Part shown: in pieces, positions 1 to 64,000 of the stretch | How the letters are laid out: every line of letters begins with the position of its first letter | Numbering within the stretch: the first letter of the stretch is position 1 | Position numbers and translations under genes: made by a program | Notes under the pieces: generated by a model | Seen by the model: only the letters and a program-made list of their open reading frames with translations | Told to the model about the DNA's origin: nothing | Database searches by the model: none | Origin: a phage | Direction: 5' to 3' (one strand) | Sequence record: PZ347775.1 | Length of the DNA stretch: 64,000 bases

Positions 1-845
1 AATTAGTAAATGCGAATTTCTTGTACAAATCTAAATAATCAAGAATAGATACGCCATCAATAGAATAAATTTCTTTGCTACCGTACATATTTTGAATTAG
101 TTTAGATTTTACTCGACCGATTGGAGAGAAGCGTTTCATACTGCGTTCGCCCAGAACCATTTTAACACGATTCATGATATACGGAACGTCAAATCCCTCA
201 ATATTCCAACCAGTAAAAATAGCAGGTCGTTTCTGTTCCCAGAGATTAATATATTCCATGAGCATATCACGCTCATTATCAAATGGCATATAAATTACTC
301 GGTCAAGAATTTCTTGAGGAACTTCATCACCACCTTCACAGTCAAGTTTAGCAGCTAACTTTGCATCCCATTTTGATACTGAACCGTACATTGAATTCAA
401 CAAATCAAAGACGTAAAAACGGTCGTCAATTGAATCATAATGAGTGATAGCATCAATTTCATATTCTGCTTTCATTGGGTCAGGAAATTTATCGCCAGTA
501 ACCTCAATGTCACAGTTAGCTACACGAACAAATTTTCGGTCATAAACAATTTCTGAACCATATGTATCACTGATATAAGCGAGTTTAAAATCGTTCATAC
601 CGAGAGCTTCGAGACCGATGTCTTCCATTCGTTTCATCCAATCTCGGGCATCTTTCATTGATGGAAATTTTTGAGGAGCACAGTTTTTACCATAAATGTC
701 TTTGTATTTTGACTCTTCCTTACAATGCCTAAACATAGTCGGAAGATATTCTACTTCGCGAGTACGTTCCTTTCCGTTTTCATCAATATAACGTTCAACA
801 ATGCTATTTCCGACTGTTTCAATAGAGATATAAAATTCTTTCATA
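1..845 (-). CDS. 43: DNA polymerase gp43, N-terminal ~281 codons (gene continues past window start)
   Basis: Hand translation of minus strand from ATG at 843-845 gives MKEFYISIETVGNSIVERYIDENGKERTREVEYLPTMF..., matching the T4 family-B polymerase N-terminus as I recall it; absent from ORF track because truncated at the edge. Confidence 0.9.
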
Positions 846-902
846 GATATTCCTTAGTTTATAGCCCGAGTTATTAGGCTCTTGATATATTATACTCCAA
901 AT

Positions 903-920
903 AAGGGGCCGAAGCCCCTT
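903..920 (-). terminator. UUCG-tetraloop hairpin (GGGGC-UUCG-GCCCC on minus-strand RNA)
   Basis: Perfect inverted repeat between regA-side ORF and gene 43. Confidence 0.5.
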
Positions 921-922
921 GC

Positions 923-1144
923 TTAAATTAATACCATTTGTCGGTGAAAAATTGTCAATCCATCTGCATTAATTGACTTAACCACTGCGGTAAAGTGTTT
1001 TTGTTCTGGGTGAACTAATTTTTGAAATTCTACCTGAAATTTTAGTTGGAGATTTTCTGGTAAATCAAAAAGTGTTTCTGTTGCAGAAAGATTATATTTT
1101 TCTTTAAGAGACGCCATGTATTCTTGCGGGGTTATAGCAGTCAT
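923..1144 (-). CDS. hypothetical small protein between regA and 43 (ORF track 923..1186; likely start at internal ATG 1142-1144)
   Basis: ATG sits directly after regA stop (TAATATG); no recognisable motif. Confidence 0.3.
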   Translation of the reverse strand: MTAITPQEYMASLKEKYNLSATETLFDLPENLQLKFQVEFQKLVHPEQKHFTAVVKSINADGLTIFHRQMVLI

Positions 1145-1145
1145 A

Positions 1146-1514
1146 TTAATTACCAATCGTATATTTTGGAACGAGTTTCCATTCATGTTTTTGTTTAAAA
1201 GAAATAACTCGGAAGTTATTGGTTAAATCTTTCATAAAAGTTCTTTGACCAGGAACGATTTCAATCAGCCCCCAATCTTCTAACAGCCATGCAATCGAAT
1301 CACGACGAACTTCATCTTCTTCTGTCATTTCAACCTGGCGACCATCCATACGAAGCATTTCTTTAAAATGAACGATATAGTATAGTCCTTTTTTCTGAAG
1401 AATATGACAGGACTGATACAGAACTTTATCTTTATTATTAGCAATTCCCATACGAGTCAGAGTTTCTTTAACTTTCAGAAAATCTTCAGGTTTTTTAAGA
1501 GTAATTTCAATCAT
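1146..1514 (-). CDS. regA: translational repressor RegA
   Basis: 122 aa, MIEITLKKPEDFLKVKETLTRMGIANN... matches T4 RegA from memory; conserved position upstream of 43. Confidence 0.9.
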   Translation of the reverse strand: MIEITLKKPEDFLKVKETLTRMGIANNKDKVLYQSCHILQKKGLYYIVHFKEMLRMDGRQVEMTEEDEVRRDSIAWLLEDWGLIEIVPGQRTFMKDLTNNFRVISFKQKHEWKLVPKYTIGN

Positions 1515-1515
1515 T

Positions 1516-2079
1516 TTACCATTCCAATGCTAGTTTTTTGAGTTGTTTCTGTTCTTTTACGTTCTTAGTCACTTCTTTCAAAAAATCATCCGTGACTAAA
1601 CCTTTTAGTTCTTTTAATACTAAAGGAAGTTTTCCATTTTTAGTAAGAATTGATTTATAGTTAATTGCATCATTTGTATTAACTTGATACCGCTTAGCAA
1701 GTAACTTAATAATCAATACTTCAGTAGAATCTTCGACCAGTTTTGCCCATTTACCATATCTTTTACCCCGAGGAACAGCAGCCATCAGGTAATTAAAATG
1801 GGCTTCATCGCTTAAACCTGATCCAATTAAATTCATAGCATATACAGCTGGCATGCATTCAGGAAATTGTGATAATGCATTCTCAACCATGTATTTTGAA
1901 TAATCTTTTTGAGCAATAGAGCATTTAGTTTTATTATTAATAGCTCCAATTATTTCAAAAAATTCATTTTCAGCTTTTTCTTTAAAAGAATCAGCAGCAG
2001 ATTGGACAGCTGTCCAATCTTTTGAATACCAAGCAACTTGATGCTCGTTTAATTGAATATCATCTTCAAATAAGCTCAT
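1516..2079 (-). CDS. 62: clamp loader small subunit gp62
   Basis: 187 aa, same length and position as T4 gp62, stop/start abuts gene 44. Confidence 0.88.
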
Positions 2080-2080
2080 A

Positions 2081-3040
2081 TCACTTCCACTGCATTTCGC
2101 ATGCTAATTGAATGAAAAGATATGCTAAATGTAATTCCGTATTAGCCGCAATTCCATGATACTGGTTATTTTCACCAACAATTTCATACATACGAATAAT
2201 ACTTTGCGGAGTTACGCGTGTATAGATTTCTTCGGCAAGTTTACCTACGAACCACGAATAATCAGCTGCATATTTTGGTGCTAAAGCTCTGAGTTGTTTA
2301 ACATCTTTATTTTTGAGAGACTCAAGAACATCATCAATAGCACCACGATCGTTAGTAACCAGTGATAAAATACCAGCATCCAAAACACCTTTAGATGAAT
2401 AACTATCGAGCTCACCAATAGTTTTACGAAAATCAGGAAAATTCTTTTTAACCAAAGCTGCTACAACTTTCATATCAGCTATAGCAATTCCTTCATGCTT
2501 ACAGATTTCAGTCAATCGACGAATCATCTGCTTCATCATTTCAATTTTATCTTCATCGGTCGGTTGACCGAACGTAATAACTCGGCAGCGTGACTGAAGC
2601 GGTTTAATAATACCATCAATATTGTTAGCAGTAATAATAATACTACAGTTTGAACTATAAGCTTCCATAAAGGAACGAAGATGTCGCTGAGACTCTGCTA
2701 ATCCTGAACGGTCAAATTCATCAATAACAATTACTTTTTGACGACCATCAAATGAAGCTGCACTAGCAAAATTAGTCAAAGGACCGCGAACGAAATCAAT
2801 TTTACAATCTGACCCATTCACAAACATCATATCAGCATTTACGTCATGACACAATGCTTTCGCTACGGTTGTTTTACCTGTTCCCGGAGAAGGAGAATGA
2901 AGAATAATATGTGGAATCTTACCTTTACTTGTAATAGATTTAAAGGTTTCTTTATCAAAGGCGGGAAGAATACATTCATCGATAGTAGATGGACGATATT
3001 TCTGTTCAAGAATGTGTTCTTTTTCATTTACAGTAATCAT
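2081..3040 (-). CDS. 44: clamp loader ATPase gp44 (ORF track extends to 3055; likely start MITVNEKEH at 3040)
   Basis: Walker [11 protein letters not shown], Walker [12 protein letters not shown] motif (LQSRCRV); matches T4 gp44. Confidence 0.92.
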
Positions 3041-3070
3041 AATTTCCTCATTCAAGTTTAGTGTAAATTA

Positions 3071-3090
3071 TAAAGGGCCGAAGCCCTTTA
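3071..3090 (-). terminator. UUCG-tetraloop hairpin after gene 45
   Basis: taaagggccgaagcccttta immediately 3' of the gene 45 stop. Confidence 0.5.
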
Positions 3091-3777
3091 TTAAAAGTCG
3101 TGGGTAGAATCAGCTTCAAGAGCTACTACATAATTCGCATGTTCACCTTCAAATTTAGCAGCGCCTTGTTTACCTTTTGCCCAGAGAAGAAGTTTATAAT
3201 TTCCTGGTTGCATTTTCATATTTGCCATATTGATAATGAAATTAAATGTATTTTCACCATCATAATCACCAAGAGTCAAAGAATATTTAACACGGGTCAA
3301 AGCAGAATCTTCTACTTTGTTAAAACCGTTAATTACAATTTTACCTTCTTTTACTGTGATAGCAATTGTATCAATCTGCAGACCGCGAGATACACGCAAC
3401 AGCTGTTGAAGGTCTTCAGCTTTAATTTCAGTAACAACAGATGCTACCGGGAATGGAATTGGTTTATTAGGAGCAACTACTGTACTCGGATCGGCTGCTG
3501 GCCAAAAAATTGTTGAACGAGCATCAGCAATTTTAATATTACCATCTTCTGACTGGGAAATTTCTGCATCATCATTAACTAGAGACAGAATACCGAGAAA
3601 ACCGTTCAAATCGTAAATCGCTACATCAAAATCAATAGTGTCAGAAATATTTGCTTCTGCATAAGTTGTACCATTAACCGCGCGAGTCATAATAAATTGA
3701 CCGGATTTAAGCATAATACCAGAGTTAATAGTAGCGAAATTTTTAAGCAGAGCAGTAGTATCTTTAGACAGTTTCAT
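3091..3777 (-). CDS. 45: sliding clamp gp45
   Basis: 228 aa, same length and position as T4 gp45. Confidence 0.92.
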   Translation of the reverse strand: MKLSKDTTALLKNFATINSGIMLKSGQFIMTRAVNGTTYAEANISDTIDFDVAIYDLNGFLGILSLVNDDAEISQSEDGNIKIADARSTIFWPAADPSTVVAPNKPIPFPVASVVTEIKAEDLQQLLRVSRGLQIDTIAITVKEGKIVINGFNKVEDSALTRVKYSLTLGDYDGENTFNFIINMANMKMQPGNYKLLLWAKGKQGAAKFEGEHANYVVALEADSTHDF

Positions 3778-3799
3778 GTAATTTCCTTCAATTCAAATG

Positions 3800-3835
3800 A
3801 GATTTAATTTTATAACTAATTTAATAAAGCAATTA
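3800..3835 (-). promoter_or_regulatory. putative MotA-dependent middle promoter for gene 45
   Basis: Minus-strand aTTGCTTTA (MotA-box-like) followed ~10 nt later by TATAAAAT. Confidence 0.4.
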
Positions 3836-4222
3836 ACGATTAAAATCAGCAGCAATTGTTTCCGCAACAATTTGAGCAGCAACAATTAGACGTTCATCTG
3901 CATTACCACAATAATCGTCTTCAAGGCGTTCACCACATGAAGTCATAATAAATTTGGCACCAGCGTTTAGAGATTCTGCCGTATGTTTGCGCATCAGTTC
4001 AATCCATTTATCACTCACTTCACGATCGATAGCTTCATAATACGCATGACGAGCAGGTGCAGATTTAATTTTATTCTGAATAACTTCCATTGCGTTATCA
4101 GAAAGAGACAAAACCCATGCTCGACGAATTTTATTTTGGTTTTGCGGATTTGATTCAGAACGCACGTGTTTTGGCTGAATATCTTTTACATCAACAGTAT
4201 AATTCACAGTAATTTTAGTCAT
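3833..4222 (-). CDS. rpbA: RNA polymerase-binding protein RpbA
   Basis: 129 aa, position between 45 and 46 as in T4. Confidence 0.75.
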
Positions 4223-4231
4223 AATACACCT

Positions 4232-4420
4232 TTAGTCATAATAATCAGTAACAGTCCAAGCTTCATTTCTGTTGGACATTATTTTCGTATATTCTGATTT
4301 AAATGCATTCTTAAGCATAGATTCAGTAACTATATGCTCTTCATTAGAAAAATTATTTCTCAGAATATATCGTTTTATTTCAGGAATAGTTAATAGATGC
4401 TGTCCAGTTGAATATTCCAT
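4232..4420 (-). CDS. hypothetical small protein (T4 45.2 position)
   Basis: 62 aa ORF, tightly packed in operon. Confidence 0.55.
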   Translation of the reverse strand: MEYSTGQHLLTIPEIKRYILRNNFSNEEHIVTESMLKNAFKSEYTKIMSNRNEAWTVTDYYD

Positions 4421-4475
4421 GTTTTTCCTCCATAGAGATTATACTCTAATAAATTAAAGCATAATCTCTTATAAA

Positions 4476-6158
4476 TTAAACCATTACAGTAAACCGACCA
4501 ACTTTCTTCATTTGAAGATGCTGACCATATTCTTGCGGGTCGTGGTCTTTATGCGAAATTATAAAAACATTAGTATTTTTCATTGAATTTATAATATTAG
4601 CTACACCTTTAATACCTTCAGCATCAAATGACCCATCAAACACTTCATCAAGAATTAATGTACTAATACTAACACCAGATACGATAGAAGCAATATCACG
4701 CCAAGTAAATAAAAGAGCAATATCGATTCGTGCTTTTTCACCTTCACTAAATGAAGCATAACTAAAATCTTCACGACCACGGGATTTAATTGTCTCATTA
4801 AATTCTTCATCTAATGTAAACACATAATCCGCTTCCATTATTTTAAGATAATGGTTAATTTGCTTATTAAATAATGGAATGTACTTTTTAATAATAGCAC
4901 CTTTAATACCAGAATCTTTGAGCATGTCAGTCAAAATTCCTCTGTGGTATTTTTCCATTACTAAATTAGTTTTTGTCTTAACAATTTTATCAAGTTCTTC
5001 TTGAAGCAGTGCTATTTCATCAGCATGGTCAATAAACTCGGATGATGCTTTTTCTATAGCTGCTTTAACTTTTTTAGCTTTATCTACAGTCGTGATTAGA
5101 GATTGCTTTTTATTGCGAATATCATTTGCCAACGTCTGCTGGGTTTTAATATTATCTCGGTATTCATCAACAAGAACTTTTAAATTATCACGATGTGTTG
5201 AAAGCTGTTCAAACGAATGCGTGCATTCAGAAACTTTATCTTTAATTTTAGAAACAACTTTATCACCGGAACTTAATTGTGACAAACAGGTTGGACATAA
5301 TCCACCTTCGTGATACATATTAATGACTTTATTATACGAGTCAATTTTTGATTTAATTAAAAATGCTTCTTGACCGATTTTATTAAATGCATCAGTCGGG
5401 TCTTCATCCAAAACAATATTAACTAATCTTTCATTAGCTTCTTCTATTTCCGATTTTAACGTTCTAGCTTCTTTTGCCAAATCATCATACATGTTCTGCA
5501 GACGAGTAAGGTTATCACCAGTTAATTTTTTCTGGCGTTCAACGTTATCATTATATATTTTAATTTGTTGGATAATACTATCTTTTTTAACATCAAGCAC
5601 TTGGTTTTGTGAATTTAATTCACGTATTAGTGCTTTATTAAGCTTATCCATTTCAGCTAATGTTCCTACCTCGAGCAGGTCTTCCACAAGCTTTCTTCGC
5701 GCAGGGGTCGACAAACCCATGAAAGGGGTATACCCTGCTGTACCAAGGACAACAATCTGCTTGAAACTGGCATATGACATTCCGATAAGCTGTTCAAATT
5801 CTGCTTGGAAATCTTTACTGCTGGCAGATTCATTAAGACGTGTACCGTTAACGGTGATTTCGAAAACGTTTGGTTTTTGTCCTCTTTTGATATAGTACTT
5901 TTTCTCATCATATTCCATCCACAGTTCAACTAAAAGTTCTTTCTTATTTGTGCTGTTTATTAATTGACCTTTCTTTACATCACGAAATGGCTTGCCAAAA
6001 AGCCCAAATGTGATGGCTTCTAACATAGTAGACTTACCGCCGCCATTTCGCCCAGTAATAAGAGTTTTTTGAACCTTATCTAGTTGAATGTCAATAGGAT
6101 TTCCACCTACTGACATTATATTTTGATACCTAACTCGGTTTAGTTTAAAATTCTTCAC
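4476..6158 (-). CDS. 46: recombination nuclease ATPase subunit gp46 (Rad50/SbcC-like)
   Basis: 560 aa; N-terminal Walker A GRNGGGKST, long central coiled coil with CPTC zinc hook, C-terminal signature/Walker B (LILDEVFDGS). Confidence 0.92.
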   Translation of the reverse strand: MKNFKLNRVRYQNIMSVGGNPIDIQLDKVQKTLITGRNGGGKSTMLEAITFGLFGKPFRDVKKGQLINSTNKKELLVELWMEYDEKKYYIKRGQKPNVFEITVNGTRLNESASSKDFQAEFEQLIGMSYASFKQIVVLGTAGYTPFMGLSTPARRKLVEDLLEVGTLAEMDKLNKALIRELNSQNQVLDVKKDSIIQQIKIYNDNVERQKKLTGDNLTRLQNMYDDLAKEARTLKSEIEEANERLVNIVLDEDPTDAFNKIGQEAFLIKSKIDSYNKVINMYHEGGLCPTCLSQLSSGDKVVSKIKDKVSECTHSFEQLSTHRDNLKVLVDEYRDNIKTQQTLANDIRNKKQSLITTVDKAKKVKAAIEKASSEFIDHADEIALLQEELDKIVKTKTNLVMEKYHRGILTDMLKDSGIKGAIIKKYIPLFNKQINHYLKIMEADYVFTLDEEFNETIKSRGREDFSYASFSEGEKARIDIALLFTWRDIASIVSGVSISTLILDEVFDGSFDAEGIKGVANIINSMKNTNVFIISHKDHDPQEYGQHLQMKKVGRFTVMV

Positions 6159-6370
6159 AAAAGATTCCTTTTAATGTATCTTTTAGACCATTCTATCATA
6201 TCATCATAATCTAAAAAGTATTCATCAAATTCAGCCATGCAAACAACACCTTGTGCTGCTTTTGATGTGATATAAATTATTCCAACATATCTAGAATCTT
6301 CTTCGGTGTATTCAATATTTGCTATGAATTCATCGTTAATGTCAAATGTCGAAAACTTCACAGTATGCAT
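6155..6370 (-). CDS. hypothetical small protein (46.1 position; likely starts at internal Met of ORF 6155..6418)
   Basis: ORF track; overlaps next ORF unless internal start is used. Confidence 0.45.
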   Translation of the reverse strand: MHTVKFSTFDINDEFIANIEYTEEDSRYVGIIYITSKAAQGVVCMAEFDEYFLDYDDMIEWSKRYIKRNLL

Positions 6371-6605
6371 CCTTAATACAAGATACAGCCATATCTTGTA
6401 ATGATTTAGGTGTGTCATTATCTAAAATGTTGAAGTTAAAAGATACTGCCCAGTCAGTGCAGACCGTGACCTTTTTAATACAATTATCTTCAACCTCTAG
6501 TGGTTCAAACCAATATTCAATAATTTCTTTATGCCCAATATCATCTTTTACTTCGCATTCAAAATGCTGACTCATCATAACATTTTTAAATTCATCAAAA
6601 GTCAT
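6342..6605 (-). CDS. hypothetical small protein (46.2 position)
   Basis: 87 aa ORF whose start overlaps gene 47 stop. Confidence 0.5.
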   Translation of the reverse strand: MTFDEFKNVMMSQHFECEVKDDIGHKEIIEYWFEPLEVEDNCIKKVTVCTDWAVSFNFNILDNDTPKSLQDMAVSCIKDAYCEVFDI

Positions 6606-7621
6606 TGTGTTGCCTCTACATATAACTGATTTGCATATTGAATAAGTGCTTCGCGGTCAGAATCAGTGATGTCTGGAATTGCATTAATGTATTCTTCCAT
6701 CAACGTCTGAAGAGATTGAACTTCAACTTCTTCACTATCATCTGACTCGACAGAGTTATCAATCTTTGACACAACTCGTAATGAATGCACAACTTTTTCT
6801 AGTTCAGATTCGAACTTCGTCAGATTTTTGTCTACCTCAGTTACTATAACACGTACTGATAGATTTGTAAAATCTTTATAGTCAATTTTTCCCTTAAATG
6901 GATATTGAATTCGACGATGCCAGGTAGTGTTGTTTGGAATAAATTCCATTCGTTCTGTTTCTGTATCAAACACCCAGAACCCACGAGGGTCATTCTCGTC
7001 ACCTGCAGTTAGTGTCCATGGTGTCCCAATATATCTGACGTTAGCAGCCTCAGAGATAGTATGGAAGTGACCAGACCACACTTCTTTATAAGTCTTAAGG
7101 AAATCAGGTTCAAGACCGTGAGATTTCATTCCTTTATAAAAATAAAATCCATTCAGTTCCCAGTGACCAACACAAAAAGAAGCAGATGAAGTTTTGATAT
7201 GTTCAAGAATTTCACCAGTATTTTCTTCGCACATCCAAGGAATTAAATCAATCAAACATCCGTCAAAATCTACTGTAGTAGGCTTATCATATACTTTAAC
7301 ATTAGGATATTTAGCCAAAAGCTCAGTAGAAGCATTTGGAGTTAAAGTATTTTTAAAGTGCATATCATGGTTTCCTACAACAGTATGCAGGGTAATACCA
7401 GCATCATCAAGCATTTGAACTATTTCACGAGCGAACTCCATAGTTTTATGCGTGATTGCTTTTCGCACATCAAAAATATCGCCGTATTGAATCCATGTAG
7501 TAATTCCATTTTTCTTAGAATATTCTATTGCTTGTTTAATTCCATCCAACTGAATGGATTGAATCCACTCATCATCGGCTTTAACACCTAAATGCCAATC
7601 ACCTAAATTTAAAATTTTCAT
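6602..7621 (-). CDS. 47: recombination nuclease subunit gp47 (Mre11/SbcD-like phosphoesterase)
   Basis: 339 aa; calcineurin-like motifs (LGDWHLG, GDIFD, GNHD, GHWE, GHFH). Confidence 0.92.
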   Translation of the reverse strand: MKILNLGDWHLGVKADDEWIQSIQLDGIKQAIEYSKKNGITTWIQYGDIFDVRKAITHKTMEFAREIVQMLDDAGITLHTVVGNHDMHFKNTLTPNASTELLAKYPNVKVYDKPTTVDFDGCLIDLIPWMCEENTGEILEHIKTSSASFCVGHWELNGFYFYKGMKSHGLEPDFLKTYKEVWSGHFHTISEAANVRYIGTPWTLTAGDENDPRGFWVFDTETERMEFIPNNTTWHRRIQYPFKGKIDYKDFTNLSVRVIVTEVDKNLTKFESELEKVVHSLRVVSKIDNSVESDDSEEVEVQSLQTLMEEYINAIPDITDSDREALIQYANQLYVEATQ

Positions 7622-7780
7622 ATATCAAGAACCGTCATTGAAATGCAAAATAAAATTATTGAAATAAATCCATCTGGAGTGCTAAAGAACCCAATCCAAC
7701 ACGCTCTAGTGAATAGATAAAACGCTAGAAAAAGTATCACATATCCAAGAAATATCATTATATCAAACTCCGTATAAAGC

Positions 7781-7800
7781 TAAAGGGCCGAAGCCCTTTA
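7781..7800 (-). terminator. UUCG-tetraloop hairpin at 3' end of a-gt
   Basis: Same 20-nt sequence as at 3071-3090. Confidence 0.5.
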
Positions 7801-9000
7801 TTTTGTAATAATGTCAAACTGTTCTTTAAAGCAGAAGCTTGAATCTTGATGCTGATACAAAAATTCATAAGCTTTTTCGCGTTCACGGTCATAAAGAGCT
7901 CGGTCAGATGACAGTTCTTTAATACGCTCAAATGTTGATTCCATGTCATTTTCATCAAACCAAACGATACCGCTATCATGAGAAATTAACGGAGTATTAT
8001 CAACACGGAATTTTAAATTTTCACCAGTAGATTTCCAAAATACTGGAATTGTTCCGCATGCACCAAGCTCGAGATGAGTGTATTCTAAAGAACGTTGTAG
8101 ATATTTTTTATCTAATTTACTCAGCTGATAACCAAATCCGGATTTACTCATACGTTCAAGCATTTCGCTATTTACATAACGGTCGAGAATTTGCGTTGGC
8201 AAATTAGGAGCAATTTTAATTTGGTCTACCTGATGAAGACGATAATACTCATATGGAATTCCTTTTTCTTTAATAGGAATGAACGCTGGAGAACGTTCCA
8301 GACCTTCCATAATAGTACTCAATCCCGCAGGTTTAAGATGTTTTTCATGAAAATCAAACATCTGATAAAAGCCTTTCCATGTAGTAGTACGACCAATCCA
8401 ACGGTTGATATTCATGTTAATTTCAGAAACATCTTTCCAGTAGGTTGATCGAACCTTCGCAATATCCATAGGAGGCTGAAAGTTATATACGGTCGGTGCT
8501 TCTTCAATATCATCAAACAGAGAAACTGTTTCTGGATACCATTCTTTCATCAGAACTTTATTAAAATCACCATTATCAGAATGACTAAAAATAACATCAG
8601 CTCGACGAACAGTTTCTTCTAATCCCAAATTTCGGCGCAAAGAAAGAGAAGAATGGTCATGTTGATAAACTACAACACGAACCGAAGGTTTAATGTTATC
8701 AATAATTTTTTTATAGTTATTAATAGTGTCTTCTTCGACTGAAGTAGCAGGAACTGAATTGATAACTAGAATATCACAATCATTTACCAGCTTAAGTGTT
8801 TTATCGTATTCTTTTGCCAATAAAACCGGAATTGAAAATGATTTATAATCATGCGCGCAATTACGGGTAAATGATTTATCTTTAGCATAAACCAAAGTTA
8901 CTTCATGACCATTTTTAATAAACCAATCACGCTGCTCAAGAGAAAATTTAGTTACACCACAACCTTCAAGACCTCGAGCCATAAAAATGCATACTTTCAT
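7798..9000 (-). CDS. a-gt: DNA alpha-glucosyltransferase
   Basis: 400 aa, same length and position (after 47) as T4 alpha-gt. Confidence 0.85.
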   Translation of the reverse strand: MKVCIFMARGLEGCGVTKFSLEQRDWFIKNGHEVTLVYAKDKSFTRNCAHDYKSFSIPVLLAKEYDKTLKLVNDCDILVINSVPATSVEEDTINNYKKIIDNIKPSVRVVVYQHDHSSLSLRRNLGLEETVRRADVIFSHSDNGDFNKVLMKEWYPETVSLFDDIEEAPTVYNFQPPMDIAKVRSTYWKDVSEINMNINRWIGRTTTWKGFYQMFDFHEKHLKPAGLSTIMEGLERSPAFIPIKEKGIPYEYYRLHQVDQIKIAPNLPTQILDRYVNSEMLERMSKSGFGYQLSKLDKKYLQRSLEYTHLELGACGTIPVFWKSTGENLKFRVDNTPLISHDSGIVWFDENDMESTFERIKELSSDRALYDREREKAYEFLYQHQDSSFCFKEQFDIITK

Positions 9001-9050
9001 TTAATATCCTCATTGTTTTGGTTTATTTTACCAAAAATTTATAAAGCAAT

Positions 9051-9070
9051 ATAGGAGCCGAAGCTCCTAT
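9051..9070 (-). terminator. UUCG-tetraloop hairpin
   Basis: ataggagccgaagctcctat. Confidence 0.45.
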
Positions 9071-9243
9071 CCGCATAATACACCATACAGAGGCTCATTA
9101 GAGCTTCTAAATTTTATACGTTTATGTGTTATAGTTCCTTCTGCTTTAGCTTTATCATGAGACTCTTTAAAGCGCCTCATCATTTCTACTTTAGAGGAAC
9201 GAATTTTATTATAATCTATTTCAGAAGTCTGGGTGTTCATCTT

Positions 9244-9450
9244 TCACAGTTGCCACCATTTTTTGACTTGATAAGAATCAACCCACACTTTCATATTAGG
9301 GTCTGCTCTTACAATAGGAGGATTAACTTCTTTAATTGAACTATCATGGTATTCTTTTTCAGAAATTTTCACACAAAGATGACCATTCAAAGATTCAGTA
9401 AATCCTGCATTAATTTTAAGACGCTTGAATTTTACGCGTGTAAGCATCAA
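9244..9450 (-). CDS. hypothetical small protein
   Basis: ORF track, same strand, tight packing. Confidence 0.4.
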   Translation of the reverse strand: MMLTRVKFKRLKINAGFTESLNGHLCVKISEKEYHDSSIKEVNPPIVRADPNMKVWVDSYQVKKWWQL

Positions 9451-9733
9451 TCATATCCTCAATCTGCGATCTAGTAGTCTTCCAAAGAATACTAATGAGT
9501 TCATCGTTATATGGCTGTTTTAGAATATCCCGACTTTTCTTGATAGCATATTCGTATTGAGCAAAATTATTGTTTTCAGCTGCAATCTGAGCGTGCTTAT
9601 AAAGACGGTTCAGTTCGCGTTTGTTTTTAGACAATAACTTATTTGCTTTTCTTTCTGCTTCAAGACGGTTCTTTTCTTCAATAGAAGAAATAAGCTTTTC
9701 CACTTCATCATTAATTTCGGGTTTATCAGTCAT
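9416..9733 (-). CDS. hypothetical protein, charged/helical
   Basis: 105 aa ORF. Confidence 0.5.
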   Translation of the reverse strand: MTDKPEINDEVEKLISSIEEKNRLEAERKANKLLSKNKRELNRLYKHAQIAAENNNFAQYEYAIKKSRDILKQPYNDELISILWKTTRSQIEDMIDAYTRKIQAS

Positions 9734-9734
9734 A

Positions 9735-9953
9735 TTATTTCTCTAATATAAAATAAAAATCATCATCTGTTAAATGATACCGATAGTTTAATTCTACACC
9801 ATTAGATTTAAAAGCGGTATCATACGGATTTTCTGGATCAATATCAATGTCAAGAGCTAAAACTTCCCTGAGATACATTTTAAGTAAATAGGGAATAGCT
9901 TCAACTTCAGGTATTTCTTCCAAGAATCCGGAGAGGTTAATCGTTAGCCTCAT
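9735..9953 (-). CDS. hypothetical small protein
   Basis: 72 aa ORF whose start overlaps gene 55 stop. Confidence 0.5.
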
Positions 9954-10494
9954 ATAAAAAATCCAAACTAGGAGAATCGTCTACAACACTTTTCTTTTCA
10001 GCCCCCGGTGTTCTATAGGTTGATTCTTCGTAATGCGTCATTTTATCGTAGATGTCTTGAATAAAAGTTTCATCTACTAACGCAACCATATCGTCGTCAC
10101 GACTGTCATAGACATTGTGAACGAAGTAACTGTATTTCTTTGCAACTTCCTTACGTTCTTTTTTAATACGTTGGACGAATGCATTAAAACAAGCTTGAGT
10201 TATATATGCATGTGGGTTTTTATATTTCGTTTCATCAAAATTATGAAGCCCCTTAATAGAAGCTTCTATACCATCTGCAATCATTTCTTGTTTCCAGGAT
10301 TGGGTGTATCCTGAAAAGTTGAAACGTTTAGATAAGCCTTCTGCGATAAGCATAATGGCTAATCCGATAGTATCATTCTGACGAACTACTTTATTTGGGT
10401 CTTTATTATTTGCTAATTCTGTTTTCCAATCAATAATAGCTTGTAAAAGCTCTTTATTGTTTACGTAATTATATTTAGGCTTAGTTTCTGACAT
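9937..10494 (-). CDS. 55: late-transcription sigma factor gp55 (ORF track to 10500; likely start [11 protein letters not shown])
   Basis: Sequence matches T4 gp55 from memory. Confidence 0.88.
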
Positions 10495-10572
10495 TTTCAC
10501 CTCTTAGCTCAATTCATAGATCTATTATATCATAATATTTGAAGATCTATCTTAAAGCATAGAGGATATCAG

Positions 10573-10842
10573 TTATCTAAGTAAGCAGTATGCTTGGAAC
10601 ACTTTTTCCATCATCTTTTTAAATTCATGAATATCTATATAATGACTAGTTAAATCAGCATGATATAAAAAGTCTAAAAACTTTTCATGTGTGCTAGCAT
10701 ATTCACTTTCATTTAATTCAGAAACATGGCTTTCCCAATATCCAACACCAGTCTTATTTGGGAAAAATGAAATTTTCATGTATTGATCAACATAGAAAAT
10801 GCCATAATTTTCAATAGTGATAGAAATATTAATAAATTTCAT
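10573..10842 (-). CDS. hypothetical protein
   Basis: 89 aa ORF. Confidence 0.45.
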   Translation of the reverse strand: MKFINISITIENYGIFYVDQYMKISFFPNKTGVGYWESHVSELNESEYASTHEKFLDFLYHADLTSHYIDIHEFKKMMEKVFQAYCLLR

Positions 10843-11060
10843 GCATTCATCAACTTAGCCGCTTCAAGAGCTGCATCTAGTGAATCAAACTGGTCAACGT
10901 ATTCAATCAATTCGCCATAATTAGCGTATAACCACCATTGGCTAAATTCATACTCAAGGATGAATCCATTTCCTTCAATTTGAGTTAAACCAATGCCATT
11001 TGTATTTACTTCATATCCGGCAAGACGCAAATCGTTAATAAGAGCTTCGTTCATATTCAT
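10839..11060 (-). CDS. hypothetical protein
   Basis: 73 aa ORF, overlapping stop/start with neighbours. Confidence 0.45.
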   Translation of the reverse strand: MNMNEALINDLRLAGYEVNTNGIGLTQIEGNGFILEYEFSQWWLYANYGELIEYVDQFDSLDAALEAAKLMNA

Positions 11061-11383
11061 ACCTTAGCAATTTTCAGGTCAGCAAATTTTTTCTTGCGTT
11101 GATTTTTCATACGACGAATAGTTTTATCAGAAATTTCATGCTTTTGATAAGCTTTAGATTCTACACCAAAAGCTTTAACATCAAATTCTGACAAGATATA
11201 TTGAACCAACAATTCACGGATAGTATTTCGTCCAATTTTTTGATCATTCTGTTTCATCGTCTGATGAAGCTCTTTTTCCCATTTATCCAAAATTTGAGGA
11301 GTAACAATATCGCCTTTTTCTAGCAGAGAAACTACTTTATCATATGCGTAAGAATTGATGGCGTTTTTAATTTGAATAGTCAT
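11057..11383 (-). CDS. hypothetical protein
   Basis: 108 aa ORF. Confidence 0.5.
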   Translation of the reverse strand: MTIQIKNAINSYAYDKVVSLLEKGDIVTPQILDKWEKELHQTMKQNDQKIGRNTIRELLVQYILSEFDVKAFGVESKAYQKHEISDKTIRRMKNQRKKKFADLKIAKV

Positions 11384-11421
11384 ACATTATCCTCAATTAC
11401 ATTAAAATTTTATTATCCAAA

Positions 11422-11437
11422 AAGGGCCGAAGCCCTT
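11422..11437 (-). terminator. UUCG-tetraloop hairpin
   Basis: aagggccgaagccctt 3' of ORF 11436..11636. Confidence 0.45.
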
Positions 11438-11636
11438 AGCTAAACTGTTTGGCACCCTTCCAGCCTTCGTACATCATTGCAGCTGATATTAATATTGCTC
11501 CTGAGCAACTTGAATATTTGTGATTCCAAAACCAGTTTAGAAAAACTTCGTCATCAATACCTTGAGCTATCATATTTTCAAAGAACTGACGACGAGCTTC
11601 GGCAATTCGTTGTGATAATTTAGATTCAGGATTCAT
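11436..11636 (-). CDS. hypothetical small protein
   Basis: 66 aa ORF followed by UUCG hairpin. Confidence 0.4.
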   Translation of the reverse strand: MNPESKLSQRIAEARRQFFENMIAQGIDDEVFLNWFWNHKYSSCSGAILISAAMMYEGWKGAKQFS

Positions 11637-11775
11637 TTAAATTTTCCAGTTACCGTTTTCATCAATGAATTTAATCCAGTCATTTACTGACCACTTGGTC
11701 GTATCGCCTTTTGGAGCAATATTTAAAGTGTATAATCCTTGTTTAAAAAGCATGCGTTTGATATTCATATTTTCC

Positions 11776-12069
11776 TCAGCTGTAACGATAGCACTCGTTT
11801 GATTTGCGCTTAGCAACTCGTTGAGAAGTATTATAATCAAAATCATCATCAATGTAAACTGATTTTTTCAACTTTCTTACTTCACCACGTAATTGGCGAT
11901 TTAGCTCATCTTTAACTTCTGAGTCAATGCCTTTCATTCTACGCCATTTATCTGAGCGAAAAATGTTTTCAACCATATCTTTATGACTTACACCATCAGG
12001 AGCTTTACGCTTTCCGAAATAGTCATAATCACGAACTTTTAAGTCTTTACGACGATACGTTTTACCCAT
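11776..12069 (-). CDS. hypothetical basic protein (ORF track 11776..12114; internal start likely)
   Basis: Lys/Arg-rich ORF. Confidence 0.4.
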   Translation of the reverse strand: MGKTYRRKDLKVRDYDYFGKRKAPDGVSHKDMVENIFRSDKWRRMKGIDSEVKDELNRQLRGEVRKLKKSVYIDDDFDYNTSQRVAKRKSNECYRYS

Positions 12070-12384
12070 TGAGTTTAATTTCCTTAGCAACTGAACTAAA
12101 TACAGCACGATCACAAATCATCTGTTTATGTAACTTGAGTATAAGATAATAAACTTCAAAACCGTTTACATAAGTAACACGAACAACATTACCATTAATA
12201 AAATAATATTGTCCCTTTTTAATTTCTTTATCAACCACAATCATATCAAATCCTCAAAGGCAATTCATATGTTAATAATACCACAGTTTGAACTTCTTGT
12301 AAACAACTTTGTGAAATTATTTTAGGGAATGATAAGAAGGGAACGATAGCTTAGAATGGTAATATACAGAATGTGTGAAAGAAA

Positions 12385-12397
12385 GGCCCAGAGGGCC
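12385..12397 (-). terminator. hairpin plus U-run terminator after nrdH
   Basis: GGCCC-UCU-GGGCC followed by UUUCUUUC on minus-strand RNA. Confidence 0.5.
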
Positions 12398-12401
12398 CGT
12401 C

Positions 12402-12710
12402 TTAGTCTTCTATGATATCTCTATCATATCCAAGTGAAATGAGAGTTTCTTTGAAGTGTTTAATGTTCTTTTGTCTAGAATCATTGATGAAAATGACTGG
12501 ATAACGAATGTTAAGAGATGTGAATCCAGCGCGTTTAGCAAGAGATACAATCAGTGGACGATCATACTCAATCTTACCATTATTTGTAAGAACTTTATAG
12601 AAAGTAAAAGGAGCATTGAGCTCCTTTAGAAGTTTTGTAACTGATTGACATCCAGGACAACGACCTACTTCATCTGGAATTCCATAGACTTCAATCTTGT
12701 TTTGTTTCAC
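12402..12710 (-). CDS. nrdH: glutaredoxin-like protein NrdH
   Basis: 102 aa with CPGCQ redox motif, directly upstream of nrdG/nrdD. Confidence 0.8.
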   Translation of the reverse strand: MKQNKIEVYGIPDEVGRCPGCQSVTKLLKELNAPFTFYKVLTNNGKIEYDRPLIVSLAKRAGFTSLNIRYPVIFINDSRQKNIKHFKETLISLGYDRDIIED

Positions 12711-12712
12711 AA

Positions 12713-12949
12713 CTATTCCTTACTAAGAGCAGCATTCAGCTTATTAGTAATTTTATCCAGACGCTCATTGAACTCACTAGAAGATAGTCCTTTTTCTGGA
12801 GAAATCAAACTAATCACGAAAAATATAGCAATAAAAGGAATAAGGAAAATAGCTCCAACTGCCATAAACAAAAAGAATGTTACGGTTGTAAGAAAATCAG
12901 CTAAACCTTTACGAAATTTATACATATTTACCCTTAATTGATTAACCAA
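12713..12949 (-). CDS. small membrane protein
   Basis: 78 aa with hydrophobic segment VTFFLFMAVGAIFLIPFIAIFFVISLI. Confidence 0.5.
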   Translation of the reverse strand: MVNQLRVNMYKFRKGLADFLTTVTFFLFMAVGAIFLIPFIAIFFVISLISPEKGLSSSEFNERLDKITNKLNAALSKE

Positions 12950-13039
12950 GCATTGATAAGCACTAAACTATATTGCGAATAAAATTCTGGACCAAAATGA
13001 AAAATCATATCATTTATAGTGTCCATAATATAATTCAAT

Positions 13040-13510
13040 TTAATCATGTTTCCACACCCCATCGGTATTTGACCAAAGTCGCTGATTATCTGAACCTCGC
13101 CACAGCTTTTTGGTCGGAAGATTTTTCTCATACTTCCCATCAATAATAACATCAACATATTTAAGCATTTCTAGTTGTTTAATATCTTCAAACTTATATC
13201 CTGTCCACAACCAAATGCTTTTATTCGGATAAAGATTTTTTACTGTTTGAACAATGCAATGAACAACATCTCGGTTATCTGGATAGAGAGGGTCTCCTCC
13301 AGTTATAGTTAATCCTTCTATATAATCATTATTCAAACATTTAATTAATTGTTCTAGTGTTTCACCAGTGAATGGAACGCCATTTCTAGCATTCCATGTT
13401 GATTTATTATAACACCCTTCACATTTATGCAAACAACCTGTAACGAAAAGAACGACCCTGCATCCAGGGCCATTCACAAAATCACAGGGATAAAATCTAT
13501 CGTAATTCAT
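13040..13510 (-). CDS. nrdG: anaerobic ribonucleotide reductase activase NrdG (radical SAM)
   Basis: 156 aa with cysteine cluster (CLHKCEGC); start overlaps nrdD stop. Confidence 0.88.
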   Translation of the reverse strand: MNYDRFYPCDFVNGPGCRVVLFVTGCLHKCEGCYNKSTWNARNGVPFTGETLEQLIKCLNNDYIEGLTITGGDPLYPDNRDVVHCIVQTVKNLYPNKSIWLWTGYKFEDIKQLEMLKYVDVIIDGKYEKNLPTKKLWRGSDNQRLWSNTDGVWKHD

Positions 13511-15324
13511 TGGTGTTTAACCCTATGCATGATTTCTTTATTTTTGCCGAGATTAAATCCGCGTTCATTCGGATTTCCCAAATAACCACAAGTTCTTCTT
13601 ATTGTGTTCATCTTTTTAGGATCAGTTTCTCCACAAATAGAACAAACAAATCCGTTTTCAGTAGGAGTCATTTCATGGGTACTTCCACACGTAAAACATT
13701 TATCTACTGGCATGTTAACACCAAAATAATCTAAATGTTGTGCAGCATAATCCCATACAGCCTCAAGACCTTTTAGGTTATTTTTCATATCAGGAAGTTC
13801 AACATAAGAAATGTGACCGCCTGTCGCAATGAAATGATATGGGGCTTCGCGAGAAATCTTTTCAAACGGAGTAATATTTTCTTCTACTGAAACGTGGAAA
13901 CTATTAGTGTACCAGCCTTTATCAGTAACATCTTTTACACTTCCATATTTCTCAGTATCAAGTTTACAGAAGCGATAGCACAGGTTTTCAGCAGGAGTAG
14001 AATACAAGCTAAAAGCAAAACCAGTTCTTTCAGTCCACTGCTTAAGACGAGCATTCATTTTAGTTAAAATTTCCTGTCCAATATCACGCCCGACAAGAAT
14101 ATTCAATTCGTGAATACCAATGTATCCTAAGGACACTGAACTTCTACCGTTTTTAAATAACTCAATTATATCGTCATCAGGTTTAAGACGAACCCCGAAT
14201 GCACCTTCTTGGTAAAGAATAGGAGCAACAGTAGCTTTAACTCCTTTTAAGGAACTAATTCTACACATCAATGCTTCAAAACATAAATCCATTCTCTCAT
14301 TGAACAATTCGGCAAATTTCTGTTCATTGAACTGTGTTCCAATATAAGAATCTAGTGCAATGCGAGGAAGATTCAGTGTTACAACACCAAGATTATTACG
14401 TCCATCAAGAATTTCATTACCAGTCGAATCTTTCCATACACCCAAGAAACTACGACAACCCATTGGAGAAACAGGAATAGATGAACCGGTGATAGCTTTA
14501 TTGTTCTTAGCCGAAATGATGTCAGGATACATTCTTTTACTTGCACACTCTAGAGCAAGCTGCTTAATATCATAGTTCGGATCGTCTTTATAAAGATTAA
14601 CACCTTCTTCAACGAACATAACAAGTTTAGGGAAAATAGGAGTTATCCCATCACGACCAAGGCCTTTAATACGATTTTTCAGAATTGCTTTCTGAATCAT
14701 TCGTTCAGTCCAGTCAGTTCCCGTACCAAATGTAATTGTTACAAAAGGCGTTTGTCCGTTTGAACTAAAGAGAGTATTTACTTCATATTCATAAGCTTGG
14801 AATGCATCGTATACGTCTTTTTCTGTTTTAGATTGGGCATAATTCAACGCATCAGCGATTTGCCATTTTTCTGCATCCTCAATATGTTTTGCATAGGTGC
14901 GTTTAACATAAGGAGAAAGGACTTTATCTACATTCGCAAAAGTCGTTCCACCATATTGATGGGAAGCAACCTGTGCAGTAATTTGTGCCATAATTGCAGT
15001 AGCAACACCGATTGATTTAGGAGTTTCAATCTGTGCATTACCGAGCTTAAATCCGTTCTCAAGCATTCCTTTTAAATCTACTAAACAGCAATTAGTAAAT
15101 GGAAGAGCAGGGGAATAATCAATATCATGGAAATGAATAATTCCGCTTTCATGCGCTTTCATAATAAAAGACGGGACCATATTTTTGGCAATGTGTTTAG
15201 ACACAATACCAGCCATAAGGTCCCGTTGAGTTGGAAAAACACGAGAATCTTTATTAGCATTCTCGTTTAAAAGGTCTTTATTAGTTTTATGAATCAATCC
15301 TTCAATTTCTTTTTCAATTGTCAT
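13507..15324 (-). CDS. nrdD: anaerobic ribonucleotide reductase NrdD, uninterrupted
   Basis: 605 aa; C-terminal zinc ribbon and glycyl-radical motif RRTCGYLG; one continuous ORF. Confidence 0.92.
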   Translation of the reverse strand: MTIEKEIEGLIHKTNKDLLNENANKDSRVFPTQRDLMAGIVSKHIAKNMVPSFIMKAHESGIIHFHDIDYSPALPFTNCCLVDLKGMLENGFKLGNAQIETPKSIGVATAIMAQITAQVASHQYGGTTFANVDKVLSPYVKRTYAKHIEDAEKWQIADALNYAQSKTEKDVYDAFQAYEYEVNTLFSSNGQTPFVTITFGTGTDWTERMIQKAILKNRIKGLGRDGITPIFPKLVMFVEEGVNLYKDDPNYDIKQLALECASKRMYPDIISAKNNKAITGSSIPVSPMGCRSFLGVWKDSTGNEILDGRNNLGVVTLNLPRIALDSYIGTQFNEQKFAELFNERMDLCFEALMCRISSLKGVKATVAPILYQEGAFGVRLKPDDDIIELFKNGRSSVSLGYIGIHELNILVGRDIGQEILTKMNARLKQWTERTGFAFSLYSTPAENLCYRFCKLDTEKYGSVKDVTDKGWYTNSFHVSVEENITPFEKISREAPYHFIATGGHISYVELPDMKNNLKGLEAVWDYAAQHLDYFGVNMPVDKCFTCGSTHEMTPTENGFVCSICGETDPKKMNTIRRTCGYLGNPNERGFNLGKNKEIMHRVKHQ

Positions 15325-15794
15325 TTTAAACTCTTTCTAAGCTGCTTCTTAAATGAAGCTATTAATTGTGTTTTAGTGTCAGATTCATTATATTCAAATC
15401 CTCTTTGAAGCATCTCAGCCATCATTTCCTCTTTTCCTAAACGAGAAAATTCCTTTGATTTATCTCCAACGAAGTTAGGGTGAATATTATTTTGGGTGTA
15501 ATCGGATTTTAAATAAGTAAGTAAATTTTCTAGCCATTCAAGATAATCAACACCTTGTCCCTTTAAGCCAGAACGATTGAATTTATGCTTCATTTGACCT
15601 TCTGCAGCATTACAGAGATTACATAGCAACCCACGTACCTTTCCTGCTTTTGGTCCATTTAATTCATGGTCATGGTCAAGGTGATTAGCTTGAACATCAG
15701 GATTTAGTTCTCGTTGGCAAATTAAGCATTTACCGTTTTGTGCATCATAAAATTTTTGTTTTTCTTCTTTGTATAATTTGCCAGTCAATAACAT
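15321..15794 (-). CDS. 49: endonuclease VII (Holliday junction resolvase) gp49
   Basis: 157 aa, MLLTGKLYKEEKQKFYDAQNGKCLICQ... with HLDHDHEL motif, matches T4 endo VII. Confidence 0.92.
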   Translation of the reverse strand: MLLTGKLYKEEKQKFYDAQNGKCLICQRELNPDVQANHLDHDHELNGPKAGKVRGLLCNLCNAAEGQMKHKFNRSGLKGQGVDYLEWLENLLTYLKSDYTQNNIHPNFVGDKSKEFSRLGKEEMMAEMLQRGFEYNESDTKTQLIASFKKQLRKSLK

Positions 15795-15843
15795 AATAAA
15801 ACCCTTACCTTGAATAGATAAGGGTATTTATTATTTTCAAGTA

Positions 15844-16308
15844 TTAAAACGCTCGGTCAGAAAAAGAAATTTGAGTTTCAAGCCATTCAATATATTCTGC
15901 CGCAGCTTGCATCAAATTTCCTTCGTAATCATCAATTTCTTTTTTCAACGCCGATTTAGATAATGCATATGAAATGCGTTCACCTTGAAAAGCGGCTTTA
16001 GGTTTATGAATAGCTTGATCAACTCGTTCTACGACTTCTTCAATTTCGCCGTTTTCTGCGGATTCAGTATTCCACAAGCACCAATATGTAATTGGCTTAT
16101 CGTAAATGTTAATAATCTTTCCATCAGAAAGTTCAATTTCAATAATTCCAGTATCAGGTTCTATATCATCTTCGCATTCTTTTGTAAGTTCACGAACTTT
16201 AAAGACAGTACCTGCACTAAGTTCCGGCCAGTAATTACACAGCCCTGTATCAGCACGATTAATTCTAAACCACTTATCTACTGTAATCATGTCCCATCTC
16301 CATATCAA
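15844..16308 (-). CDS. hypothetical protein (occupies the position of T4 pin; identity not verified)
   Basis: 154 aa ORF between 49 and nrdC. Confidence 0.45.
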   Translation of the reverse strand: MIWRWDMITVDKWFRINRADTGLCNYWPELSAGTVFKVRELTKECEDDIEPDTGIIEIELSDGKIINIYDKPITYWCLWNTESAENGEIEEVVERVDQAIHKPKAAFQGERISYALSKSALKKEIDDYEGNLMQAAAEYIEWLETQISFSDRAF

Positions 16309-16413
16309 TTAAGTCATTTATCGTTGGTTCATTATATACTGTTTCTTCATCAGTGTAAACCGGTTCTTCCGGCTCTGGCTCTACTGTTTCCCATCTAGCC
16401 GCCCACCAAGGTT

Positions 16414-16734
16414 TTATAGCGTAATCCATTCTCGTATTGTCTGAGTTACTACACGTTCATGGGGCTCGACTAGTTCAACAGTTGGAACTGCATAATACCA
16501 GTCAGAATGGTAAGAACCTGAGCGAGATTCATTTACGGAAACATGTACATTATGTTTTGGACTAAAATAAACGCACTGCCGATATTGGCATTTGCCATCT
16601 TGTACCCAATCTTCTATTTCGACAGGTTTAAGATAATCCGAAAAATCGAAATCATAATTTTCTGAAAATGCATCATGGTCTTCGATGATTTCACTCAGAA
16701 CTGCATCAACATCTAATTTATTTTCAATAGTCAT
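16414..16734 (-). CDS. hypothetical protein
   Basis: 106 aa ORF. Confidence 0.45.
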   Translation of the reverse strand: MTIENKLDVDAVLSEIIEDHDAFSENYDFDFSDYLKPVEIEDWVQDGKCQYRQCVYFSPKHNVHVSVNESRSGSYHSDWYYAVPTVELVEPHERVVTQTIREWITL

Positions 16735-16744
16735 TTGTCACCAA

Positions 16745-16954
16745 TTAATTTCGCAATTTATTAAGTTCTTCATAATCAATCCAGGATTCTAATCCTGATG
16801 GCAAATCAGATTCAATTTCCCAAAGAAGCTCTTCAATTTTCTGAAGACGATCTAATTCTTCGGCTGGAATAGTAACCATTGACGGAGTTCTTGATACACT
16901 AATATCGTAAATCATATTTACCCCAGTTTGACCATGCAATCGCCATATTTCCAT
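16745..16954 (-). CDS. hypothetical small protein
   Basis: 69 aa ORF. Confidence 0.4.
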   Translation of the reverse strand: MEIWRLHGQTGVNMIYDISVSRTPSMVTIPAEELDRLQKIEELLWEIESDLPSGLESWIDYEELNKLRN

Positions 16955-17133
16955 TTAGAAATAGACTTTTCACCGTTAGAATAATAAACTTCGAGTTTAG
17001 CACGATTATTTTTAATTTGAATAACCTTTGCTGTCATCAAAGTTCCATACCCGTAATAAACTGCAACCTCATCACCTACATATACCGCGCTTCCGCGGTA
17101 GTCATGGATATAATCAGTTCCTTCGAGCATCAT
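16918..17133 (-). CDS. hypothetical small protein
   Basis: 71 aa ORF, start overlaps nrdC stop. Confidence 0.4.
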   Translation of the reverse strand: MMLEGTDYIHDYRGSAVYVGDEVAVYYGYGTLMTAKVIQIKNNRAKLEVYYSNGEKSISKWKYGDCMVKLG

Positions 17134-17393
17134 TTAAAGTATTCCCGCAATTGGTCAAATCCACCAATATGACTTCCATCAGGAGCAAATACTTGTGGCA
17201 TTGTCAAACCAATTTGAGTATCACGACCCAGTTTAGTTAGAAGCTCAGCGATTTTCTCATCATCAAAAACACCTTTTTCCGGCATAATATTGATAAATTC
17301 AAACGGCTGTTTCTTCACAGTCAAAAGACGTTTTGCATTATCGCAATACACACATTTATGGATGCTGCTATCATAACCATATACTTTAAACAT
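17130..17393 (-). CDS. nrdC: glutaredoxin/thioredoxin NrdC
   Basis: 87 aa with CVYC active site, matches T4 NrdC. Confidence 0.9.
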   Translation of the reverse strand: MFKVYGYDSSIHKCVYCDNAKRLLTVKKQPFEFINIMPEKGVFDDEKIAELLTKLGRDTQIGLTMPQVFAPDGSHIGGFDQLREYFK

Positions 17394-17394
17394 A

Positions 17395-17637
17395 TTATTC
17401 CTTAATTCCTAGTACTTGTTTAAAAGTCTCGTCGTAATCAAGACTTTGACCTGTTTGTTCTTTATGTTTGTATATAATATCACTTACTTCTGATAGCATA
17501 TTTTTATATGAACGAGTTAAAGCAGATTTAAGCACGCTGTATCTATCAGGAAATTTACCATGTTCATTATAATACGCTATTGCTAATTCACGGACTGCCT
17601 TTTCAGCAATCTCCATATATTCTTTACGCTTTGTCAT
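17395..17637 (-). CDS. hypothetical small protein (ORF track 17395..17772; likely starts MTKRKEYME)
   Basis: Internal ATG resolves the overlap with the upstream ORF. Confidence 0.4.
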
Positions 17638-17638
17638 T

Positions 17639-18028
17639 TTAATCCAAAATATTATTAGGCATTGGTTGAACACTCGCAAGTTCTTTAAAGAACTCAGTAG
17701 AGTCAGGTAATTTAACCATTTCCGGAGCATGCTTGCTAAATTTGTGTTTACAATGACGGCATTTATATTCAAGTTCCGGTTTACGCCAGTTAATCAATTG
17801 AACCTGTTCAGTACCGCATTCAGGACAATTAGGAACGTTTTTAGAAGCCCTTTCGCGACGTTCAACCATAGCCATAATAGCATCCCAGGCTGGAGGTTTA
17901 AAATCTAAATCGTCACAACCATGAATCTTTCCACGCATTTCTAAATCGTCTTCTTCACCAGCCATAATAATTTTAATTAGACTGGAATTACTTGAAGCTG
18001 CAATATCTTCTAATAGACGCTTTTTCAT
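17639..18028 (-). CDS. hypothetical protein with putative zinc ribbon (CPEC...CRHC)
   Basis: 129 aa; two CxxC pairs ~20 aa apart. Confidence 0.5.
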
Positions 18029-18954
18029 TTCAGTACCTCAATAGCATTACGTAAACCATTTGCTTTTGCATTAAGAGCTTTTAACAATTTAGTGTGTTCG
18101 GCAATTTGGGCTTCAACTTCAATCAAACGAGCATTGAGATATTCGCGTTCTTCGCTCAAGCTATCAACCTTTTCTACTTTAGGTTCTTTTACAACTGGCT
18201 TATATGTATTAGGGTTCTTCAGTTTAATTAGAATACGTGAACTGTATAACATTGAACCATTATTTTCGATTTCGTCATACATTTCTACTACGTCCATGAT
18301 TTTTAACATCATGCGGAGTTTATAAGATAACGAACGAATAGTTTTGTTGTGCTTATTAATTTCTCTAGCTGTCATGGTGCCGAGATTACGTGAGTAATAA
18401 TAAGGAACCTGGATATTAATTAATACTGATGAACCACCTGGCTTGTGTGTTACTTCATCAGCAATAACCCAGTCCTTAACATGAACTGTATTTGTACGGT
18501 CATCGCCCGCGGTAAATAGTTTACGAGCATGCTTAAAAAGCATATTCACTTGGTCATTGAAATGACAAGCAAATTTATCAGCAAATTTAGTTTCAGGAAT
18601 GGTAGATAACCAATCAGCCAAATGGGTCTTTTTAACATCGTTAACAATAGTAAATTCAACCAAATCAGTTATAGATGTCTCAGATTTAATAAAGCTCGGC
18701 TTCATAAAGTTTTTAATGTTATCGCGAGCTACAGTAGAAGATAACATACGAGAACGTTTAAACCATTCAAGCAAATTGCCTAACGAATAAGAATAAGCGT
18801 TTTGAGTATCTTTACAGATATGATTTTCCTGGCCAACATATTGAAGGAAATCACGAAGAATATTATTAATTACTGCTCTGTGTCCGATCTGATAATTACG
18901 GTGTTTAGTAATAAGACTGTCAAAATAATCAATATAATGTTTACGAGTTTTCAT
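18025..18954 (-). CDS. hypothetical protein, paralog family A member 1 (C-terminal coiled coil)
   Basis: 309 aa; shares basic/Leu-rich central motif and C-terminal heptad tail with the next three genes. Confidence 0.6.
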   Translation of the reverse strand: MKTRKHYIDYFDSLITKHRNYQIGHRAVINNILRDFLQYVGQENHICKDTQNAYSYSLGNLLEWFKRSRMLSSTVARDNIKNFMKPSFIKSETSITDLVEFTIVNDVKKTHLADWLSTIPETKFADKFACHFNDQVNMLFKHARKLFTAGDDRTNTVHVKDWVIADEVTHKPGGSSVLINIQVPYYYSRNLGTMTAREINKHNKTIRSLSYKLRMMLKIMDVVEMYDEIENNGSMLYSSRILIKLKNPNTYKPVVKEPKVEKVDSLSEEREYLNARLIEVEAQIAEHTKLLKALNAKANGLRNAIEVLK

Positions 18955-19006
18955 GTTCTTCTCACTTGGTTAATGATTTATACTCCGAGCCATCCTTGGC
19001 TTTAAA

Positions 19007-20059
19007 TTACTTAATTAACTGTAAAGCTTGTTCAAGACGATTCAGGCGATTAACAGATTCTTCCCAAATACTTTTAGCCTGCTCATATTCTTTCTGCGCT
19101 TTATTAGAAATTTCTAGAACTTCTTTATAAGCTTTTTCTAGTGCAATAACTTCTGGACGAATTTCTACCGGTTCAGGCGAATCGTCAAGATTATCCATTA
19201 GTTCCTCAAGGGTAGTTTCTTCTTTAGGAGTATTCACAATTTCTTCACATTTTTGTTGGTAAATTTCTTTATCAGTCGGTAAATAAGCACATTTCACTTC
19301 ACGAAGACTAACTACAATTTTATATCCTTCCCAACCGCATATATTCTTAAAAGGATACGTATGAATATTTTCTACTGTTTCCATACAAAGTAATGCGGTT
19401 TCTAATTGACGAGTTATAGTGCTAGCAATTGAGAAAAATTTATTAATGTTCTTTTGGTTAGTTTCTGGTGTAAAAAATCCATAATTCACAAAAATAGATA
19501 CTTTATTTTTATCAAGTTCATATTCTTTTACGATAATCATATCAGAAGCCAAAGGATGAATTTGACGATAATCGCCATAACATAATTTAGAAGCTGATTT
19601 TAGAATTTGCTTTTTGAAAAGTCTGAAATTACTAATCCAACGACGAGTAAAAATATTCTCAGGGTCTTCTTTATTATTAAGATGATAAGAATTAACATCA
19701 CCGAACCAATTATATCCTACTACATCTTTGGTTCGTTTAATTTCTTTCCCAAAATTACCAAGAATATCCCGATTAACCAAATATGAAAGAAGACGAGACT
19801 CTTTAAAGGTTTTCTTGATAACATCTTTATCTACACGACTAGAAATTTTACGAATTTCATGAATAAATTTAGTAGAAGAAACAATACCTGCATCAACACT
19901 ATTGAGCCATTGATTGATAATAGAAATAACGCTATTTTGACCAAACATCGGTATAGCTTTATCATCAATAACACTATTGAATGATTTGATATATTCGTTA
20001 CGAGTCATATTAATCTCCTCAGTAGAAAGTAAGAACATTATACCACATCCTTGTGGCAA
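19007..20059 (-). CDS. hypothetical protein, paralog family A member 2
   Basis: 350 aa; RRWISNFRLFKKQILKSASKL aligns with member 3. Confidence 0.6.
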   Translation of the reverse strand: MPQGCGIMFLLSTEEINMTRNEYIKSFNSVIDDKAIPMFGQNSVISIINQWLNSVDAGIVSSTKFIHEIRKISSRVDKDVIKKTFKESRLLSYLVNRDILGNFGKEIKRTKDVVGYNWFGDVNSYHLNNKEDPENIFTRRWISNFRLFKKQILKSASKLCYGDYRQIHPLASDMIIVKEYELDKNKVSIFVNYGFFTPETNQKNINKFFSIASTITRQLETALLCMETVENIHTYPFKNICGWEGYKIVVSLREVKCAYLPTDKEIYQQKCEEIVNTPKEETTLEELMDNLDDSPEPVEIRPEVIALEKAYKEVLEISNKAQKEYEQAKSIWEESVNRLNRLEQALQLIK

Positions 20060-20065
20060 AGTAAA

Positions 20066-21094
20066 CTAGTTCAGTGCATTTAGTGCATTGTTCAGTTTAG
20101 AACGTTGCTTCGTAAGATTTTTGACTTTTTCTTGAGCTTTTTCTAGTATCTTTTCAGCTTCTAGCACTTCATTAGTTGCTTTAACGAGTTCATCATCTAC
20201 TGCCTTGATAGACTTCTCAATCGCATCGGCATGCCATTTTTCAACAGGTTTAAGACTCGGATTTTCAACAGGAAGAAAATTCACTTTATTGAATTTCCAT
20301 GCATCCTTATTACCTGAACTATACATCCAAAATTTAGGATCGTTTGATGAGTAATTGGATAAATTTAAATTTAAGTTATCTTGTACTTCTTGCTTTTTCT
20401 CTTGTGGGACTTCGTCCTTTCTCAAAAAATCGTATTTAAATGAAACGATCATATCAAGTTCATATGTTGTTGTGTCTAATTTAAATCGCTCAAAACGAGG
20501 TAAAATCTTAGACTGAACTGCAGCAACAACGTCCATATACTTAAATGCTTCTGTCAACTGCGATTTAAGGCATTCGCAAATTGAAAGAGAATTTTTTGTA
20601 TTAGGTTTAAAGCTAATTCGTGCAGTTCTGTTATTTTCTTTTAATGGTCTTACTTCCATCTGAAGAGTATAACCATCAAATTTCAGGTTCTTTAAGTTAA
20701 TATCAGAACCTTTTAATCGACTCGCAGTTGATAAAATTTGCTTTAATTGTCTACGGAACAGAGCAATAAATCTCCATTCAATACGATAATGATTTGGATT
20801 GAAAAATCCAGATGATAAATCGACCTTACTTTGACCAACGCCTTGAACAAATAAAGGATTTTTATAATCAATAGTTTTACAGAAATCGGTGAGTTGCTCA
20901 CGAGCAGTCATTTGTGTAATATAACCCGCTTTACTAAAATTACGCACCCATTCACTGCTATTCGTATACTTAAAGTGATGAATAACACGATTAACTTTAT
21001 CAGGGTCTAAATTATTTTCACACAAAAATGTCATAACATCACGAGTATAGCTGGCGTTACGAACCATATCTTCAATTTGAGAACGAGTTTTCAT
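20066..21094 (-). CDS. hypothetical protein, paralog family A member 3
   Basis: 342 aa; IEWRFIALFRRQLKQILSTASRL. Confidence 0.6.
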   Translation of the reverse strand: MKTRSQIEDMVRNASYTRDVMTFLCENNLDPDKVNRVIHHFKYTNSSEWVRNFSKAGYITQMTAREQLTDFCKTIDYKNPLFVQGVGQSKVDLSSGFFNPNHYRIEWRFIALFRRQLKQILSTASRLKGSDINLKNLKFDGYTLQMEVRPLKENNRTARISFKPNTKNSLSICECLKSQLTEAFKYMDVVAAVQSKILPRFERFKLDTTTYELDMIVSFKYDFLRKDEVPQEKKQEVQDNLNLNLSNYSSNDPKFWMYSSGNKDAWKFNKVNFLPVENPSLKPVEKWHADAIEKSIKAVDDELVKATNEVLEAEKILEKAQEKVKNLTKQRSKLNNALNALN

Positions 21095-21102
21095 GGTGTT
21101 CC

Positions 21103-22014
21103 TTAAGATTTAAGTAAATCGACAATTTTAATTAACTTTTCACGCTCAGATTTAGCTTTACTACTCAGTCCAGATAGTCTGAAAATTTCATCATCATATT
21201 GTTGAATAGAAATATTCAGCTCTTCAATCTGCTTATTAAAATAATCAATTTGTTCAGAATGTTTTTCGTTACTACGAACTGGTACAGGTTTTGTAGGCAA
21301 TGTAGTTGAACTGGATTCATCCGGGCGATAAATTAAAATACAACTTGAACCAATAGGGCATTTTGCACCAGATGAATATTCTAATGTTCCAGCTTCTTTT
21401 AAAACTTCAAAAGCTAAACAGAGATGATGTCCCATATTAACATAATCTGTAGAGTGAGCTCTGATGTAATAATCATCTCCACGAATACTAAATTTAAAGC
21501 ATTTAAGGTCTTCTGTATTATTGGTCTTAAAAATCATTTGTTTATCTAGACCTTTAGCTAATCGAGCGCCCAATGCTAATAATCGTCGTTGATTTTCCCA
21601 CAAATCCGCAATCATTTGATCGAATGATAATTTCGGCATTAGTCGACCATAAAGGTCATATCCTTTATTATAATTACGAAGAATTTCACTCGCATTAATA
21701 CGAGACAACGCTCCAATTTTATTAAGGGCTTTCATAATGCGATTAGATAAACTCATTCCAGACCCATTTGTTCGCTGTAAATGTTTTTCTAATCCAAAGC
21801 CAATATCAACTTTAAACTTATCTAAAATTTCGGCATGAACATCTCTGTCAATAACATTCAAATCCAAAGTTGGGTTAAATCTATGAAAAAATTTATCTGG
21901 CTCTCCACGACGAAATACAGTCCATTCATTCATCATTTTTTTATTAACTAAAGATTTAATTACTGCATTGACATTATTAATTGCTACTGACATATTTTCC
22001 TCACTCAATTTCAA
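21103..22014 (-). CDS. hypothetical protein, paralog family A member 4
   Basis: 303 aa; NQRRLLALGARLAKGL and C-terminal coiled coil. Confidence 0.6.
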   Translation of the reverse strand: MKLSEENMSVAINNVNAVIKSLVNKKMMNEWTVFRRGEPDKFFHRFNPTLDLNVIDRDVHAEILDKFKVDIGFGLEKHLQRTNGSGMSLSNRIMKALNKIGALSRINASEILRNYNKGYDLYGRLMPKLSFDQMIADLWENQRRLLALGARLAKGLDKQMIFKTNNTEDLKCFKFSIRGDDYYIRAHSTDYVNMGHHLCLAFEVLKEAGTLEYSSGAKCPIGSSCILIYRPDESSSTTLPTKPVPVRSNEKHSEQIDYFNKQIEELNISIQQYDDEIFRLSGLSSKAKSEREKLIKIVDLLKS

Positions 22015-22408
22015 TTTTACTAAATATACAGAATAAGATGGAACAGACTACATAAGCACCACACACAGATTGAACTAATACCATCCCAAAGAACCAAACA
22101 ATATTATCAAACAGTGTCTGTTTTACGTCGAAAGGACGTAAACTTACAGTAATATTATCACCTTTTTCTATTGAAGAATACATCTCTGGGGAAATATATT
22201 CACTAAATCTATAACCGTCTTTGAGTTCATATACGGCAATAAACGATAAACTAGACCCTTTTCCTTGTGTTCCTGTAATGGTATTAACTACAGTAACATC
22301 ATAATCTTTATAATGCATATAATCATTAATTGCGTAATAACCGTATGCAACTACTACACATAAACAGCATATCAATAAATTCAATCTTTTAATTATCAAC
22401 CGTTTCAT
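22001..22408 (-). CDS. membrane protein (two hydrophobic helices)
   Basis: 135 aa with N- and C-terminal hydrophobic segments. Confidence 0.5.
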   Translation of the reverse strand: MKRLIIKRLNLLICCLCVVVAYGYYAINDYMHYKDYDVTVVNTITGTQGKGSSLSFIAVYELKDGYRFSEYISPEMYSSIEKGDNITVSLRPFDVKQTLFDNIVWFFGMVLVQSVCGAYVVCSILFCIFSKIEIE

Positions 22409-22463
22409 AATAATCTCAATTAAAATGGCTTAGAACCATTATACCATCCTTGGTATAAAGCGG

Positions 22464-22991
22464 TTATGCGAGTACCGTCTTTAACCGTTCTTCAAACTTC
22501 CGAAGAGTATTTTGGCGTTCAGCTCTTTGCTTTTTGTAAGTTTCAATACGCTCTGAAATGAGAGTGTATCGTTCATTTACTGATTCTTTCATAAAATCAG
22601 GAATTTCACGAGAAGCTTTAATCTCGTCAAATTTATCAATAACAGCTTGCTCTTCAGCAATTAAGTTATCATACATTAAAATATCTTTCTTGATAAACTC
22701 AATATCTTCTTGAGTTACACGAGATAACTTAGATGCTTTATCCTTTTTGTACTGTTCATTAGTATCACGAGACCAATGTAATGTACGATTTTTATTCGTA
22801 TTTTTGTAAATTTCGACAATACCAATCTCATCAATAATAACGATCCAATTCCAACGGGATTTGTAAATTTGTCCTCCATCAACAGTGATTTCACCTCCGA
22901 TTGAGATGTCGTTAAAGAACTTGCTTTGTGCTTCAGATTTAAATTTACCATCATTGTAATTTACCAAGTTGAAAATATCTTTAGCGTTCAT
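22464..22991 (-). CDS. hypothetical protein
   Basis: 175 aa ORF. Confidence 0.5.
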   Translation of the reverse strand: MNAKDIFNLVNYNDGKFKSEAQSKFFNDISIGGEITVDGGQIYKSRWNWIVIIDEIGIVEIYKNTNKNRTLHWSRDTNEQYKKDKASKLSRVTQEDIEFIKKDILMYDNLIAEEQAVIDKFDEIKASREIPDFMKESVNERYTLISERIETYKKQRAERQNTLRKFEERLKTVLA

Positions 22992-23051
22992 TTTCTGTTC
23001 CTCCGTAGTTGATAGTTGTATAGTACCACAGAGGAACAGTCTTGTAAACCA

Positions 23052-23366
23052 CTAAAAGAAACTTCTTTCGCAATTTTTTCCACTGAACCATGCGCTCACT
23101 GCTTTCTTAGTCTCAGGAGCAGTGTTATCCATAAACCATTCAAAGGCAGCCTTTTTATGATTCTGGAGGGCTTCTCGGGCTTTAATCTGCTCACGGTCTA
23201 TTAACACTAACATATGAGCCTTTCTTGTCACCATGGGCTTCTTATGATTTTTTGAATACTCCCAGTCATTTGTCCATCGCATTGTCGTTGCGAACTGAAA
23301 TACAGCTTCTTTAATCTTAGTTTCGTAAATTTCACGAGCCTTTGAGTATAACATCACTACCTCCAT
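23052..23366 (-). CDS. hypothetical protein
   Basis: 104 aa ORF. Confidence 0.45.
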   Translation of the reverse strand: MEVVMLYSKAREIYETKIKEAVFQFATTMRWTNDWEYSKNHKKPMVTRKAHMLVLIDREQIKAREALQNHKKAAFEWFMDNTAPETKKAVSAWFSGKNCERSFF

Positions 23367-23436
23367 TCACCAGTTTAATTCTAGTCATCTTTTTGATGGC
23401 AGTCCATATAATCTATTTCTGAACTGTCTTTTTGTC

Positions 23437-24156
23437 TTAGGATTCTTCTAAATGTCTTTTCTGAAAAGTTGATACCATACTACGATACGGTTCATTTGGA
23501 TACCCGTGTTTTATAGCTTCCTTTGTAAATTTTCTCCATCCATATTTAGTTTCTTTCCAAAGCTCGAATAATTCATCTTCATATTGCCATATAGTTAAAT
23601 GAGAACGCTTTGCAGCTTTAATTCCATTAATATGCTTTTCTTTTACTACAGGATTACTTAGTTTCTTTTTAATAATATTACTAACTTTTCTAACAAAAAC
23701 TGGGTCCTTATATCGTTGCGAAGTTTTTATTGAAGTGTTTAATTTAGCTTCCGGTGTGGATGTGACCTCTTTCATCTTTTTCTTCATATGCTGTATATGA
23801 TTAGGATTTTTCCATAAATTTATAGAATGCTTTTTGCATTTTATCCTAGTTTCATCTGCAACCTTTCCTCCTTCACCTCCGTATGACAGGTTAACACAGT
23901 TTTTTCCATATTTCAATTTACCTGCCATGATATATAATATTTCAGCTTGTACCATTTTATCATAATTATCAAAAACTTCTAAAACCGTTTTTGTTAATAT
24001 GTGGTCATTTGACACTTTTACACGTTCTATATAATTTCCACTACCAACATACGAATCATTGATGTTATTAGTTATATGTCGACCATAATAGTATTTCTTA
24101 ATACCTGTCTTTAAATTTAATATTTCAGTTTTATAGATAGTAAAATATTTTTTCAT
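23437..24156 (-). CDS. putative free-standing homing endonuclease, GIY-YIG/Seg-like (occupies the T4 mobD position)
   Basis: N-terminal TIYKTEILNLKTGIKKYYYGRH...SYVGSG resembles a divergent GIY-x10-YIG module; Lys-rich C-terminal half resembles the DNA-binding repeats of Seg/I-TevI-type enzymes. Confidence 0.45.
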   Translation of the reverse strand: MKKYFTIYKTEILNLKTGIKKYYYGRHITNNINDSYVGSGNYIERVKVSNDHILTKTVLEVFDNYDKMVQAEILYIMAGKLKYGKNCVNLSYGGEGGKVADETRIKCKKHSINLWKNPNHIQHMKKKMKEVTSTPEAKLNTSIKTSQRYKDPVFVRKVSNIIKKKLSNPVVKEKHINGIKAAKRSHLTIWQYEDELFELWKETKYGWRKFTKEAIKHGYPNEPYRSMVSTFQKRHLEES

Positions 24157-25133
24157 TTTAATAATACCGTTTCAGCAATTTCTTCCCAACCGTTTTTGTC
24201 GGTCATAATAAAGTCAGCAAGATAAAGAGCAGTACGCAGTGAAACATTGCGTAAACGATTAACATTAACTTTCATCCATGATAATGCTTTATAAGTTTCT
24301 TCATCAGAAAGACCGCGCTTTTGCATCATGTCAGTTGAAAGAATAACATCTTCAACCCTGACCATAATTTCTTCATTAGTGTGAACACCCAAATCCAAAT
24401 AAACTGAGCGGGACACCAATGCTTGTAAGTGTGGAGCAAGTTTAGTACCACGGTCTAATTCGCGGTCAATGTCAACGTTTGTGATAAAAACAATCGTTCC
24501 TTTAAATTCAAACTCACGGTCAATGCCTTTTTCTTCTAAGTAAGAAGATGCAGTGCTCCAGCAGACTTTACGGGTCTCTCCAGTGTCCAGAGCAGCTTTT
24601 AGAAGATTAAGAATGTCCATATCAGAGAAAACATCCACATCATCAATCAAAAGGACAGAATTCTCTTCACGATTATTCCAAAGCTGTTCATAAAGACCAA
24701 TACCAGAGATTTTACCATTAATGCTTTTATATTCAATGTATCCATTATCATTTGCTTTATTTAAAGCTTTATCTAAAGAATACGTTTTACCAATACCTGC
24801 TGCGCCAGAGATAATTAATGAACGAATATTTCCATTAATAATACCATTCGTCATCATTCCCATAACATTAAATCTTTTATTAATGCGGGTTTTCATATCT
24901 TCATATGATTCTTTAACTTCTTCAACTTTTACACCATCATATGAAATATCTGATTTGTAAACCCAAACACCGCGACGTTTACCGTCAATTTCAACAAAAA
25001 CTTTACCATCTCCTTGTGCATCTACCGGAGCATTATCTGGGAACCATTCGCCTAAGAGCTCAAAAGTTCCAGAGATTTCTTTACCGAAGTAGATACCCTT
25101 ATTGATAGTTACAGTTTTCATTTTATTCTCCAA
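24153..25133 (-). CDS. P-loop ATPase, AAA+-like
   Basis: Walker A ISGAAGIGKT, Walker B VLLIDDVD, candidate sensor-1 IVFITNVD. Confidence 0.6.
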   Translation of the reverse strand: MENKMKTVTINKGIYFGKEISGTFELLGEWFPDNAPVDAQGDGKVFVEIDGKRRGVWVYKSDISYDGVKVEEVKESYEDMKTRINKRFNVMGMMTNGIINGNIRSLIISGAAGIGKTYSLDKALNKANDNGYIEYKSINGKISGIGLYEQLWNNREENSVLLIDDVDVFSDMDILNLLKAALDTGETRKVCWSTASSYLEEKGIDREFEFKGTIVFITNVDIDRELDRGTKLAPHLQALVSRSVYLDLGVHTNEEIMVRVEDVILSTDMMQKRGLSDEETYKALSWMKVNVNRLRNVSLRTALYLADFIMTDKNGWEEIAETVLLK

Positions 25134-25182
25134 ATCCGTATCAGTTGATAGTTGTATAGTACCATACCCCCTTTGTGTTGAT

Positions 25183-25668
25183 TTATTCCATTTCTACTAT
25201 ATGCATGTTCTTTTTGCTATCAAAATATATGTTTTTAACTATTAACTCAGAATTAATTGGCAGTAAAAACTCTCTTTCATAATCTACCATACAAAGATTA
25301 TCATAAAGCTTGTTAAGCTTATCATCGTCAGTTTGGCCAGATTCTTCAATTGCGATTAAATTTTCTAAAATGTCAATCATAGCAGTCGAATAGTCAAAAA
25401 CGTTTGCATTTTTTAACACTACTAAAACATTAGTCATATAGCGTTCTGCCGCAAACGTTTCAGCTATATGAGACTCACTGCTAAAGGAAGTTATTCTTTT
25501 AAATTTGATTCTCCTATTAACTTCAAACTTATAAGATAACACTTCCTCTATTGTAAGTCCTCTAAAAAGTGTGTCTTTAATCTCAAGTTTGTCTTTAATG
25601 TAATCATTAACACGCTTATGATTAAAATCATTAATTTTGTTGCCAAGGCATTGCATTAAAATATGCAT
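25183..25668 (-). CDS. hypothetical protein
   Basis: 161 aa ORF. Confidence 0.45.
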   Translation of the reverse strand: MHILMQCLGNKINDFNHKRVNDYIKDKLEIKDTLFRGLTIEEVLSYKFEVNRRIKFKRITSFSSESHIAETFAAERYMTNVLVVLKNANVFDYSTAMIDILENLIAIEESGQTDDDKLNKLYDNLCMVDYEREFLLPINSELIVKNIYFDSKKNMHIVEME

Positions 25669-25773
25669 TGTATTCTCCTCAATTTTTAAAGAGCAATTAA
25701 TTAACTACACATATATTATAATATGCTTTGCGATAGAAGTAAACAACTTTGTGACGTCATTTTAAACAAAAAA

Positions 25774-25791
25774 GGGAGCCCGAAGGCTCCC
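25774..25791 (-). terminator. intrinsic terminator after nucleotidyltransferase gene
   Basis: GGGAGCC-UUCG-GGCUCCC followed by UUUUUUG on minus-strand RNA. Confidence 0.6.
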
Positions 25792-25793
25792 TA

Positions 25794-26807
25794 TCATTTA
25801 TAATAACTTCGGTGGTTTTCAAGATAAACCCTCTCAAGGAAGTCATCCCAGAAACCCATGTCTACTTTTTGCTGCATACCGTTCTTAGAAGCTTCAATGG
25901 ATGCTGCTTCTACTTGATCGACCACATCTTCCAAAAACTCTTGAACAGTTTTAAATGGATGCTTACCCAACTTCACGTCGAGAATAAACGGAGCATCTTG
26001 GAGTGGATAAACCAAGTCACCAGTTTTGTAAATTTCCAATAGTTGGAGTCCACCACGACAAGCATGGCTCAAAGCTTTCCAGTCAATGCCCTCATTCGCT
26101 TCAGCTTTACGAGCGCGTTCACCGTATTCGGCATCAAGTTTATTCAAAGACTGCTTAAGCTCAATAAGAGAAAGTGTTGTCTGATATTTACGACCCAACA
26201 CGGTATAGAACGTTTGAGGGCCTGTTTTCTCATGATTATGGAATACCCATTCGCAGAATTCGTTCTCTGGAAGACGATGCTTAATATCTTCAACTTTAGT
26301 GCGACGTTGCTTAATAGAACCATCTTCTTGGTAATCAACCCACTGGTCAGGGATTTGATTAACTACTTTCAATACATCACGTAATGCGGCCAAACGAGAA
26401 CCCTTAACACCATATTTAGAAGCTTGCTTGCGAACATATCCTAAATAGGATTTCATGTTAGTTGTATAAAACCGTGAACGATTGTCTTGAATAAACTTCC
26501 ATACATCAGGCAAATCAGATTTAACTACCAGTTCAGGTGGAGTGTGGAGCATATCCAATGCTACGGTTTCACCATCTGCTGCTAATTTAAAGAAATACTT
26601 AAGACTGTATAGTTCATGGTCAATATCATTTTTAGTGTTTTTAGATGATGTGTTGTTAGTGTTTTTACTCATATGCTCTTTAACATTTCCGATAAGAATA
26701 TCGCGAGCAGGAGGAACAAAGATTTCTTTAAAATCTACATCAGATTCTGGTGTAGAAGTTCCATAAAGATGACTACCAAAATAGCTTTTCATTACTGTTT
26801 TCATCAT
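25794..26807 (-). CDS. putative nucleotidyltransferase (Pol-beta superfamily fold)
   Basis: N-terminal YFGSHLYGTSTPESDVDF (GS-x9-DxD) plus downstream TVALDML third acidic residue; ~200 aa helical C-terminal region. Confidence 0.55.
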   Translation of the reverse strand: MMKTVMKSYFGSHLYGTSTPESDVDFKEIFVPPARDILIGNVKEHMSKNTNNTSSKNTKNDIDHELYSLKYFFKLAADGETVALDMLHTPPELVVKSDLPDVWKFIQDNRSRFYTTNMKSYLGYVRKQASKYGVKGSRLAALRDVLKVVNQIPDQWVDYQEDGSIKQRRTKVEDIKHRLPENEFCEWVFHNHEKTGPQTFYTVLGRKYQTTLSLIELKQSLNKLDAEYGERARKAEANEGIDWKALSHACRGGLQLLEIYKTGDLVYPLQDAPFILDVKLGKHPFKTVQEFLEDVVDQVEAASIEASKNGMQQKVDMGFWDDFLERVYLENHRSYYK

Positions 26808-27265
26808 TCAGCCTTATATTCAATAACAGGACATACTTTAGCTTTACGCGCTTTTAAAAATTCGACGATAATAGATTTCTTTGGTTGAATAGGAGGTAAA
26901 CCTTTATACGCCCTATCAATATTTTCTACATGTAAAGCATAATCCTTTTTCCATTTATAATCTTTATATTTTTCATGCAGTTGTGCAGGAATAACAAATG
27001 AACCGATAATAAGTAAAACAAGCAAAATGGCAAGTATAAATGCCGATGGAATAAGAGTCCATAAACTACCAAAAATAAGCCATTTCTGCATGATTTCTGC
27101 GCAGATGATAGTTAGACCTGCGAGTATAGTACATCCGAAAAAAGAAACAAAAAATGTAGGAATAACAATAGACCAAAAGTATGCACACAGTGTCTTAGGT
27201 CGTTTCCATTCATCATTAAACATTTTGAATAATTTATAGTGCCAAGAGCTTTCATTAATAATCAT
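26804..27265 (-). CDS. membrane protein
   Basis: 153 aa with three or more hydrophobic helices. Confidence 0.5.
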   Translation of the reverse strand: MIINESSWHYKLFKMFNDEWKRPKTLCAYFWSIVIPTFFVSFFGCTILAGLTIICAEIMQKWLIFGSLWTLIPSAFILAILLVLLIIGSFVIPAQLHEKYKDYKWKKDYALHVENIDRAYKGLPPIQPKKSIIVEFLKARKAKVCPVIEYKAE

Positions 27266-27267
27266 AA

Positions 27268-27789
27268 TTATCCTTTCATTGAAGGTGTAACGGTTGTTAA
27301 ATACTTAATCATGGCTTCAGCTTCTGATTTTGATAATGAAATTTCTCCATTGTTTTGACGAATAGAAATAAAATCCGGATGACGGTCACCACCAGCTTTT
27401 AAAACACACATATAAGTATCAGTTTCATCTTCAATATTTGAAATGATTGAAGCAGTTCCGCATGAATGTGGTTTTTGATAAATCAATACAGCTTTTCTTC
27501 CACCGTTTGACTGTTCATAAACTTTTAACACATCAAACAAATCGCTTCTTTTATCAATAGCTAAGATGTTGTTTTCATCTTCAATGTTAAATCCTTCGGA
27601 TACTTCATAAAGTGTCACCCATAAATCGCCAATATCGATAGTAGTATTTTCCTTTCCATGACTTTCAAGAGCGTGACAAATTTTCTTAATTTCGTCATAA
27701 CTCATTTTAACAATATCATCTCCTTGAATAAGGAAGATGTCATTTTTAAATTCAACACGAATTAAACCGCTTTCACTTGAAATAAACAT
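27268..27789 (-). CDS. hypothetical protein, paralog family B member 1
   Basis: 173 aa; GFNIEDE motif and C-terminal SLSKSEAEAMIKYLTTVTPSM shared with next gene. Confidence 0.55.
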   Translation of the reverse strand: MFISSESGLIRVEFKNDIFLIQGDDIVKMSYDEIKKICHALESHGKENTTIDIGDLWVTLYEVSEGFNIEDENNILAIDKRSDLFDVLKVYEQSNGGRKAVLIYQKPHSCGTASIISNIEDETDTYMCVLKAGGDRHPDFISIRQNNGEISLSKSEAEAMIKYLTTVTPSMKG

Positions 27790-27795
27790 ATTTCC

Positions 27796-28362
27796 TCACT
27801 TTGAAATCATAGTTGGAATGACAGAATCAAGATAAGTCTTTAGCGCAATAGCTTCATCTTTGGTAAATGTGACAATATGCGCTCGAAAATCATCAATTTG
27901 ACGAATAGTTAAGACATCTCCTTCTTCATAACATTTTGATACATTTAAAACAGTTTCATCATTCTGATCGCACTGATCGCAAGCGTTAGTAATAATAGCA
28001 TTGCAATTTTTAAGCCATTTTAAACTATGTTTTCTTTCATTAGAATAATAAAAATATTTAATGTAAGTTATAAAATTATCCCAATTATTAATTGATAAGC
28101 ATATTGACTCGCTTTCAATATTAAATCCTGGGCATAAAGAATAAAAATGAATTTTATGCTCATCATTAATGCTTACAATTTTATCGGTGTAAGGTTTTTC
28201 AATTTGGGTTAAATGAATAATTTCGCTAGGCGTAAAATATAGCATATCGTCTTCTTGCGTCAAACGATACATATTATTTACTTTTTCTATAGCCAATTCA
28301 CCAAAAAGTGAACTAACTTCTAGTACTAATCGTTTCATATTGATTCTCTTCGACTCACTCAC
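27796..28362 (-). CDS. hypothetical protein, paralog family B member 2
   Basis: 188 aa; GFNIESE and C-terminal TFTKDEAIALKTYLDSVIPTM. Confidence 0.55.
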   Translation of the reverse strand: MSESKRINMKRLVLEVSSLFGELAIEKVNNMYRLTQEDDMLYFTPSEIIHLTQIEKPYTDKIVSINDEHKIHFYSLCPGFNIESESICLSINNWDNFITYIKYFYYSNERKHSLKWLKNCNAIITNACDQCDQNDETVLNVSKCYEEGDVLTIRQIDDFRAHIVTFTKDEAIALKTYLDSVIPTMISK

Positions 28363-28692
28363 AATTACATACTCCTTTGAATAATATCAATAATATTGTT
28401 CACCAGATTATAAGTAAACATCGGGTGATTATATTGAATCATCACATACACAACAAACAAAACTTTCATTCTCTTCTCCTTGGCAGTTGACAAGATTACT
28501 ATACCATAACCTTGCCAACTTGTAAACTGTTAAATGACGTTTTCAATAAAATTCTGGAGTTTTGTGTGAGCATCAACCATGATTTTCATTTCTTCCTTTG
28601 CGAAAGCTATACCTCTTTCCCGAGAAGAACACTCATAGTCAGAAACTGCATTAGCATATTCTTCAATTAGCTTCATTAAAAACATCTGCTTT

Positions 28693-28923
28693 TCAGTTTT
28701 CATTATTCCACCTAATCATTTCAAGATATTGAACTAACTTAGCTTTGGATTTATCTAAATCCTTTTTAGCTGCTTCTATACCGTCGTATGAATATCCTTC
28801 ACAATGCTCAACTGCTAATTGATATGAATCTATTTCAATATCACGTGCTAATTTAATGATTTTTTCAAACTGTTCGCCTGTCAGCATACTAAACTCTCGT
28901 ATTGTGATCGATAATTTCATCAA
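28693..28923 (-). CDS. hypothetical small protein
   Basis: 76 aa ORF. Confidence 0.4.
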   Translation of the reverse strand: MMKLSITIREFSMLTGEQFEKIIKLARDIEIDSYQLAVEHCEGYSYDGIEAAKKDLDKSKAKLVQYLEMIRWNNEN

Positions 28924-29107
28924 GAAACATATCTAAAGCTTCTAAAGCATTATCAACTTTAGCTTCAAATTCTTCAATACCTGATAAGGCAAAGTTAATG
29001 CGTTCCTCATCTGCTTTGCGAATTAAAGCTACCAATTCTTTAATTTTATCTGCTTGTTCGATACTAATCATTATTCCACCACATATGAAAGAGAGAATAT
29101 TGCACAC
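28889..29107 (-). CDS. hypothetical small acidic protein
   Basis: 72 aa ORF. Confidence 0.4.
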
Positions 29108-29304
29108 GCCATATGAGTTGCAGCTTCATCACACATACTATAGCGTTTCTTAAGAAGTTCTACAAGTTCTTCACTAGTAACTTCATCCATGTCGACGAAA
29201 AAATCACCATTAATGATGACGTAGATATTTCCTTCTTGATTAAGTGCTTCAATTTTCATGATGTTCTCCTCTTTATCCGATGGTTGTATAGTATCACAGC
29301 TCAA
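29071..29304 (-). CDS. hypothetical small acidic protein
   Basis: 77 aa ORF. Confidence 0.4.
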
Positions 29305-29332
29305 ATGGAAAGTAAACCGGTAAAATGAAAAA

Positions 29333-29350
29333 AGTCTCCCGAAGGAGACT
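29333..29350 (-). terminator. intrinsic terminator after rI operon
   Basis: AGUCUCC-UUCG-GGAGACU followed by U-run. Confidence 0.6.
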
Positions 29351-29354
29351 AATG

Positions 29355-29741
29355 TTATTCGAGGGAAAGAAGATACTTACTCTGGTAAAACATTCCAGTA
29401 ATATCATCTATCGTGCTTTGAATGGCTGGAGGCATTTCTTTATAAATGCTGTTAGATTGGTCTAGTATACGATCAATCATTTTAATTGTGTCGGTAGGAA
29501 GTTTACTAGCATCTGGAATTGAAGGCGTGTATTTTCTACCAGAATACCCCAAATACTGCTCACCAAATTTGTCAATCAAATCTGGCAACTCAGAGAAAAT
29601 AAAATCGTATGCTTTGTGTCTAGCATAACTTTTAGTTTCAAAATGCGCAGAATGAAAATAAGCTTGTGCAGCCATTAATAAACCTAAGTATTCATCTGCC
29701 TTTGAAGGTTTTCCACTTTGTGAAAAGTCGCTGAATTTCAT
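29355..29741 (-). CDS. hypothetical protein (rI.-1 position)
   Basis: 128 aa ORF immediately upstream of rI, followed by hairpin terminator. Confidence 0.5.
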
Positions 29742-30031
29742 TCAGTCTCCAATTTAATGTTCATAATTCTAGCGTATGATTGTGCCATCTCCGCGCCTCG
29801 CTCTATACATTCAAAATCAGAAGAGCACGGGTCATTTTTATAGGTCGTTCTCATAAAACTATAAAATCGTTCAGACGATTCTACGCTTTTATTTTCAAAA
29901 AGTGTATAAACGTGCCTAATACCAGATTCCATAAATTTATCAAAATGAGGATCGACGTTCGCTTCAATCGGCGGAGATAAAACAAACGCTAATCCTAGCA
30001 TGGCGAATAATGCCGCTGCTTTTAAGGCCAT
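29738..30031 (-). CDS. rI: lysis-inhibition regulator RI
   Basis: 97 aa with N-terminal signal-anchor MALKAAALFAMLGLAFVLSPPIEA and periplasmic domain; matches T4 RI in length and position. Confidence 0.8.
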   Translation of the reverse strand: MALKAAALFAMLGLAFVLSPPIEANVDPHFDKFMESGIRHVYTLFENKSVESSERFYSFMRTTYKNDPCSSDFECIERGAEMAQSYARIMNIKLETE

Positions 30032-30043
30032 AAAGGCCTCCTA

Positions 30044-30256
30044 TCATTTTTGTCCTGTATTTACTTTATGCCGATGCACGGCCTTAACTTTATCAAGGTA
30101 TTTTTCAAAATTTCGCAATCTAGTATAGTCTGCCGGAGATTGGTTGAGTGATACTTCTCGACGCAAAGCTGAAATGATATTTCCAACTTCCCTACGAATT
30201 TCATCTAATTGAAGAACAGTAAGATTGCGAAGTTGCTTTTCAGTTAATTGTAGCAT
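30044..30256 (-). CDS. hypothetical small protein (rI.1 position)
   Basis: 70 aa ORF. Confidence 0.45.
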
Positions 30257-30298
30257 ATATACCCCTTTAGTTAGATAAACCTATTTATAACTTTTGTA

Positions 30299-30880
30299 CT
30301 AACCAAGCTTTTTAGTTAATTCATTCCAATGTTTTCTACACAAAGAAACATAAATTTCATCACCAATACAGATTTGATTACCTTCTTTAACTGGTGTTCC
30401 ATCTTCCATTAATCGAGCTGTCATAATCGCTTTTTTACCACAATGACAAACTGCTTTTAGTTCAATAAGTTTATCTGCAATCGCCAAAAGTTCTTTAGAA
30501 CCTTCAAATAATTTTCCAGCGAAATCAGTCCTTAGACCATAAGCCATAACAGGAACATTATATGTATCGACAATTCGGCTTAATTGATGTACCTGTTCAG
30601 TTTTTAAAAACTGGGCTTCATCTACAAATACGCAATGAATATCTTTTTGTGCTTCAGCCCATTTATAGAACTCAAAAATATCCATATCATCCGTAATAAT
30701 ATTCGCTTCCTGCTTAATTCCAATGCGAGAAACGACTTCACAGACAGAATCGCGAGTATCAATAGCAGGCTTAAGAACTAATACACTCATTCCACGTTCT
30801 TTATAATTATGTGCAGCAGTCAAAAGAGAAGCAGATTTTCCAGCATTCATTGCTGCATAAGTAAAAATTAAACTCGCCAT
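30299..30880 (-). CDS. tk: thymidine kinase
   Basis: 193 aa; P-loop AAMNAGKS, zinc-ribbon cysteines (CHCG...CRKH) typical of type II TK. Confidence 0.9.
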   Translation of the reverse strand: MASLIFTYAAMNAGKSASLLTAAHNYKERGMSVLVLKPAIDTRDSVCEVVSRIGIKQEANIITDDMDIFEFYKWAEAQKDIHCVFVDEAQFLKTEQVHQLSRIVDTYNVPVMAYGLRTDFAGKLFEGSKELLAIADKLIELKAVCHCGKKAIMTARLMEDGTPVKEGNQICIGDEIYVSLCRKHWNELTKKLG

Positions 30881-30881
30881 C

Positions 30882-31070
30882 TTAGTCCTTAGTTAAATTT
30901 TCTAAATATGTTTCTAAATCATTTTCAGCTTTATCGATAGATTTTACTAATTCGTAGTATGTTTCAGCATCTCCATAATCCGAAGCCAATTCAAAAGATA
31001 AATCTCGTTCTAAACTAATAATTTCGCTGATTAAAAATCGTATTTCATTCTTTTGTTCGCGAGTAATCAT
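30882..31070 (-). CDS. hypothetical small protein (tk.1 position)
   Basis: 62 aa ORF. Confidence 0.4.
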   Translation of the reverse strand: MITREQKNEIRFLISEIISLERDLSFELASDYGDAETYYELVKSIDKAENDLETYLENLTKD

Positions 31071-31273
31071 AAGGAATTTATATAATCAATAAGTTCTTGT
31101 TCTTTATCGTCGAAATCTTTACACAGTTCTTCGTATTCGTCGGTATTAAAAGGACCGCATTCATCGCAAACTTTTTCCAATTCACTATTTTTATCAATAA
31201 CTTCGTGAATAAGAGAAAACAGTCTGTCTTTTTGTTCTTTACTTAAACTCATAACCATGTAACCTTTAAGCAA
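31067..31273 (-). CDS. hypothetical small protein (tk.2 position)
   Basis: 68 aa ORF. Confidence 0.4.
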   Translation of the reverse strand: MLKGYMVMSLSKEQKDRLFSLIHEVIDKNSELEKVCDECGPFNTDEYEELCKDFDDKEQELIDYINSL

Positions 31274-31461
31274 TATTCTTCTACATGTTGTTTACGACCT
31301 TTCTTATCAATAAAGGTATATTCAACGAATGTTCCGATGTAGTCTTTATCTACATCATGTAGACTATTAATTGGGCATTTAGTACGGCAAATGCGTTCCC
31401 ATTGACGAATAATTTCCACTTTATTTTTAGGGTCAAACGGATGTGGGTAATGTGCTTTCAT
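31249..31461 (-). CDS. hypothetical small protein (tk.3 position)
   Basis: 70 aa ORF. Confidence 0.4.
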   Translation of the reverse strand: MKAHYPHPFDPKNKVEIIRQWERICRTKCPINSLHDVDKDYIGTFVEYTFIDKKGRKQHVEEYCLKVTWL

Positions 31462-31912
31462 AATCCACCACTATTAAATCAATATCAGGAGTAAACATGT
31501 CGATTAATTTAGAAACCTTATCCCAATCACCGCCAGCAATACCACAACCTATGCGTGGAATGTAAATTACTGGTTTAAACAAAAGGGTTTCTGCCTGTAG
31601 ATTTAATTCTATCATGCAATTTACTAAAGCACCATAATCAAGATTAGGACCCGGTTCGTATTGCGTATACAGGTTATAGCATATACCAAATCCCGTAGGA
31701 CTATGCTTAAAAACAATAGACATATCGCCTAATTTATCACGAGAACCGTATTCGGTAGTGGTTTTATCTATTTCTAAAATTTTGGGATAGGCTCTTGCTA
31801 ATTGACCCGCTACGCCAGAGCCCATTGTGTGGAAGCAATTGCATCCGTGCGCAATAATATTACCTTGAAGAAATAGGGCGACAATATCGCCCTTGATATA
31901 TTTTACAATCAT
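31433..31912 (-). CDS. macro-domain-like protein (putative ADP-ribose binding/hydrolysing)
   Basis: HGCNCFHTMGSGVAGQLARAYP and PRIGCGIAGGDW resemble the two glycine-rich ADP-ribose-binding loops of macro domains. Confidence 0.55.
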   Translation of the reverse strand: MIVKYIKGDIVALFLQGNIIAHGCNCFHTMGSGVAGQLARAYPKILEIDKTTTEYGSRDKLGDMSIVFKHSPTGFGICYNLYTQYEPGPNLDYGALVNCMIELNLQAETLLFKPVIYIPRIGCGIAGGDWDKVSKLIDMFTPDIDLIVVDYESTLPTSV

Positions 31913-32250
31913 CTAGTACTCAATCCTCGATTATAAGAATCTACCAAACGGTCAACCATTGAATGACAAGCGGCTTTATCTTTCTCCTCCGCAACTGAAC
32001 ATTCTAAGGTATTCCACTTTTTAGCATATCGTTTTAATAAAGTATCATTTTTGTATCTGCTTGATTTATCTCTTTCTCCGTCTTTATATGCATATATTAA
32101 TTTCTGCGCAAATTCAGCTTGGCATGCTTTATTTTTCCCACAATAATCCGCGGCAGTACGGTTTACATACTCTCTAATTTCAGTGTATGATGTATTTGCT
32201 AACGCAGAAAATGAAATTAATCCTACACATAAAACCAAAATTTTAGTCAT
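31909..32250 (-). CDS. small secreted protein with signal peptide (vs position)
   Basis: 113 aa, N-terminal MTKILVLCVGLISFSALA signal-like sequence. Confidence 0.45.
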   Translation of the reverse strand: MTKILVLCVGLISFSALANTSYTEIREYVNRTAADYCGKNKACQAEFAQKLIYAYKDGERDKSSRYKNDTLLKRYAKKWNTLECSVAEEKDKAACHSMVDRLVDSYNRGLSTR

Positions 32251-32788
32251 TTACTATTTCCAACAGTTTATTATTTTTAAGGTAGTTAGCCTTTTCTAGG
32301 ACTTCAGAAGCATATTTAGAACCTGCTTTAACATTCCATCCCGAATTATAAGAGGATATTGCTTTTCTTATATCGCCCTTATGTATATTTAACCAATAAG
32401 AAAGTTCAATGTACGCCCAGGAAGCTGAATTGGACCGTTTATTCAACATTCTTTTTATTTCGGCATCGGTCATATTATAACCAAGTTCCTTAACTCTTGC
32501 ACGCATGGTTGGCAAATAATTTTGGAACATTCCGTAGGCATGATGTTTTGGTTTAGATTTTAAATTAACTCCGGCAGAGCTTTCTTGCCATAAAATGGCA
32601 GCCATTATATGACCTAATCCGCTCTTGTGGATATTTTTGTGTGTTTTATATTTTCCATCCTTAGAAAATTGTTCCCCGAATTGATACGCGTAACGCATGT
32701 TATCGAGTTGGACATTACTGAAAGTATGCTCGGAGCTATGTGCCATCATAGAAATGGCCAATAGACCAGCGAGTAGTGCTTTTCTCAT
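32243..32788 (-). CDS. secreted lytic-transglycosylase-like protein (vs.1 position)
   Basis: 181 aa, signal peptide MRKALLAGLLAISMMAHS, then ILWQESS...YGMFQ resembling the SLT catalytic Glu-Ser motif. Confidence 0.55.
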   Translation of the reverse strand: MRKALLAGLLAISMMAHSSEHTFSNVQLDNMRYAYQFGEQFSKDGKYKTHKNIHKSGLGHIMAAILWQESSAGVNLKSKPKHHAYGMFQNYLPTMRARVKELGYNMTDAEIKRMLNKRSNSASWAYIELSYWLNIHKGDIRKAISSYNSGWNVKAGSKYASEVLEKANYLKNNKLLEIVND

Positions 32789-32795
32789 GCTTACC

Positions 32796-33257
32796 TCATT
32801 GAGTTTTAATTACTGCTTTAGAAGCCTTTCCTGGTAAACGACGACTGTTGATAATTGCCATCCTGCATTGAAGCGACGGGTCTTTGAACTTCGCATTAGG
32901 TTTACAAACTGTAAATCCAAGCCAAAGATTTCCATCTGTGATTTCTAAACGCCCAGGACGATATTCAACACCATCAATAAAATCTTCGTCAATATCAGGG
33001 CGTGGAGGCATACTCAGGAATTCATTAACTTCTAAAACATGGTCTTTTATTTTATGGAATAATTCAAAAACATATGTCTCATCAATCTCCCGTTGAATTG
33101 CACGATCAAGAAGATGTTGAGAATATTTTAGATGAAACGATGAGACCCCTGCTGCTTTTGATGCCTCACGAATCTCATTGTTAATTTGACGAAACTCCGA
33201 CTCAAAGTGACGACGGAGCTTATTTCGACGGATAAAAACTTCTGTGTTGATAGTCAT
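32796..33257 (-). CDS. regB: endoribonuclease RegB
   Basis: 153 aa, MTINTEVFIRRNKLRRHFESEFRQINNE... matches T4 RegB. Confidence 0.85.
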   Translation of the reverse strand: MTINTEVFIRRNKLRRHFESEFRQINNEIREASKAAGVSSFHLKYSQHLLDRAIQREIDETYVFELFHKIKDHVLEVNEFLSMPPRPDIDEDFIDGVEYRPGRLEITDGNLWLGFTVCKPNAKFKDPSLQCRMAIINSRRLPGKASKAVIKTQ

Positions 33258-33316
33258 GTTATTCTCCTCTTAACTGATAGAAAAATTATACCACAGTCAA
33301 GAGGAAAAGTAAACAG

Positions 33317-33637
33317 TTATTCTTTAAATCTAATCAATTTATTCATAGACTTTGAAACTTCTGCACGAACCTCATGTAGGTTTTTAAGCTGTTCAAGACG
33401 TTGCTCATAGTAAGCAATTTCATCTTCTTCGAGACAGTCCTGTGAATCTTCTTTAAGATAACGTGCATAATCCTGGAAAGCTTTACGGACTACTTCCTGG
33501 AAGTCATCAAGACTTTGAATTTTCTTAGGAGCAACAGATACACGACGAGGGGCAGTATAATACTCATAACCAAACCCTGCGCTTAATTGAGCCATTAATA
33601 TTTTTCCTCTGGTTGAAACACAGCACGACAAGCCCAC
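33317..33637 (-). CDS. hypothetical protein (vs.3 position)
   Basis: 106 aa ORF. Confidence 0.45.
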
Positions 33638-33861
33638 ATACTAGCTTCTTTGAGTTTCGTTTTAGCAATAGTTAACTGATCGATGCTTTCAGCATAATTC
33701 TTCGCGAATTCATAGTCTTCACAATTATTTAGCACTTCCCAGAATTCGTCGTATAAAGCATCAAAGATAAGTCCTAAACGAACTTCAGCGTCTTTGATTG
33801 CATTCACTTTACCGATTTTCTCTTCAGTATGGGGCTTATAACCTTTAATGTCTTCAATCAT
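33595..33861 (-). CDS. vs.4: probable Acb2, anti-CBASS cyclic-oligonucleotide sponge (vs.4 position)
   Basis: 88 aa ORF at the vs.4 position downstream of regB; from memory T4 vs.4 encodes Acb2; sequence recall is approximate. Confidence 0.6.
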
Positions 33862-34075
33862 ATTCTACTTCCTCACCAGTACATAAATCATATTCAACTA
33901 AACGAATAGGTTCATGAATGCCATATCCTTGAACAGAAATTTCTGTCGTAGGATAAATTCCACTAATATCACCCATATTCCACGCTTCATTAAATTGCTG
34001 TTCGCCTGAATTACTAAACCACTCGGCGAAAGCATTTAGCACATCTTTAGAACCTTCAATAATTATCTTTGCCAT
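33854..34075 (-). CDS. hypothetical small protein (vs.5 position)
   Basis: 73 aa ORF. Confidence 0.4.
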   Translation of the reverse strand: MAKIIIEGSKDVLNAFAEWFSNSGEQQFNEAWNMGDISGIYPTTEISVQGYGIHEPIRLVEYDLCTGEEVEYD

Positions 34076-34449
34076 TACAGACTCTCGGTAAAGGTACGAG
34101 CAATAACGTCGCGCTGCTGTTCCGGAGTCAGAGAGTTAAAGCGAACTGCATATCCGGATACACGGATGGTCAGCTGCGGATATTTTTCCGGATGCTTAAC
34201 TGCATCTTCCAGAGTTTCGCGACGCAGAACGTTAACGTTCAGGTGTTGACCACCTTCAATTTTAACTGTAGGTTGTGGTTCAATTTCAATTTCACGGGCA
34301 TGCAAACCGTAGAAAATTTCCGGGTCTACAAAAGAGTCCTCTTTAAAAGTTTTAGAGACAATAATTCTTGCTTGAATACCGTCTTCAAAATAAATAGTAC
34401 CTTTATGCGTGCCTTCAAGAATTTGATATGCTTTCATATAACCTCTCAA
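34075..34449 (-). CDS. autonomous glycyl-radical cofactor, GrcA/YfiD-like (T4 Y06I-type)
   Basis: C-terminal [61 protein letters not shown] is essentially the E. coli GrcA glycyl-radical domain (RVSGYAV loop). Confidence 0.85.
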
Positions 34450-34826
34450 TTAGAAAATAAATTTATCCAAGATTGCTCTTTAATTAAAAATGGCTCAGAA
34501 TCATATGCCATTAAACTTTGGGTGATTAGTCCTTTAAAAGGCCCATCAATAAATTCCATGGTAAAATATGGAATTTTATTCATTAATCTTGCATTAGGAG
34601 CAGTGCACAAAACTCTGCATCCTTTGAATACGCCTTTTTGTAATTTGTATTGCTTAGGGTAAAATTCGCTCAAGACGTTGTTATTTGCCAAAATTTCAAA
34701 ATGATTCACCAATTTATTTTTAATAGTTTTTGGCGAAAAATAAAGATATTCGAAAAGTTGCGTGTCTGTCATCATTGCATTCCGATTACGAAAAACTGTG
34801 GACGAGTAATACCACCAATGCAACAT
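34446..34826 (-). CDS. hypothetical protein
   Basis: 126 aa ORF, start overlaps neighbour. Confidence 0.4.
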
Positions 34827-35359
34827 TTACTATTGCAGCAGTAATGTACAGTGTCAATATGGACACTATAAATTTTATCCATATCGGGAGCTTTAACAGG
34901 CTCATCGATTATATACAAAATCCGCGAAAGCGATAAACCTCTGAACTTGCTTCCTTTATTACCGATAAAACTACGGACAGAATCGGTAAATAAGCGGAAT
35001 CGAATATCATCGCCAGAATAACGAGAAAATTCTTTTTTAATGTGGCCTGCAGAAATTTTAGCGTAAGCTGAAGTATTAGAAAGAACAATAACTGTTCCAC
35101 CATCATACAGCCAATTAGCAGCAAAGTTAGTCACAGCAGTTGATTTACCGGATTGTCTGCCACCATCTAATCGAAGTGTGCAATACTGCTTGAGTAAGTC
35201 TTCAAATGGTGGGATATAATCGTTTTTACAAATTTCTTCTACTCTAGCATCAGAATGGTGTGTAAAAGCATTCATCAGGGATAGATAAGGACCAGTTAAA
35301 AATGTTCTCATTTTATTCTCTCTAAATTTGGGCCATTCCATGGCGCATGAATTGTCCAT
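34772..35359 (-). CDS. hypothetical protein with P-loop-like motifs
   Basis: GGRQSGKST (Walker A-like) and ILYIIDEP (Walker B-like); true start uncertain. Confidence 0.45.
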   Translation of the reverse strand: MDNSCAMEWPKFRENKMRTFLTGPYLSLMNAFTHHSDARVEEICKNDYIPPFEDLLKQYCTLRLDGGRQSGKSTAVTNFAANWLYDGGTVIVLSNTSAYAKISAGHIKKEFSRYSGDDIRFRLFTDSVRSFIGNKGSKFRGLSLSRILYIIDEPVKAPDMDKIYSVHIDTVHYCCNSKCCIGGITRPQFFVIGMQ

Positions 35360-35464
35360 TTCTGTATTTACCCATTACCGCACTTGGGCTCGACCTTATT
35401 ACAGGTTGGCGGGAATCCCTCATAGAACCATGAGGTCCAGCTTGTTCCCATATTTCTTATTTGC

Positions 35465-35938
35465 TTATTTGAATGATTTGACGTACTGAATAGAGCCTTT
35501 GCTATTCACGAAAGCGATTTTACCATTTTTATTATACATGGTAGCAGTACGCTGATAGCCATAAGTTTGCTTACCAGATTGATAACCAACTAATGCAAAA
35601 TTATCTTCACCCATTTTATTCTGTTTAGCACGAATGCGTTCATGCCCATGCGCCATAAGAACCTTAGCATCACCAGTTGCAATGGATCTACGAGTTTTTT
35701 CATCTTCAACTGTATTAACAAAGTCGTCAAATGAATCAAATTTAGCATGGGATTTATTATACAGTTTTCCATCTACTGCATAATTGTATCCTTGTACATC
35801 CATCTCAACTTCTGTACCATCATCTAATACAGCAGTGATTTTTTGACCTTTTTTAAATTTCAAAAGATCAGTAAAAGATTCAGCAATAATTTGAGAATTA
35901 ATAGCTGCTTCAGTAATAAATTCTTGATATGTTTTCAT
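35465..35938 (-). CDS. internal-protein-like capsid-targeted protein (N-terminal CTS MKTYQEFITEA)
   Basis: 157 aa beginning with the conserved capsid targeting sequence of T4 internal proteins. Confidence 0.65.
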   Translation of the reverse strand: MKTYQEFITEAAINSQIIAESFTDLLKFKKGQKITAVLDDGTEVEMDVQGYNYAVDGKLYNKSHAKFDSFDDFVNTVEDEKTRRSIATGDAKVLMAHGHERIRAKQNKMGEDNFALVGYQSGKQTYGYQRTATMYNKNGKIAFVNSKGSIQYVKSFK

Positions 35939-35954
35939 GTGTATCCTTTAATTT

Positions 35955-36272
35955 TTATTCTTTAGGGAAGTTTTTAGAATATGCATCATAAAGCTTATTT
36001 CCAATACGGCGGAAAACTCTAGCCGCAAAACGATTTTCTGGGTTTTTAATCATGATTTGCATCATATAAGTACCCGCGTCAGAAAGAGCTTCTTCATAGT
36101 ACCCGTTAATTTCTTTAAGAGTCCTACGTTTACCACCAGGACCATCAACAGTGATTTTCCATTTACCTGTAGAAGTGCGACTTGGCGGCTCAACTTGTTC
36201 AATCCAGATATAACCGCCTTCTACACGTTGTCCTTGGGCAGATTCTGCAATAAATTCTTTAAACGTTTTCAT
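35955..36272 (-). CDS. internal-protein-like capsid-targeted protein (CTS MKTFKEFIAES)
   Basis: 105 aa with CTS-like N-terminus, adjacent to e as are T4 ipII/ipIII. Confidence 0.65.
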   Translation of the reverse strand: MKTFKEFIAESAQGQRVEGGYIWIEQVEPPSRTSTGKWKITVDGPGGKRRTLKEINGYYEEALSDAGTYMMQIMIKNPENRFAARVFRRIGNKLYDAYSKNFPKE

Positions 36273-36343
36273 ATGGTTCCTTTAAATATTTTAATTAGTA
36301 ACTATGAATATACTATCACAGTTCTAGGAGAAAGTAAACAACT

Positions 36344-36874
<531 letters not shown>

Positions 36875-37330
36875 TTAAAAGAGGCTGTTCATTATTCGGT
36901 AAAGTGAAGGACCCATCACATATTGCCACTGAGTACGAGGAATAAGAGCAAAAGCATCCATCTCTGGAATCATAACACCATCTTTATTTTCAAAATAAGA
37001 CTCGCAATGGCAATTTCTAAACATCTCATGCTCTACTGGAATCGTATAATAAAATAACTGTAAGTCTTTATTACTAGAATATTTAAATACACCTAGGTCT
37101 TCTAGAAGGTCTGGATTATAATTATTAAAACCAGTCTCTTCTAAGCATTCTCTTCGTGCTGCATCTAGTGCGTTTAAATCAGAATTTTCTACGCGGCCCT
37201 TTGGAATATCCCAGCGATGTGCCATCATTCCAGGCTTACGAGAACCAGTAACTCGTCCCATAAATAAATCTTTATCTTCTGTCATAAAGATAATACCAGC
37301 TGATAATGTTTTCATTTTAATTTCCTGCAT
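36875..37330 (-). CDS. nudE: Nudix hydrolase
   Basis: 151 aa with Nudix box GRV...AARRECLEETGF. Confidence 0.8.
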   Translation of the reverse strand: MQEIKMKTLSAGIIFMTEDKDLFMGRVTGSRKPGMMAHRWDIPKGRVENSDLNALDAARRECLEETGFNNYNPDLLEDLGVFKYSSNKDLQLFYYTIPVEHEMFRNCHCESYFENKDGVMIPEMDAFALIPRTQWQYVMGPSLYRIMNSLF

Positions 37331-37800
37331 TCAGTGATAAAGTTATTTAAATTTTGAGTATATTTCTTTTCATCAAAAATCTTTTGCTGCCTACGTAACC
37401 GCCATGGCATTTCAATGAACACGCACCATATTCCTGATAGTACTGCTGCTGTAAAAATATTAACAAGTATGATTAAAAGAATCCAATCTCCCGTTCTGCC
37501 TACTGGACTTTCTCCAAAGAAGCAAAATACAAATGATGTCACAGGAAAACTAATGATATACCACAGAATAACCTTCTTATCTGTGAACCAATCAGCGTTC
37601 GTTAATTTAGCGCGACCATTATGAATACACACGAATTTATCATCTGTTGCAGTAGATGGCTTAACTGGTTGATATCCCATTCTAAACTCCCTAATCAGCA
37701 AATTTTTCATATCTTCGGAACAGCCGCTCCAGTCAACTCTATCGACTGAAATGCCATCGTCCCCATCATCTAAATCATACCAGCGAGTTTTTAAAATCAT
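37312..37800 (-). CDS. membrane protein
   Basis: 162 aa with hydrophobic helices. Confidence 0.5.
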   Translation of the reverse strand: MILKTRWYDLDDGDDGISVDRVDWSGCSEDMKNLLIREFRMGYQPVKPSTATDDKFVCIHNGRAKLTNADWFTDKKVILWYIISFPVTSFVFCFFGESPVGRTGDWILLIILVNIFTAAVLSGIWCVFIEMPWRLRRQQKIFDEKKYTQNLNNFITECRKLK

Positions 37801-38159
37801 TTGATTTTCCTACAATCACTCACAAACTCTTTCATTGATTCATTTTCAATATAAGACATGTAGCTATTATATTCTTTTAATTGTATTTTGTAATCCTTTT
37901 TTCTTTGCCAATTTATTTTAAAATTATCATAATGAAAATATAGCATGGTACCAAAGAATGAAAATAATGAAATAATTTTAGTATAGTGAAGTTCACTCCA
38001 AACTTCTGTTATATTTACTGTGCCGTCGATGTTTAAAATAAGACAGTCAATTAACAATCCAAAAAGACTACCCGCAAGAGCTGCAGCCAACGCCACAGCA
38101 AAAATTAAAAATGACTCAGGAAGCGAATATTTGACTTTATTTAGTTTTGGCTTTTGCAT
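37797..38159 (-). CDS. membrane protein
   Basis: 120 aa, two hydrophobic helices. Confidence 0.5.
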   Translation of the reverse strand: MQKPKLNKVKYSLPESFLIFAVALAAALAGSLFGLLIDCLILNIDGTVNITEVWSELHYTKIISLFSFFGTMLYFHYDNFKINWQRKKDYKIQLKEYNSYMSYIENESMKEFVSDCRKIK

Positions 38160-38554
38160 CGTGATTCCTTAACAAATTTCATAATTTCATCAAATTCATA
38201 CGCAGCAAGTTTAAGCTGATGTTCCTTTTTAATCTTTTTACACTGTGCTTTCCAATCACGTACGCGTTTACGATAATGCCTTCCTTGATACCAGTATCCT
38301 ACCCAATTTACAGGTACTAATAAAAGTGGAACTATTAATGGAAGAATTAGCATTAACACAAGTATTTCGCCAGAATCAATATCAGTCATAACATCTAAAA
38401 CACCTCCAATAATCAATAGAATTACAAATGATATGAGTATAACAGGACCTATTAATACATCAGTAGGAATTAGCTGGCGCTTTAATTCATACTTCAACGG
38501 TTTACTTGGAAGGTATAGTGATGGTTTTGACATATTCTCTACATTCCTTAACAA
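38141..38554 (-). CDS. membrane protein
   Basis: 137 aa, two hydrophobic helices, basic C-terminus. Confidence 0.5.
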   Translation of the reverse strand: MLRNVENMSKPSLYLPSKPLKYELKRQLIPTDVLIGPVILISFVILLIIGGVLDVMTDIDSGEILVLMLILPLIVPLLLVPVNWVGYWYQGRHYRKRVRDWKAQCKKIKKEHQLKLAAYEFDEIMKFVKESRCKSQN

Positions 38555-39110
38555 ATTTTTCTAGTAATAAATCACTTTCAAAATTAGGATTTTCCACTAA
38601 TTTATCAAAAAGATCATCAACAATATTCAAGATATTTCTTTTACTAAGAATACGTTTATTTTCATGTTTCGTTTCAGAATCAACTATAAGAGTAAAGAAA
38701 TATTTCTTTCCCTGAAATTTTACTGTAGTATCAATATAGAATAAATTTGACTTTTGTAAGTTACGTTTAAACCATGCGTCACTTAAACTATAAACACCGA
38801 GATAATCAAAATCGTCGTTTAAATAACATACTGTCCATTCAGGAGAAATGAAATCAGTAAATTCAACATCAAAATCACACGTCAATGAATGAATTGATTC
38901 AATACTGTTAATAAGTATTCCAGGGCGTATTAAAGACTTTTTACCTCTAGAAAATCTTCCAGAAAGACTTTCATCAGTTTCATATGAAGACCCCCAATAG
39001 TAATTACGTCCTTCTGCCATACGTTTAAGAGCATTTAGTAATTGGTCTGGAACATCAACCTGTCTTTGGAACTCTTCAAACATTGAATTGAAATCACTTT
39101 GCATTTTCAT
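38502..39110 (-). CDS. hypothetical protein
   Basis: 202 aa ORF. Confidence 0.5.
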   Translation of the reverse strand: MKMQSDFNSMFEEFQRQVDVPDQLLNALKRMAEGRNYYWGSSYETDESLSGRFSRGKKSLIRPGILINSIESIHSLTCDFDVEFTDFISPEWTVCYLNDDFDYLGVYSLSDAWFKRNLQKSNLFYIDTTVKFQGKKYFFTLIVDSETKHENKRILSKRNILNIVDDLFDKLVENPNFESDLLLEKFVKECREYVKTITIPSK

Positions 39111-39128
39111 TCCTATTTACTCCAAGTA

Positions 39129-39148
39129 ATAGGGGCCGAAGCCCCTTA
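39129..39148 (-). terminator. UUCG-tetraloop hairpin after PspA-like gene
   Basis: aaggggccgaagcccctta. Confidence 0.5.
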
Positions 39149-39151
39149 TCA

Positions 39152-39745
39152 TTATTTCAGAGAATTAATGTATTCCTGAACATCGGCAGAGGTAGTTTCA
39201 ACCCCAGAAATATTACCATTAAAGGTTTCAACTCGAGCAAGGGTATCTTCAATATCAACCTTAGTCAGTGCTGCAATTTCAACTACATCATCAGCAGTAC
39301 TAATTCCAAGGGCATTTGCCGCACGAGTTTCACGGATATATTCCAATTTAACTGCAAGTTCTTGGCGAGCATCATCTAACTCAACTACTTTCTTGGCGAT
39401 TTCAATTCGCATTTCAGCATAACCGTCAGCTTTAGTAGTCAACTGTTCAGCTGTTCGACGATATAGTAAACCGAGTTTAGCATGCATTGTTACATCTTGA
39501 CCTTCGGAAAGAAGTTTTCGAATTTCACGCTCTTTTGATTCAGCCTGTCGATTCTTTTCGATAACAAGTTCACGAATACGTTTTTCTTCATTAATAGATT
39601 TAACAGAAGCAGTTTTTAGATCTTTAATTTTATCAAGCAGTTTTGCTGCTGCAGCAGTATACTGTTCTTCAACAGATAGATTTTTAGCCATAGCAGAACC
39701 AAGTTTAGTGCGAATAAACTCAACAATTTTCTTCAGTGTGTTCAT
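39152..39745 (-). CDS. coiled-coil protein, PspA/IM30-like
   Basis: 197 aa, almost entirely helical with charged heptad repeats; N-terminal pattern loosely resembles PspA. Confidence 0.4.
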
Positions 39746-39792
39746 AGTATTTCCTTAGGTTAATTGAGATTTAAAATCCGTGGGAGTATTAT

Positions 39793-39966
39793 ACTCCAAA
39801 GAGTTTATAAACTATTTCGACATCGCCTTTTGCTGCTTTATAACCTTCAGCCCAGGATACAACCGAATTTTTATCTGAAGATTCAAACTCTGGCATTGGG
39901 CTTTCACCAATATTCACGCAGTATGTTTCTTCATTCTCGTCGAACCAAATAATTAAAGTAGTCATT
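39793..39966 (-). CDS. hypothetical small protein (57 aa; below ORF-track cutoff)
   Basis: Hand translation from ATG at 39964-39966: MTTLIIWFDENEETYCVNIGESPMPEF...; fills an otherwise empty interval. Confidence 0.3.
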
Positions 39967-40039
39967 TATTTCTCCGTTTCTGTATTTGTTTTGATAAGTC
40001 TATAATAACACCATCCTTGGTGTTTGTACATCATTATTT

Positions 40040-40372
40040 TTAATTTTTCCAACTTAACAACTTGTAGTGTCCTTCATTCATACGTGGTTTATCCCAAGAA
40101 ATACTAATATATGATTCACTGTCAATAGAAGTCGCCGGGTTTTTCTCTACCGTAAGACCTTCACTTTCCAGCCATTCAATAGTATTTGCGCATAAATCTG
40201 AAGAACACCTCATCGGAAACCGGCAAGATTTTTCACCTTTAGCTGCAGTGTTATACATCTTTTCTAAAATACGCTTTTGCACGTTTTTAAAAATAGTTTC
40301 AGCAGATTCTTCAGATTTTTTATTCAGTTCAATATAAAGACTCATAACATTCTTCTCATTAATAGGGCTCAT
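40040..40372 (-). CDS. hypothetical protein
   Basis: 110 aa ORF. Confidence 0.45.
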   Translation of the reverse strand: MSPINEKNVMSLYIELNKKSEESAETIFKNVQKRILEKMYNTAAKGEKSCRFPMRCSSDLCANTIEWLESEGLTVEKNPATSIDSESYISISWDKPRMNEGHYKLLSWKN

Positions 40373-40400
40373 AATATCTCAATCATGAGCCTGTGTAAAC

Positions 40401-40727
40401 TTATTTCATATTATTGAAATATTCTTCTGCGATTTCGTCGTTATCATGGTAAACTTTAGAAGACAGTTTAACATAACCTTCAGCAGTGAACATGTTAATC
40501 ACAACCTTTACAGTATACCACTGACCATCTTCATTACCCATTACTGCATAGGTTTCAAACATCGGATGGTCAGGACCGATAACTTTAATATCATTCACTG
40601 TACGACCGAAATCTTCTGAAACGCATTTCATAAAGAAGTTGAACAGTTCGCCGTAATTATCCATTTTATTCTCCAAGTTGTTTTCTGTATCAGTAGTTGA
40701 TAGTTGTATAGTACCACGGAAAAACAT
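40401..40727 (-). CDS. hypothetical protein
   Basis: 108 aa ORF. Confidence 0.45.
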   Translation of the reverse strand: MFFRGTIQLSTTDTENNLENKMDNYGELFNFFMKCVSEDFGRTVNDIKVIGPDHPMFETYAVMGNEDGQWYTVKVVINMFTAEGYVKLSSKVYHDNDEIAEEYFNNMK

Positions 40728-40874
40728 GGATGTAAACAGTTTTGTGAAAAAATTTTAAAAAGTTTTAGGGAATTCTAGGGAAGGGATGGGCAATTAAAGG
40801 ATAGGATAATATATTATAAAGGGTATAAACTAAATGATGCCTAGAGAGGCGCGGAAAGGCCTAGATACCAAAAA

Positions 40875-40896
40875 GCCCCAACCTTTTGGTCGGGGT
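40875..40896 (-). terminator. hairpin plus U-run terminator (repeat copy A)
   Basis: CCCCGACC-AAAA-GGUUGGGG then CUUUU on minus-strand RNA, 3' of the IP-like gene. Confidence 0.5.
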
Positions 40897-40904
40897 TAAG
40901 AATG

Positions 40905-41378
40905 TTATTTGATTTGTTTAGCAGACCAAATGCGGTCTTTAATAATTTTTTGGATGTCTTCAACATACTCAAGAGAGTGAACATGTGGATTATCTTTGAA
41001 ACTATAGGCACGGGCTAACTTTTGGCCTTCGGTTTTGATTACTAAAAGCTCTTTAAGGATAGCTTCATACTTAGCGATAATTCCTTTAACAATATTTTTT
41101 TCTTGTGTAGCTTTAGGATCTGCTTTAGGAGCAGGTTTACCCGAAGCCTTTGCAAAAGCAGCACCAGTAGCAACTAAACTTTTCCAGGCCATACTAACCG
41201 CATTTCCCGTAAATCCTTCGGCTTTCATATCACGAGCAAATTGGAATCGTGATTCATCGGAAGCATCTTTATAGGAATATTTACCCGCGGCAATGGCAGC
41301 TTTTGCAACAGCTTGAATTTCAGTGCTAGATGCTTCATTTAACACCGCTTCATTTAAAAATTGAGCATATGATTTCAT
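40905..41378 (-). CDS. internal-protein-like capsid-targeted protein (CTS-like MKSYAQFLNEA)
   Basis: 157 aa, Ala/Lys-rich, CTS-like N-terminus; flanked by two near-identical hairpins. Confidence 0.55.
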   Translation of the reverse strand: MKSYAQFLNEAVLNEASSTEIQAVAKAAIAAGKYSYKDASDESRFQFARDMKAEGFTGNAVSMAWKSLVATGAAFAKASGKPAPKADPKATQEKNIVKGIIAKYEAILKELLVIKTEGQKLARAYSFKDNPHVHSLEYVEDIQKIIKDRIWSAKQIK

Positions 41379-41429
41379 CTTATTTCCTGTTTTAATTCGT
41401 GGTTTTAATATACTTATTTATACTAAAAA

Positions 41430-41451
41430 GCCCCAACCTTTCGGTCGGGGC
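41430..41451 (-). terminator. hairpin plus U-run terminator (repeat copy B)
   Basis: Near-identical to copy A (two transitions). Confidence 0.5.
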
Positions 41452-41459
41452 TAAGCCTT

Positions 41460-41760
41460 GCGGCAACCTTGTCGGGGTTCCACCTGCTAAGGCAAGTGTT
41501 TGTACGAAACGCCGGGATTCGAACCCGGTTATTAAGCAGTTGACGCTACTTAATATTTTTAAAAGGCCATATCTCGACCATATCCGAACGTTCCGTCAAA
41601 AACGCTACTCGGCTTACGGCAAAGATATTTCCTCGAATCGATAATTCTGTGCGCCGTTTCTGCTGTGATGTAAGGGGATATTAATAAATCATAAAGATTT
41701 ATTAAGACCAGTCCTTACACAGGGAACATCAGTCCGACGACTTACCGGTAGCGACCCGGT
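41460..41760 (-). ncRNA. candidate stable RNA region with tRNA-like T-arm (possible counterpart of T4 species 1/2 RNAs); boundaries uncertain
   Basis: No ORF of 60 aa or more; contains ccgggttcgaatcccgg (perfect T-stem-loop consensus on minus strand) and further hairpins; T4 has small stable RNAs in its tRNA region. Confidence 0.3.
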
Positions 41761-41763
41761 TTC

Positions 41764-42114
41764 TTAATATTCTTTTAAAGCATCAATCTGTTCACGACGT
41801 TTACGCCATAAATCAATTGCTTCATACGCAGATTCAGCATTTCGAATTGGACGGCATTTATATAAAGACTCGTGATTTTGATATTGCGTAGATAACGTAA
41901 TTTTATCTAAAAGGTCTTTACGTTCAAAGTATTCGTAACCATCTAAGCCAAATGAACGATTTTTGAGAAATTGCCAATGACCATATTCGTTTTCGACATA
42001 AACATAATCCGCGTGTTGATAAAGCAAATTAATTACACGTTCAGAAATAACAGTGTCATTGTGATTAAAATAAAATGTTAAATCATGAACTACTAAATAA
42101 ACATTACCTTTCAT
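41764..42114 (-). CDS. hypothetical protein
   Basis: 116 aa ORF immediately downstream of the tRNA cluster. Confidence 0.45.
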   Translation of the reverse strand: MKGNVYLVVHDLTFYFNHNDTVISERVINLLYQHADYVYVENEYGHWQFLKNRSFGLDGYEYFERKDLLDKITLSTQYQNHESLYKCRPIRNAESAYEAIDLWRKRREQIDALKEY

Positions 42115-42130
42115 ATTTTCCTCACTTAAT

Positions 42131-42206
42131 TGGTCGAGGCAGTAGGGATCGAACCTACGACCTAGGACTTAGAAGGTCCTTGCTCTTCCTTCTGAGCTAT
42201 GCCCCG
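42131..42206 (-). tRNA. tRNA-Arg (anticodon UCU)
   Basis: Hand-folded cloverleaf on minus strand: acceptor CGGGGCA/TGCCTCG, anticodon loop CTTCTAA, T-loop GGTTCGATCC, encoded CCA. Confidence 0.8.
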
Positions 42207-42210
42207 TAAT

Positions 42211-42286
42211 TGGGGTGACCGATGGGAGTCGAACCCATGACTACGAGAATCACAATCTCGAGTTCTACCAACTGAACTACGGCCAC
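42211..42286 (-). tRNA. tRNA-His (anticodon GUG), no encoded G-1
   Basis: Acceptor GTGGCCG/CGGTCAC, anticodon loop TTGTGAT, discriminator C, CCA; resembles E. coli tRNA-His. Confidence 0.7.
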
Positions 42287-42400
42287 ATTAATACCTACTC
42301 CAACAATCAAGATGTCTTCACACGAAATTAAGAGAAGAGTGATCAGTTCAACCCCGATAATCGCGTCAAGTAGATATTAATGTGACAGTTGTCACAAATT

Positions 42401-42475
42401 TGGCGGACGTGATAGGATTCGAACCTATAACCAATCGCTTAACAGGCGATCGCTCTGCCATTGAGCTACACATCC
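42401..42475 (-). tRNA. tRNA-Asn (anticodon GUU)
   Basis: Acceptor GGATGTG/CACGTCC, anticodon loop CTGTTAA, T-loop GGTTCGAATCC, CCA. Confidence 0.75.
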
Positions 42476-42479
42476 AAAT

Positions 42480-42566
42480 TGGTGGGGAGTGATGGAGTCG
42501 AACCACCCGAGTCGCAATGACAATGGATTTACAGTCCACACCGCTACCTCTACGGGATAACTCCCC
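42480..42566 (-). tRNA. tRNA-Tyr (anticodon GUA), class II with long variable arm
   Basis: Acceptor GGGGAGT/ACTCCCC, anticodon loop CTGTAAA, long variable arm TGTCATTGCGACTCG, CCA. Confidence 0.75.
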
Positions 42567-42579
42567 TTAATTCTTAATT

Positions 42580-42654
42580 TGGTGGCCCTGGGTGGAATTG
42601 AACCACCATCTGGCGATTATGAGTCGCTTGCTTGAACCTTCCAGCTACAGGGCC
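42580..42654 (-). tRNA. tRNA with anticodon CAU (Met, or Ile if C34 is modified as reported for T4 tRNA-Ile)
   Basis: Acceptor GGCCCTG/CAGGGCC, anticodon loop CTCATAA, T-loop GGTTCAATTCC, CCA. Confidence 0.7.
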
Positions 42655-42655
42655 T

Positions 42656-42732
42656 TGGTGCTGATTGACGGAATCGAACCGCCGACCTTCTCATTACAAG
42701 TGAGTTGCTCTACCTACTGAGCTAAATCAGCA
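42656..42732 (-). tRNA. tRNA-Thr (anticodon UGU)
   Basis: Acceptor TGCTGAT/ATCAGCA, anticodon loop CTTGTAA, T-loop GGTTCGATTCC, CCA. Confidence 0.8.
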
Positions 42733-42736
42733 AAAC

Positions 42737-42826
42737 TGGCGGAGGCGATAGGATTTGAACCTATGAGTCGCCGGAGCGACTGCCGGTTTTCAAGACCGGT
42801 GCATTAAACCACTCTGCCACGCCTCC
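42737..42826 (-). tRNA. tRNA-Ser (anticodon UGA), class II
   Basis: Acceptor GGAGGCG/CGCCTCC, anticodon stem CCGGT/ACCGG with loop CTTGAAA, long variable arm, CCA. Confidence 0.8.
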
Positions 42827-42828
42827 AG

Positions 42829-42902
42829 TCTCCATACAAGGATTTGAACCTTGGACCTCCTGATCCCAAATCAGGCGCTCTACCAAACTGAGCTACACGG
42901 AG
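42829..42902 (-). tRNA. tRNA-Pro (anticodon UGG), CCA not encoded
   Basis: Acceptor CTCCGTG/TATGGAG, anticodon loop TTTGGGA, T-loop GGTTCAAATCC; 3' end is A-CU not CCA. Confidence 0.75.
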
Positions 42903-42912
42903 TAAATTAAAT

Positions 42913-42986
<74 letters not shown>

Positions 42987-42991
42987 AAATT

Positions 42992-43078
42992 TGGTGCGAG
43001 AAGTGGGACTCGAACCCACAAGGAAATCATTCCGCAGCATTTTAAGTGCTGTGCCTTTACCAATTTGACCATTCTCGC
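42992..43078 (-). tRNA. tRNA-Leu (anticodon UAA), class II
   Basis: Acceptor GCGAGAA/TTCTCGC, anticodon stem CAGCA/TGCTG with loop CTTAAAA, long variable arm, CCA. Confidence 0.8.
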
Positions 43079-43079
43079 G

Positions 43080-43152
43080 CTGGGAATAAAGGACTCGAAC
43101 CTTTGCATCCTGGAATCAAAATCCAGTGCCTTACCAACTTGGCTAATTCCCA
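43080..43152 (-). tRNA. tRNA-Gln (anticodon UUG), CCA not encoded
   Basis: Acceptor TGGGAAT/ATTCCCA, anticodon loop TTTTGAT, T-loop GGTTCGAGTCC; first gene of the cluster. Confidence 0.8.
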
Positions 43153-43153
43153 A

Positions 43154-43190
43154 TTATTAACAAAGGCTCTCAAGCAAGAACCCTTGATGA
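43154..43190 (-). promoter_or_regulatory. putative middle promoter for the tRNA cluster
   Basis: Minus-strand cTTGCTTGA then ~11 nt then TAATAAT ending a few nt upstream of tRNA-Gln. Confidence 0.35.
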
Positions 43191-43249
43191 TAGAGGGTAT
43201 TAATCAGTGCGATATGAGTTAATAATAACAAATAATTCTTAAAGCATAT

Positions 43250-43537
43250 TTACCATTTATGATAATACATATTTATGATGCATTCAAGACCCAAAGGATT
43301 CTTGAAAATATCATATTCAAGAGGACCTTTTTCTGTTTCAATAAAGAAATCAAAGTTAACTGTATTAAATTTACGATCTTCCTTTACTAATTTAACCTGC
43401 GAAGATGAACGATCAATGTAAACCTTTTCAACTTCAAAACATGTTAAAATGCCATAATCATTAATCAAGGCTTTAGCTGCTTCTTGATCATATTTATATC
43501 CATTTTCAACAGACGATACTTTTGCATAAAGAATCAT
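43250..43537 (-). CDS. hypothetical protein
   Basis: 95 aa ORF upstream of tRNA cluster. Confidence 0.45.
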   Translation of the reverse strand: MILYAKVSSVENGYKYDQEAAKALINDYGILTCFEVEKVYIDRSSSQVKLVKEDRKFNTVNFDFFIETEKGPLEYDIFKNPLGLECIINMYYHKW

Positions 43538-43539
43538 TA

Positions 43540-43944
43540 TTAACCTTTATCAACAATAGTGTGAGTATGGACATTTACAATTTGCCACCAATCGAAACTA
43601 TCGCCAAATCGTTTTGATTTATTGTCTTCAATAATTTGACGTAATTCATCTTCTGTTTCAGCATACGCAATCAAATCATCATATCCACCGCAAGGATAAT
43701 AATTATCGCCTGCAAACAAAAGAAAATTTACTTTAGATGGGTCTACATAATAATGCTCTTTAGGATATTTAGTTCCTTTCCAATCAGTTACTTCAACATA
43801 ACGGTAAGAAAATCCATTTTTACTTTCAACCCAACTCCACGCTTCAAAAGGAGTATTAAAAACTCTATCAGGTATTAAATTACCTTCAAAATGAGAAGGA
43901 TTTGCATAATCCCCAGCATAAACATAATATTCGTTAATATTCAT
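43540..43944 (-). CDS. hypothetical protein
   Basis: 134 aa ORF. Confidence 0.5.
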   Translation of the reverse strand: MNINEYYVYAGDYANPSHFEGNLIPDRVFNTPFEAWSWVESKNGFSYRYVEVTDWKGTKYPKEHYYVDPSKVNFLLFAGDNYYPCGGYDDLIAYAETEDELRQIIEDNKSKRFGDSFDWWQIVNVHTHTIVDKG

Positions 43945-44130
43945 TTATTCACCTTTAGAAATTTTATCCATAACGATAGCAATTAAACCAATTAAAAATG
44001 CTACTACAAGTGAAAATACATTTTCTGCTGTAGTTAATAATCCGCATATAAATCCAACAAACATTGAAAAACTAAAAGCGGAAGCAGAAATTGCAATAGC
44101 AACATTTCGAATTAATTCACAACGTTTCAT
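43945..44130 (-). CDS. small membrane protein
   Basis: 61 aa, largely hydrophobic. Confidence 0.45.
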   Translation of the reverse strand: MKRCELIRNVAIAISASAFSFSMFVGFICGLLTTAENVFSLVVAFLIGLIAIVMDKISKGE

Positions 44131-44198
44131 TTTATTCTCCTCAGTAGTTGATAGGGTAATAATATCACTACCCCATCTAAAAGTAAACGGTTTATAAA

Positions 44199-44507
44199 CT
44201 ATTTTATTCCGCGTGATGCAATTGTGTTCTGCCGTTTAACACCAGTTTGTTTAAAGTCATGATTGTCGATTTGATCGGTACGAGCAACACCGAATGATGA
44301 TTTAATCTTAGCTTTAGATCCTTTAGTTATAGAAATAAACATCTCGGAAGCCCCTTTCTTAAAGTCCGAGGCGATTACTTCAACGCCGTTCTTAGCAAGT
44401 GACCTCAGAATTGCCTCCGCGTACTCATCATCAAGACTCGCCTGAGTATTAATAACGAATGTCTTTGGTGCAGTCGCTTCATTGATAAATTCTTGATATG
44501 TTTTCAT
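44199..44507 (-). CDS. internal-protein-like capsid-targeted protein (ipI locus; ORF track to 44519; CTS MKTYQEFINEA from internal Met)
   Basis: CTS motif 4 codons into the ORF; position upstream of 57B matches the T4 ipI locus. Confidence 0.6.
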   Translation of the reverse strand: MKTYQEFINEATAPKTFVINTQASLDDEYAEAILRSLAKNGVEVIASDFKKGASEMFISITKGSKAKIKSSFGVARTDQIDNHDFKQTGVKRQNTIASRGIK

Positions 44508-44574
44508 TTTGATTTCCATTTAGTTTTGTTTTGATAGGGTAATAGTATCACAACTAAACCACCGTGTAAACAAT

Positions 44575-44847
44575 TTATTTTAAATAAATTGCATATTTTT
44601 TATAACCAGCCGTCTCGTGACGCAGACCTTTTTCATTAGCAAAGCGTTCAATATTATTAATTTGATTCTGATCAAGTTCTGAAATATCAAATACAAAAAA
44701 GTTTCGTTTATTTCCTAACGTTACATGATTCGTCAAATCAATGTTATAAAGATGATTTATATTATCAATCATAGTCTTAACAGATTTGCTAATTTTTACT
44801 TCTTCATTAAGAGCAGATTCAACGATAAACTCTTTGAAAGTTTTCAT
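44575..44847 (-). CDS. internal-protein-like capsid-targeted protein (CTS MKTFKEFIVES)
   Basis: 90 aa with CTS N-terminus. Confidence 0.6.
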   Translation of the reverse strand: MKTFKEFIVESALNEEVKISKSVKTMIDNINHLYNIDLTNHVTLGNKRNFFVFDISELDQNQINNIERFANEKGLRHETAGYKKYAIYLK

Positions 44848-44919
44848 TTTATTTTCCTAATTAATTTTGATGAGGTAATAGTATCACTACCTCATCAACG
44901 TGTAAACAACTTTGTGAAA

Positions 44920-45616
<697 letters not shown>

Positions 45617-45617
<1 letters not shown>

Positions 45618-46330
45618 TATAGTACCTTTAGTGTATTTTTAATTTTAGAAAAAAGTTCTTCAAGAGAACCATCGTTTGTAATTACTAAATCGCCATCACG
45701 AATTGGCAATCCAGCTTCTGTAATATGAGTATCATTGGATTTTTGACCAGGACGAACTACATGAATTACTGTAGCACCCATCGCCCTAGCCGCATCCATT
45801 TCATGATCTTGACGAGTATCAGGAACGATATAATAATCATAACCTGAGTTAAATTTATCAAGATAATCTAAAGCAAATAATTTTACCCAATACATGCGGT
45901 CGAAGTTATTAACAATCAAATCCGTACCTAGGGCTTGCATCAGACGACGGACTGACCATTGATCTTCAATATTATTTATAACGTCAGTAATCTTGTTAAA
46001 TGCTACGAAATTAACTGCGTCATCAAAAACAAACACACCTTTAATTGGGCTTTTACTATTAAGATAGCAAAATGCTTGTTCCATAATCGTAATTACTTCT
46101 AATTTAGTCAGATTTAAATTAGTTTCACGATCATAGTCAATTCCTTCAAACTCTTTACGAGTTAAACAAGGATAGCCAGTGTTTGCTGCAAATACGCCCC
46201 ATGCATAAGCCAATGCATCTTTAATAGGACCAGCAAGTTGATATTTAACTGCAGAATAATTATTCATGATAAAATCTGCAGTAGTATCTTTTCCACTACG
46301 CTTTACACCACTTAAAAAGATTAGTTTCAT
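45617..46330 (-). CDS. 1: deoxynucleoside monophosphate kinase gp1
   Basis: 237 aa, N-terminal P-loop FLSGVKRSGKDT; T4 position. Confidence 0.85.
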
Positions 46331-46379
46331 ATGTTTCTCCTCAAATTTAGTTAAGATTATAACACATGAAACTGAAGCA

Positions 46380-46910
46380 TTAAACTTCTGCTATAATTTT
46401 GCCATCTTTTTCTACTTGAAAATACGTATAAGGAATCGTTGCTGTGCATACTAAGGCTGGGTCTGAATCTTCTGTGTAGCTAAATTCTACTTCAGACAGG
46501 TCAGAAACCCAGGGCTTATAAAAATTTATTGACATCACGATTTCAGTTTTACTATTATCTAAAATGTAAAGCGTAATGTATTCAGGACCTGTTTTTTGGG
46601 CAGTATTTTCGCCTGTAAGATAGTTGCTAGTTCCTAGCATCCATTCATACATTCCTATCCACGACTTAAGTTCTTCATCAACTATAAATCTCACAATGAG
46701 TGGGTCGTACTCAAATGTAACACCTGGACGTTGTGCTCGGCCTAGTCCAAACGGCCCAGTCACGGTATCAGTAACAGGTATCCTAATTCCCGGAATAGGA
46801 ACTGACTGAGCATTTAAAGTAAAAGCAGATGTAGTATTACTATGCGGTATTGATACTACAAAGTTAGTTGTATTTGCTTGGTTAAAAATTTGTTGTAGTG
46901 CTTGCGACAT
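46380..46910 (-). CDS. 3: tail completion/sheath stabiliser gp3 (ORF track to 46991; likely start MSQALQQIF)
   Basis: Internal start gives 176 aa as in T4 gp3; gene order 3-2-4. Confidence 0.8.
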   Translation of the reverse strand: MSQALQQIFNQANTTNFVVSIPHSNTTSAFTLNAQSVPIPGIRIPVTDTVTGPFGLGRAQRPGVTFEYDPLIVRFIVDEELKSWIGMYEWMLGTSNYLTGENTAQKTGPEYITLYILDNSKTEIVMSINFYKPWVSDLSEVEFSYTEDSDPALVCTATIPYTYFQVEKDGKIIAEV

Positions 46911-47016
46911 ATATTCCTCATAATGCTTCATAGATGTTAGTGGTATAATGGGTCTAAGTCTCTTCCATTCAATTCCAATTAGAACAAACAATAGAAAAGA
47001 ATGGAAGATAATAGAA

Positions 47017-47841
47017 TTAGATATTTGACCAGACTTTGTTTGCAGAGAAACGTTTTCCTTTTGAAACGAACTGCTGAAGTGGCATTAACACAACGTTCGC
47101 CCAGTCTTTCGGGGCGATTTCAACAAGGCTACCCATAATATTACCAGGTATATATGCCTTAATCATTTGGTCTGCACCCCTAAATCCTTTCACTTGACTC
47201 CAATCAATTTTTAATTTCGTTTTATTAGTAATAGTAGGTGTATTCGAATATTGCTTTAAAAGCTCTTCTAGAAATTGCTGACGAGCTTTAGGTGGAATAT
47301 AGTGCAAGTTCAATCCGTACATTAAATTATGTTTACCTAAACCAAGGTAAATTATCAAAGGAAATTTATCCCAGTAAGGAAGAGTTTCCTTGTGTTTAGC
47401 ATCATAAGCAAAAGCATATATTCGTCCCGGCTGCGGGCGAACAACTTTATGTCCTTTTACCTGCTTAATAGTTTCAGCAAACCACTTTCTGGTTTTATTA
47501 TTAATTGCTGCACCTTCATTACGAATTTTATCACGCAATGTTTGCCTGAATGAATTTATCATAAGCAGTTGTCTTTCTTGCTTATTGAGTTTATTCATTG
47601 GTTTTGATTCAAGCTTTTGAATCTTTTCAGCCGTTTTAATTCCTGAAGCATATTTTGACATTGCCGAAGTAAACGTAGAGTATTTGATTCCTCTTTCTTC
47701 AGCAAATTGCTTTCCTGTCATTCCTTTTGCTTTGGCCTTTCTGTATTCAAGACCTATCTGAATCCATTTCTTTTCATTTAATGATTGCTTAACCTTTGGA
47801 ACTTGGGGAGTGCTTTCATTAATTATTTGAAAAATAGCCAT
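47017..47841 (-). CDS. 2: DNA end-protector gp2
   Basis: 274 aa, same length and position as T4 gp2. Confidence 0.85.
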
Positions 47842-48293
47842 TATGCCCCCTTAAAGCCAAGAGCTCTTAATCCATCTTCTGTTAGAATTCTAAATTTTAT
47901 TCCACGCTTTTCAGCTAAAGCTTGAGCTGCTTTCCATTTGTCAGTATTAACGGAATATGTATAAATTTCATTCATAAATCTTTTCTTCGCTGCAGTTGTT
48001 AGATGTGCTGGTTTAACTGGTGGTTGTGTTTCTTTTTTAGGCTTTATTTCAATAAAAAATTCTTGTCCAGAAGAATCTTTCATCCAAATATCCATGAAGT
48101 ATCTACGTTTTTTCCCTTCTGCATTACAAAAATAAGGAATTACTGCTGTTTCACTACCCCATGCAATAATTTCTGGATTTTTATCTAACCATTCAAAAAA
48201 GAATTTTTCCCAATTTGATCTATACGTAATTTTTTTAGGGTCACCTCTATATTTTGATATATTTTTAGGAACCCATTTTCCAGAATATGCCAT
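47841..48293 (-). CDS. 4: head completion protein gp4
   Basis: 150 aa, same length and position as T4 gp4; start overlaps gp2 stop. Confidence 0.85.
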
Positions 48294-48304
48294 TGGATTC
48301 TCCT

Positions 48305-48312
48305 TATAAATA
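48305..48312 (+). promoter_or_regulatory. late promoter TATAAATA for gene 53 operon
   Basis: Exact T4 late -10 consensus ~30 nt upstream of gp53 ATG. Confidence 0.65.
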
Positions 48313-48319
48313 GATAATA

Positions 48320-48327
48320 TATTTATA
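48320..48327 (-). promoter_or_regulatory. late promoter TATAAATA (minus strand) for gene 4/2/3 operon
   Basis: Reverse-complement TATAAATA ~27 nt upstream of gp4 start; divergent with the gp53 promoter. Confidence 0.55.
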
Positions 48328-48340
48328 AACAGGAGGGCCC

Positions 48341-48931
48341 ATGCTCTTTACATTTTTTGATCCGATTGAATATGCGGCCAAAACGGTGAATAAAAACGCG
48401 CCGACTATTCCTATGACAGATATTTTTAGAAACTATAAAGACTATTTCAAACGTGCTCTTGCAGGATACCGCTTACGTACTTATTATATTAAAGGTTCAC
48501 CACGCCCGGAAGAATTAGCAAATGCTATATATGGAAATCCGCAGTTGTATTGGGTTTTATTGATGTGTAATGATAATTATGATCCGTATTATGGATGGAT
48601 TACTTCGCAAGAAGCTGCTTATCAAGCATCTATACAAAAATACAAAAACGTAGGTGGAGACCAAATAGTATATCATGTGAATGAGAACGGTGAAAAATTT
48701 TATAATTTAATATCATACGATGATAATCCATATGTTTGGTATGACAAAGGCGATAAAGCTAGAAAATATCCTCAATATGAAGGAGCACTTGCTGCGGTCG
48801 ATACGTATGAAGCTGCTGTTCTTGAAAATGAAAAACTTCGTCAAATAAAAATAATAGCAAAATCAGACATCAATTCATTTATGAACGACCTTATACGTAT
48901 AATGGAGAAATCTTATGGAAATGATAAGTAA
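48341..48931 (+). CDS. 53: baseplate wedge protein gp53
   Basis: 196 aa, first plus-strand late gene, preceded by TATAAATA and AGGAGG. Confidence 0.88.
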   Translation: MLFTFFDPIEYAAKTVNKNAPTIPMTDIFRNYKDYFKRALAGYRLRTYYIKGSPRPEELANAIYGNPQLYWVLLMCNDNYDPYYGWITSQEAAYQASIQKYKNVGGDQIVYHVNENGEKFYNLISYDDNPYVWYDKGDKARKYPQYEGALAAVDTYEAAVLENEKLRQIKIIAKSDINSFMNDLIRIMEKSYGNDK

Positions 48932-50642
48932 TAACCTTAATTGGTTTGTTGGTGTTGTTGAAGATAGAATGGACCCATTAAAATTAGGTCGTGTTCGTGT
49001 TCGTGTAGTTGGTCTGCATCCACCTCAAAGAGCACAAGGCGACGTAATGGGTATTCCAACTGATAAATTACCATGGATGTCGGTTATTCAACCTATAACT
49101 TCTGCAGCAATGTCTGGAATTGGAGGCTCCGTTACTGGTCCGGTAGAAGGAACTAGAGTTTATGGTCATTTTTTAGACAAATGGAAAACTAACGGAATTG
49201 TCCTTGGCACATATGGCGGAATAGTTCGCGAAAAACCTAATAGACTTGAAGGATTTTCTGACCCAACTGGACAGTATCCTAGACGTCTAGGAAATGATAC
49301 TAACGTATTAAACCAAGGCGGAGAAGTAGGATATGATTCGTCTTCTAATATTATCCAAGATAGCAATCTAGACACTGCGATAAATCCTGATGATAGACCA
49401 CTATCAGAAATTCCAACTGATGATAATCCAAATATGTCAATGGCTGAAATGCTTCGCCGTGATGAAGGATTAAGACTAAAAGTTTATTGGGATACTGAAG
49501 GATATCCGACAATTGGCATTGGTCATCTTATCATGAAGCAACCAGTTCGTGATATGGCCCAAATTAATAAAGTTTTATCAAAACAAGTTGGTCGTGAAAT
49601 TACCGGAAATCCAGGTTCTATTACAATGGAAGAAGCGGTAGCTTTATTTGAACGTGATTTGGCTGATATGCAACGTGACATTAAATCGCATTCTAAAGTT
49701 GGCCCAGTTTGGCAAGCAGTTAATCGTTCTCGTCAAATGGCATTAGAAAATATGGCATTTCAGATGGGTGTTGGCGGTGTAGCTAAATTTAACACAATGT
49801 TAACTGCTATGTTAGCCGGAGATTGGGAAAAAGCATATAAAGCTGGTCGTGATTCATTGTGGTATCAACAAACAAAAGGCCGTGCATCCCGTGTTACCAT
49901 GATTATTCTTACAGGGAATTTGGAATCATACGGTATTGAAGTGAAAACACCGGCTAGGTCTTTGTCAGCAATGGCTGCTACTGTAGCAAAGTCTTCTGAT
50001 CCAGCTGACCCTCCTATTCCGAATGATTCGAGAATTTTATTTAAAGAACCTGTTTCTTCATATAAAGGTGAATATCCGTATGTTCACACAATGGAAACTG
50101 AAAGCGGTCATATTCAGGAATTTGACGATACCCCGGGACAAGAACGATACAGATTAGTTCATCCGACTGGAACATATGAGGAAGTATCACCGTCAGGAAG
50201 AAGAACAAGAAAAACTGTTGATAATTTGTATGATATAACAAATGCTGATGGTAATTTTTTGGTAGCTGGCGATAAAAAGACTAACGTCGGTGGGTCAGAA
50301 ATTTATTACAACATGGATAATCGTCTCCACCAAATAGATGGAAGCAATACAATATTTGTACGTGGCGATGAAACTAAGACAGTTGAAGGTAATGGAACTA
50401 TCCTAGTTAAAGGTAATGTTACTATTGTAGTTGAAGGTAATGCTGACATTACAGTTAAAGGGGATGCTACTACTTTAGTTGAAGGAAATCAAACTAATAC
50501 AGTAAATGGAAATCTTTCTTGGAAAGTTGCTGGGACAGTTGATTGGGACGTTGGTGGTGATTGGACAGAAAAAATGGCATCTATGAGTTCTATTTCATCT
50601 GGTCAATACACAATTGATGGATCGAGGGTTGACATTGGCTAA
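48915..50642 (+). CDS. 5: baseplate hub/cell-puncturing protein gp5 with lysozyme domain
   Basis: 575 aa; OB-fold N-terminus, central lysozyme domain (MAEMLRRDEGLRLKVYWDTEGYPTIGIGHLI, paralogous to e), C-terminal VxGxxxxx beta-helix repeats. Confidence 0.92.
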   Translation: MEMISNNLNWFVGVVEDRMDPLKLGRVRVRVVGLHPPQRAQGDVMGIPTDKLPWMSVIQPITSAAMSGIGGSVTGPVEGTRVYGHFLDKWKTNGIVLGTYGGIVREKPNRLEGFSDPTGQYPRRLGNDTNVLNQGGEVGYDSSSNIIQDSNLDTAINPDDRPLSEIPTDDNPNMSMAEMLRRDEGLRLKVYWDTEGYPTIGIGHLIMKQPVRDMAQINKVLSKQVGREITGNPGSITMEEAVALFERDLADMQRDIKSHSKVGPVWQAVNRSRQMALENMAFQMGVGGVAKFNTMLTAMLAGDWEKAYKAGRDSLWYQQTKGRASRVTMIILTGNLESYGIEVKTPARSLSAMAATVAKSSDPADPPIPNDSRILFKEPVSSYKGEYPYVHTMETESGHIQEFDDTPGQERYRLVHPTGTYEEVSPSGRRTRKTVDNLYDITNADGNFLVAGDKKTNVGGSEIYYNMDNRLHQIDGSNTIFVRGDETKTVEGNGTILVKGNVTIVVEGNADITVKGDATTLVEGNQTNTVNGNLSWKVAGTVDWDVGGDWTEKMASMSSISSGQYTIDGSRVDIG

Positions 50643-51171
50643 TATACTTCCAATGAGCGCTGATTTAGGAGAATCCATGGAAGGTTCTTCTATCGACGTC
50701 ACCTTTACCGCTCAATTAGAAACAGGTGAAACGTTAGTATCTATAAATATAACTAGTTACGAAGAAACTCCTGGGGTTTTAGTAGAAGAAAATCGTTTAT
50801 ATGGAACGTATGAATCTGTATTTGGATTTGGAAATGATGCGTTGAAATATCGTTTAGATAATGAATTTAAAACCGCTGCTTCATGGGAAGACCTTCCAAC
50901 TGATTCTAATACTCAGTTATATTTATGGAAAGCTCCTCAAAACCTCCAGAAGACATTCACTTACGAAGTAACATTAATATATGACTACCAAGAACAAGGT
51001 GAATCTGGAGGTTCTGGCAGTAATTCTAGGTCATCTTCTGATACTACTGAACCAACGAATCCTCCAGCTCCAATAAGAAAAACTCTTGTTAAAAATTACA
51101 CAAAAACTATAGTTGGAAATTGGAGTCGTTGGGCTAATAAATTGAGAAGCTATGTGTATGAGAGGCCATAA
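50614..51171 (+). CDS. gp5.1-like baseplate-associated protein
   Basis: 185 aa ORF between 5 and 5.4. Confidence 0.6.
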
Positions 51172-51465
51172 ATGTCAGGATTAAGTTATGATAAGTGTGT
51201 TACTGCCGGCCATGAAGCATGGCCTCCAACAGTTGTGAATGCTACGCAAAGTAAAGTATTCACTGGAGGAATTGCTGTTCTCGTAGCAGGTGATCCAATT
51301 ACAGAACATACAGAAATTAAAAAGCCATATGAAACACATGGCGGAGTGACACAACCTAGAACTTCTAAGGTATATGTCACTGGAAAGAAAGCTGTTCAAA
51401 TGGCTGATCCAATATCATGCGGTGATACTGTGGCTCAGGCATCATCTAAAGTATTCATTAAATAG
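51172..51465 (+). CDS. 5.4: PAAR-repeat spike tip protein gp5.4
   Basis: 97 aa with PAAR-like repeats, position after gp5. Confidence 0.8.
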
Positions 51466-51473
51466 GATTTAAA

Positions 51474-53456
51474 ATGGCAAATACCCCTGTAAATTATCAA
51501 TTAACAAGAACAGCAAATGCTATTCCCGAGATATTCGTCGGGGGCACATTTGCTGAAATAAAACAAAACCTCATTGAATGGCTTAATGGTCAAAATGAAT
51601 TTTTGGATTATGATTTTGAAGGCTCAAGATTAAACGTTCTGTGTGACCTTTTGGCTTATAATACATTGTACATTCAGCAGTTTGGTAATGCTGCCGTGTA
51701 TGAAAGCTTTATGCGTACTGCTAACTTACGTAGTTCAGTAGTTCAAGCGGCACAAGATAATGGATATTTACCTACTTCAAAATCAGCTGCTCAAACTGAA
51801 ATTATGCTAACTTGTACAGACGCATTGAATAGAAATTACATTACTATTCCTCGTGGTACTCGCTTTTTAGCATATGCAAAAGATACTTCAGTTAATCCTT
51901 ACAACTTTGTATCTACTGAAGATGTTATTGCTATTCGTGATAAAAATAACCAATATTTTCCACGTTTAAAATTGGCCCAGGGACGTATAGTAAGAACTGA
52001 AATCATTTATGATAAATTAACACCTATTATCATTTATGACAAAAATATTGATAGAAACCAGGTTAAATTATATGTTGATGGAGCGGAATGGATTAACTGG
52101 ACAAGAAAGTCAATGGTTCATGCTGGTTCTACATCAACAATTTACTACATGCGTGAAACTATTGATGGAAATACTGAGTTTTATTTTGGTGAAGGTGAGA
52201 TTTCTGTTAATGCGGCAGAAGGAGCATTGACTGCTAATTATATTGGGGGTCTTAAACCTACCCAGAACTCTACGATTGTTATTGAGTACATCAGTACTAA
52301 CGGCGCAGATGCGAATGGCGCAGTCGGATTTTCATATGCAGATACATTGACAAATATAACTGTCATCAACATTAATGAAAATCCAAACGATGACCCAGAT
52401 TTTGTTGGGGCAGATGGCGGCGGCGATCCAGAAGATATTGAACGTATTCGTGAATTGGGTACTATTAAACGCGAAACCCAGCAACGCTGCGTAACTGCGA
52501 CTGACTATGATACATTCGTTTCAGAGAGATTTGGTTCTATTATTCAAGCCGTTCAGACTTTCACTGATTCTACTAAACCTGGTTATGCATTTATTGCTGC
52601 TAAACCTAAATCAGGATTGTATTTAACTACTGTGCAGCGTGAAGATATTAAAAATTATCTCAAAGATTATAATTTAGCACCTATTACACCATCAATTATT
52701 TCTCCTAATTATCTTTTCATTAAGACTAATTTAAAAGTCACATATGCTTTAAATAAGCTGCAAGAATCTGAACAGTGGCTTGAAGGTCAAATAATTGATA
52801 AAATTGACCGCTATTATACTGAAGATGTAGAAATTTTTAACTCGTCTTTTGCCAAGTCTAAGATGTTAACTTATGTAGATGATGCAGATCATTCTATCAT
52901 TGGTTCATCAGCGACTATTCAAATGGTTCGTGAAGTACAAAACTTCTATAAAACGCCTGAAGCAGGTATTAAATACAATAATCAAATAAAAGATCGTTCT
53001 ATGGAATCTAATACGTTTTCATTTAATTCTGGACGAAAAGTTGTGAATCCTGATACTGGTTTAGAAGAAGATGTATTATATGACGTTCGCATAGTATCAA
53101 CAGACCGAGATTCTAAAGGAATTGGTAAAGTTATTATTGGTCCATTTGCTTCTGGCGATGTTACAGAAAATGAAAACATTCAGCCGTATACAGGCAACGA
53201 TTTTAACAAATTAGCAAATTCTGATGGACGCGACAAATACTATGTTATCGGTGAAATAAATTATCCAGCTGATGTGATTTACTGGAATATCGCTAAAATT
53301 AATTTAACATCTGAAAAATTTGAAGTTCAGACCATTGAATTATATTCTGACCCAACAGATGATGTTATTTTTACTCGCGACGGTTCACTGATTGTATTTG
53401 AAAATGACTTACGTCCACAATACTTAACTATCGATTTGGAGCCTATATCACAATGA
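51474..53456 (+). CDS. 6: baseplate wedge protein gp6
   Basis: 660 aa, T4 length and order. Confidence 0.9.
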   Translation: MANTPVNYQLTRTANAIPEIFVGGTFAEIKQNLIEWLNGQNEFLDYDFEGSRLNVLCDLLAYNTLYIQQFGNAAVYESFMRTANLRSSVVQAAQDNGYLPTSKSAAQTEIMLTCTDALNRNYITIPRGTRFLAYAKDTSVNPYNFVSTEDVIAIRDKNNQYFPRLKLAQGRIVRTEIIYDKLTPIIIYDKNIDRNQVKLYVDGAEWINWTRKSMVHAGSTSTIYYMRETIDGNTEFYFGEGEISVNAAEGALTANYIGGLKPTQNSTIVIEYISTNGADANGAVGFSYADTLTNITVININENPNDDPDFVGADGGGDPEDIERIRELGTIKRETQQRCVTATDYDTFVSERFGSIIQAVQTFTDSTKPGYAFIAAKPKSGLYLTTVQREDIKNYLKDYNLAPITPSIISPNYLFIKTNLKVTYALNKLQESEQWLEGQIIDKIDRYYTEDVEIFNSSFAKSKMLTYVDDADHSIIGSSATIQMVREVQNFYKTPEAGIKYNNQIKDRSMESNTFSFNSGRKVVNPDTGLEEDVLYDVRIVSTDRDSKGIGKVIIGPFASGDVTENENIQPYTGNDFNKLANSDGRDKYYVIGEINYPADVIYWNIAKINLTSEKFEVQTIELYSDPTDDVIFTRDGSLIVFENDLRPQYLTIDLEPISQ

Positions 53457-56400
53457 CAGTAAAAGCACCTTCAGTCACTAGTCTCAGAATTTCCAAGTTA
53501 TCCGCAAATCAGGTGCAAGTACGCTGGGATGACGTTGGTGCTAATTTCTACTATTTTGTAGAAATCGCTGAGACAAAAACAAACTCGGGGGAAAATCTCC
53601 CGAGTAATCAATACAGATGGATTAACTTAGGATATACTGCAAATAACAGCTTCTTTTTTGATGATGCTGACCCGTTGACATCATACGTTATTAGAGTAGC
53701 TACAGCTGCGCAAGATTTTGAGCAGTCTGATTGGATTTATACCGAAGAGTTTGAAACTTTTGCTACAAATGCTTATACATTTCAAAACATGATTGAAATG
53801 CAATTAGCTAATAAATTCATTCAGGAAAAATTTACTCTTAATAATTCTGATTATGTCAATTTTAATAATGACACTATAATGGCTGCATTAATGAATGAAT
53901 CATTTCAGTTCAGCCCATCATATGTTGACGTTTCATCAATAAGCAATTTTATTATTGGTGAAAATGAGTATCATGAAATACAGGGTTCTATTCAGCAAGT
54001 ATGTAAGGATATTAACCGAGTTTATTTGATGGAATCAGAAGGGATTCTATACCTTTTTGAGCGTTATCAACCTGTAGTTAAAGTATCCAATGATAAAGGA
54101 CAAACTTGGAAAGCTGTAAAGCTCTTCAATGACCGCGTAGGATATCCTTTATCTAAGACAGTATATTACCAATCTGCGAACACAACATACGTTCTAGGAT
54201 ACGACAAGATTTTCTATGGCCGCAAATCGACTGATGTTAGATGGTCAGCTGACGATGTCAGATTTAGTTCTCAGGATATAACATTCGCTAAACTTGGCGA
54301 CCAATTACATTTAGGATTTGATGTAGAAATTTTTGCTACTTACGCAACTTTGCCAGCGAATGTATATCGCATTGCAGAAGCTATTACTTGCACCGATGAT
54401 TACATTTATGTTGTCGCCAGAGACAAAGTTAGATACATAAAAACAAGCAATGCACCCATAGATTCTGATCCATTATCTCCAACATATTCGGAAAGGCTTT
54501 TTGAACCTGATACAATGACTATAACCGGAAATCCTAAAGCAGTATGCTATAAAATGGATTCTATCGGTGATAAAGTTTTTGCTCTTATTATTGGTGAAGT
54601 TGAAACATTAAATGCTAATCCTAGAACATCAAAAATAATTGATTCTGCTGATAAAGGAATATATGTTTTAAATCATGACACAAAAACATGGAAAAGAGTT
54701 TTTGGCAACACTGAAGAAGAAAGAAGACGTATTCAACCAGGGTATGCGAATATGTCAACTGATGGTAAATTAGTTTCTCTATCATCGAGCAATTTTAAAT
54801 TTTTAAGTGATAATGTTGTTAATGACCCTGAAACTGCAGTAAAATATCAGTTAATCGGTGCTGTTAAATATGAATTTCCTCGTGAATGGTTAGCTGATAA
54901 GCATTATCATATGATGGCATTTATAGCAGATGAAAAGTCTGATTGGGAAACTTTTACTCCTCAGCCGATGAAATACTATGCAGAACCATTCTTTAACTGG
55001 TCTAAAAAATCTAACACACGTTGTTGGATAAACAACTCTGATAGGGTTGTAGTAGTTTATGCTGATTTAAAATACACTAAAGTTATAGAAAATATTCCGG
55101 AAACATCACCAGATAGATTAGTTCATGAATATTGGGATGATGGCGATTGTACTATAGTAATGCCAAATGTTAAATTCACTGGATTTAAAAAATATGCATC
55201 TGGGATGCTTTTCTATAAAGCCTCTGGCGAAATAATTTCTTACTATGATTTTAACTATCGTGTTAGAGACACTGTCGAAATTATTTGGAAGCCAACTGAA
55301 GTATTTTTAAAAGCATTTTTACAAAACCAAGAGCATGAAACTCCTTGGTCGCCCGAAGAAGAGCGTGGATTAGCTGACCCTGATTTAAGACCATTGATTG
55401 GCACAATGATGCCTGATTCTTATTTGTTACAGGATTCGAATTTTGAGGCATTTTGCGAAGCATATATTCAGTATCTTTCTGATGGATATGGAACCCAGTA
55501 TAATAATTTACGAAATTTAATTCGTAACAAATATCCACGAGAAGAGCATGCATGGGAATATTTGTGGTCAGAGATATATAAAAGAAACATTTATTTAAAT
55601 GCTGACAAACGCGATGCTGTTGCAAGATTTTTCGAATCACGTAGCTATGATTTTTATTCTACTAAAGGAATTGAAGCATCATACAAATTTCTTTTTAAAG
55701 TTCTTTATAATGAAGAGGTTGAAATTGAAATTGAATCTGGGGCTGGTACTGAATATGATATAATCGTTCAATCTGATTCTTTGACTGAAGACTTAGTAGG
55801 ACAAACGATTTATACAGCCACAGGAAGATGTAATGTTACTTATATAGAAAGAAGCTATTCTAATGGTAAATTGCAATGGACCGTAACTATTCATAATCTT
55901 TTGGGAAGATTGATTGCCGGTCAAGAAGTTAAAGCAGAAAGACTTCCTAGTTTTGAAGGCGAAATTATTCGTGGCGTTAAAGGAAAGGATTTGCTTCAAA
56001 ACAATATAGACTATATTAATAGAAGTAGATCATACTATGTAATGAAAATTAAATCCAATTTACCTTCTTCCCGCTGGAAATCTGACGTTATTCGTTTTGT
56101 TCATCCAGTAGGATTTGGATTTATAGCAATTACCCTTTTAACAATGTTTATTAATGTTGGTTTAACTCTTAAACATACAGAGACTATAATTAATAAATAC
56201 AAAAACTATAAATGGGATTCTGGATTGCCTACTGAATACGCTGATAGAGTAGCTAAATTGACTCCAACTGGAGAAATTGAGCATGATTCAGTAACAGGCG
56301 AAGCAATTTATGAGCCTGGCCCAATGGCTGGCGTAAAATATCCTCTTCCTGGTGACTATAATGCTGAAAATAATAATTCAATATTTCAAGGTCAATTGCC

Positions 56401-56551
56401 GTCTGAACGACGTAAATTAATGAGTCCTTTATTTGATGCATCTGGAACAACATTTGCACAATTTAGGGATTTAGTTAATAAACGTCTAAAAGATAATATA
56501 GGAAATCCAAGAGACCCTGAAAATCCAACACAGGTTAAAATAGATGAATGA
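53453..56551 (+). CDS. 7: baseplate wedge protein gp7
   Basis: 1032 aa, T4 length and order. Confidence 0.9.
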   Translation: MTVKAPSVTSLRISKLSANQVQVRWDDVGANFYYFVEIAETKTNSGENLPSNQYRWINLGYTANNSFFFDDADPLTSYVIRVATAAQDFEQSDWIYTEEFETFATNAYTFQNMIEMQLANKFIQEKFTLNNSDYVNFNNDTIMAALMNESFQFSPSYVDVSSISNFIIGENEYHEIQGSIQQVCKDINRVYLMESEGILYLFERYQPVVKVSNDKGQTWKAVKLFNDRVGYPLSKTVYYQSANTTYVLGYDKIFYGRKSTDVRWSADDVRFSSQDITFAKLGDQLHLGFDVEIFATYATLPANVYRIAEAITCTDDYIYVVARDKVRYIKTSNAPIDSDPLSPTYSERLFEPDTMTITGNPKAVCYKMDSIGDKVFALIIGEVETLNANPRTSKIIDSADKGIYVLNHDTKTWKRVFGNTEEERRRIQPGYANMSTDGKLVSLSSSNFKFLSDNVVNDPETAVKYQLIGAVKYEFPREWLADKHYHMMAFIADEKSDWETFTPQPMKYYAEPFFNWSKKSNTRCWINNSDRVVVVYADLKYTKVIENIPETSPDRLVHEYWDDGDCTIVMPNVKFTGFKKYASGMLFYKASGEIISYYDFNYRVRDTVEIIWKPTEVFLKAFLQNQEHETPWSPEEERGLADPDLRPLIGTMMPDSYLLQDSNFEAFCEAYIQYLSDGYGTQYNNLRNLIRNKYPREEHAWEYLWSEIYKRNIYLNADKRDAVARFFESRSYDFYSTKGIEASYKFLFKVLYNEEVEIEIESGAGTEYDIIVQSDSLTEDLVGQTIYTATGRCNVTYIERSYSNGKLQWTVTIHNLLGRLIAGQEVKAERLPSFEGEIIRGVKGKDLLQNNIDYINRSRSYYVMKIKSNLPSSRWKSDVIRFVHPVGFGFIAITLLTMFINVGLTLKHTETIINKYKNYKWDSGLPTEYADRVAKLTPTGEIEHDSVTGEAIYEPGPMAGVKYPLPGDYNAENNNSIFQGQLPSERRKLMSPLFDASGTTFAQFRDLVNKRLKDNIGNPRDPENPTQVKIDE

Positions 56552-57548
56552 TTCAAGTGTTATCTATCGTGCGATAGTTACTTCAAAATTTAGAACAGAA
56601 AAAATGTTGAATTTTTATAATTCAATTGGAAGTGGTCCGGATAAAAACACTATCTTTATCACATTTGGAAGATCAGAACCATGGTCATCAAATGAAAATG
56701 AGGCGGGCTTTGCCCCGCCTTATCCCACTGATTCTGTATTAGGTGTAACTGATATGTGGACACATATGATGGGAACAGTAAAGGTTCTTCCATCAATGCT
56801 TGATGCTGTTATTCCTCGCAGAGATTGGGGAGATACTAGATATCCGGATCCATACACATTTAGAATTAACGATATTGTAGTGTGTAACTCAGCTCCTTAC
56901 AATGCTACTGAATCAGGCGCAGGCTGGCTAGTATATCGTTGTTTAGATGTTCCTGATACTGGAATGTGTTCAATAACATCTTTAACTGATAAGGATGAAT
57001 GCCTCAAATTAGGTGGAAAATGGACTCCTTCTGCTAGGTCAATGACTCCTCCTGAAGGTCGAGGAGACGCGGAAGGAACAATCGAACCCGGCGACGGATA
57101 TGTTTGGGAATATCTTTTTGAGATTCCGCCTGATGTATCTATAAATAGATGCACGAATGAATATATCGTGGTTCCTTGGCCTGAGGAATTAAAAGAAGAC
57201 CCGGCTAGATGGGGGTATGAAGATAATCTCACTTGGCAACAAGATGATTTTGGATTAATTTACCGTGTTAAGGCAAATACTATCCGTTTTAAAGCATATT
57301 TAGATTCAGTTTATTTTCCTGAAGCTGCACTGCCGGGAAATAAAGGATTTAGACAAATATCAATAATCACGAATCCTCTTGAAGCTAAAGCTAATCCAAA
57401 TGACCCAAACGTTAAAGCTGAAAAGGATTATTATGATCCGGAAGATTTAATGAGGCATTCGGGCGAAATGATTTATATGGAAAATAGGCCACCTATTATC
57501 ATGGCAATGGATCAAACAGAAGAAATCAATATTCTGTTTACATTTTAA
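56544..57548 (+). CDS. 8: baseplate wedge protein gp8
   Basis: 334 aa, T4 length and order; followed by hairpin terminator. Confidence 0.9.
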   Translation: MNDSSVIYRAIVTSKFRTEKMLNFYNSIGSGPDKNTIFITFGRSEPWSSNENEAGFAPPYPTDSVLGVTDMWTHMMGTVKVLPSMLDAVIPRRDWGDTRYPDPYTFRINDIVVCNSAPYNATESGAGWLVYRCLDVPDTGMCSITSLTDKDECLKLGGKWTPSARSMTPPEGRGDAEGTIEPGDGYVWEYLFEIPPDVSINRCTNEYIVVPWPEELKEDPARWGYEDNLTWQQDDFGLIYRVKANTIRFKAYLDSVYFPEAALPGNKGFRQISIITNPLEAKANPNDPNVKAEKDYYDPEDLMRHSGEMIYMENRPPIIMAMDQTEEINILFTF

Positions 57549-57553
57549 CTTAA

Positions 57554-57576
57554 GGGAGCCCATGGGCTCCCTTTTT
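57554..57576 (+). terminator. intrinsic terminator after gp8
   Basis: gggagcccatgggctccc followed by tttttc on plus strand. Confidence 0.6.
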
Positions 57577-57579
57577 CTT

Positions 57580-57587
57580 TATAAATA
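57580..57587 (+). promoter_or_regulatory. late promoter TATAAATA for gene 9 operon
   Basis: Consensus ~25 nt upstream of gp9 ATG, directly after the gp8 terminator. Confidence 0.65.
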
Positions 57588-57611
57588 CTATAAACTCATA
57601 AGGAAACCGCT

Positions 57612-58478
57612 ATGTTCATTCAAGAACCAAAGAAATTGATTGATACCGGCGAAATTGGTAACGCTTCTACTGGTGATATCTTATTCGACGGTGGTAATAA
57701 AATTAATAGTGATTTTAACGCAATTTATAACGCGTTTGGCGATCAACGCAAAATGGCAGTAGCAAATGGCACTGGAGCAGATGGCCAAATTATCCATGCT
57801 ACTGGATATTATCAAAAACACTCTATTACAGAGTACGCAACTCCAGTAAAAGTTGGCACTAGGCATGATATTGATACCTCTACTGTAGGTGTTAAAGTTA
57901 TCATTGAAAGAGGCGAACTCGGCGATTGTGTTGAATTCATTAACTCAAATGGATCAATATCAGTTACTAATCCTTTAACAATTCAAGCTATTGATTCAAT
58001 TAAAGGTGTTTCGGGTAATTTAGTAGTAACTAGTCCATATAGTAAAGTTACTTTACGCTGTATTTCATCTGATAATTCTACATCGGTTTGGAACTATTCT
58101 ATTGAAAGTATGTTTGGGCAAAAGGAATCACCAGCTGAAGGTACATGGAATATTTCTACAACCGGATCAGTTGATATTCCACTATTTCATCGCACTGAAT
58201 ACAATATGGCTAAATTGTTAGTTACATGCCAATCAGTAGATGGAAGAAAAATTAAAACAGCAGAAATAAATATTCTTGTGGATACTGTTAATTCAGAGGT
58301 AATTTCTTCTGAATATGCTGTCATGCGAGTTGGTAATGAAACCGAAGAAGACGAAATCGCTAATATTGCATTTAGTATTAAAGAAAATTATGTAACGGCG
58401 ACTATAAGTTCTTCAACTGTCGGTATGAGAGCAGCAGTTAAAGTTATCGCTACGCAGAAAATCGGGGTGGCTCAATAA
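57612..58478 (+). CDS. 9: baseplate protein gp9 (long tail fibre socket)
   Basis: 288 aa, preceded by late promoter TATAAATA. Confidence 0.9.
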   Translation: MFIQEPKKLIDTGEIGNASTGDILFDGGNKINSDFNAIYNAFGDQRKMAVANGTGADGQIIHATGYYQKHSITEYATPVKVGTRHDIDTSTVGVKVIIERGELGDCVEFINSNGSISVTNPLTIQAIDSIKGVSGNLVVTSPYSKVTLRCISSDNSTSVWNYSIESMFGQKESPAEGTWNISTTGSVDIPLFHRTEYNMAKLLVTCQSVDGRKIKTAEINILVDTVNSEVISSEYAVMRVGNETEEDEIANIAFSIKENYVTATISSSTVGMRAAVKVIATQKIGVAQ

Positions 58479-60286
58479 TGAAACAAAATATTAATATCGG
58501 TAATGTTGTAGATGATGGTACCGGTGACTACCTGCGTAAAGGTGGTATAAAAATAAATGAAAACTTTGATGAGCTTTATTATGAACTCGGTGATGGTGAT
58601 GTTCCATATTCAGCCGGTGCCTGGAAAACTTATGATGCTTCATCAGGACAAACATTAACAGCAGAATGGGGAAAATCATACGCTATTAATACATCTTCTG
58701 GAAGAGTGACTATAAATCTTCCAAAGGGTACAGTTAATGATTACAACAAGGTAATTAGAGCCAGAGACGTATTTGCTACATGGAACGTTAATCCAGTTAC
58801 ACTAGTAGCTGCTTCCGGTGATACGATTAAAGGGTCTGCAGTACCAGTTGAAATTAATGTTCAATTCAGTGATTTAGAACTAGTGTATTGTGCCCCAGGA
58901 CGTTGGGAATATGTCAAAAATAAACAAATTGACAAAATTACCAGTTCAGACATTAGTAATGTAGCTCGTAAAGAATTTTTAGTCGAAGTCCAAGGACAAA
59001 CGGACTTTTTAGATGTTTTCCGTGGAACTAGTTATAATGTAAATAACATCAGAGTAAAACATCGCGGTAACGAATTGTATTACGGTGATGTATTTAGCGA
59101 AAACAGCGATTTTGGCTCTCCGGGCGAAAATGAAGGTGAATTAGTTCCTCTTGATGGATTTAATATTCGATTAAGACAGCCTTGTAATATTGGTGACACT
59201 GTTCAAATCGAAACATTTATGGATGGTGTATCGCAGTGGAGAAGTTCATATACAAGACGTCAAATTAGATTGTTAGATTCAAAATTAACGTCAAAAACTT
59301 CTCTAGAAGGAAGTATTTACGTTACTGATTTATCAACAATGAAATCAATTCCATTTTCTGCTTTTGGATTAATTCCAGGAGAACCTATTAATCCTAACTC
59401 TCTTGAAGTTCGTTTTAATGGAATTTTGCAGGAATTGGCTGGCACAGCTGGAATGCCATTATTTCATTGTGTTGGTGCCGATTCAGACGATGAAGTAGAA
59501 TGCTCTGTTTTAGGTGGAACTTGGGAACAATCTCATACCGATTATTCAGTTGAAACTGATGAAAACGGCATACCGGAAATTTTACATTTCGATAGAGTAT
59601 TTGAGCATGGTGACATTATCAATATCACCTGGTTTAATAATGATTTGGGTACATTATTAACAAAAGATGAGATTATTGATGAAACCGATAATCTCTATGT
59701 ATCGCAAGGGCCGGGAGTAGATATTTCTGGTGATGTAAATTTAACAGACTTCGATAAAATTGGTTGGCCAAATGTAGAAGCAGTTCAATCTTATCAACGC
59801 GAATTTAATGCTGTTTCAAATATCTTTGATACGATTTATCCTATTGGAACTATATATGAAAACGCTGTTAATCCAAACAACCCTGTTACATATATGGGAT
59901 TCGGCTCATGGAAATTATTTGGGCAAGGAAAAGTTTTAGTTGGATGGAATGAAGATATTTCGGACCCTAACTTTGCTCTAAATAACAATGATTTAGATTC
60001 TGATGGAAATCCTTCGCATACTGCAGGTGGAACAGGTGGTTCTACTTCTGTTACATTGGAAAATGCTAATCTTCCTGCAACTGAAACAGATGAAGAAGTT
60101 CTAATAGTTGATGAAAATGGATCAGTCATTGTTGGTGGGTGTCAATACGATCCAGATGAATCCGGTCCAATTTACACTAAATACCGTGAAGCTAAAGCAT
60201 CTACTAACTCTACTCATACTCCGCCAACATCAATAACTAACATTCAACCATATATTACAGTTTATCGTTGGATAAGGATTGCATAA
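58478..60286 (+). CDS. 10: baseplate protein gp10
   Basis: 602 aa, T4 length and order. Confidence 0.9.
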
Positions 60287-60945
60287 TGAGTTTACTTAAT
60301 AATAAAGCGGGAGTTATTTCCCGCTTAGCAGATTTTCTTGGTTTTAGACCTAAAGCTGGTAATATAGACGTAATGAATCGTCAATCAGTTGGGTCAGTGA
60401 CAATTTCTCAATTAGCGAAAGGATTTTATGAACCTAACGTAGAATCAGCTATTAATGATGTTCATAATTTTTCTATAAAAGACGTTGGTACAATTATTAC
60501 TAATAAAACTGGTGTTTCTCCTGAGGGTGTTTCTCAAACTGATTATTGGGCATTTTCAGGAACTGTGACAGATGATTCGCTTCCTCCTGGTTCTCCTGTT
60601 ACTGTATTAGTATTTGGTCTTCCAGTTTCAGCAACAACCGGAATGACAGCTATCGAGTTTGTTGCCAAAGTTCGCGTTGCACTGCAAGAAGCTATTGCGT
60701 CATTTACTGCTATCAACTCATATAAAGACCATCCAACAGATGGTAGTAAATTAGAAGTTACTTATTTAGATAATCAAAAACATGTATTAAGCACATATTC
60801 TACATATGGAATAACTATTTCGCAGGAAATTATTTCTGAGTCTAAACCTGGCTATGGTACATGGAATTTATTAGGCGCACAAACTGTAACTTTAGATAAT
60901 CAGCAGACTCCTACAGTATTTTATCATTTTGAGAGAACAGCATGA
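60286..60945 (+). CDS. 11: baseplate protein gp11 (ORF track from 60268; start MSLLNNKAG overlaps gp10 stop)
   Basis: 219 aa from ATG at 60286, T4 length. Confidence 0.88.
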
Positions 60946-62525
60946 GTAATAATACATATCAACACGTTTCTAATGAATCTCGTTATGTAAAATTTGATCC
61001 TACCGATACAAATTTTCCACCAGAGATTACTGATGTTCAGGCTGCTATAGCAGCCATTTCTCCTGCTGGCGTAAATGGAGTTCCTGATGCATCGTCAACA
61101 ACAAAGGGAATTTTATTTCTTGCCACTGAACAGGAAGTTATAGATGGAACTAATAATACCAAAGCAGTTACACCAGCAACGTTGGCAACAAGATTATCAT
61201 ATCCAAACGCAACTGAAACTGTTTACGGATTAACAAGATATTCAACCGATGATGAAGCCATTGCTGGAGTTAATAATGAATCTTCTATAACTCCTGCTAA
61301 ATTTACTGTCGCCCTTAATAATGCCTTTGAAACTCGTGTTTCAACTGAATCATCAAATGGGGTTATTAAAATTTCATCTCTACCACAAGCATTAGCTGGT
61401 GCAGATGATACTACTGCAATGACTCCATTAAAAACACAACAGTTAGCTGTTAAATTGATTGCGCAAATTGCTCCTTCTAAAAATGCTGCTACAGAATCTG
61501 AACAAGGCATAATTCAGTTAGCTACAGTAGCACAGGCTCGTCAGGGAACTTTAAGAGAAGGATACGCAATTTCTCCTTATACGTTTATGAATTCTACTGC
61601 TACTGAAGAATATAAAGGCGTAATTAAATTAGGAACACAGTCAGAAGTTAACTCGAATAATGCTTCTGTTGCGGTTACTGGCGCAACTCTGAATGGTCGT
61701 GGTTCTACGACGTCAATGAGAGGCGTAGTTAAATTAACTACAACCGCCGGTTCACAGAGTGGAGGCGATGCTTCATCAGCCTTAGCTTGGAATGCTGACG
61801 TTATCCACCAAAGAGGCGGTCAAACTATTAATGGAACACTTCGCATTAATAACACACTTACAATAGCTTCAGGTGGAGCAAATATTACCGGAACAGTTAA
61901 CATGACTGGCGGTTATATTCAAGGTAAGCGTGTCGTAACACAAAATGAAATTGATAGAACTATTCCTGTCGGAGCTATTATGATGTGGGCCGCTGATAGT
62001 CTTCCTAGTGATGCTTGGCGTTTTTGCCATGGTGGAACTGTTTCAGCGTCAGATTGTCCATTATATGCTTCTAGAATTGGAACAAGATATGGCGGAAGCT
62101 CATCAAATCCCGGATTACCTGACATGCGTGGTCTTTTTGTTCGTGGTTCTGGTCGTGGCTCTCACTTAACAAATCCAAATGTTAATGGTAATGACCAATT
62201 TGGTAAGCCTAGATTAGGTGTAGGTTGTACCGGCGGATATGTTGGCGAAGTACAAAAACAGCAGATGTCTTATCATAAACATGCTGGCGGATTTGGTGAA
62301 TGGGATGATGCTGGAGCATTTGGTAATACCCGCAGATCAAATTTTGTCGGTACACGCAAAGGACTTGACTGGGATAACCGTTCATACTTCACTAATGACG
62401 GATATGAAATTGACCCAGCATCACAACGAAATTCCAGATATACATTAAATCGTCCCGAATTAATTGGAAATGAAACACGTCCATGGAACATTTCTTTAAA
62501 CTACATAATTAAGGTAAAAGAATGA
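60942..62525 (+). CDS. 12: short tail fibre gp12
   Basis: 527 aa, T4 length and order. Confidence 0.9.
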
Positions 62526-63985
62526 CAGATATTGTACTGAATGACTTACCATTCGTTGACGGCCCTCCTGCAGAGGGCCAGAGCCGCATTTCCTGGATTA
62601 AAAACGGCGAAGAAATATTAGGAGCTGACACACAATATGGAAGTGAAGGCTCAATGAATAGACCTACAGTTTCTGTACTAAGAAATGTTGAAGTTCTTGA
62701 TAAAAACATTGGAATACTTAAAACATCTTTAGAAACCGCAAATAGTGATATTAAAACAATTCAGGGCATCTTAGATGTATCTGGTGATATTGAAGCTTTG
62801 GCCCAAATAAGTATCAATAAAAAGGATATTTCTGACCTCAAAACGCTAACCAGTGAACACACAGAAATATTAAATGGAACTAATAATACGGTTGACAGTA
62901 TTCTTGCCGATATTGGTCCATTTAACTCCGAGGCCAACTCTGTATACAGAACAATCAGAAATGATTTACTGTGGATAAAGCGTGAACTTGGACAATACAC
63001 TGGTCAAGATATTAATGGTCTTCCTGTTGTAGGAAATCCTAGTAGTGGAATGAAGCATCGTATTATTAATAATACCGATGTCATTACTTCACAGGGAATA
63101 CGTTTAAGCGAATTAGAAACAAAATTTATTGAATCTGATGTAGGTTCTTTGACTATTGAAGTTGGTAATCTCCGTGAAGAGCTTGGACCTAAACCACCAT
63201 CATTTTCACAAAACGTTTATAGCCGCTTAAATGAAATTGACACTAAACAGACAACAGTTGAGTCTGACATTAGCGCTATTAAGACCTCAATAGGATATCC
63301 AGGAAATAATTCGATTATCACGAGTGTTAATACAAACACTGATAATATTGCATCTATTAATTTAGAGCTAAATCAAAGTGGAGGTATTAAACAGCGTTTA
63401 ACCGTTATTGAAACTTCTATTGGTTCAGATGATATTCCTTCGAGTATTAAAGGTCAAATCAAAGATAATACGACTTCAATTGAAGCTCTAAATGGAATCG
63501 TCGGTGAAAACACTTCATCCGGTTTAAGAGCGAATGTTTCGTGGTTAAACCAAATTGTTGGAACTGATTCTAGCGGTGGACAACCTTCTCCTCCTGGGTC
63601 TCTTTTAAACCGAGTTTCTACAATTGAAACTTCTGTTTCAAGCTTGAACAACGATGTTCAGAACCTACAAGTAGAGATTGGTAATAACAGCACAGGAATT
63701 AAAGGGCAAGTTGTAGCATTAAATACTTTAGTAAATGGAACTAATCCAAACGGTTCAACTGTCGAAGAACGTGGATTAACCAATTCAATAAAAGCTAACG
63801 AAACCAACATCGCATCAGTTACACAAGAAGTGAATACAGCCAAAGGTAGTATATCTTCTCTGCAAGGTGATGTTCAAGCTCTACAAGAAGCAGGTTATAT
63901 TCCTGAAGCTCCAAAAGATGGTCAAGCTTACGTTCGTAAAGACGGCGAATGGGTATTACTTTCTACCTTTTTATCACCAGCATAA
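62522..63985 (+). CDS. wac: fibritin (whisker) Wac
   Basis: 487 aa; heptad coiled coil and C-terminal foldon [27 protein letters not shown]. Confidence 0.92.
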
Positions 63986-64000
63986 CATGGGGCCGCAAGG

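Follow-up and report, generated by a model that had tools for sequence, protein, structure and literature searches.

Four strongly diverged tandem paralogs, nrdC.3–nrdC.6, of a T4-like phage as candidate inhibitors of host immune proteins

The T4 protein NrdC.5 has been shown experimentally to counter the defense protein Dsr1: when nrdC.5 is supplied from a plasmid, a T4 deletion clone regains the ability to plate on MG1655 with dsr1 (Srikant, Guegler & Laub, eLife 2022, PMC9391042). That study is confined to nrdC.5 and describes neither a mechanism nor a structure or family. The TPR sensor of Dsr1 recognizes the major capsid protein (PMC12803255). Capsid-sensing TPR receptors are common to Dsr1, Avs7, and other effectors. 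In the literature that we searched, no function was assigned to nrdC.3, nrdC.4, or nrdC.6, and no biochemical data on direct inhibition of the Dsr1 NADase by NrdC.5 were found. Another described inhibitor is DSAD1 of an SPbeta-like phage, a non-enzymatic protein that binds the defense-associated sirtuin DSR2 and blocks its activation by a late structural protein. DSAD1 comes from another phage group and targets DSR2 rather than Dsr1, and no relationship in sequence or fold between it and the proteins described below was detected, nor any PDB match. Its reported action may nevertheless serve, by analogy, as a working model for NrdC.5 against Dsr1. Clustered small, early, dispensable genes, each directed against a different host system, are also found in other T4-like islands, i.e., the dmd-tifA-adfA “anti-TA island” and the pin-49.2-nrdC.1 region. 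The genes of those islands are mutually unrelated, whereas the neighbors nrdC.3–nrdC.6 are paralogs, so that diversity here arose by duplication and not by acquisition.

We analyzed a window of 64,000 nucleotides (sequence record PZ347775.1) from a Tequatrovirus (T4-like) phage. On the basis of annotated relatives and T4 itself, four consecutive minus-strand ORFs in this window were identified as nrdC.3, nrdC.4, nrdC.5, and nrdC.6 (Table 1). All four ORFs of the preliminary description were present, and two of them were shortened: nrdC.6 from 303 aa (start at TTG 22014) to 296 aa, and nrdC.4 from 350 to 333 aa. For nrdC.4, the form that begins at TTG 20059 is probably over-extended and ATG 20008 is probably the true start, because the Shine-Dalgarno sequence GAGGAG lies ahead of this ATG and the resulting N-terminus, MTRNEYI, follows the pattern M(K)TRxEYI common to nrdC.3, nrdC.4, and nrdC.5. 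The upstream start codon is overlapped by an intergenic site that is early-promoter-like by consensus match only.

Table 1. Features of the nrdC.3–nrdC.6 array and context genes (window coordinates; aa, amino acids).
Feature	Position	Strand	Basis or remark
nrdC.3	18025..18954	−	309 aa; ORF, annotated NrdC.3 in relatives
nrdC.4	19007..20008	−	333 aa from ATG 20008 (probable start)
nrdC.5	20066..21094	−	342 aa; ORF
nrdC.6	21103..21993	−	296 aa from ATG 21993, as annotated
Basic/Leu-rich motif helix, NrdC.5 aa 105–127 IEWRFIALFRRQLKQILSTASRL	20714..20782	−	hhalign, MAFFT
Equivalents of the motif helix	NrdC.3 18514–18573; NrdC.4 19583–19645; NrdC.6 21547–21615	−	hhalign, MAFFT
Second conserved block, NrdC.5 aa 53–71 FSKAGYITQMTAREQLTDF	20882..20938	−	Upstream of motif helix; aligned in four families
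Equivalents of the second block	NrdC.3 18706–18762; NrdC.4 19751–19807; NrdC.6 21670–21726	−	
Disordered variable linker, NrdC.5 aa 231–283	20246..20404	−	pLDDT <50
C-terminal long helix/coiled-coil-like tail, NrdC.5 aa 288–342	20069..20233	−	AF2 helix and heptad score
Equivalents of the tail	NrdC.3 18028–18165; NrdC.4 19010–19156; NrdC.6 21106–21267	−	
Early-promoter-like site, GTTTACT-N17-TATAAT with TG	20037..20065	−	Between nrdC.5 and nrdC.4; consensus scan, 10/12 matches
Gene 49.2 homolog	16414..16734	−	106 aa; 94% identical to T4 gp49.2; context gene
nrdC.1	17395..17637	−	80 aa; 98.8% identical to T4 NrdC.1; context gene
nrdC.8	22464..22991	−	175 aa; 99.4% identical to bas37_0203; context gene

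Each of the four proteins falls into one family of unknown function among PF26897, PF23882, and PF26899 in Pfam and phrog_1435, phrog_2351, and phrog_2257 in PHROGs. NrdC.3 belongs to phrog_1435 (E = 2e-115) and PF26897 (Phage_T4_Y04OP), both of which it shares with NrdC.4. NrdC.5 matched DUF7235 (PF23882) with 424.7 bits (E = 3e-127; gathering threshold, 30 bits); in the Pfam search, NrdC.3, NrdC.4, and NrdC.6 did not reach this threshold, and among 40 diverse members of the superfamily defined below, 10 matched DUF7235 at E ≤ 1. NrdC.6, the most divergent of the four, is assigned to PF26899 and phrog_2257. Beyond their own DUF families, no significant sequence match was obtained for any of the four proteins in Pfam, NCBIfam, PADLOC, or the PDB, and these searches revealed neither an enzyme fold nor a catalytic motif, the latter in agreement with the preliminary description. 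The name thioredoxin/glutaredoxin, given in many GenBank records, was rejected, since neither a thioredoxin fold with CxxC nor a corresponding Pfam match was found.

The four genes had been described as tandem paralogs from a shared motif and tail, and our comparison of sequences and models upholds this: they are true, strongly diverged paralogs, with pairwise identities of 12–23% (12–18% between NrdC.5 and the other three). NrdC.3 and NrdC.4 were linked by BLASTP (E = 1e-7 over 227 N-terminal residues) and by hhalign (98%), NrdC.3 and NrdC.5 by hhalign (80%, E = 1.4e-5, 230 colinear columns), and NrdC.4 and NrdC.5 less strongly (hhalign, 50–61%). A superfamily profile of NrdC.3, NrdC.4, and NrdC.5 matched the NrdC.6 family at 95.7% (E = 1e-8) over 139 N-terminal columns (columns 3–165), whereas among the hhalign controls, unrelated neighbor families and 10 column-shuffled alignments of NrdC.6 scored ≤ 0.2% and the reversed alignment 2.1%. 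The globular part of a single-copy relative, P0238, was matched by the HMMs of all four families (p ~1e-5 to 1e-8), thereby bridging them. Additionally, the AF2 models of NrdC.5 and NrdC.6, the two proteins modeled, have their secondary-structure elements in identical order and share three full-length BFVD neighbors (PM2 A0A0A0PZG4, fHyAci03 A0A345AUV5, and Mineola A0A2Z4QAR2). It is extremely improbable that there is no paralogy and that the resemblance merely reflects the composition of AT-rich phage genes with Lys/Glu/Leu-rich tails. Direct BLASTP was indeed non-significant in five of the six pairs, and Pfam and PHROGs each keep three separate families, but the significant profile signal lies in the non-coil N-terminal region with negative controls, the bridging relative connects all four families, and the two models agree. 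The homology thus sits in the N-terminal ~250 aa, beyond the tail, and is not limited to low-complexity coiled-coil composition. Three families that the databases treat as unrelated are here joined into a single superfamily, in which this phage's nrdC.5 is the ortholog of T4 nrdC.5 and the other three genes are paralogs with its architecture.

According to the alignments and to the models of NrdC.5 and NrdC.6 (medium confidence; pLDDT 72.7 and 77.5, respectively), all four proteins have the same predicted four-part layout: a helical N-domain that includes a basic/Leu-rich helix, a small alpha/beta sandwich (the globular part that varies most), a disordered linker, and a long C-terminal helix. 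The basic/Leu-rich motif already recognized in three of the proteins (RRWISNFRLFKKQILKSASKL, IEWRFIALFRRQLKQILSTASRL, and NQRRLLALGARLAKGL) falls in the same columns in both hhalign and MAFFT alignments, together with a fourth copy, FACHFNDQVNMLFKHARKLF, in nrdC.3. In the models, this stretch forms helices 105–115 and 117–128 of NrdC.5, and 124–133 and 135–145 of NrdC.6. The heptad-repeat tail was likewise recovered, as a 56-residue terminal helix (286–341) in NrdC.5 and as helices 243–272 and 278–295 in NrdC.6. In each of the four proteins, a crude heptad score reached its maximum within the C-terminal ~50 residues, with modest statistical support (z = 1.8–3.7; NrdC.4, z = 1.8), and the tails end alike (NAIEVLK, QALQLIK, NALNALN, and KIVDLLKS). 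The C-terminal helix would probably drive oligomerization. In the T4 reference, a frameshift removes the tail of NrdC.6, so either the tail is dispensable or the T4 copy is decaying.

The basic character of the conserved helix might suggest that the proteins target nucleic acid or the phage's own trigger, masking DNA or capsid protein, and not host immune proteins. Residues 30–86 of NrdC.3 also weakly match the integrase/XerD N-terminal SAM-like domains (Pfam, E = 0.1; NCBIfam, E = 0.005), and the trigger of Dsr1 is itself a phage capsid protein. However, a tyrosine-recombinase SAM-like (core-binding) domain was rejected as a family feature, since the match was sub-threshold and occurred in one of 40 members, NrdC.3 being the only one in this array; no HTH or other DNA-binding family was matched, and expression before capsid synthesis better suits pre-emptive binding of a sensor than the masking of an abundant late protein. 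We therefore regard this reading as very unlikely.

The genes around the array also bear on function. Inhibition of OLD has been reported for the T6 homolog of gp49.2, of Septu for T4 NrdC.1, and of Druantia III for bas37_0203, the counterpart of nrdC.8; nrdC.8 lies outside the paralog family (hhalign, ≤ 1.1% against each of the four families). Because these unrelated neighbors counter three host systems, the array lies in an anti-defense island. NrdC.5 of this phage is 96.2% identical to its T4 ortholog and by orthology presumably acts against Dsr1, and since one paralog switches off Dsr1, NrdC.3, NrdC.4, and NrdC.6 are good candidates for immune-evasion proteins. The earlier suggestion of an anti-defense specificity family thus gains from this one member, from the position of the array, and from its varying copy number, but diversifying selection in the strict sense was not found (see below).

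Most likely, the four proteins bind host immune proteins and are not enzymes. The fuller explanation, to which we give somewhat better than even chances, is that nrdC.3–nrdC.6 arose by ancient duplication of a single gene of T4-like phages and lie in an early-transcribed, dispensable anti-defense island, and that their products are made early in infection and each bind stoichiometrically, and neutralize, a separate sensor or effector of host immunity. NrdC.5 would neutralize Dsr1, a NAD-depleting sirtuin protein, probably by occupying it ahead of the capsid protein, which is the late trigger, much as DSAD1 blocks DSR2; inhibition could instead be indirect, e.g., by masking of the trigger. Duplication and divergence of the array would widen the range of host defenses that the phage survives. 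Direct binding, oligomerization through the tail, and the anti-defense roles of nrdC.3, nrdC.4, and nrdC.6 are what we infer from these comparisons.

We found the NrdC.3–.6 family only in T4-like phages, in which the array keeps its place between nrdC/nrdC.2 and nrdC.7–nrdC.10 (23 mapped loci, together with T4, Bas37, Klebsiella phage KP13MC5-5, and metagenomic contigs). The copy number varies from one to four among related phages: one in Klebsiella phages and metagenomic relatives, three in other coliphage genera, and four in Tequatrovirus. Members can act alone, because single-copy phages exist and nrdC.5 alone on a plasmid sufficed. These observations speak against the idea that all four proteins form one hetero-oligomeric complex through their C-terminal helices, working as a single machine and not as independent inhibitors. 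The similar terminal helix and end motif in all four, and the co-location of the genes on one strand with probable early co-expression, would fit such a complex, but related phages have one or three copies, nrdC.5 in trans restored infection by the deletion clone, T4 NrdC.6 has no tail, and the tails are no more alike than the N-domains, in which the significant profile signal lies. We consider it distinctly unlikely.

A possible, though not probable, alternative limits counter-defense to NrdC.5, with the other three paralogs now serving unrelated host-takeover or housekeeping roles or being redundant copies drifting to loss. NrdC.5 is the only member whose function is known, the low identity of the paralogs leaves ample room for functional change, and several observations point to decay or dispensability: nrdC.4 is split in L003/L012, natural deletions and deletion fusions occur, T4 NrdC.6 is frameshifted, and whole genera have lost nrdC.3 or nrdC.4. 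On the other hand, all four genes are kept intact across hundreds of Tequatrovirus genomes with gene-wide dN/dS between orthologs of 0.06–0.45, the architecture is fully conserved, the unrelated island neighbors are likewise anti-defense genes, and variation in presence and absence is typical of accessory counter-defense genes. These dN/dS values, all below 1, do not demonstrate positive or diversifying selection, although they exceeded those of the flanking nrdC, nrdC.8, nrdC.9, and nrdC.10 (0.00–0.12); among the four paralogs themselves, dN/dS is not meaningfully measurable at 12–23% identity.

NrdC.5-type genes are 24–28% identical between genera, compared with 67–85% for the flanking NrdC.8 and NrdC.10, and NrdC.3 occurs in discrete allele classes, with 40–57% identity in the central region between alleles and 77–90% at the ends. 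The NrdC.3 of this phage is only 61% identical to that of T4 and therefore belongs to a different allele class. Together with the raised dN/dS and the variation in copy number, this divergence makes the evolution of the array arms-race-like. A more specific version of the inhibitor explanation, which we consider rather unlikely, is a modular cassette in which a constant scaffold, the N-domain and an oligomerizing tail, presents a fast-changing central domain, with paralogs and alleles tuned to different clades of capsid-sensing TPR receptors. If so, the diversity of receptors in Enterobacteriaceae would be reflected in the expansion from one to three to four copies in coliphages and in the discrete alleles of NrdC.3, and these proteins would form, on the phage side, the counterpart to a family of bacterial pattern-recognition receptors. 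In NrdC.5, the stretch that varies most among Tequatrovirus orthologs is the disordered linker.

NrdC.3, NrdC.4, NrdC.5 and NrdC.6 almost certainly form one paralogous family, as had been proposed from their shared central motif and heptad-repeat tails. Among the four proteins, BLASTP detected a single pair, NrdC.3 and NrdC.4 (E = 1e-7, 26% identity over 227 N-terminal residues), and PHROGs and Pfam likewise unite only these two (phrog_1435; PF26897, 'Phage_T4_Y04OP'), with NrdC.5 (DUF7235, PF23882) and NrdC.6 (PF26899) placed in separate families. We constructed family alignments from database homologs and 23 related loci, and compared them profile to profile with hhalign. NrdC.3 matched NrdC.4 at 98% (E = 5e-14, 223 columns) and NrdC.5 at 80% (E = 1.4e-5, 230 colinear columns), and NrdC.4 matched NrdC.5 at 50–61% (E about 1e-4, 233–235 columns). 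NrdC.6 matched any single family weakly; a combined profile of NrdC.3, NrdC.4, NrdC.5 and bridging relatives matched the NrdC.6 family at 95.7% (E = 1e-8, 139 columns, all N-terminal), and still at 87.4% (E = 3.7e-6, 98 columns) when the bridging single-copy relative P0238 was left out. The controls were clean: unrelated neighbour families reached ≤ 0.1%, column-shuffled NrdC.6 alignments (n = 10) ≤ 0.2%, and the reversed NrdC.6 alignment 2.1%. With these results, it is hardly credible that the four genes are not paralogs. The likeness might have been confined to the coiled coil; the aligned columns are instead N-terminal. The four genes and the function of NrdC.5 were already known, and one superfamily with a defined architecture, assembled from three database families, has no counterpart in the literature searched.

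A MAFFT alignment of 40 diverse superfamily members showed five blocks in identical order, and in register, across all families: (1) F-K-x-S-R-L-L-S...A-R-D-x-L-x-x-F; (2) the basic/Leu-rich helix already noticed in the preliminary description, which ends in A-S/R-K/R-L; (3) L-x-x-A-L-x-x-M-D-x-V; (4) a Pro-rich linker; and (5) a terminal helix ending in ...A-L-x-L-L-K. AlphaFold2 models of NrdC.5 (from an alignment including NrdC.4 and NrdC.3 relatives; pLDDT 72.7) and NrdC.6 (from its own family alignment; pLDDT 77.5) agree in the succession of their elements: the N-terminal part has paired helices, a small beta element and motif-bearing paired helices, after which come two beta hairpins separated by a helix, a linker of low confidence and, at the C-terminus, a long helix (residues 286–341 in NrdC.5; 243–272 and 278–295 in NrdC.6). 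For each of the four proteins, a home-made heptad score was highest over the C-terminal ∼50 residues, which indicates that the tail is a long amphipathic helix; the heptad tail described previously is thus present in each protein, with modest z values (1.8–3.7), and it may well be oligomeric. When the models were compared with BFVD using Foldseek, the full-length matches of both were uncharacterised Straboviridae proteins of about 300–370 aa, and three targets were common to both models (E 1e-4 to 1e-7): A0A0A0PZG4 of PM2 (Pectobacterium), A0A345AUV5 of fHyAci03 (Acinetobacter) and A0A2Z4QAR2 of Mineola (Klebsiella). The NrdC.6 model also matched E5E4A1 (330 aa) and E5E4A2 (304 aa) of the Acinetobacter phage Acj61, and their consecutive accessions suggest that this T4-like phage carries a tandem pair of independent origin.

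No catalytic family was matched by the four proteins in Pfam, NCBIfam, PADLOC or PDB sequences and no enzyme fold was detected, in agreement with the earlier remark that a catalytic motif was not evident. The weak matches that did appear were rejected. The integrase/XerD N-terminal SAM-like domain was found in NrdC.3 only (1 of 40 members) and was attributed to chance; PADLOC BrxC (E = 0.0018, NrdC.4 tail), NCBIfam SEC10/PgrA, PHL and DUF3905, and PDB TEX10 were below threshold and were regarded as coiled-coil or composition matches. Public records matched by sequence often call nrdC.3–nrdC.6 'thioredoxin'. Pfam, NCBIfam and the fold search gave no thioredoxin signal for these proteins, and this widespread label appears to be a mis-annotation carried over from the locus name nrdC.x.

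To the extent of our searches, only T4-like phages carry the family. When 1.84 billion representative proteins were searched exhaustively by HMM, the NrdC.3/NrdC.4/NrdC.5 profile gave only 18 matches, all of them T4-like phage relatives or fragments thereof, and no relative from bacteria or other phages. One match, P0238 (328 aa), has a globular region that was recognised by all four family HMMs, with per-comparison p-values of 1.7e-7 for NrdC.6 (near full length), 1e-8 for NrdC.5, 6e-6 for NrdC.4 and 3e-5 for NrdC.3; it is the sole family member on its contig, where it adjoins nrdC.2 and nrdC. In a profile search of the 64-kb window, NrdC.6 was the best ORF beyond the NrdC.3, NrdC.4 and NrdC.5 families, and no further paralog was found. 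A terminal helix and a BFVD match of 175 aa had made NrdC.8 a possible short fifth member, but it was rejected (hhalign ≤ 1.1% against all four families).

The array is flanked by nrdC/nrdC.1/nrdC.2 on one side and nrdC.7–nrdC.10 on the other in T4 and annotated relatives, and many Tequatrovirus genomes match its surroundings (6.5 kb) at 96–97% identity. The four minus-strand ORFs were correctly recognised in the preliminary description, except that the starts of nrdC.4 and nrdC.6 had been over-extended. The upstream ATG of nrdC.4 is overlapped by an early-promoter-like sequence (GTTTACT-N17-TATAAT), while the ATG at 20008 has GAGGAG just before it and yields an N-terminus, MTRNEYI, that resembles those of NrdC.3 (MKTRKHYI) and NrdC.5 (MKTRSQI); we therefore placed the start at 20008. 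For nrdC.6, annotated relatives start at the ATG at 21993.

Positions of the array genes, their neighbours and rearranged or single-copy relatives, with pairwise dN/dS between orthologs
Feature	Sequence	Position	Strand	Length	dN/dS
gene 49.2 homolog	window	16414-16734	-		
nrdC	window				0.02-0.04
nrdC.1	window	17395-17637	-		
ORF overlapping nrdC.2 3' end	window	17395-17772		125 aa	
nrdC.2	window	17639-18028	-	129 aa	
nrdC.3	window	18025-18954	-	309 aa	0.10-0.33
nrdC.4	window	19007-20008	-	333 aa	0.15-0.45
early-promoter-like sequence	window	20065-20037			
nrdC.5	window	20066-21094	-	342 aa	0.10-0.16
nrdC.6	window	21103-21993	-	296 aa	0.06-0.14
nrdC.8	window	22464-22991	-	175 aa	0.00-0.02
nrdC.9	window				0.00-0.07
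homing-endonuclease ORF	window	23437-24156	-	239 aa	
nrdC.10	window	24153-25133	-	326 aa	0.07-0.12
single-copy member	KP13MC5-5 (L032)	6974-7948			
single-copy member	L024	799-1785			
single-copy member	L026	1817-2764			
NrdC.3 remnant	ACG-C40 (NC_019399)	47512-47727		72 aa	
split nrdC.4	L003	5916-6948		193 + 158 aa	
split nrdC.4	L012	9950-10982		193 + 158 aa	
reference nrdC.6	T4 (L031, NC_000866)	6067-6894		275 aa	

A comparison of copy number in related phages, which had been called for, gave one, three or four copies depending on the T4-like lineage. Tequatrovirus has four (C6-C5-C4-C3, for nrdC.6 to nrdC.3). Other coliphage genera (loci L013–L021) have three, namely C6, a C5-type gene and C4; the C5-type gene is only 24–28% identical, and the flanking NrdC.8 and NrdC.10 are 67–85% identical across the same loci. 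A further lineage (L005/L006) also has three, a C6-type (34%), a C5-type (24%) and C3 (78%), and a single copy is present in the Klebsiella Jiaodavirus KP13MC5-5 and in two metagenomic T4-like contigs (L024 and L026). The single-copy loci may resemble the state before duplication, and we found no description of this 1-to-3-to-4 expansion in the literature searched. The single-copy members (315–328 aa) adjoin, or lie a few genes downstream of, a conserved gene of ∼250–260 aa that is missing from the Tequatrovirus array. Rearrangements were also found. The natural fusion protein P0119 joins NrdC.5(148–276) to NrdC.3(136–309) with deletion of nrdC.4, phage ACG-C40 has lost all of NrdC.3 but the C-terminal 72 residues, and nrdC.4 is split into two ORFs at two loci. 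In the T4 reference, the identity of NrdC.6 to the window protein ends at residue 259, where a frameshifted tail replaces the C-terminal helix; either a sequencing error or a mutation in the laboratory strain could account for this.

The NrdC.3 proteins of 654 phage records sort into discrete allele classes: 251 were at 95–99% identity, 107 at 90–95% and 258 at 60–80%. Between the window and T4, NrdC.3 is 61% identical, and NrdC.4, NrdC.5 and NrdC.6 are 96–97% identical; the ends of the two NrdC.3 alleles are 77–90% identical, whereas residues 91–272 are only 40–57% identical. Because the four paralogs are 12–23% identical, dN/dS between them is not meaningful, and pairwise Nei–Gojobori values between orthologs were used instead. 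Purifying selection acts on all four genes but is weaker than on the neighbouring genes, a relaxation that is clear for nrdC.3 and nrdC.4, and no gene-wide positive selection was found in nrdC.3–nrdC.6 (dN/dS ≤ 0.45). Of the diversifying duplication suggested initially, the duplication is therefore supported by paralogy and copy-number change, and gene-wide positive selection is not.

The array region is early and dispensable, and one member neutralises Dsr1, an NAD-depleting sirtuin defence protein. In a study of an evolved T4 clone carrying genome deletions, ECOR17 without dsr1 was infected again, MG1655 with cloned dsr1 was protected from the clone, and plasmid-borne nrdC.5 alone was sufficient to restore plating (Srikant, Guegler & Laub, eLife 2022; PMC9391042). 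The window NrdC.5 is 96.2% identical to that of T4. The TPR sensor domain of Dsr1, also present in Avs7, recognises phage major capsid proteins (2026 preprint, PMC12803255). By analogy with DSAD1, the SPbeta-like phage inhibitor of DSR2, early NrdC.5 might forestall the triggering of Dsr1 by capsid protein, which is made late. For the family as a whole, we lean towards the interpretation that the paralogs are stoichiometric binders of host immune proteins, in which a constant, probably oligomeric scaffold would be made up of the conserved N-domain plus the terminal helix, and the variable central region would set the choice of target. An obligate hetero-oligomeric machine composed of all four is quite unlikely because single-copy phages exist and nrdC.5 acts by itself, and binding to nucleic acid or masking of a trigger by the four proteins appears very improbable. 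It is also possible, if rather doubtful, that NrdC.5 is the only anti-defence protein of the four; paralogy with this Dsr1-disarming member makes NrdC.3, NrdC.4 and NrdC.6, currently 'hypothetical proteins', candidate members of the known class of phage anti-defence proteins. T4 is the best-studied lytic phage, and three specific, easily tested candidates are thus available in the most tractable phage system. The constant parts (N-domain and tail) and variable parts (central domain and linker) now defined can guide domain-swap and binding experiments. If its other members also counter host defences, the array would exemplify anti-defence diversity generated by tandem duplication within a phage and not by acquiring unrelated genes.

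The neighbouring genes include further known inhibitors: gp49.2 inhibits OLD, as reported for the T6 homolog (PMC13096335), nrdC.1 inhibits Septu (bioRxiv 10.1101/2025.11.20.689424), and bas37_0203 inhibits Druantia III (2025 preprint). The window gene 49.2 homolog and nrdC.1 products are 94% and 98.8% identical to T4 gp49.2 and NrdC.1, respectively, and bas37_0203 of phage Bas37 (KarlGJung, MZ501089) is the ortholog of nrdC.8, with 99.4% identity. Since the gene 49.2 homolog, nrdC.1 and pin flank the array, the whole pin–nrdC.8 stretch looks like an anti-defence island. The zinc-ribbon protein gene nrdC.2, whose product has 104 aa in T4, is also unusually polymorphic, its product being 63–98% identical among close relatives and variable at the C-terminus, and its 3' end overlaps another ORF. 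Between nrdC.9 and nrdC.10 lies a homing-endonuclease ORF (phrog_314, E = 2e-30; no Pfam match), which was present at only L008 and L011 among the loci compared; in T4 just 95 nt separate the two genes. A Walker A motif is present in the nrdC.10 product, which weakly matches AAA and nSTAND3 families of P-loop NTPases (E about 1e-4) and is far more conserved than the paralog array, with 78% identity across genera.

Follow-up and report, generated by a model that had tools for sequence, protein, structure and literature searches.

The open reading frame at positions 25794-26807 (minus strand) of the window, the 64,000-nucleotide stretch of phage DNA analysed here as a whole, is on sequence grounds the ortholog of T4 nrdC.11. 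Its product is assigned to the RlaP family (PF10127) of Pol-beta nucleotidyltransferases and, within it, to a long-form subfamily. The protein is probably an active nucleotidyltransferase that, by analogy with characterised family members, would replace the nucleotides missing where a tRNA is broken, ahead of repair by Pnk and Rnl1; the damage done by RloC-type nucleases would be one example. Family membership, fold and conserved catalytic residues were established here, as were purifying selection on the gene and the linkage of full-length relatives to RNA-repair genes. The finding is real but already known, since T4 NrdC.11 was previously filed in the RlaP family.

The window is derived from a Tequatrovirus, and the gene lies in the nrdC-tk block of a T4-type phage, as the preliminary description had recognised. 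The ORF list confirmed the reading frame, which encodes 337 aa from the first ATG. The second ATG (26804), the start used in the T4 annotation (336 aa), may be the likely start. The product shares 98% identity with T4 NrdC.11 (NP_049709.1) over 336 aa and matches PHROG 388 (2e-136) and PF10127 (42 bits against a cutoff of 23; E 1.1e-10), the latter over residues 7-135 only. PF10127 was also matched by all 42 diverse homologs. Between the window gene and T4 nrdC.11, 57 synonymous and 7 nonsynonymous codon differences were counted, a pattern that points to strong purifying selection. Homologs were found in 1,563 of 50,697 phage records. Given the T4 identity, the codon pattern and the wide spread of homologs, the reading frame is far beyond chance. 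The earlier statement that no function is assigned to such a gene in T4-type phages is outdated: the T4 protein, an "uncharacterized 38.9 kDa protein" in older records, is named "nucleotidyltransferase" in RefSeq, the RlaP family is predicted to act in RNA repair, and a biochemical and structural preprint of December 2025 mentions T4 NrdC.11 explicitly as an RlaP with a putative function (Carruthers et al., 2025; 10.64898/2025.12.29.696909).

The position in the nrdC-tk block and the length are the same in T4 and in the window phage. The flanks differ. The homing endonuclease gene mobD lies upstream of nrdC.11 in T4, whereas a gene for a 153-aa membrane protein (26804-27265) takes this place in the window, and an extra Mod-like ADP-ribosyltransferase gene is present between nrdC.11 and nrdC.10. 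Three co-directional genes precede nrdC.11 (26804-28362, minus strand), namely two y05I-like paralogs (27796-28362 and 27268-27789, by Pfam and PHROG) and the membrane protein gene, the stop codon of which overlaps the first ATG of nrdC.11 as ATGA. These three genes and nrdC.11 appear to form one transcription unit. A sigma-70/T4-early-type promoter-like site (28498-28526, minus strand; TTTACA-17-TATAGT with an extended TG), predicted from its match to the consensus, is a candidate start of this unit. A MotA-type middle promoter was sought directly upstream of nrdC.11; a TGCTTTA box was found at approximately 26939, but it lacks a correctly spaced canonical -10 element. An intrinsic terminator (25773-25792, minus strand) follows the stop codon of nrdC.11 directly. 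It was detected by a terminator scan and inspected in the sequence as a hairpin (GGGAGCC-TTCG-GGCTCCC) with an 8-bp stem containing 6 G-C pairs, a TTCG loop and a T-run, TTTTTTGTTT. The gene thus has the strong terminator of its own that had been placed at 25774-25791, and a terminator is annotated at the same position in Yersinia phage fPS-2.

The nucleotidyltransferase signature noted earlier was verified in the translation as YFGSHLYGTSTPESDVDF (residues 9-26; 26730-26783, minus strand). It consists of the G11-S12 nucleotide-binding turn, ten residues, and the metal-binding D23-x-D25. G11, S12, G16, S22, D23 and D25 were invariant across the 42 diverse homologs (alignment A1). In a comparison with 25 canonical short RlaPs, G11, S12, D23, D25 and D63 aligned to the invariant residues G37, S38, D49, D51 and D88. 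D63 (codon 26619-26621, minus strand) is therefore the predicted third catalytic carboxylate: it was invariant in alignments A1 and A3 and lies on a beta strand (residues 62-68) in the AlphaFold model of the window protein (pLDDT 93.7), so this role is probable. A catalytic triad completed by the acid of the TVALDML segment (residues 81-87) had been proposed instead, and this named the wrong third residue. The acid itself, D85 (codon 26553-26555, minus strand), is conserved as D/E in at least 90% of the sequences in A1 and aligns to the invariant E110 of the short RlaPs. It is located in a helix (81-87) in the model, not in the hydrophobic strand suggested before, and is probably an auxiliary active-site residue.

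The C-terminal domain was described initially as about 200 aa of helices. It is helical, though not purely so: the model contains the NTase domain and helices 214-336 with a five-strand beta insert. This insert (residues 150-213; 26169-26360, minus strand), a typical feature of the long-form subfamily, is gappy and poorly conserved in A1, and DSSP assigned its strands to residues 155-159, 165-169, 185-192, 196-203 and 206-209. The helical part contains the segment RARKAEANEGIDWKALSHACR (residues 231-251; 26055-26117, minus strand), in which the basic residues R231, K244, H248 and R251, on helices 214-236 and 243-262, were invariant in the 42 homologs. PfRlaP has been described with a basic cleft; by analogy, we infer that these four residues line the NTP/RNA cleft. 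We also considered the C-terminal bundle as an HEPN-like RNase and rejected this, as inspection by eye revealed no Rx4-6H motif among them.

A likeness to CD-NTases/cGAS-like enzymes, MenT/AbiEii toxins, CCA-adding enzymes and OAS-like enzymes had been pointed out. The superfamily fold is indeed shared, but no family model for the CD-NTase, MenT/AbiEii, CCA-adding, OAS or MNT families in Pfam, NCBIfam or PADLOC was matched. Assignment to the CBASS CD-NTases was dropped on this ground, the PADLOC defence-system models, CD-NTases included, having given no match to the window protein. MenT/AbiEii membership was likewise rejected in the absence of a Pfam, NCBIfam or PADLOC match, and the neighbours encode a membrane protein and a Mod-like ART rather than an AbiEi-type antitoxin. 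The CCA-adding enzymes and poly(A) polymerases were rejected since the PolyA_pol head domain was not matched in Pfam at E values up to 1; these enzymes were also absent among the top fold matches listed. MntA membership was discarded because NF047752 scored 13.3 bits against a cutoff of 60 and covered residues 9-26 only. Sequence searches of the PDB with the protein and with a 42-sequence profile returned nothing meaningful, and the PfRlaP crystal structure evidently lay outside the copy searched. Foldseek against the PDB gave weak superfamily matches only (E > 1e-3). The closest solved structures were Hailong HalB, kanamycin nucleotidyltransferase (KNTase; ANT(4')) and the NTase-like protein 3c18, which have the Pol-beta NTase core in common with NrdC.11; KNTase and 3c18 also share the layout of an NTase and a helical domain.

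The RNA-repair hypothesis for RlaP is contained in Burroughs and Aravind (2016; PMC5062991), as conveyed by the papers that cite it, and also in Iyer et al. (2021). Biochemical data are available for two Pseudomonas enzymes, PfRlaP and PaRlaP, which add one or two NMPs to the 3'-OH of RNA but leave DNA and protein unmodified, work best with Mn2+ and on the 5' half of a cleaved tRNA, and rescue aminoacylation of a tRNA lacking one nucleotide (Carruthers et al., 2025). NrdC.11 shares the GS / DxD / D catalytic set with them and, in the model, likewise combines an NTase domain with a C-terminal helical domain. In contrast to PfRlaP and PaRlaP, which belong to cluster 1a of the PF10127 sequence network, T4 NrdC.11 belongs to cluster 5 (Carruthers et al., 2025). 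It is also approximately 65 aa longer than the short RlaPs (261-271 aa) and carries the beta insert. When NrdC.11-type proteins were compared with short RlaPs using hhalign, only the N-terminal ~90 columns aligned (probability 21-39%), and the C-terminal domain could not be aligned. The limited extents of this profile alignment and of the Pfam match indicate that the substrate-binding domain of NrdC.11 is strongly diverged and may bind something else. The two forms are bridged by a 338-aa Deferribacter protein, which covers positions 2-246 of the 249 positions of the Pfam model and residues 3-302 of NrdC.11.

We propose, as a new observation drawn from sequence comparison, that NrdC.11 is a member of a separate subfamily of "long" RlaPs. 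Bacterial members, such as WP_338736464.1 of Asticcacaulis pASDW145_1, share 34-35% identity with the window protein over the full length, including the insert. The Asticcacaulis protein, the one long form scanned, resembles the window protein in that Pfam matches its N-terminal part only. Four bacterial loci hold a long and a canonical short RlaP gene together; the two are translationally coupled in each, and three of the four loci are Hen1-Pnkp or RtcB operons. This coupling points to a heteromeric enzyme or, alternatively, to a pair of enzymes that differ in end or nucleotide specificity. When one short-RlaP sequence was used to search the phage collection, the 80 records retrieved included no Escherichia or other T4-type phage. 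On account of the strongly diverged C-terminal domain with its beta insert and of the coupling to short RlaP, it is conceivable, albeit rather doubtful at present, that the long RlaPs are a functionally distinct subfamily and not merely divergent copies of the characterised short enzymes. If so, the T4-type phages, in which only the long form was found, would possess an activity unlike the untemplated addition of one or two nucleotides by PfRlaP, possibly one that restores the wobble position in a tRNA-specific or nucleotide-specific manner, and T4 tRNA repair would be a three-enzyme pathway able to defeat RloC. The placement of the T4 protein in a long subfamily apart from the characterised enzymes also means that the Pseudomonas biochemistry is not simply transferable.

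The gene neighbourhoods of full-length relatives were examined in 32 diverse phage loci and 5 bacterial loci. A gene for an RNA ligase, Pnkp, RtcB or Hen1 adjoins the relative, at 34-45% identity, in 6 of the phage loci and 4 of the bacterial loci; the other 26 phage loci had no RNA-repair neighbour. RlaP, RNA ligase and Pnkp genes stand in tandem in one phage locus (L077). Another (L059) contains an Rnl1-type ligase gene and, directly upstream of RlaP, a P-loop kinase gene. RNA ligases are encoded in L082 and L067, and RtcB in L068 and L074. On the bacterial side, the gene order is Hen1, Pnkp, long RlaP and short RlaP on the Asticcacaulis plasmid, RtcB, long RlaP and short RlaP on a metagenome contig, and Hen1, Pnkp, long RlaP, short RlaP and RNA ligase in a Chlamydiales MAG. 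The genome contig scan returned a single Bacilli MAG contig, phage-like, with a thymidine kinase gene upstream and no recognised repair genes. In the T4-type phages (the window phage and T4), nrdC.11 is not linked to pnk or rnl, which lie far off; the close relative HY01 encodes Pnk, Rnl1 and Rnl2.

T4 counters the PrrC nuclease by mending tRNA with Pnk and Rnl1, a textbook case of phage counter-defence. RloC-type nucleases, which excise the wobble nucleotide, should defeat this two-enzyme repair, and T4 Pnk and Rnl1 alone, acting on RloC products, yield mostly junctions without the wobble nucleotide (PMC3458546). The classical pathway thus lacks a nucleotide-restoring step. We infer, by analogy with the Pseudomonas enzymes, that NrdC.11 acts on RNA, adds one or two nucleotides and counters RloC; such addition has been demonstrated for these distantly related RlaPs only. 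In the proposed pathway, nrdC.11 would be an early gene, the last in a short transcription unit that the strong terminator closes. The N-terminal domain would bind two divalent metals and an NTP through G11-S12, D23, D25 and D63, with D85 as an auxiliary acid, and the diverged helical C-terminal domain (R231, K244, H248, R251 and the beta insert) would form the RNA-binding side of the cleft. At the 3'-OH left by an RNA break, the enzyme would attach one or two nucleotides without a template. Its likely substrate is the 5' half of a tRNA cleaved and shortened in the anticodon loop by a host nuclease, RloC being one example. Resealing to a full-length tRNA would then fall to the phage's own polynucleotide kinase-phosphatase and RNA ligase 1 or 2, the genes for which lie at other places in its genome. 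The three steps should be chemically compatible, in that Pnk leaves a 3'-OH, which RlaP needs and Rnl1 uses. Any role of NrdC.11 would be conditional, since T4 is reported to tolerate laboratory deletion of the nrdC.11-mobD.3 segment (PMC9825161). Among the candidate roles listed initially, RNA-end repair is the one favoured here; the end in question would be that of a tRNA half broken in the anticodon loop, not the CCA end.

Other activities of a Pol-beta nucleotidyltransferase were weighed against this role. An RNA 3'-end nucleotidyltransferase with a different job, such as mending CCA ends or tagging host or phage transcripts with one or two nucleotides to alter their stability, would have the same catalytic core and fit an RNA-directed family. 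PfRlaP labelled rRNA-sized and full-length tRNA species besides fragments (Carruthers et al., 2025), 11 tRNA genes are present in the window, pnk and rnl are unlinked in T4-type genomes, and some relatives have translation-related neighbours (PTH2, HD_4). In the relatives, however, the linkage is to enzymes of internal-break repair in particular, namely ligases, Pnkp, Hen1 and RtcB; no CCA-adding model was matched, and on a nicked-tRNA mimic PfRlaP favours the 5' half over the acceptor-end-bearing 3' half (Carruthers et al., 2025); such a job is thus unlikely. Nucleotidylylation of a protein or small molecule, for example AMPylation of a toxin or defence protein in the MNT-HEPN style or transfer to KNTase-type substrates, is still less probable. 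KNTase/ANT, LinB and AadA are among the closest solved folds, and MntA gave a weak match over the GS...D motif, but the fold matches reach only the superfamily core, the MntA score is far under its cutoff, E. coli proteins were not labelled by PfRlaP (Carruthers et al., 2025), and the gene linkage points to RNA repair.

A maker or mimic of nucleotide signals that jams host defence, which corresponds to the decoy synthase among the roles listed initially, is very improbable, whether it produces short oligo(deoxy)adenylates, as Hailong HalB does, or a product of the CD-NTase kind. dATP can be used by PfRlaP (Carruthers et al., 2025), yet the HalB match is confined to the shared NTase core at 16% identity, PADLOC gave no match, signal-related neighbours were not seen, and the RlaP family extends RNA ends rather than making free oligomers. 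The loss of the nrdC.11-mobD.3 segment from laboratory T4 would also fit a catalytically inactive or purely structural remnant. The invariance of the catalytic residues across the 42 homologs, the purifying selection and the presence in 1,563 phage records argue against this, and the chance of a remnant is minimal. Restoration of nucleotides at tRNA breaks accordingly stays the preferred role. A nucleotide-restoring enzyme in T4-type phages would close the gap left by RloC, with the gene in about 1,500 sequenced phages. As this hypothesis is already contained in Burroughs and Aravind (2016), as far as the citing papers convey it, in Iyer et al. (2021) and in Carruthers et al. (2025), the finding mainly confirms existing knowledge.

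In GenBank, many records misname the nrdC.11-type gene as "thioredoxin" or "HNH endonuclease", and these names can be corrected.

The gene at 25794-26807 (minus strand) is T4 nrdC.11, an annotated nucleotidyltransferase gene of the RlaP family that had already been flagged in the literature. Its 337-aa product and its position in the nrdC-tk block agree with the preliminary description. That description placed the protein among the Pol-beta nucleotidyltransferases, which holds at the superfamily level; its remark that no function had been assigned is out of date. The window belongs to a Tequatrovirus, with DNA identities of 97.6% to Escherichia phage W143 and 96% to HY01. With T4 NrdC.11 (NP_049709.1), whose RefSeq name is 'nucleotidyltransferase', the protein shares 98% identity. 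Residues 7-135 match the Pfam family PF10127 (RlaP, 'RNA repair pathway DNA polymerase beta family') at 42 bits, above the gathering cutoff of 23 bits, and PHROG 388 ('nucleotidyltransferase') matches along the entire protein (2e-136). The protein is very probably an active RlaP-family nucleotidyltransferase.

Of 50,697 phage records, 1,563 gave a tblastn match to the gene; most of these belong to T4-like phages that infect enterobacteria, Acinetobacter, Aeromonas, or Vibrio. When 1.84 billion cluster representatives were searched exhaustively, 3,398 clusters matched with E no higher than 1e-3 and 822 with E no higher than 1e-30; the majority of the 150 matches listed were full-length proteins of about 300-360 aa. 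In phage and protein records, nrdC.11 orthologs are often misnamed 'thioredoxin', from the nrdC gene name, or 'putative HNH homing endonuclease', and genes neighboring nrdC.11 carry the misannotation 'molybdopterin-guanine dinucleotide biosynthesis protein MobD'.

The name RlaP reflects the operons that certain PF10127 members share with RNA ligases; the predicted role of the family is to refill nucleotides lost from damaged RNA ahead of ligation (Burroughs and Aravind, 2016, as cited in later papers; Iyer et al., 2021, PMC7824862). In jumbo phages, the distribution of RlaP parallels that of RNA ligase (Iyer et al., 2021, PMC7824862). Two Pseudomonas RlaPs were characterized in a December 2025 preprint (10.64898/2025.12.29.696909). 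They add 1 or 2 NMPs onto an RNA 3'-OH from any NTP, and from dATP too, with Mn2+ as the preferred metal. They favor the 5' half of a nicked-tRNA mimic and partly rescue aminoacylation of a tRNA lacking one anticodon-loop nucleotide. The crystal structure has a basic cleft in addition to its nucleotidyltransferase and helical domains. T4 NrdC.11 is explicitly marked there as an RlaP of unknown function and falls in sequence cluster 5, whereas the studied Pseudomonas RlaPs fall in 1a.

Residues 9-26 of the translation read YFGSHLYGTSTPESDVDF, in which G11-S12 is followed by ten residues and then D23-x-D25. This is the minimal Pol-beta nucleotidyltransferase signature, which had been recognized correctly. 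Across 42 diverse homologs of the window protein (34-54% identity), G11, S12, G16, S22, D23, D25, N57, D63, Y124, Y132, R231, K244, H248, R251, P268, and K279 are invariant, and D85 is kept in at least 90%. AlphaFold2, run with this alignment, yielded a model of high confidence (pLDDT 93.7, pTM 0.81). In the model, strand 3-10 leads into the GS turn, strand 24-31 starts at the DxD motif, and strands 45-49 and 62-68, the latter containing D63, are accompanied by helices 69-77 and 81-87. The third acid, D85, had been assigned to a hydrophobic strand (TVALDML, residues 81-87); since this segment is modeled as a helix, D85 is predicted to be helical, and the strand-borne invariant carboxylate is D63. 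Nor is the C-terminal domain purely helical, as had been supposed: it spans 119-150 and 214-336, with five strands (155-209) in between. The residues invariant in the short, canonical RlaPs (G37-S38, D49, D51, D88, and E110) align to G11-S12, D23, D25, D63, and D85. On this alignment, the 'three strictly conserved aspartates' of the crystal paper are most plausibly equivalent to D23, D25, and D63; D85 would add a fourth acid to the conserved set. A Foldseek search of the model against solved structures gave weak, superfamily-level matches, none below E 1e-3; the good matches in a viral structure library were other phage and giant-virus 'nucleotidyltransferases'.

We consider it rather likely that NrdC.11 acts in tRNA-break repair with Pnk and Rnl1 or Rnl2. 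After infection, tRNA would be cut by a host anticodon nuclease, with RloC also taking out a nucleotide. T4-type Pnk would leave 3'-OH and 5'-P ends, NrdC.11 would extend the 3'-OH by one or two untemplated nucleotides, and Rnl1 or Rnl2 would seal the break. The right base would be present in only a fraction of products, as the preprint argues for RlaP (10.64898/2025.12.29.696909). RloC excises the wobble nucleotide, and the junctions made by T4 Pnk and Rnl1 on RloC products mostly lack it (Klaiman et al., 2012, PMC3458546). The chemistry of the phage pathway is coherent because RlaP requires a 3'-OH and Rnl1 uses a 3'-OH; for RtcB operons, the preprint points out a mismatch (10.64898/2025.12.29.696909).

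No RNA-repair genes were found within the 64,000-nt window, and nrdC.11 is not linked to such genes in T4. In the close relative HY01, Rnl2, Pnk, and Rnl1 lie about 50-80 kb from the nrdC.11 ortholog. Of 32 diverse phage and MAG loci that encode full-length relatives (39-54% identity), six have repair genes no more than about 5 kb from the RlaP gene. At L077, RlaP, RNA ligase (PF09414), and Pnkp (kinase and HAD_PNKP) are in tandem with overlapping ends; at L059, there is an Rnl1-type ligase, and a P-loop kinase gene lies directly 5' of RlaP. RNA ligases occur at L082 and L067, and RtcB at L068 and L074. The best bacterial plasmid match, from Asticcacaulis (35.5% identity, full length), lies in an operon ordered Hen1, Pnkp, long RlaP, short RlaP, and RtcB lies 2.5 kb upstream of a Deferribacter homolog. 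These neighbors of full-length relatives support a role in RNA repair for the NrdC.11-type subfamily in particular, beyond the family at large.

Other gene types also adjoin long RlaP. The 127 neighbor proteins at 32 loci (L003, L004, L051-L084) include NAD+ salvage proteins (five NAPRTase, four NAMPT_N, and four NUDIX) and five HD-domain proteins. The gene for the peptidyl-tRNA hydrolase PTH2 adjoins long RlaP on one ENA contig, and an HD_4 protein overlaps the long RlaP start elsewhere (L097, 4471-5004).

Other activities were weighed against tRNA-break repair. That NrdC.11 serves some other function at RNA ends is unlikely. Nucleotidylylation of a protein or small molecule seems improbable; the Pseudomonas RlaPs left DNA and protein unlabeled (10.64898/2025.12.29.696909). 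Synthesis of a signal or decoy nucleotide is very improbable: PADLOC defense models gave no match to the protein. NCBIfam models gave nothing except a 13-bit MntA match over the GS...D motif. An inactive remnant is scarcely credible. The window gene differs from T4 by 57 synonymous and only 7 nonsynonymous codons, which argues for strong purifying selection; loss of the nrdC.11-mobD.3 segment from T4 in the laboratory has been reported (PMC9825161).

NrdC.11 and bacterial proteins of 327-341 aa share 34-35% identity over their full length, and the similarity of these long forms to the 261-271-aa canonical RlaPs is barely detectable. In profile-profile comparison, the catalytic N-terminus alone aligns. 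A 338-aa Deferribacter protein bridges both forms, matching the entire Pfam profile and NrdC.11 residues 3-302. Where bacterial loci carry both, the long gene lies directly 5' of the short one with ATGA or TGATG overlaps in 4/4 cases (L086, 6001-7790; L090, 5006-6816; L092, 4976-6786; L093, 5006-6816), a small, biased sample, three having been reached via homologs of one short RlaP. Such translationally coupled pairs either form part of a Hen1-Pnkp or RtcB operon or occur by themselves: the orders are long-short on the A. biprosthecium chromosome, RtcB-long-short on a metagenome contig, and Hen1-Pnkp-long-short-RNA ligase in a Chlamydiales MAG. In phages, the two forms are separate. The long form occurs in 1,563 phage records; a search with one short-RlaP sequence placed the short form in 80, most of them from jumbo phages such as the phiKZ-like group and none from a T4-type phage; no second RlaP copy was found in 84 loci (83 phage-derived and a Bacilli MAG contig). 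Given this divergence and separation, the Pseudomonas biochemistry is a sensible, though not proven, model for NrdC.11.

The nrdC.11 ortholog appears to be the final gene of four co-directional genes, after 27796-28362, 27268-27789, and 26804-27265. A promoter-like site of early type, identified by consensus match only, lies upstream of the set (28526-28498). The first ATG of the ortholog forms an ATGA overlap with the stop codon of the 153-aa gene ahead of it; the T4 annotation starts nrdC.11 at the second ATG (336 aa), whose spacing from the AGG of the ribosome-binding site is better. Directly 3' of the TGA stop, an 8-bp G+C-rich stem with a TTCG loop and a T-run (25773-25792) bears out the terminator proposed for this gene, and a terminator is annotated at the equivalent position in Yersinia phage fPS-2.

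Just past this terminator, an early-type promoter-like site (TTTACT-17-TATAAT, 25743-25715) precedes a 161-aa gene (25183-25668, minus strand) lying between the nrdC.11 and nrdC.10 orthologs and absent from the corresponding place in T4. Its product, which matches PHROG 832, is a paralog, in shortened form, of T4 ADP-ribosyltransferases (28% identity to ModA and 30% to ModB); it retains FRG, SFS, and ERE motifs resembling the R-S-ExE signature. The nrdC.10 ortholog (24153-25133, minus strand; 326 aa, PHROG 1250) has weak sub-threshold STAND/AAA NTPase matches (nSTAND3, AAA_16, and AAA_22) around a P-loop at residues ~100-130. The mobile-element content of the window is unlike that of T4. A 239-aa homing-endonuclease-like gene (PHROG 314; 23437-24156, minus strand) lies between the nrdC.9 and nrdC.10 orthologs. 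T4 mobD is missing; its place is taken by two genes (26804-27789, minus strand), the 153-aa membrane-protein gene (PHROG 944) and another y05I-like paralog (PF24449/PF24448), the latter in tandem with the y05I-like gene at 27796-28362. T4 has eight tRNA genes; the window has a cluster of 11 (42131-43152, minus strand), for Arg, His, Asn, Tyr, Met/Ile(CAT), Thr, Ser, Pro, Gly, Leu, and Gln. Colicin-E5-type anticodon nucleases cut four tRNAs, including those for His, Asn, and Tyr; if these targets hold, the phage may both replace and repair tRNAs.

Follow-up and report, generated by a model that had tools for sequence, protein, structure and literature searches.

Pur-alpha is the only protein known to combine type I and type II PC4-like domains, its repeats I and II associating within one chain and its repeat III between chains (PMC7549692). 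PUR repeats I-II constitute the nucleic-acid-binding domain of this protein and repeat III its dimerisation domain. Whirly proteins, MRP1-MRP2 and PC4 are basic ssDNA or RNA binders that form tetramers, and no sequence relationship was found between them and the phage family described here. SsgB, an SsgA-like protein of actinomycetes (3cm1), is a trimer from another biological context and is likewise unrelated in sequence to the phage proteins; this acidic Whirly-fold protein is positioned by a membrane protein, SepG. About 130 of the nearly 300 genes of T4 are uncharacterised, and a literature search found no functional study of mobD.1, y05I, the two Pfam families discussed below, nrdC.10 or nrdC.11. 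The MobD.1 family was thus already catalogued and uncharacterised; what is new here is a structural and genomic hypothesis on a tandem pair of its members.

The DNA analysed, hereafter the window, is a stretch of 64,000 nucleotides (PZ347775.1) from a Tequatrovirus (T4-like phage), covering its early accessory region on the minus strand. The 1.9 kb around the pair match more than 500 T-even records, with 97.7% identity to Escherichia phage W143. Along the direction of transcription, tk (30299-30880) is followed by rI.1, rI, rI.-1, the small ORFs mobD.5 to mobD.2 and MobD.1, and then by the second paralogue (p173), a membrane protein, the NrdC.11 nucleotidyltransferase, a 161-aa ORF and NrdC.10. 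The features of the locus, in order of transcription, are:

28498..28526, minus strand, candidate early-like sigma-70-type promoter, TTTACA-17-TATAGT with upstream TG, a consensus match only
28365..28493, minus strand, small ORF, mobD.2 orthologue, probable start at ATG 28468 (34 aa)
27796-28362, minus strand, MobD.1 orthologue, 188 aa from GTG or 180 aa from ATG 28338, acidic, predicted three-repeat PUR/PC4-like protein
28039..28329, minus strand, N-terminal domain of MobD.1, residues 12-108, predicted repeats I and II, Pfam PF24449
28108-28128, minus strand, GFNIESE motif of MobD.1
27808..28026, minus strand, C-terminal domain of MobD.1, residues 113-185, predicted repeat III, Pfam PF24448
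27808-27870, minus strand, conserved helix TFTKDEAIALKTYLDSVIPTM in repeat III of MobD.1
27268-27789, minus strand, p173, the second paralogue, 173 aa, ATG start
27505..27786, minus strand, N-terminal domain of p173, residues 2-95, Pfam PF24449, domain pI 4.4
27574-27594, minus strand, GFNIEDE motif of p173
27277..27486, minus strand, C-terminal domain of p173, residues 102-171, predicted repeat III, Pfam PF24448
27277-27339, minus strand, helix SLSKSEAEAMIKYLTTVTPSM in repeat III of p173
26804..27265, minus strand, 153-aa membrane protein, matching phrog_944 'membrane protein' (E 1.2e-49)
25794..26807, minus strand, NrdC.11 nucleotidyltransferase, 337 aa, T4 nrdC.11 orthologue
25773..25792, minus strand, intrinsic-terminator-like hairpin, 8 bp stem with 6 GC pairs, then TTTTTTG

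The two ORFs of 173 and 188 aa reported by the first-pass annotation, their shared GFNIE[DS]E motif and their similar C-terminal segments are all present as it described them. Two observations support GTG as the start of the 188-aa ORF: AAGGAG lies 9 nt upstream, and the codon aligns with the annotated start of T4 mobD.1, directly 3' of the mobD.2 stop; the mobD.2 orthologue of the window, nearly identical to that of T4 and at the same position, ends 2 nt before it. Many database records of the 188-aa ORF use the 180-aa version, which begins 8 codons later at ATG 28338. The following genes are packed as closely, the p173 ATG lying 6 nt past the MobD.1 stop and being preceded by GAGGAAAT, the membrane gene starting 2 nt past the p173 stop and the NrdC.11 start overlapping the membrane-gene stop (ATGA). 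The promoter candidate was among the joint top sites, at 10/12, in a scan of 25000-30000, and lies downstream of a terminator-like hairpin that follows rI.-1 (29333-29350), while the hairpin directly after nrdC.11 probably marks the 3' end of the transcription unit. Together with the abutting and overlapping frames, these two signals are consistent with one early transcription unit, which would be a packed operon running under an early-type promoter from mobD.2 through MobD.1, p173, the membrane protein and NrdC.11 to the terminator. With every one of these genes on the minus strand, transcription reaches the pair before the membrane-protein and nucleotidyltransferase genes, and the order initially assigned, with the pair downstream of both, has to be reversed.

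MobD.1 and p173 are genuine full-length tandem paralogues of the MobD.1 family. BLASTP aligned p173 residues 3-171 with MobD.1 residues 16-185 (28% identity and 50% positives over 178 columns, E 7e-11), and in phmmer searches of the 226 window ORFs of at least 50 aa each protein had the other as its sole match (E 5e-8 and 1e-8). Both match the Pfam families PF24449 and PF24448 (T4_y05I_N and T4_y05I_C, 'T4 y05I-like') far above the gathering scores of 24.9 and 27, respectively: p173 reaches 110.7 bits for PF24449 (E 5.8e-32) and 84.0 bits for PF24448 (E 9.8e-24), and MobD.1 137.3 and 82.5 bits. Both also match phrog_1502 over their full length. The similarity is therefore real and beyond chance, and it extends well outside the C-terminal motif; the tandem paralogy proposed on first reading holds more strongly than had been claimed, with full-length homology and two common Pfam domains. 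A third paralogue or a stand-alone C-domain gene was found neither by phmmer nor with the domain HMMs in all six frames of the window.

T4 MobD.1 (NP_049711) is orthologous to the 188-aa protein, being 85% identical and likewise placed after mobD.2, whereas p173 is absent from T4, where the HNH homing endonuclease mobD replaces both p173 and the membrane gene; in phage Bas37, p173 corresponds to bas37_0208. T4 thus carries a single copy followed by mobD, and the window and most Tequatroviruses a second copy and the membrane-protein gene. The T4 layout is a minority arrangement: mobD at 95% identity or more occurs in 47 records, p173 at 80% amino-acid identity or more in 434 phage records, MobD.1-type proteins in 730 records and the membrane protein in 922 phage records, and 367 of the 492 records found by megablast cover both paralogues. 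In Mosigvirus RB69 and Dhakavirus UP19, a single MobD.1-like gene precedes the membrane and nucleotidyltransferase genes, in that order. The family is small, with 27 cluster representatives at E <=1e-3 among 1.8 billion proteins. In a neighbour-joining tree, rooted by midpoint only, the p173 clade, which includes a 55%-identical variant from a metagenomic contig (P0010), falls outside all MobD.1 types, suggesting that the duplication is old or that p173 diverged fast. The paralogues are 27-28% identical, which is below the identity among MobD.1 orthologues of different genera and indicates that the duplication is not recent. We therefore regard the duplication as ancient on the basis of these comparisons, fast divergence of p173 being the alternative. 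Each copy is conserved at no less than 80%, and mostly at 90% or more, amino-acid identity over hundreds of genomes, which indicates two retained, separately constrained genes.

MobD.1 was modelled with AlphaFold2 from 31 diverse sequences, remote members included (pLDDT 85.9, pTM 0.61); a model of p173 from a 6-sequence alignment had a pLDDT of 44 and was not used. The MobD.1 model consists of three beta-beta-beta-beta(-beta)-alpha units (residues 1-45, 53-100 and 103-173 of the 180-aa form). The first two form one confident domain (pLDDT 89-95) with the secondary structure bbbb-a, bbbb-a, that is, two four-stranded sheets in one chain with a helix after each, which is the arrangement of a type I PC4-like domain. 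About 100 residues of this domain align to the two-repeat structures 3k44, 2gia, 1l3a and 3n1h. The structural matches were MRP2 (score 8.7), Whirly PBF-2 (8.3), StWhy2 (8.0), SsgB (7.1), Pur-alpha repeat III (6.9), Borrelia Pur-alpha (5.9) and PC4/Sub1 (about 5.3); DUF4176 chaperones and CdiI were also among them. Repeats I and III matched each other in hhalign (probability 88.9%, E 2.4e-6), indicating that they are homologous and that the protein arose by internal repetition, as Pur-alpha did. The model thus predicts a Pur-alpha/PC4-like fold with three repeats, of which I and II would pack together in the Pur-alpha/Whirly (type I PC4-like) manner, and III, the sequence homologue of I, would be left with no intramolecular partner. 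Repeat III with its C-terminal helix is the best-conserved part of the family (consensus TK.EA.AL..YL.SVIPTM), its invariant positions cluster in the helix, and stand-alone repeat-III proteins of about 75 aa exist.

As modelled, the MobD.1 family has the three-repeat layout of Pur-alpha (3k44, 5fgp, 5fgo, 8cht). It differs in being phage-encoded, in its linkage to a membrane gene, in a repeat III modelled with five strands, in an N-terminal domain of pI 4.4-4.9 against 9.4, and in showing no significant sequence similarity. Foldseek returned nothing at E <=0.001 against the PDB and only family members and unnamed proteins against BFVD; sequence and family-profile searches of all PDB chains gave no match, and no Pur-alpha chain; Pfam PurA did not match either protein at E values up to 0.1, and neither had a sequence match to the PurA, Whirly or PC4 families. 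When repeat III was compared by hhalign with five PUR repeats (the human Pur-alpha sequence being verified against 8cht), the two aligned in register at an E of 0.0039 and a probability of 8.6%, which is not significant. A zinc site formed by CDQC in MobD.1 and HSC...C...H in p173 was considered for the C-terminal domains and rejected, as these Cys and His residues are not conserved in the family.

The phage proteins differ from the PUR domain in charge as well. Of 31 family members, 30 have a pI between 4.2 and 5.8 and a net charge between -1 and -20, p173 as a whole having a pI of 4.76, and the N-terminal domains of MobD.1 and p173 have pI values of 4.91 and 4.44 against 9.36 and 9.39 for human and fly PUR I-II. 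Conservation in the family falls on Q, N, E, D and hydrophobic residues, as in LTQEDD (repeat I), GFNIE.E (repeat II) and IRQ.DD (repeat III). Only one basic residue, the K in the TK.EA helix cap, is near-invariant, and no basic residue is conserved in the strands of the N-terminal domain. Uniform acidity counts against the database label 'putative transcription factor' for the MobD.1 family, which is weakly founded, and, together with the lack of conserved basic residues on the sheets, it makes a protein a likelier ligand than ssDNA or RNA. An acidic net charge is compatible with a local basic patch. The other name propagated for these genes, 'molybdopterin-guanine dinucleotide biosynthesis protein MobD', is an outright error.

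The strongest alternative reading is that the pair are dimeric, Pur-alpha-like regulators that bind or unwind single-stranded DNA or RNA of phage or host early in infection. It draws on the best structural matches, all of which (Pur-alpha, MRP1/2, Whirly, PC4) bind ssDNA or RNA, on a fold overwhelmingly tied to nucleic-acid binding (PMC7549692), on the Pfam name, on a three-repeat architecture equal to that of Pur-alpha, on the early position of the genes beside an RlaP-type nucleotidyltransferase and on the in-register, although not significant, alignment of repeat III with PUR repeats (hhalign E 0.004). The family is, however, acidic throughout, with the N-domain pI some units below that of PUR I-II, its conserved residues do not include a basic one in the N-domain strands, and the PurA, Whirly and PC4 families are unmatched at the sequence level; moreover, the same fold binds protein in SsgB, the DUF4176 chaperones and CdiI. 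We therefore judge nucleic-acid binding to be unlikely, while giving it more weight than any other alternative discussed below, and retain a protein as the preferred ligand.

The most informative feature of the pair is its adjacency to the membrane-protein gene. An HMM scan covered 22 loci from annotated phages of five genera and 15 IMG/VR contigs, a non-exhaustive sample, and in all 21 non-T4 loci (Tequatro-, Mosig-, Dhaka- and Gelderlandvirus, Klebsiella phages and IMG/VR contigs) a repeat-III gene directly preceded a membrane-protein homologue, with a gap of at most 10 nt or an overlap. The same adjacency in Karamvirus brings the count to 22/22 non-T4 loci, drawn from six named genera of Tevenvirinae and from unclassified Klebsiella-phage and IMG/VR contigs, so that the proximity to a membrane-protein gene pointed out in the first-pass annotation is borne out as immediate adjacency, and it was also seen, by coordinates, in Yersinia phage fHe-Yen9-01. 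The two-gene unit occurs twice in Salmonella phage SEA1 (locus L004, 3501-4460 and 5763-6487) and, in another locus (L018), with neither the nucleotidyltransferase nor rI.-1; the flanks of the cassette vary, with different small ORFs upstream. T4 is the exception, having kept MobD.1 without the membrane gene or p173, from which it follows that MobD.1 can at least persist without these two genes. In an Aeromonas phage (Emmerichvirinae) a homologue of the membrane protein is present and the gene upstream is not recognisably of the MobD.1 family. Hydropathy and charge analysis of the 153-aa protein shows two TM segments forming a hairpin (about residues 27-56 and 66-95), flanked by a basic N-terminus and by a basic C-terminal tail of 60 aa that counts 14 K+R against 8 D+E. 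From genus to genus the membrane proteins share 30-38% identity and conserved motifs at both termini, and each of them has a two-TM hairpin with basic cytoplasmic ends. The gene order thus suggests that a repeat-III gene and a two-TM membrane gene form a conserved two-gene cassette, whose products may interact physically. The charge of the basic tails is complementary to that of the acidic soluble proteins. Co-regulation would be another way to account for a conserved adjacency.

On these grounds we tentatively propose, with a probability that we put just short of even, that the pair are dimerising, protein-binding partners of the membrane protein within an early accessory cassette. In the mechanism that we infer, repeat III would pair with a second repeat III through the conserved C-terminal helix, by analogy with Pur-alpha, giving homodimers and possibly MobD.1:p173 heterodimers. 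MobD.1 and p173 would act with the two-TM membrane protein encoded downstream, with its basic cytoplasmic tails, and their ligand would be a protein rather than ssDNA or RNA, namely the membrane partner, a host factor or both. The family could then be compared to the acidic Whirly-fold SsgB placed by the membrane protein SepG, a likeness that is one of functional analogy only. Dimerisation, contact with the membrane protein and the preference for a protein over a nucleic-acid ligand are all inferred from the model, the composition and the gene order.

A bolder extension of this proposal, which we consider improbable as a whole, is that an acidic Pur-alpha-like dimer (type I plus type II PC4-like) and a two-TM protein make up a new two-component accessory module of the Tevenvirinae, that is, a device anchored in the membrane that would bind proteins or mimic nucleic acid and serve host takeover, superinfection exclusion or counter-defence. 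With its soluble subunit duplicated in tandem, and possibly heterodimeric, the module would have a broader range of targets, and the family would be only the second class after Pur-alpha to possess both PC4-like types. Some context comes from the same early block, in which, according to a preprint, Tk.4/AdfM acts against DarTG2 and NrdC.1 against Septu, and the gene of Bas37 at the NrdC.8 position is a counter-defence gene against Druantia III (10.1101/2025.11.20.689424). These neighbours make an accessory host-interaction role for the pair plausible but unproven. The anti-Druantia III gene, bas37_0203, was considered as a member of the pair and rejected, its coordinates and size identifying it as the nrdC.8 orthologue. 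MobD.1, p173 and the membrane protein matched none of the PADLOC profiles of defence and anti-defence proteins and none of the NCBIfam profiles of named bacterial families. The proposal provides MobD.1 and its paralogue with a predicted fold built of repeats, a probable module for oligomerisation and a specific candidate partner, and an anonymous pair of 'hypothetical proteins' becomes a testable two-component hypothesis. If they are indeed acidic protein binders of the PUR fold, they would provide a phage example among the few uses of this fold outside nucleic-acid binding.

A further reading, to which we assign little probability, gives the partnership to NrdC.11: the pair would work with this enzyme in RNA repair or nucleotide modification, the PUR-like proteins presenting the substrate and the membrane protein being incidental. 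NrdC.11 (phrog_388, E 2e-136) matches Pfam RlaP (E 1.1e-10), described as 'RNA repair pathway DNA polymerase beta family', its gene is in one operon with the pair, in which frames abut or overlap, and a nucleotidyltransferase gene lies downstream in 19 of 21 scanned non-T4 loci. Yet the nucleotidyltransferase lies at a variable distance from the membrane gene, separated from it by 0-2 ORFs or by gaps that reach about 1.2 kb; it is absent from locus L018 and was not detected within the part of the SEA1 locus covered, whereas adjacency to the membrane gene is invariant. In T4, the nucleotidyltransferase and MobD.1 are both present with mobD between them, and in T2 the nucleotidyltransferase is intact while both paralogues are broken. 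The membrane protein accordingly remains our preferred candidate partner.

A preprint on HIDEN-SEQ transposon sequencing reports insertions at 58 of 59 TA sites of T4 mobD.1; it also classes bas37_0207 (462 nt), bas37_0208 (522 nt) and bas37_0209 (534 nt) as non-essential, with no significant change in the three host comparisons examined (adjusted p = 1 each) (10.1101/2025.11.20.689424). Bas37 has the arrangement of the window, and we matched these three genes to those of the window by size and position. T4 itself tolerates deletion of the segment from nrdC.11 to mobD.3 (PMC9825161), and in T2 both paralogues are pseudogenes with two frameshifts each, next to an intact membrane gene and nucleotidyltransferase. 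The tolerated insertions, the deletable T4 block and the T2 frameshifts show that both paralogues are accessory, and the dispensability of p173, MobD.1 and the membrane gene in the laboratory, on standard hosts, is established. One could go further and see in the pair genes with no current function, neutral passengers of a hyperplastic region that drift towards loss, as their non-essentiality in T4 and Bas37, their decay in T2, the lack of p173 in T4 and the truncated and chimeric forms found in databases might suggest. We hold this to be very unlikely, because intact full-length copies at 80-99% amino-acid identity are found in more than 400 genomes each, because the family extends over at least four to six genera of Tevenvirinae with its motifs and its linkage to the membrane gene kept, and because the two paralogues, at 28% identity, have remained distinct and show no decay. 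As to a similarity due to chance or composition between ORFs that are not genes, the low overall identity (28%) could be cited in its favour, but its probability is negligible, as it is already refuted by BLASTP (E 7e-11), by Pfam (E 1e-23 to 1e-40 for the pair) and by a confident structure model, and orthologues are annotated as CDS by the hundreds.

The earlier description of the region as a hotspot for gene diversification stands as far as the plasticity of the locus is concerned, given the mobD swap, a second allele, chimeras and the T2 frameshifts; a recent diversification is not supported, as the copies are only 27-28% identical and each is kept at 80% or more in hundreds of genomes. The second allele of MobD.1, present in EO1, Sf22 and some other Tequatroviruses, is about 47-49% identical to the window protein, and it resembles the RB69 protein (67%) more than the T4 type (46-48%). 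Over its last 27 residues, nevertheless, it is identical to the window protein, pointing to recombination within the gene. In two natural fusions that were also found, the N-terminus of MobD.1 is joined either to the C-terminus of p173 (P0011, six contigs) or to the C-terminal part of NrdC.11 (P0028). Along with the second allele, they support the modularity of these proteins and a recombinationally 'hot' locus.

Two metagenomic proteins are natural chimeras of genes from the operon. P0011, found on six contigs, joins the N-terminus of MobD.1 to the C-terminus of its 173-aa paralogue p173, whereas in P0028 the MobD.1 N-terminus is followed by C-terminal sequence of the NrdC.11 nucleotidyltransferase. 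Both proteins imply that recombination has caused deletions inside this operon. In Escherichia phage T2 (L025, PV958097.1, 1770-2870), MobD.1 and p173 are each interrupted by two frameshifts, while the two genes downstream of them, for the membrane protein and the nucleotidyltransferase, are intact. In a second T2 record (MH751506), MobD.1 and p173 are likewise annotated in fragments.

Dhakavirus-type and Klebsiella-phage loci possess an additional ORF of 60-95 aa immediately 5' of the MobD.1-like gene, with weak matches (E 1e-4 to 4e-6) to the HMM of the N-domain:

L003 3164-3436 and L005 3314-3505, small upstream ORFs matching the N-domain HMM
L016, L017 and L019-L022, small ORFs directly 5' of the MobD.1-like gene, matching the N-domain HMM

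These small ORFs may represent extra single-repeat paralogues in tandem. A C-terminal similarity was found for the membrane protein of Salmonella phage SEA1:

L004 3957-4460, membrane protein of SEA1

Its C-terminus, …AFYQLKYLLTLE, is similar to that of rI.-1 (phmmer E 3e-7), and this likeness suggests a C-terminal module common to the two proteins.

Near nrdC.10 and nrdC.11, the window encodes two ORFs that have no counterpart at the corresponding places in T4 and for which no match was found among Pfam families:

25183-25668, minus strand, 161-aa ORF between nrdC.11 and nrdC.10
23437-24156, minus strand, 239-aa ORF between nrdC.10 and nrdC.9

The former matches the C-terminal part of phrog_832, annotated as 'RNA polymerase ADP-ribosylase' (E 7e-24), and the stop of the latter and the start of the following gene overlap.

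Two further ORFs lie where Bas37 or T4 has a gene reported to act in counter-defence:

22464-22991, minus strand, 175-aa ORF with the position and size of nrdC.8
31433-31912, minus strand, 159-aa ORF at the Tk.4 position

The 175-aa ORF resembles bas37_0203 (528 nt) of phage Bas37 by position and size; according to the HIDEN-SEQ preprint (10.1101/2025.11.20.689424), bas37_0203 inhibits Druantia type III (log2FC -5.8 on strain CFE303). The 159-aa ORF shares 98% identity with bas42_0228, which has the same size and position in the BASEL phage Bas42. In T4, Tk.4 has recently been given the name AdfM, as a macrodomain factor that counters DarTG2 (10.1101/2025.11.20.689424).

As regards database names, orthologues of MobD.1 (27796-28362 in the window) and of MobD.4 in RefSeq phage records commonly bear the label 'molybdopterin-guanine dinucleotide biosynthesis protein MobD' (e.g. 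NC_054910.1, NC_054925.1, and T4 mobD.4 in NC_000866). This label is a confusion of gene symbols, since in T4 the symbol mobD denotes a mobile HNH endonuclease. The stray labels also include 'virion structural protein' and 'prohead core scaffold protein'.

Follow-up and report, generated by a model that had tools for sequence, protein, structure and literature searches.

The gene tk.4 in the window (the whole 64,000-nucleotide stretch of phage DNA analysed here, sequence record PZ347775.1) encodes a stand-alone macrodomain that belongs to the macro domain superfamily (PF01661) and, by its closest sequence and structure neighbours, to the ALC1-like class (TARG1/DarG/Poa1p/SCO6735). Its slot and full-length homology identify it as an orthologue of T4 Tk.4/AdfM, of which it represents a strongly diverged allele. 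By analogy with characterized relatives, the protein likely removes DarT2-made ADP-ribose from thymidines of phage DNA and so protects the phage against DarTG2. The erasure of DNA ADP-ribosylation by phage macrodomains is a real counter-defence mechanism, and the discovery is already on record, since 2025 for T4 tk.4/AdfM and since 2026 for PhiKZ AdfM. The window adds incremental detail, and its residual interest lies in the divergent allele, its cassette-like exchange and the lysine-less chemistry that separates Tk.4-type from PhiKZ-type AdfM.

The role of tk.4/adfM in DarTG2 resistance is not new, since a HIDEN-SEQ preprint has demonstrated that T4 needs tk.4 for it. In that work (bioRxiv 10.1101/2025.11.20.689424, Nov 2025), tk.4 was the sole significant match when a T4 transposon library was grown on cells expressing DarTG2, and T4 became DarTG2-sensitive once tk.4 was cleanly knocked out. 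The gene was renamed adfM (anti-DarT factor Macrodomain), the structural likeness of its product to M. tuberculosis DarG was noted, and ADP-ribose removal from DNA by T4 AdfM was proposed by the authors on inference. T2 and T4 devoid of adfA and adfN are still DarTG2-resistant (PMC11825919), so a further anti-DarTG2 factor is predicted. A note in the T4 GenBank record reads "contains A1pp phosphatase motif", and the gene appears as "macro domain protein" in some phage records, while GenBank and PHROG labels also include "phosphatase", "Poa1p-like" and "hypothetical"; the labels "phosphatase" and "hypothetical" are outdated. A 2026 preprint on the host sRNA ArcZ and phage T2 lists the T2 gene tk.4 as a "putative thymidine kinase" and describes an interaction of ArcZ with its transcript that leaves the protein level unaffected; the T2 Tk.4 protein was seen there by proteomics. 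Neither this preprint nor the CmdTAC paper contains anything on Tk.4 function.

Position and fold of the macrodomain

An earlier note on this DNA had described a 159-residue macro-domain-like product in the tk.4 position with two glycine-rich loops. The reading frame, which begins with ATG, and both glycine-rich stretches were found as described (Table 1), and the position is borne out by synteny with T4 NC_000866, the two genomes having the same gene order (tk, tk.1, tk.2, tk.3, tk.4, vs, vs.1, regB, vs.3, vs.4). Pfam families detected among the ORFs of the window comprised TK, DUF7438 (twice), DUF7202, Macro, SLT, REGB_T4 and Acb2_Tad1_hairpin, and no ORF of at least 40 aa was present on the strand opposite the tk.4 body. 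The gene overlaps both of its neighbours (Table 1), and it therefore lies in a tightly packed, co-oriented gene cluster. The ATGA overlap implies co-transcription of vs and tk.4 and, judged from the sequence, makes their translational coupling probable. A scan for sigma-70 promoters returned 17 matches, fewer than the 23.7 obtained in shuffled sequence.

Table 1. Coordinates of tk.4 and of the features located in and around it
Feature	Coordinates	Strand	Basis
tk.4/adfM CDS, 159-aa stand-alone macrodomain, divergent allele of T4 tk.4	31433..31912	-	ORF, Pfam Macro, T4 comparison
Loop 1, residues 22-43, HGCNCFHTMGSGVAGQLARAYP	31784..31849	-	translation
N80-L-Y82-T83-Q84 motif, Q84 in the catalytic-Lys column	31661..31675	-	hhalign, profile alignment
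Loop 2, diphosphate-binding loop, residues 119-130, PRIGCGIAGGDW	31523..31558	-	translation
Divergent cassette, 42-78% nt identity to T4, flanks 93-100%	31440..31875 (about)	.	sliding-window identity
GC-rich hairpin AGGGCGATATTGTCGCCCT, 7-8 bp stem, tk.4 codons 7-13, 5' edge of cassette	31875..31893	-	sequence
ATGA overlap, tk.4 start codon / vs stop codon	31909..31912	-	sequence reading
29-nt overlap, tk.4 3' end / tk.3 (DUF7202) start	31433..31461	-	sequence reading

The deduced protein matched Pfam Macro PF01661 with 32 bits (gathering score 22, E=1.3e-7) and PHROG 335 with E=9.7e-72, and tblastn detected relatives in 2,789 phage records; the ORF is thus not a chance reading frame. Searching PDB sequences with window Tk.4 retrieved Bt_1257, yeast Poa1p, SCO6735, M. 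tuberculosis DarG and human TARG1, and a 73-member family profile lifted these matches to E-values ranging from 2e-19 to 7e-12. The AlphaFold2 model, computed with the family alignment, reached a pLDDT of 93.7 and a pTM of 0.89, and Foldseek comparison with the PDB ranked TARG1, Bt_1257, Poa1p and DarG at the top (probability 1.00, TM 0.7-0.84). The closest neighbours all lie outside the MacroD, PARG and viral nsp3 classes. The Pfam score above the gathering threshold, the predicted macro fold and the macrodomains heading the Foldseek results, a comparison that the earlier note had proposed, uphold its overall interpretation of the protein as a macrodomain in the T4 tk.4 slot. The theoretical pI of window Tk.4 is acidic (5.0).

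Active-site residues and relation to known hydrolases

Fourteen residues are invariant in the family (H22, G23, N25, C26, G33, A35, D49, N80, Y82, Q84, P119, G122, G124 and W130), the first six of them located in loop 1, and all 14 are the same in window and T4 Tk.4. Residue N25 is the conserved macrodomain asparagine, corresponding to N27 of SCO6735 and N23 of PhiKZ gp104, for which its role has been described (PMC9411070 and PMC13309987, respectively). In loop 2 the window sequence PRIGCGIAGGDW agrees with the family consensus, whereas T4 has the unusual PRIGAGIGKGNW; the core reads GCGIAGGDW in the window versus GAGIGKGNW in T4, and four of the 12 loop positions differ.

Residue Q84 is invariant in 73 phage and metagenome sequences and in 80/80 bacterial relatives. 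When aligned by hhalign with a group consisting of Mtb DarG, Taq DarG, PhiKZ gp104 and T. africanus DarG, the Tk.4 family matched with 98.6% probability (E=7e-16), and its N80-x-x-T83-Q84 motif paired with the N-F-P-T-K of DarG, so that Q84 sits on the DarG catalytic Lys80. In the profile alignment Q84 shares a column with TARG1 Lys84 and the Bt_1257 Gln, and A126 with TARG1 Asp125. For the Q84 column the profile alignment and hhalign give the same result, which also matches a published alignment of SCO6735, DarG and TARG1 based on structure; these two were used in place of pairwise phmmer alignments to Bt_1257, which position the gap near Q84 otherwise.

Close characterized counterparts are SCO6735 and Bt_1257 (PDB 5E3B and 2FG1/2AFC, respectively), Gln-type stand-alone ALC1-like macrodomains with approximately 26-29% identity to window Tk.4. 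With SCO6735-type enzymes window Tk.4 has in common the Gln at the catalytic-Lys position (Q84), the loop-1 Asn (N25) and the preceding His (H22). It lacks the mobile-loop extension by which SCO6735 and Bt_1257 exceed DarG and TARG1 (about 5-6 residues): in the profile alignment Bt_1257 requires an insertion of six residues, and the segment from Q84 to Y92, nine residues long in window Tk.4, has a length of 15 in Bt_1257 and of 12 in the majority of bacterial relatives. In the column of the DNA-positioning Lys34 of SCO6735, window Tk.4 carries S32 and most relatives Ala. Unlike SCO6735 and Bt_1257, the window protein is encoded by a phage and is putatively used in counter-defence. SCO6735 strips DarT-made thymidine-linked ADP-ribose off DNA faster than DarG or TARG1; its Gln85 replaces the lysine, activity is lost in the mutants Q85A, Q85E and N27S, and catalysis is proposed to be water-mediated (PMC9411070). 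The K34E substitution nearly abolishes SCO6735 activity on DNA (PMC9411070), and the positive charge of the DNA groove of SCO6735 has been stressed.

DarG of DarTG2 (PDB 5M3I, 5M31, 7OMU) differs from window Tk.4 in having the catalytic Lys80 within FPTK, where the latter has Gln, and a C-terminal DarT-binding domain, which is absent from window Tk.4. The neighbours of window tk.4 are vs and tk.3, and no darT was found beside it. The match to the NCBIfam DarG equivalog NF048014 reached 27.7 bits, the cutoff being 250, and covered only model positions 2-142 of 338, and the PADLOC DarG model behaved in the same way. An orphaned or truncated DarG antitoxin was rejected as an identity of the protein because of the missing catalytic Lys, the missing C-terminal domain and the score far below the NF048014 cutoff, and this reading is further opposed by the stand-alone state and heterogeneous neighbours of the bacterial relatives.

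These relatives were searched in one genome per species, and at least 505 bacterial loci encode Tk.4-like proteins with 33-44% identity. The best 80 of these loci, from which all details derive, are stand-alone ORFs whose median length is about 152 aa; Gln84 was outside the search pattern, yet it is present in 80/80. Their flanking ORFs were heterogeneous: around the best 80 no recurrent partner was seen, and DarT was not among the 25 most frequent flanking families. The Pelagimonas relative is solitary, too. From these solitary Gln-type relatives it follows that stand-alone SCO6735-like enzymes, and not a truncated DarG, are the source or the sister group of the phage family. The commonest family among the 109 ORFs flanking bacterial Tk.4-like macrodomains was Exo_endo_phos (six cases), which may hint at a DNA-repair context of the cellular enzymes and does not amount to a conserved partnership.

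PhiKZ gp104, also named "AdfM", is a phage-encoded stand-alone macrodomain (about 160 aa) directed against DarTG2; it takes DarT2-made ADP-ribose off DNA in vitro, its N23A substitution reduces activity, and it is imported into the phage nucleus (Cell Rep 2026, PMC13309987). It matches Mtb DarG with E=9e-25 and carries the FPTK motif with the catalytic Lys, and is hence DarG-type; BLASTP against window Tk.4 aligned short patches only. Identity of window Tk.4 with PhiKZ AdfM was rejected on these grounds, and it follows that phages recruited two distinct macrodomain lineages separately under the name "AdfM", of which Tk.4 (Gln-type) and gp104 (Lys-type) probably use different chemistry. Like window Tk.4, PhiKZ AdfM has no Lys34 counterpart (Ala in that place) and an acidic pI (5.05), yet it acts on DNA.

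Human TARG1/OARD1, the top Foldseek match (TM 0.74-0.84), has the same ALC1-like fold and also removes thymidine-linked ADP-ribose from DNA, but its Lys84/Asp125 dyad is replaced by Q84/A126 in window Tk.4. T4 itself encodes AdfN (gp30.3, NADAR), an analogous stand-alone hydrolase that erases DarT-made DNA ADP-ribosylation; AdfN has the unrelated NADAR fold, acts specifically against guanosine-ADPr and DarTG1 and has no activity against DarTG2.

Allelic divergence, predicted function and alternative readings

The 480-nt tk.4 gene is 99.6% identical to those of Tequatrovirus P922 and F13076, and 561 phage records match it at the nucleotide level. T4 Tk.4 has the slot between tk.3 and vs, the fold and the size in common with window Tk.4, but both T4 and T2 Tk.4 are only 58% identical to it (T4: 90/155 residues, with 155/155 aa aligned and no gaps), and the window protein has a C-terminal extension of four residues. 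Per-gene protein identity to T4 is far higher in the neighbourhood (tk 99.5%, tk.3 91%, vs 96%, vs.1 99%, regB 99%; range 85-100%), which makes tk.4 the outlier among about 25 neighbouring genes. Sliding-window analysis of nucleotide identity to T4 gave 100% down to position 31876, followed by the divergent cassette (Table 1), and 93-98% again in tk.3. Comparison with Dhakavirus UGJNEcP4 revealed a different affinity: its Tk.4 is 74% identical to that of the window and 54% to that of T4, whereas in vs.1, vs and tk the window and T4 nearly coincide, each showing 44-70% identity to UGJNEcP4. Being incongruent with its flanking genes, tk.4 behaves as an exchangeable cassette. At 90% identity or more, the window-type allele occurs in 319 phage records and the T4-type allele in 224, with 159 more at 80-90%; further allele classes exist at 60-80% identity, and several classes are of comparable frequency.

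The hairpin at the cassette edge coincides with the switch of T4 identity from 100% to about 75%, and its 19-mer is identical in T4 and in three contigs with the exact window protein. The 96 nt around it show no folding advantage over shuffled sequence (z = -1.39). This hairpin may represent a recombination breakpoint or an mRNA structure.

For the function of window Tk.4, the removal of DarT2-made ADP-ribose from phage-DNA thymidines remains the likely reading, DarTG2 resistance being presumed for this allele from that of T4. The protein would be produced early in infection from the vs-tk.4 message, as the ATGA overlap and the gene packing suggest. In a DarTG2 host, according to the literature, DarT2 ADP-ribosylates thymidines in single-stranded phage DNA, thereby stalling replication. 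The ADP-ribose would then be bound in a cleft between loop 1 (H22-A35) and loop 2 (P119-W130), with Gln84, fixed by Asn25, positioning the distal ribose as proposed for SCO6735, and a water molecule would cleave the ribose-thymine bond and restore normal DNA. Such action by hydrolysis is suggested by homology with SCO6735 and supported by T4 genetics, the support for T4 Tk.4 function being genetic and drawn from a preprint; the lysine mechanism of DarG and TARG1 is probably not used. Confidence in the function of the window allele is limited by its divergence from T4 (58% identity, with four changes in loop 2), by the absence of the DarG/TARG1 catalytic Lys and of the mobile-loop extension, by the missing Lys34 counterpart and by the acidic pI, but the latter two are mitigated by PhiKZ AdfM, which shares both and is active on DNA. 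About 320 sequenced phages carry an allele 58% identical to the tested one, and its activity is not to be assumed. The window-type allele constitutes a natural experiment on specificity, and the placement of Tk.4-type AdfM on a lysine-less SCO6735-like branch points to Q84 and N25 as the residues to mutate. In practical terms, tk.4 helps to predict which T-even phages can overcome DarTG2 hosts and bears on the choice of phages for therapy.

Allelic diversity raises the question of specificity. It is possible, though rather doubtful from sequence comparison, that tk.4 is an arms-race cassette, its deeply diverged alleles (58% identity within one genus) being swapped by recombination between near-identical flanks and having distinct specificities; the specificities in question may include DarT2 variants, uracil-ADPr on RNA, other nucleic-acid ADP-ribosylation or direct binding of the toxin. 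Independently of this reading, the name "AdfM" covers two lineages, which were probably recruited convergently. Somewhat less probable still is that the window protein, as an enzyme of the same class, has a shifted or broader target, its alleles being tuned to one or other of these candidates. The sharp boundaries of the cassette, its outlier status, the comparable frequency at which several allele classes circulate and the unlike diphosphate-binding loops would fit such a shift; however, each invariant active-site residue is kept in both the window and T4 alleles, and mosaic gene replacement, common in T4-like phages, needs no functional shift. What makes it plausible is that uracil-ADPr on RNA is a further substrate of TARG1, DarG and SCO6735 (PMC13036486) and that catalytically dead SCO6735 still inhibits DarT by direct interaction (PMC9411070).

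A metabolite enzyme, either a Poa1p-like ADP-ribose-1''-phosphate phosphatase or an O-acetyl-ADP-ribose deacetylase, is very unlikely, despite the "phosphatase" wording of the T4 and PHROG annotations and the alignment of H22 with Poa1p His23, the residue mutated in PDB 6lfs (H23A), and of T29 with Ser30. Poa1p is no closer to window Tk.4 than the DNA-ADPr hydrolases are, and the NCBIfam O-acetyl-ADP-ribose deacetylase equivalog (YmdB/MacroD) scored 15.7 bits against a cutoff of 291. T4 tRNA repair (Pnkp/Rnl), moreover, is not known to involve a 2'-phosphotransferase step that would yield Appr-1''-p. The T4 knockout phenotype, finally, is DarTG2-specific (bioRxiv 10.1101/2025.11.20.689424). 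We consider it highly improbable that Tk.4 erases the marks of the phage's own ADP-ribosyltransferases (Alt, ModA, ModB), reversing or tuning host-protein ADP-ribosylation or RNAylation. T4-like phages do possess three such transferases, but their target residue is arginine, and to our knowledge the linkages attacked by ALC1-like enzymes involve acidic residues and nucleic-acid bases, not arginine. Alt and a ModA orthologue are mentioned in the preprint in which tk.4 proved dispensable on plain K-12 (bioRxiv 10.1101/2025.11.20.689424), and SCO6735 and TARG1 are somewhat active on ADP-ribosylated proteins (PMC9411070). The degradation or sequestration of ADP-ribose-derived immune signals, such as Thoeris gcADPR or His-ADPR, was among the suggestions of the earlier note and has a parallel in the prediction that macrodomains target ADPr signals derived from TIR (PMC9503650); for window Tk.4 we regard it as the least probable of these readings.

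The surrounding gene cluster

The vs orthologue (31909-32250) encodes 113 aa, compared with 115 aa in T4, owing to a two-residue deletion. This 113-aa protein gave no match in the Pfam copy used, and the 115-aa version of related contigs is assigned to PF26829 (ValRS_modifier). The vs.4 orthologue (33595-33861, minus strand) contains the Acb2/Tad1 hairpin domain (PF24729, E=1e-19) and therefore adds another known anti-defence gene, encoding a cyclic-nucleotide sponge, to the early cluster of tk.4, from which it lies 1.7 kb upstream. On the other side, tk.1 and tk.2 (30882-31273) are paralogues, both belonging to DUF7438, and more DUF7438 copies are located downstream of rI.-1 in closely related contigs; these extra copies indicate a small expanding family of ~60-aa proteins of unassigned function beside tk.4.

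The regions compared for differences from T4 in mobD, denV, ipII and ipIII were window positions ~26800-27800 and ~35450-36300. Neither T4 mobD (homing endonuclease) nor denV (endonuclease V) had a tblastn match in the window. Two ORFs (35465..35938 and 35955..36272) stand in place of the T4 ipII/ipIII region, and T4 IPII aligned weakly (33%) with the former.

Follow-up and report, generated by a model that had tools for sequence, protein, structure and literature searches.

The 88-aa open reading frame (ORF) at 33595..33861, on the minus strand of this phage DNA, is very probably the orthologue of T4 vs.4 (Acb2), acting as a cyclic-dinucleotide sponge in a Tequatrovirus genome; we put the probability of this reading at about 0.93. 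We analysed the whole 64-kb stretch, referred to here as the window, for which a preliminary description had placed an 88-aa ORF at 33595-33861, in the vs.4 position, and called it a probable Acb2. The ORF listing returned the same coordinates on the minus strand, synteny with annotated relatives confirmed the position, and homology searches made the name a firm one. The gene is an ordinary, already described one: its protein sequence is already public, and structure and mechanism have been published. The features of the locus, in the order of transcription, are as follows.

33854..34075 (-): vs.5 orthologue, 73 aa, immediately upstream of acb2 in the same transcription unit (ORF listing, synteny)
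33868..33874 (-): Shine-Dalgarno-like GAGGAAG before the acb2 ATG, within the last vs.5 codons (read from the sequence; putative function)
33854..33861 (-): 8-nt overlap ATGATTGA, containing the acb2 start codon and the vs.5 TGA stop (ORF coordinates, sequence)
33595..33861 (-): acb2 (vs.4) coding sequence, ATG start, 88 aa plus TAA stop (ORF listing, homology, synonymous-dominated divergence)
33593..33597 (-): TAATG overlap, in which the acb2 stop and the vs.3 ATG have one base in common (sequence)
33317..33595 (-): vs.3 orthologue, 92 aa from the ATG at 33595, immediately downstream of acb2 (ORF listing, synteny)
32796..33257 (-): regB endoribonuclease, downstream of vs.3 (Pfam REGB_T4, 230 bits; annotated in relatives)

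The search against T4 Acb2 was unambiguous. Across all PDB sequences (phmmer), the protein matched T4 Vs.4 (PDB 7UQ2) from end to end with 84 of 88 residues identical (95%; E 2.8e-54), and the next matches were to PaMx33 Acb2 (8H2J and 8IXZ; E about 0.05, residues 4-85). The single Pfam match was PF24729, Acb2_Tad1_hairpin, at 70.9 bits (gathering cut-off, 27 bits), and the PHROGs match was phrog_717 (E 5.8e-32), the family used by Jenson et al. to enumerate Vs.4 homologues (PMC10097602). Homologues were found by tblastn in 1,233 of 50,697 phage records, nine of which encode a protein of at least 99% identity. The vs.4 product of phage ime09 (AEK12376.1) is 100% identical, and in phage P8, a close relative, the same slot is already annotated as 'anti-CBASS protein 2'. 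NCBIfam contained no model matching Acb2 or Acb1, and neither was matched in PADLOC-DB, as expected of a library that collects defence proteins and not anti-defence ones.

The small (about 90 aa) helical hairpin fold expected of Acb2 is implied by the 95% identity to a crystal structure and was also recovered in a single-sequence AF2 model, with helices at residues 13-46 and 50-81. This model is of moderate quality (pLDDT 78; TM about 0.6 to 7UQ2) and serves as a check of the monomer fold only, not for mapping substitutions. A Foldseek search of the PDB with the model placed three 7UQ2 chains first (E about 1e-9), followed by PaMx33 Acb2 (8H2X and 8H2J).

The pattern of nucleotide divergence is that of a protein-coding gene. 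All 12 nucleotide differences between acb2 and ime09 vs.4 are synonymous, and 16 of the 20 that separate it from T4 vs.4 fall at third codon positions; the 20 amount to 15 synonymous and 4 non-synonymous codon changes. These substitutions show purifying selection. Because the divergence is synonymous and third-position-biased, and because the ORF is homologous to a protein of solved structure, acb2 is a real gene and not a chance ORF. Its ends are tightly packed against its neighbours, in the overlapping start and stop arrangement that is typical of T4 early genes. The GAGGAAG lies 6-9 nt from the acb2 ATG; the ATGATTGA overlap with vs.5 is, as read from its sequence, an arrangement of apparent translational coupling; and the vs.3 start within the TAATG is also where the annotations of ime09, P8 and HY01 put it.

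The order of genes and the junctions between them (vs.5-vs.4-vs.3-regB) match those of ime09, P8, HY01, sutha, fHoEco02, GiZh and REP2. In relatives, the minus-strand order of the region is Ip4, vs.8, vs.7, vs.6 (GrcA-like), vs.5, vs.4, vs.3, regB, vs.1, vs, tk.4, and the vs.6 of the window is likewise a glycyl-radical protein by Pfam match. The preliminary description had put the ORF downstream of regB, which reverses the direction of transcription: on the minus strand the order is vs.5, vs.4, vs.3 and then regB, so vs.4 is transcribed before regB and the earlier wording is true in plus-strand coordinates only. Matches to vs.3 in Pfam were all below threshold, and vs.5 had none in Pfam or PADLOC. 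Given these absent or sub-threshold family matches, no function can be attached to either of the genes apparently coupled to acb2 in translation.

A scan of 32700..35600 for sigma-70 promoters and terminators gave 8 sites, against 9.0 expected from shuffled sequence. The only two suggestive promoter-like sites in this interval were TTGACA-17-AATAGT at 34857..34829 and TTTACT-17-TATAAT before regB. Because sigma-70-like matches were no commoner than in the shuffled control, we assign no promoter to the operon. The ribosome-binding site of regB (33258..33285, minus strand) reads AAGAGGAGAATAACATG and contains GGAG, which is the RegB cleavage target according to GenBank notes in relatives. Those of acb2 and vs.3 (GAGGAAG and AGAGGAAAAA, respectively) are without GGAG. 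This distribution fits self-targeting of regB, with acb2 translation possibly spared.

Tequatrovirus genomes, among them HY01, PEC04 and ime09, match the 2.7 kb around acb2 at 97.5% identity, and the best match to a 25-kb slice was ECO07P3, with 97.1% identity over 93% of the slice. These identities mark the window as a mosaic T4-like Tequatrovirus that is identical to no record in the phage collection. Phage ime09 encodes the identical Acb2 protein in a syntenic position but differs at the 12 synonymous nucleotides, in a surrounding genome that is only about 97% identical, and in carrying denV in the place of the window's internal-protein-like ORF.

We made several further observations in the window. 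The UV-repair endonuclease V gene, denV, was not found by tblastn in the 64 kb. In T4-like relatives, ime09 and HY01 among them, it lies between an internal-protein gene and e; the corresponding slot of the window, between an Ip4-like gene (35465..35938) and the e lysozyme gene (36344..36838), holds a 105-aa ORF (35955..36272, minus strand) whose N-terminus, MKTFKEFIAESA, is of the internal-protein type and which has no Pfam match. The denV-less arrangement also occurs in G50, REP4, Ozark and others, with 74 records covering at least 80% of the stretch. Five ORFs, all on the minus strand (35465..35938, 35955..36272, 40905..41378, 44199..44519 and 44575..44847), begin with a common MK(T/S)(Y/F)xEF(I/L)xE(A/S) motif, which resembles the leader that targets T4 internal proteins to the capsid. 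A family match was obtained only for the one at 35465..35938 (DUF7412; internal virion protein in relatives); the other four have no Pfam match. The five may be diversified injected internal proteins with possible anti-restriction roles.

The window also carries 11 tRNA genes at 42131..43152 (minus strand), for Arg, His, Asn, Tyr, Met(CAT), Thr, Ser, Pro, Gly, Leu and Gln. T4 has 8 tRNA genes. Relative to these, the His, Asn and Tyr genes would be extras, and the tRNA with the CAT anticodon may correspond to the T4 tRNA-Ile. At the tk.4 position, a 159-aa ORF (31433..31912, minus strand) matches the Macro domain PF01661 at 32 bits (cut-off, 22 bits) and is labelled 'phosphatase' or 'macro domain protein' in relatives. 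It might take off ADP-ribose marks or act on signals derived from ADP-ribose.

What is known of T4 Vs.4 allows the functional residues of the protein to be read directly. The T4 protein is a hexamer that binds three molecules of 3',3'-cGAMP with a Kd of about 30 nM (PMC10097602); a second study gives about 84 nM (PMC10312549). Base stacking falls to Y8 and F82 and polar contacts to Y8, H11, K23 and R79; S74 is located at the ligand and T12 caps a helix, with L29, F33, A66, A73 and A77 at the hexamer interfaces; inhibition of CapV is lost when contact, cap or interface residues are mutated (PMC10097602). The window protein keeps every one of these residues (Y8, H11, T12, K23, L29, F33, A66, A73, S74, A77, R79 and F82). 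Like its T4 counterpart (7UQ2; Jenson et al. 2023, PMC10097602), it has 88 aa and occupies the slot between vs.5 and vs.3 with the same overlapping packing. It differs from T4 Acb2 at only four positions, A43V, D45N, C50Y and L60I.

To place these four substitutions, we aligned 11 full-length natural homologues of 51-95% identity from Tequatrovirus, Gaprivervirus, Pseudotevenvirus, Klebsiella phages and one Phapecoctavirus. The pocket residues Y8, H11, K23, S74, R79 and F82 were invariant in these Straboviridae and Phapecoctavirus proteins. Residues 1-34 and 69-88 were almost invariant overall, and residues 35-68 varied freely, indels included; alleles more than 87% identical had any of C, Y, F or D at position 50. 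All four differences from T4 thus fall in a naturally variable segment in which change is tolerated. L60F was recovered in a screen for CBASS sensitivity in T4, but the L60F protein still inhibited CapV in vitro (PMC10097602), and Klebsiella, Gaprivervirus and Pseudotevenvirus homologues have I60 natively. L60I is likely to be neutral, because I60 is native in several genera and L60F still blocked CapV; on the same grounds we set it aside as a functionally important change.

The residues that govern trinucleotide binding also follow the T4 pattern. PaMx33 Acb2 (8H2J, 8H2X and 8IXZ; Huiting et al. 2023; Cao et al., PMC10312549) is of the same family and fold, and its essential dinucleotide-binding pair Y11/K26 corresponds to Y8/K23 in the window protein; by analogy, the sponge mechanism, a hexamer holding three cyclic dinucleotides, would be the same. 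However, the two proteins are only about 23% identical, and the PaMx33 protein has a second pocket (R67, T74 and a helix kink at E64) that binds cA3 and cAAG, whereas the T4 type has D61 and an unkinked helix. T4 Acb2 binds neither cA3 nor cAAG, its equivalent of R67 being D61 (Cao et al., PMC10312549). Y37, A57, L60, D61 and T64, which the unkinked helix brings into the would-be cA3 pocket, have been proposed to occlude it, and even D61R did not rescue cA3 binding (PMC10312549). The window protein has Y37, A57, I60, D61, T64 and T68, all as in T4 except for I60; of the residues of a PaMx33-type dual pocket, T68 (equivalent to T74) is present and the R67 equivalent is D61. With these residues, the protein should be a dinucleotide-only sponge that by analogy takes up cyclic dinucleotides and not cA3. 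The Tad1 sponge has in common with it the Pfam Acb2/Tad1 hairpin domain and, as a general strategy, sequestration of immune nucleotides. Tad1 proteins are larger and bind gcADPR via additional elements. Beyond the hairpin domain, the window protein shows no apparent sign of Tad1-type activity.

Homologues in two other phages illustrate the fate of the gene elsewhere. In Escherichia phage vB_EcoM_EP32a, a Mosigvirus, the acb2 homologue (1495..1623) encodes 42 aa, of which the first ~30 residues are conserved before the frame is lost; vs.3 is missing, and regB follows almost directly after the shortened acb2. To judge from its sequence, EP32a seems to have lost Acb2 naturally, and hosts whose decoy defences sense Acb2 could conceivably have favoured the loss. 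Escherichia phage vB_EcoM_ASO2A (Phapecoctavirus, Stephanstirmvirinae), which lies outside Straboviridae, encodes an Acb2 (395..664) that is 76% identical to that of the window; the pocket segments at both termini are the same in the two proteins, but the genes have different neighbours. The presence of this protein outside Straboviridae, among other neighbours, suggests horizontal transfer of T4-type acb2 between phage lineages.

The variable centre invites a different interpretation of the four substitutions, namely that A43V, D45N, C50Y and L60I alter the ligand spectrum of an Acb2 orthologue relative to T4, through discrimination against decoys or through a second pocket. Hypervariability over residues of about 35-68 between nearly invariant termini, with C, Y, F or D at position 50, would agree with this, as would the placement of L60 in the lining of the vestigial trinucleotide pocket of T4 Acb2 and the different binding spectra of Acb2 homologues (PMC10312549); decoy systems have also been argued to select for sponge specificity (PMC12393519). 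If it were true, the window protein might, for example, capture less 2',3'-c-di-AMP or accept a new ligand in the vestigial pocket lined by residue 60. However, the invariant residues near the two termini that make up the dinucleotide pocket are all unchanged; the change from L to I is conservative and D61 is kept, when even D61R failed to give T4 Acb2 cA3 binding; and the published T4 escapers of the Panoptes defence are loss-of-function or binding-site (F82C) mutants, none of them mid-protein. Relaxed constraint explains a variable centre equally well. We consider a changed spectrum improbable, and give similarly long odds to the more specific proposal that the centre is under diversifying selection on a secondary surface or pocket, such that the window allele binds other nucleotides than T4 Acb2.

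Still less probable is that the gene is a decaying or non-functional copy, kept by its position and yielding no working sponge. Relatives do lose the gene naturally, as the EP32a truncation to 42 aa and loss of vs.3 illustrate, and Acb2 is a liability on Panoptes-carrying hosts (PMC12657218). In the window, however, the frame is full-length with every known functional residue intact, the divergence from ime09 is wholly synonymous, the Shine-Dalgarno sequence and the coupled start and stop are preserved, and other phage isolates (the nine records with at least 99% identity) carry the identical protein. That the ORF arose by chance, or that the real gene lies on the opposite strand, has a negligible probability: an AT-rich context in which short ORFs are common is all that speaks for it, and the opposite strand offers only ORFs of at most 46 aa in the ORF listing. 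The match to a solved protein at E 2.8e-54, the third-position-biased substitutions and the coding sequence annotated at this place in many phages all argue against a chance ORF, which we excluded on the homology to 7UQ2 and the substitution bias.

The preliminary description had also pointed to Acb1 (57B) elsewhere in the window and, with it, to two layers of anti-CBASS activity. Acb1 is indeed present:

44920..45375 (-): acb1 (gene 57B), 151 aa, 2H-phosphoesterase-type cyclic-oligonucleotide nuclease (PF23474, 7T26, HxT motifs, synteny)

This ORF, directly downstream of 57A (PF17594) and gene 1, matches Pfam PF23474 (Acb1) at 202.7 bits (cut-off, 27 bits) and the Acb1 crystal sequence 7T26 at E 4.1e-62. 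Both HxT motifs are intact (H43-S-T45 and H112-I-T114) and match, with a one-residue offset, the T4 catalytic tetrad H44/T46/H113/T115 (PMC9117128). The genes for both layers are therefore in place, and their activity would follow by analogy with T4. The pairing of Acb1 and Acb2 is real in the window but already published for T4, which was explicitly stated to encode both (Cao et al., PMC10312549). In T4, vs.4 gives an early RNA and a middle protein, and 57B a middle RNA and a late protein (PMC9697503 supplement). By analogy, the two layers may divide the work in time, the sponge coming into action before the nuclease.

From the T4 work, we would expect the following of the protein's assembly, its ligands and affinity, the timing of its expression and its anti-CBASS effect in vivo. 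The early vs.8-regB transcription unit would express an acidic helical protein of ~10.3 kDa, which, as in T4, would assemble into an interlocked hexamer with three dimer-interface pockets, each predicted to bind, at nanomolar affinity, one 3',3'-cGAMP or other cyclic dinucleotide of CBASS. Y8 and F82 would stack on the bases, and Y8, H11, K23 and R79 would supply hydrogen bonds and salt bridges. The signal would be sequestered and not degraded, effectors such as CapV would stay inactive and phage replication could be completed. In T4, deletion of vs.4 lowers plating about 50-fold on a cGAMP-type CBASS host weakened in Cap2. Cyclic trinucleotides would not be bound by Acb2 and would be left to the co-encoded nuclease Acb1 (57B), later in infection.

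The same pocket may also expose the phage to a second type of defence. T4 Acb2 takes up the decoy 2',3'-c-di-AMP (Kd about 62 nM) and by doing so triggers the OptSE defence, and 14 of 15 T4 escapers of Panoptes carried acb2 mutations, namely frameshifts, stops, deletions and F82C (PMC12657218). Since the window protein retains Y8 and F82, we predict that the phage is sensitive to Panoptes.

In annotation, the name acb2 can be used with confidence. The pair of Acb1 and Acb2 predicts broad evasion of cGAMP- and cAAA-type CBASS, and the predicted combination of CBASS evasion with Panoptes sensitivity would be useful for judging host range and for choosing therapeutic phages.
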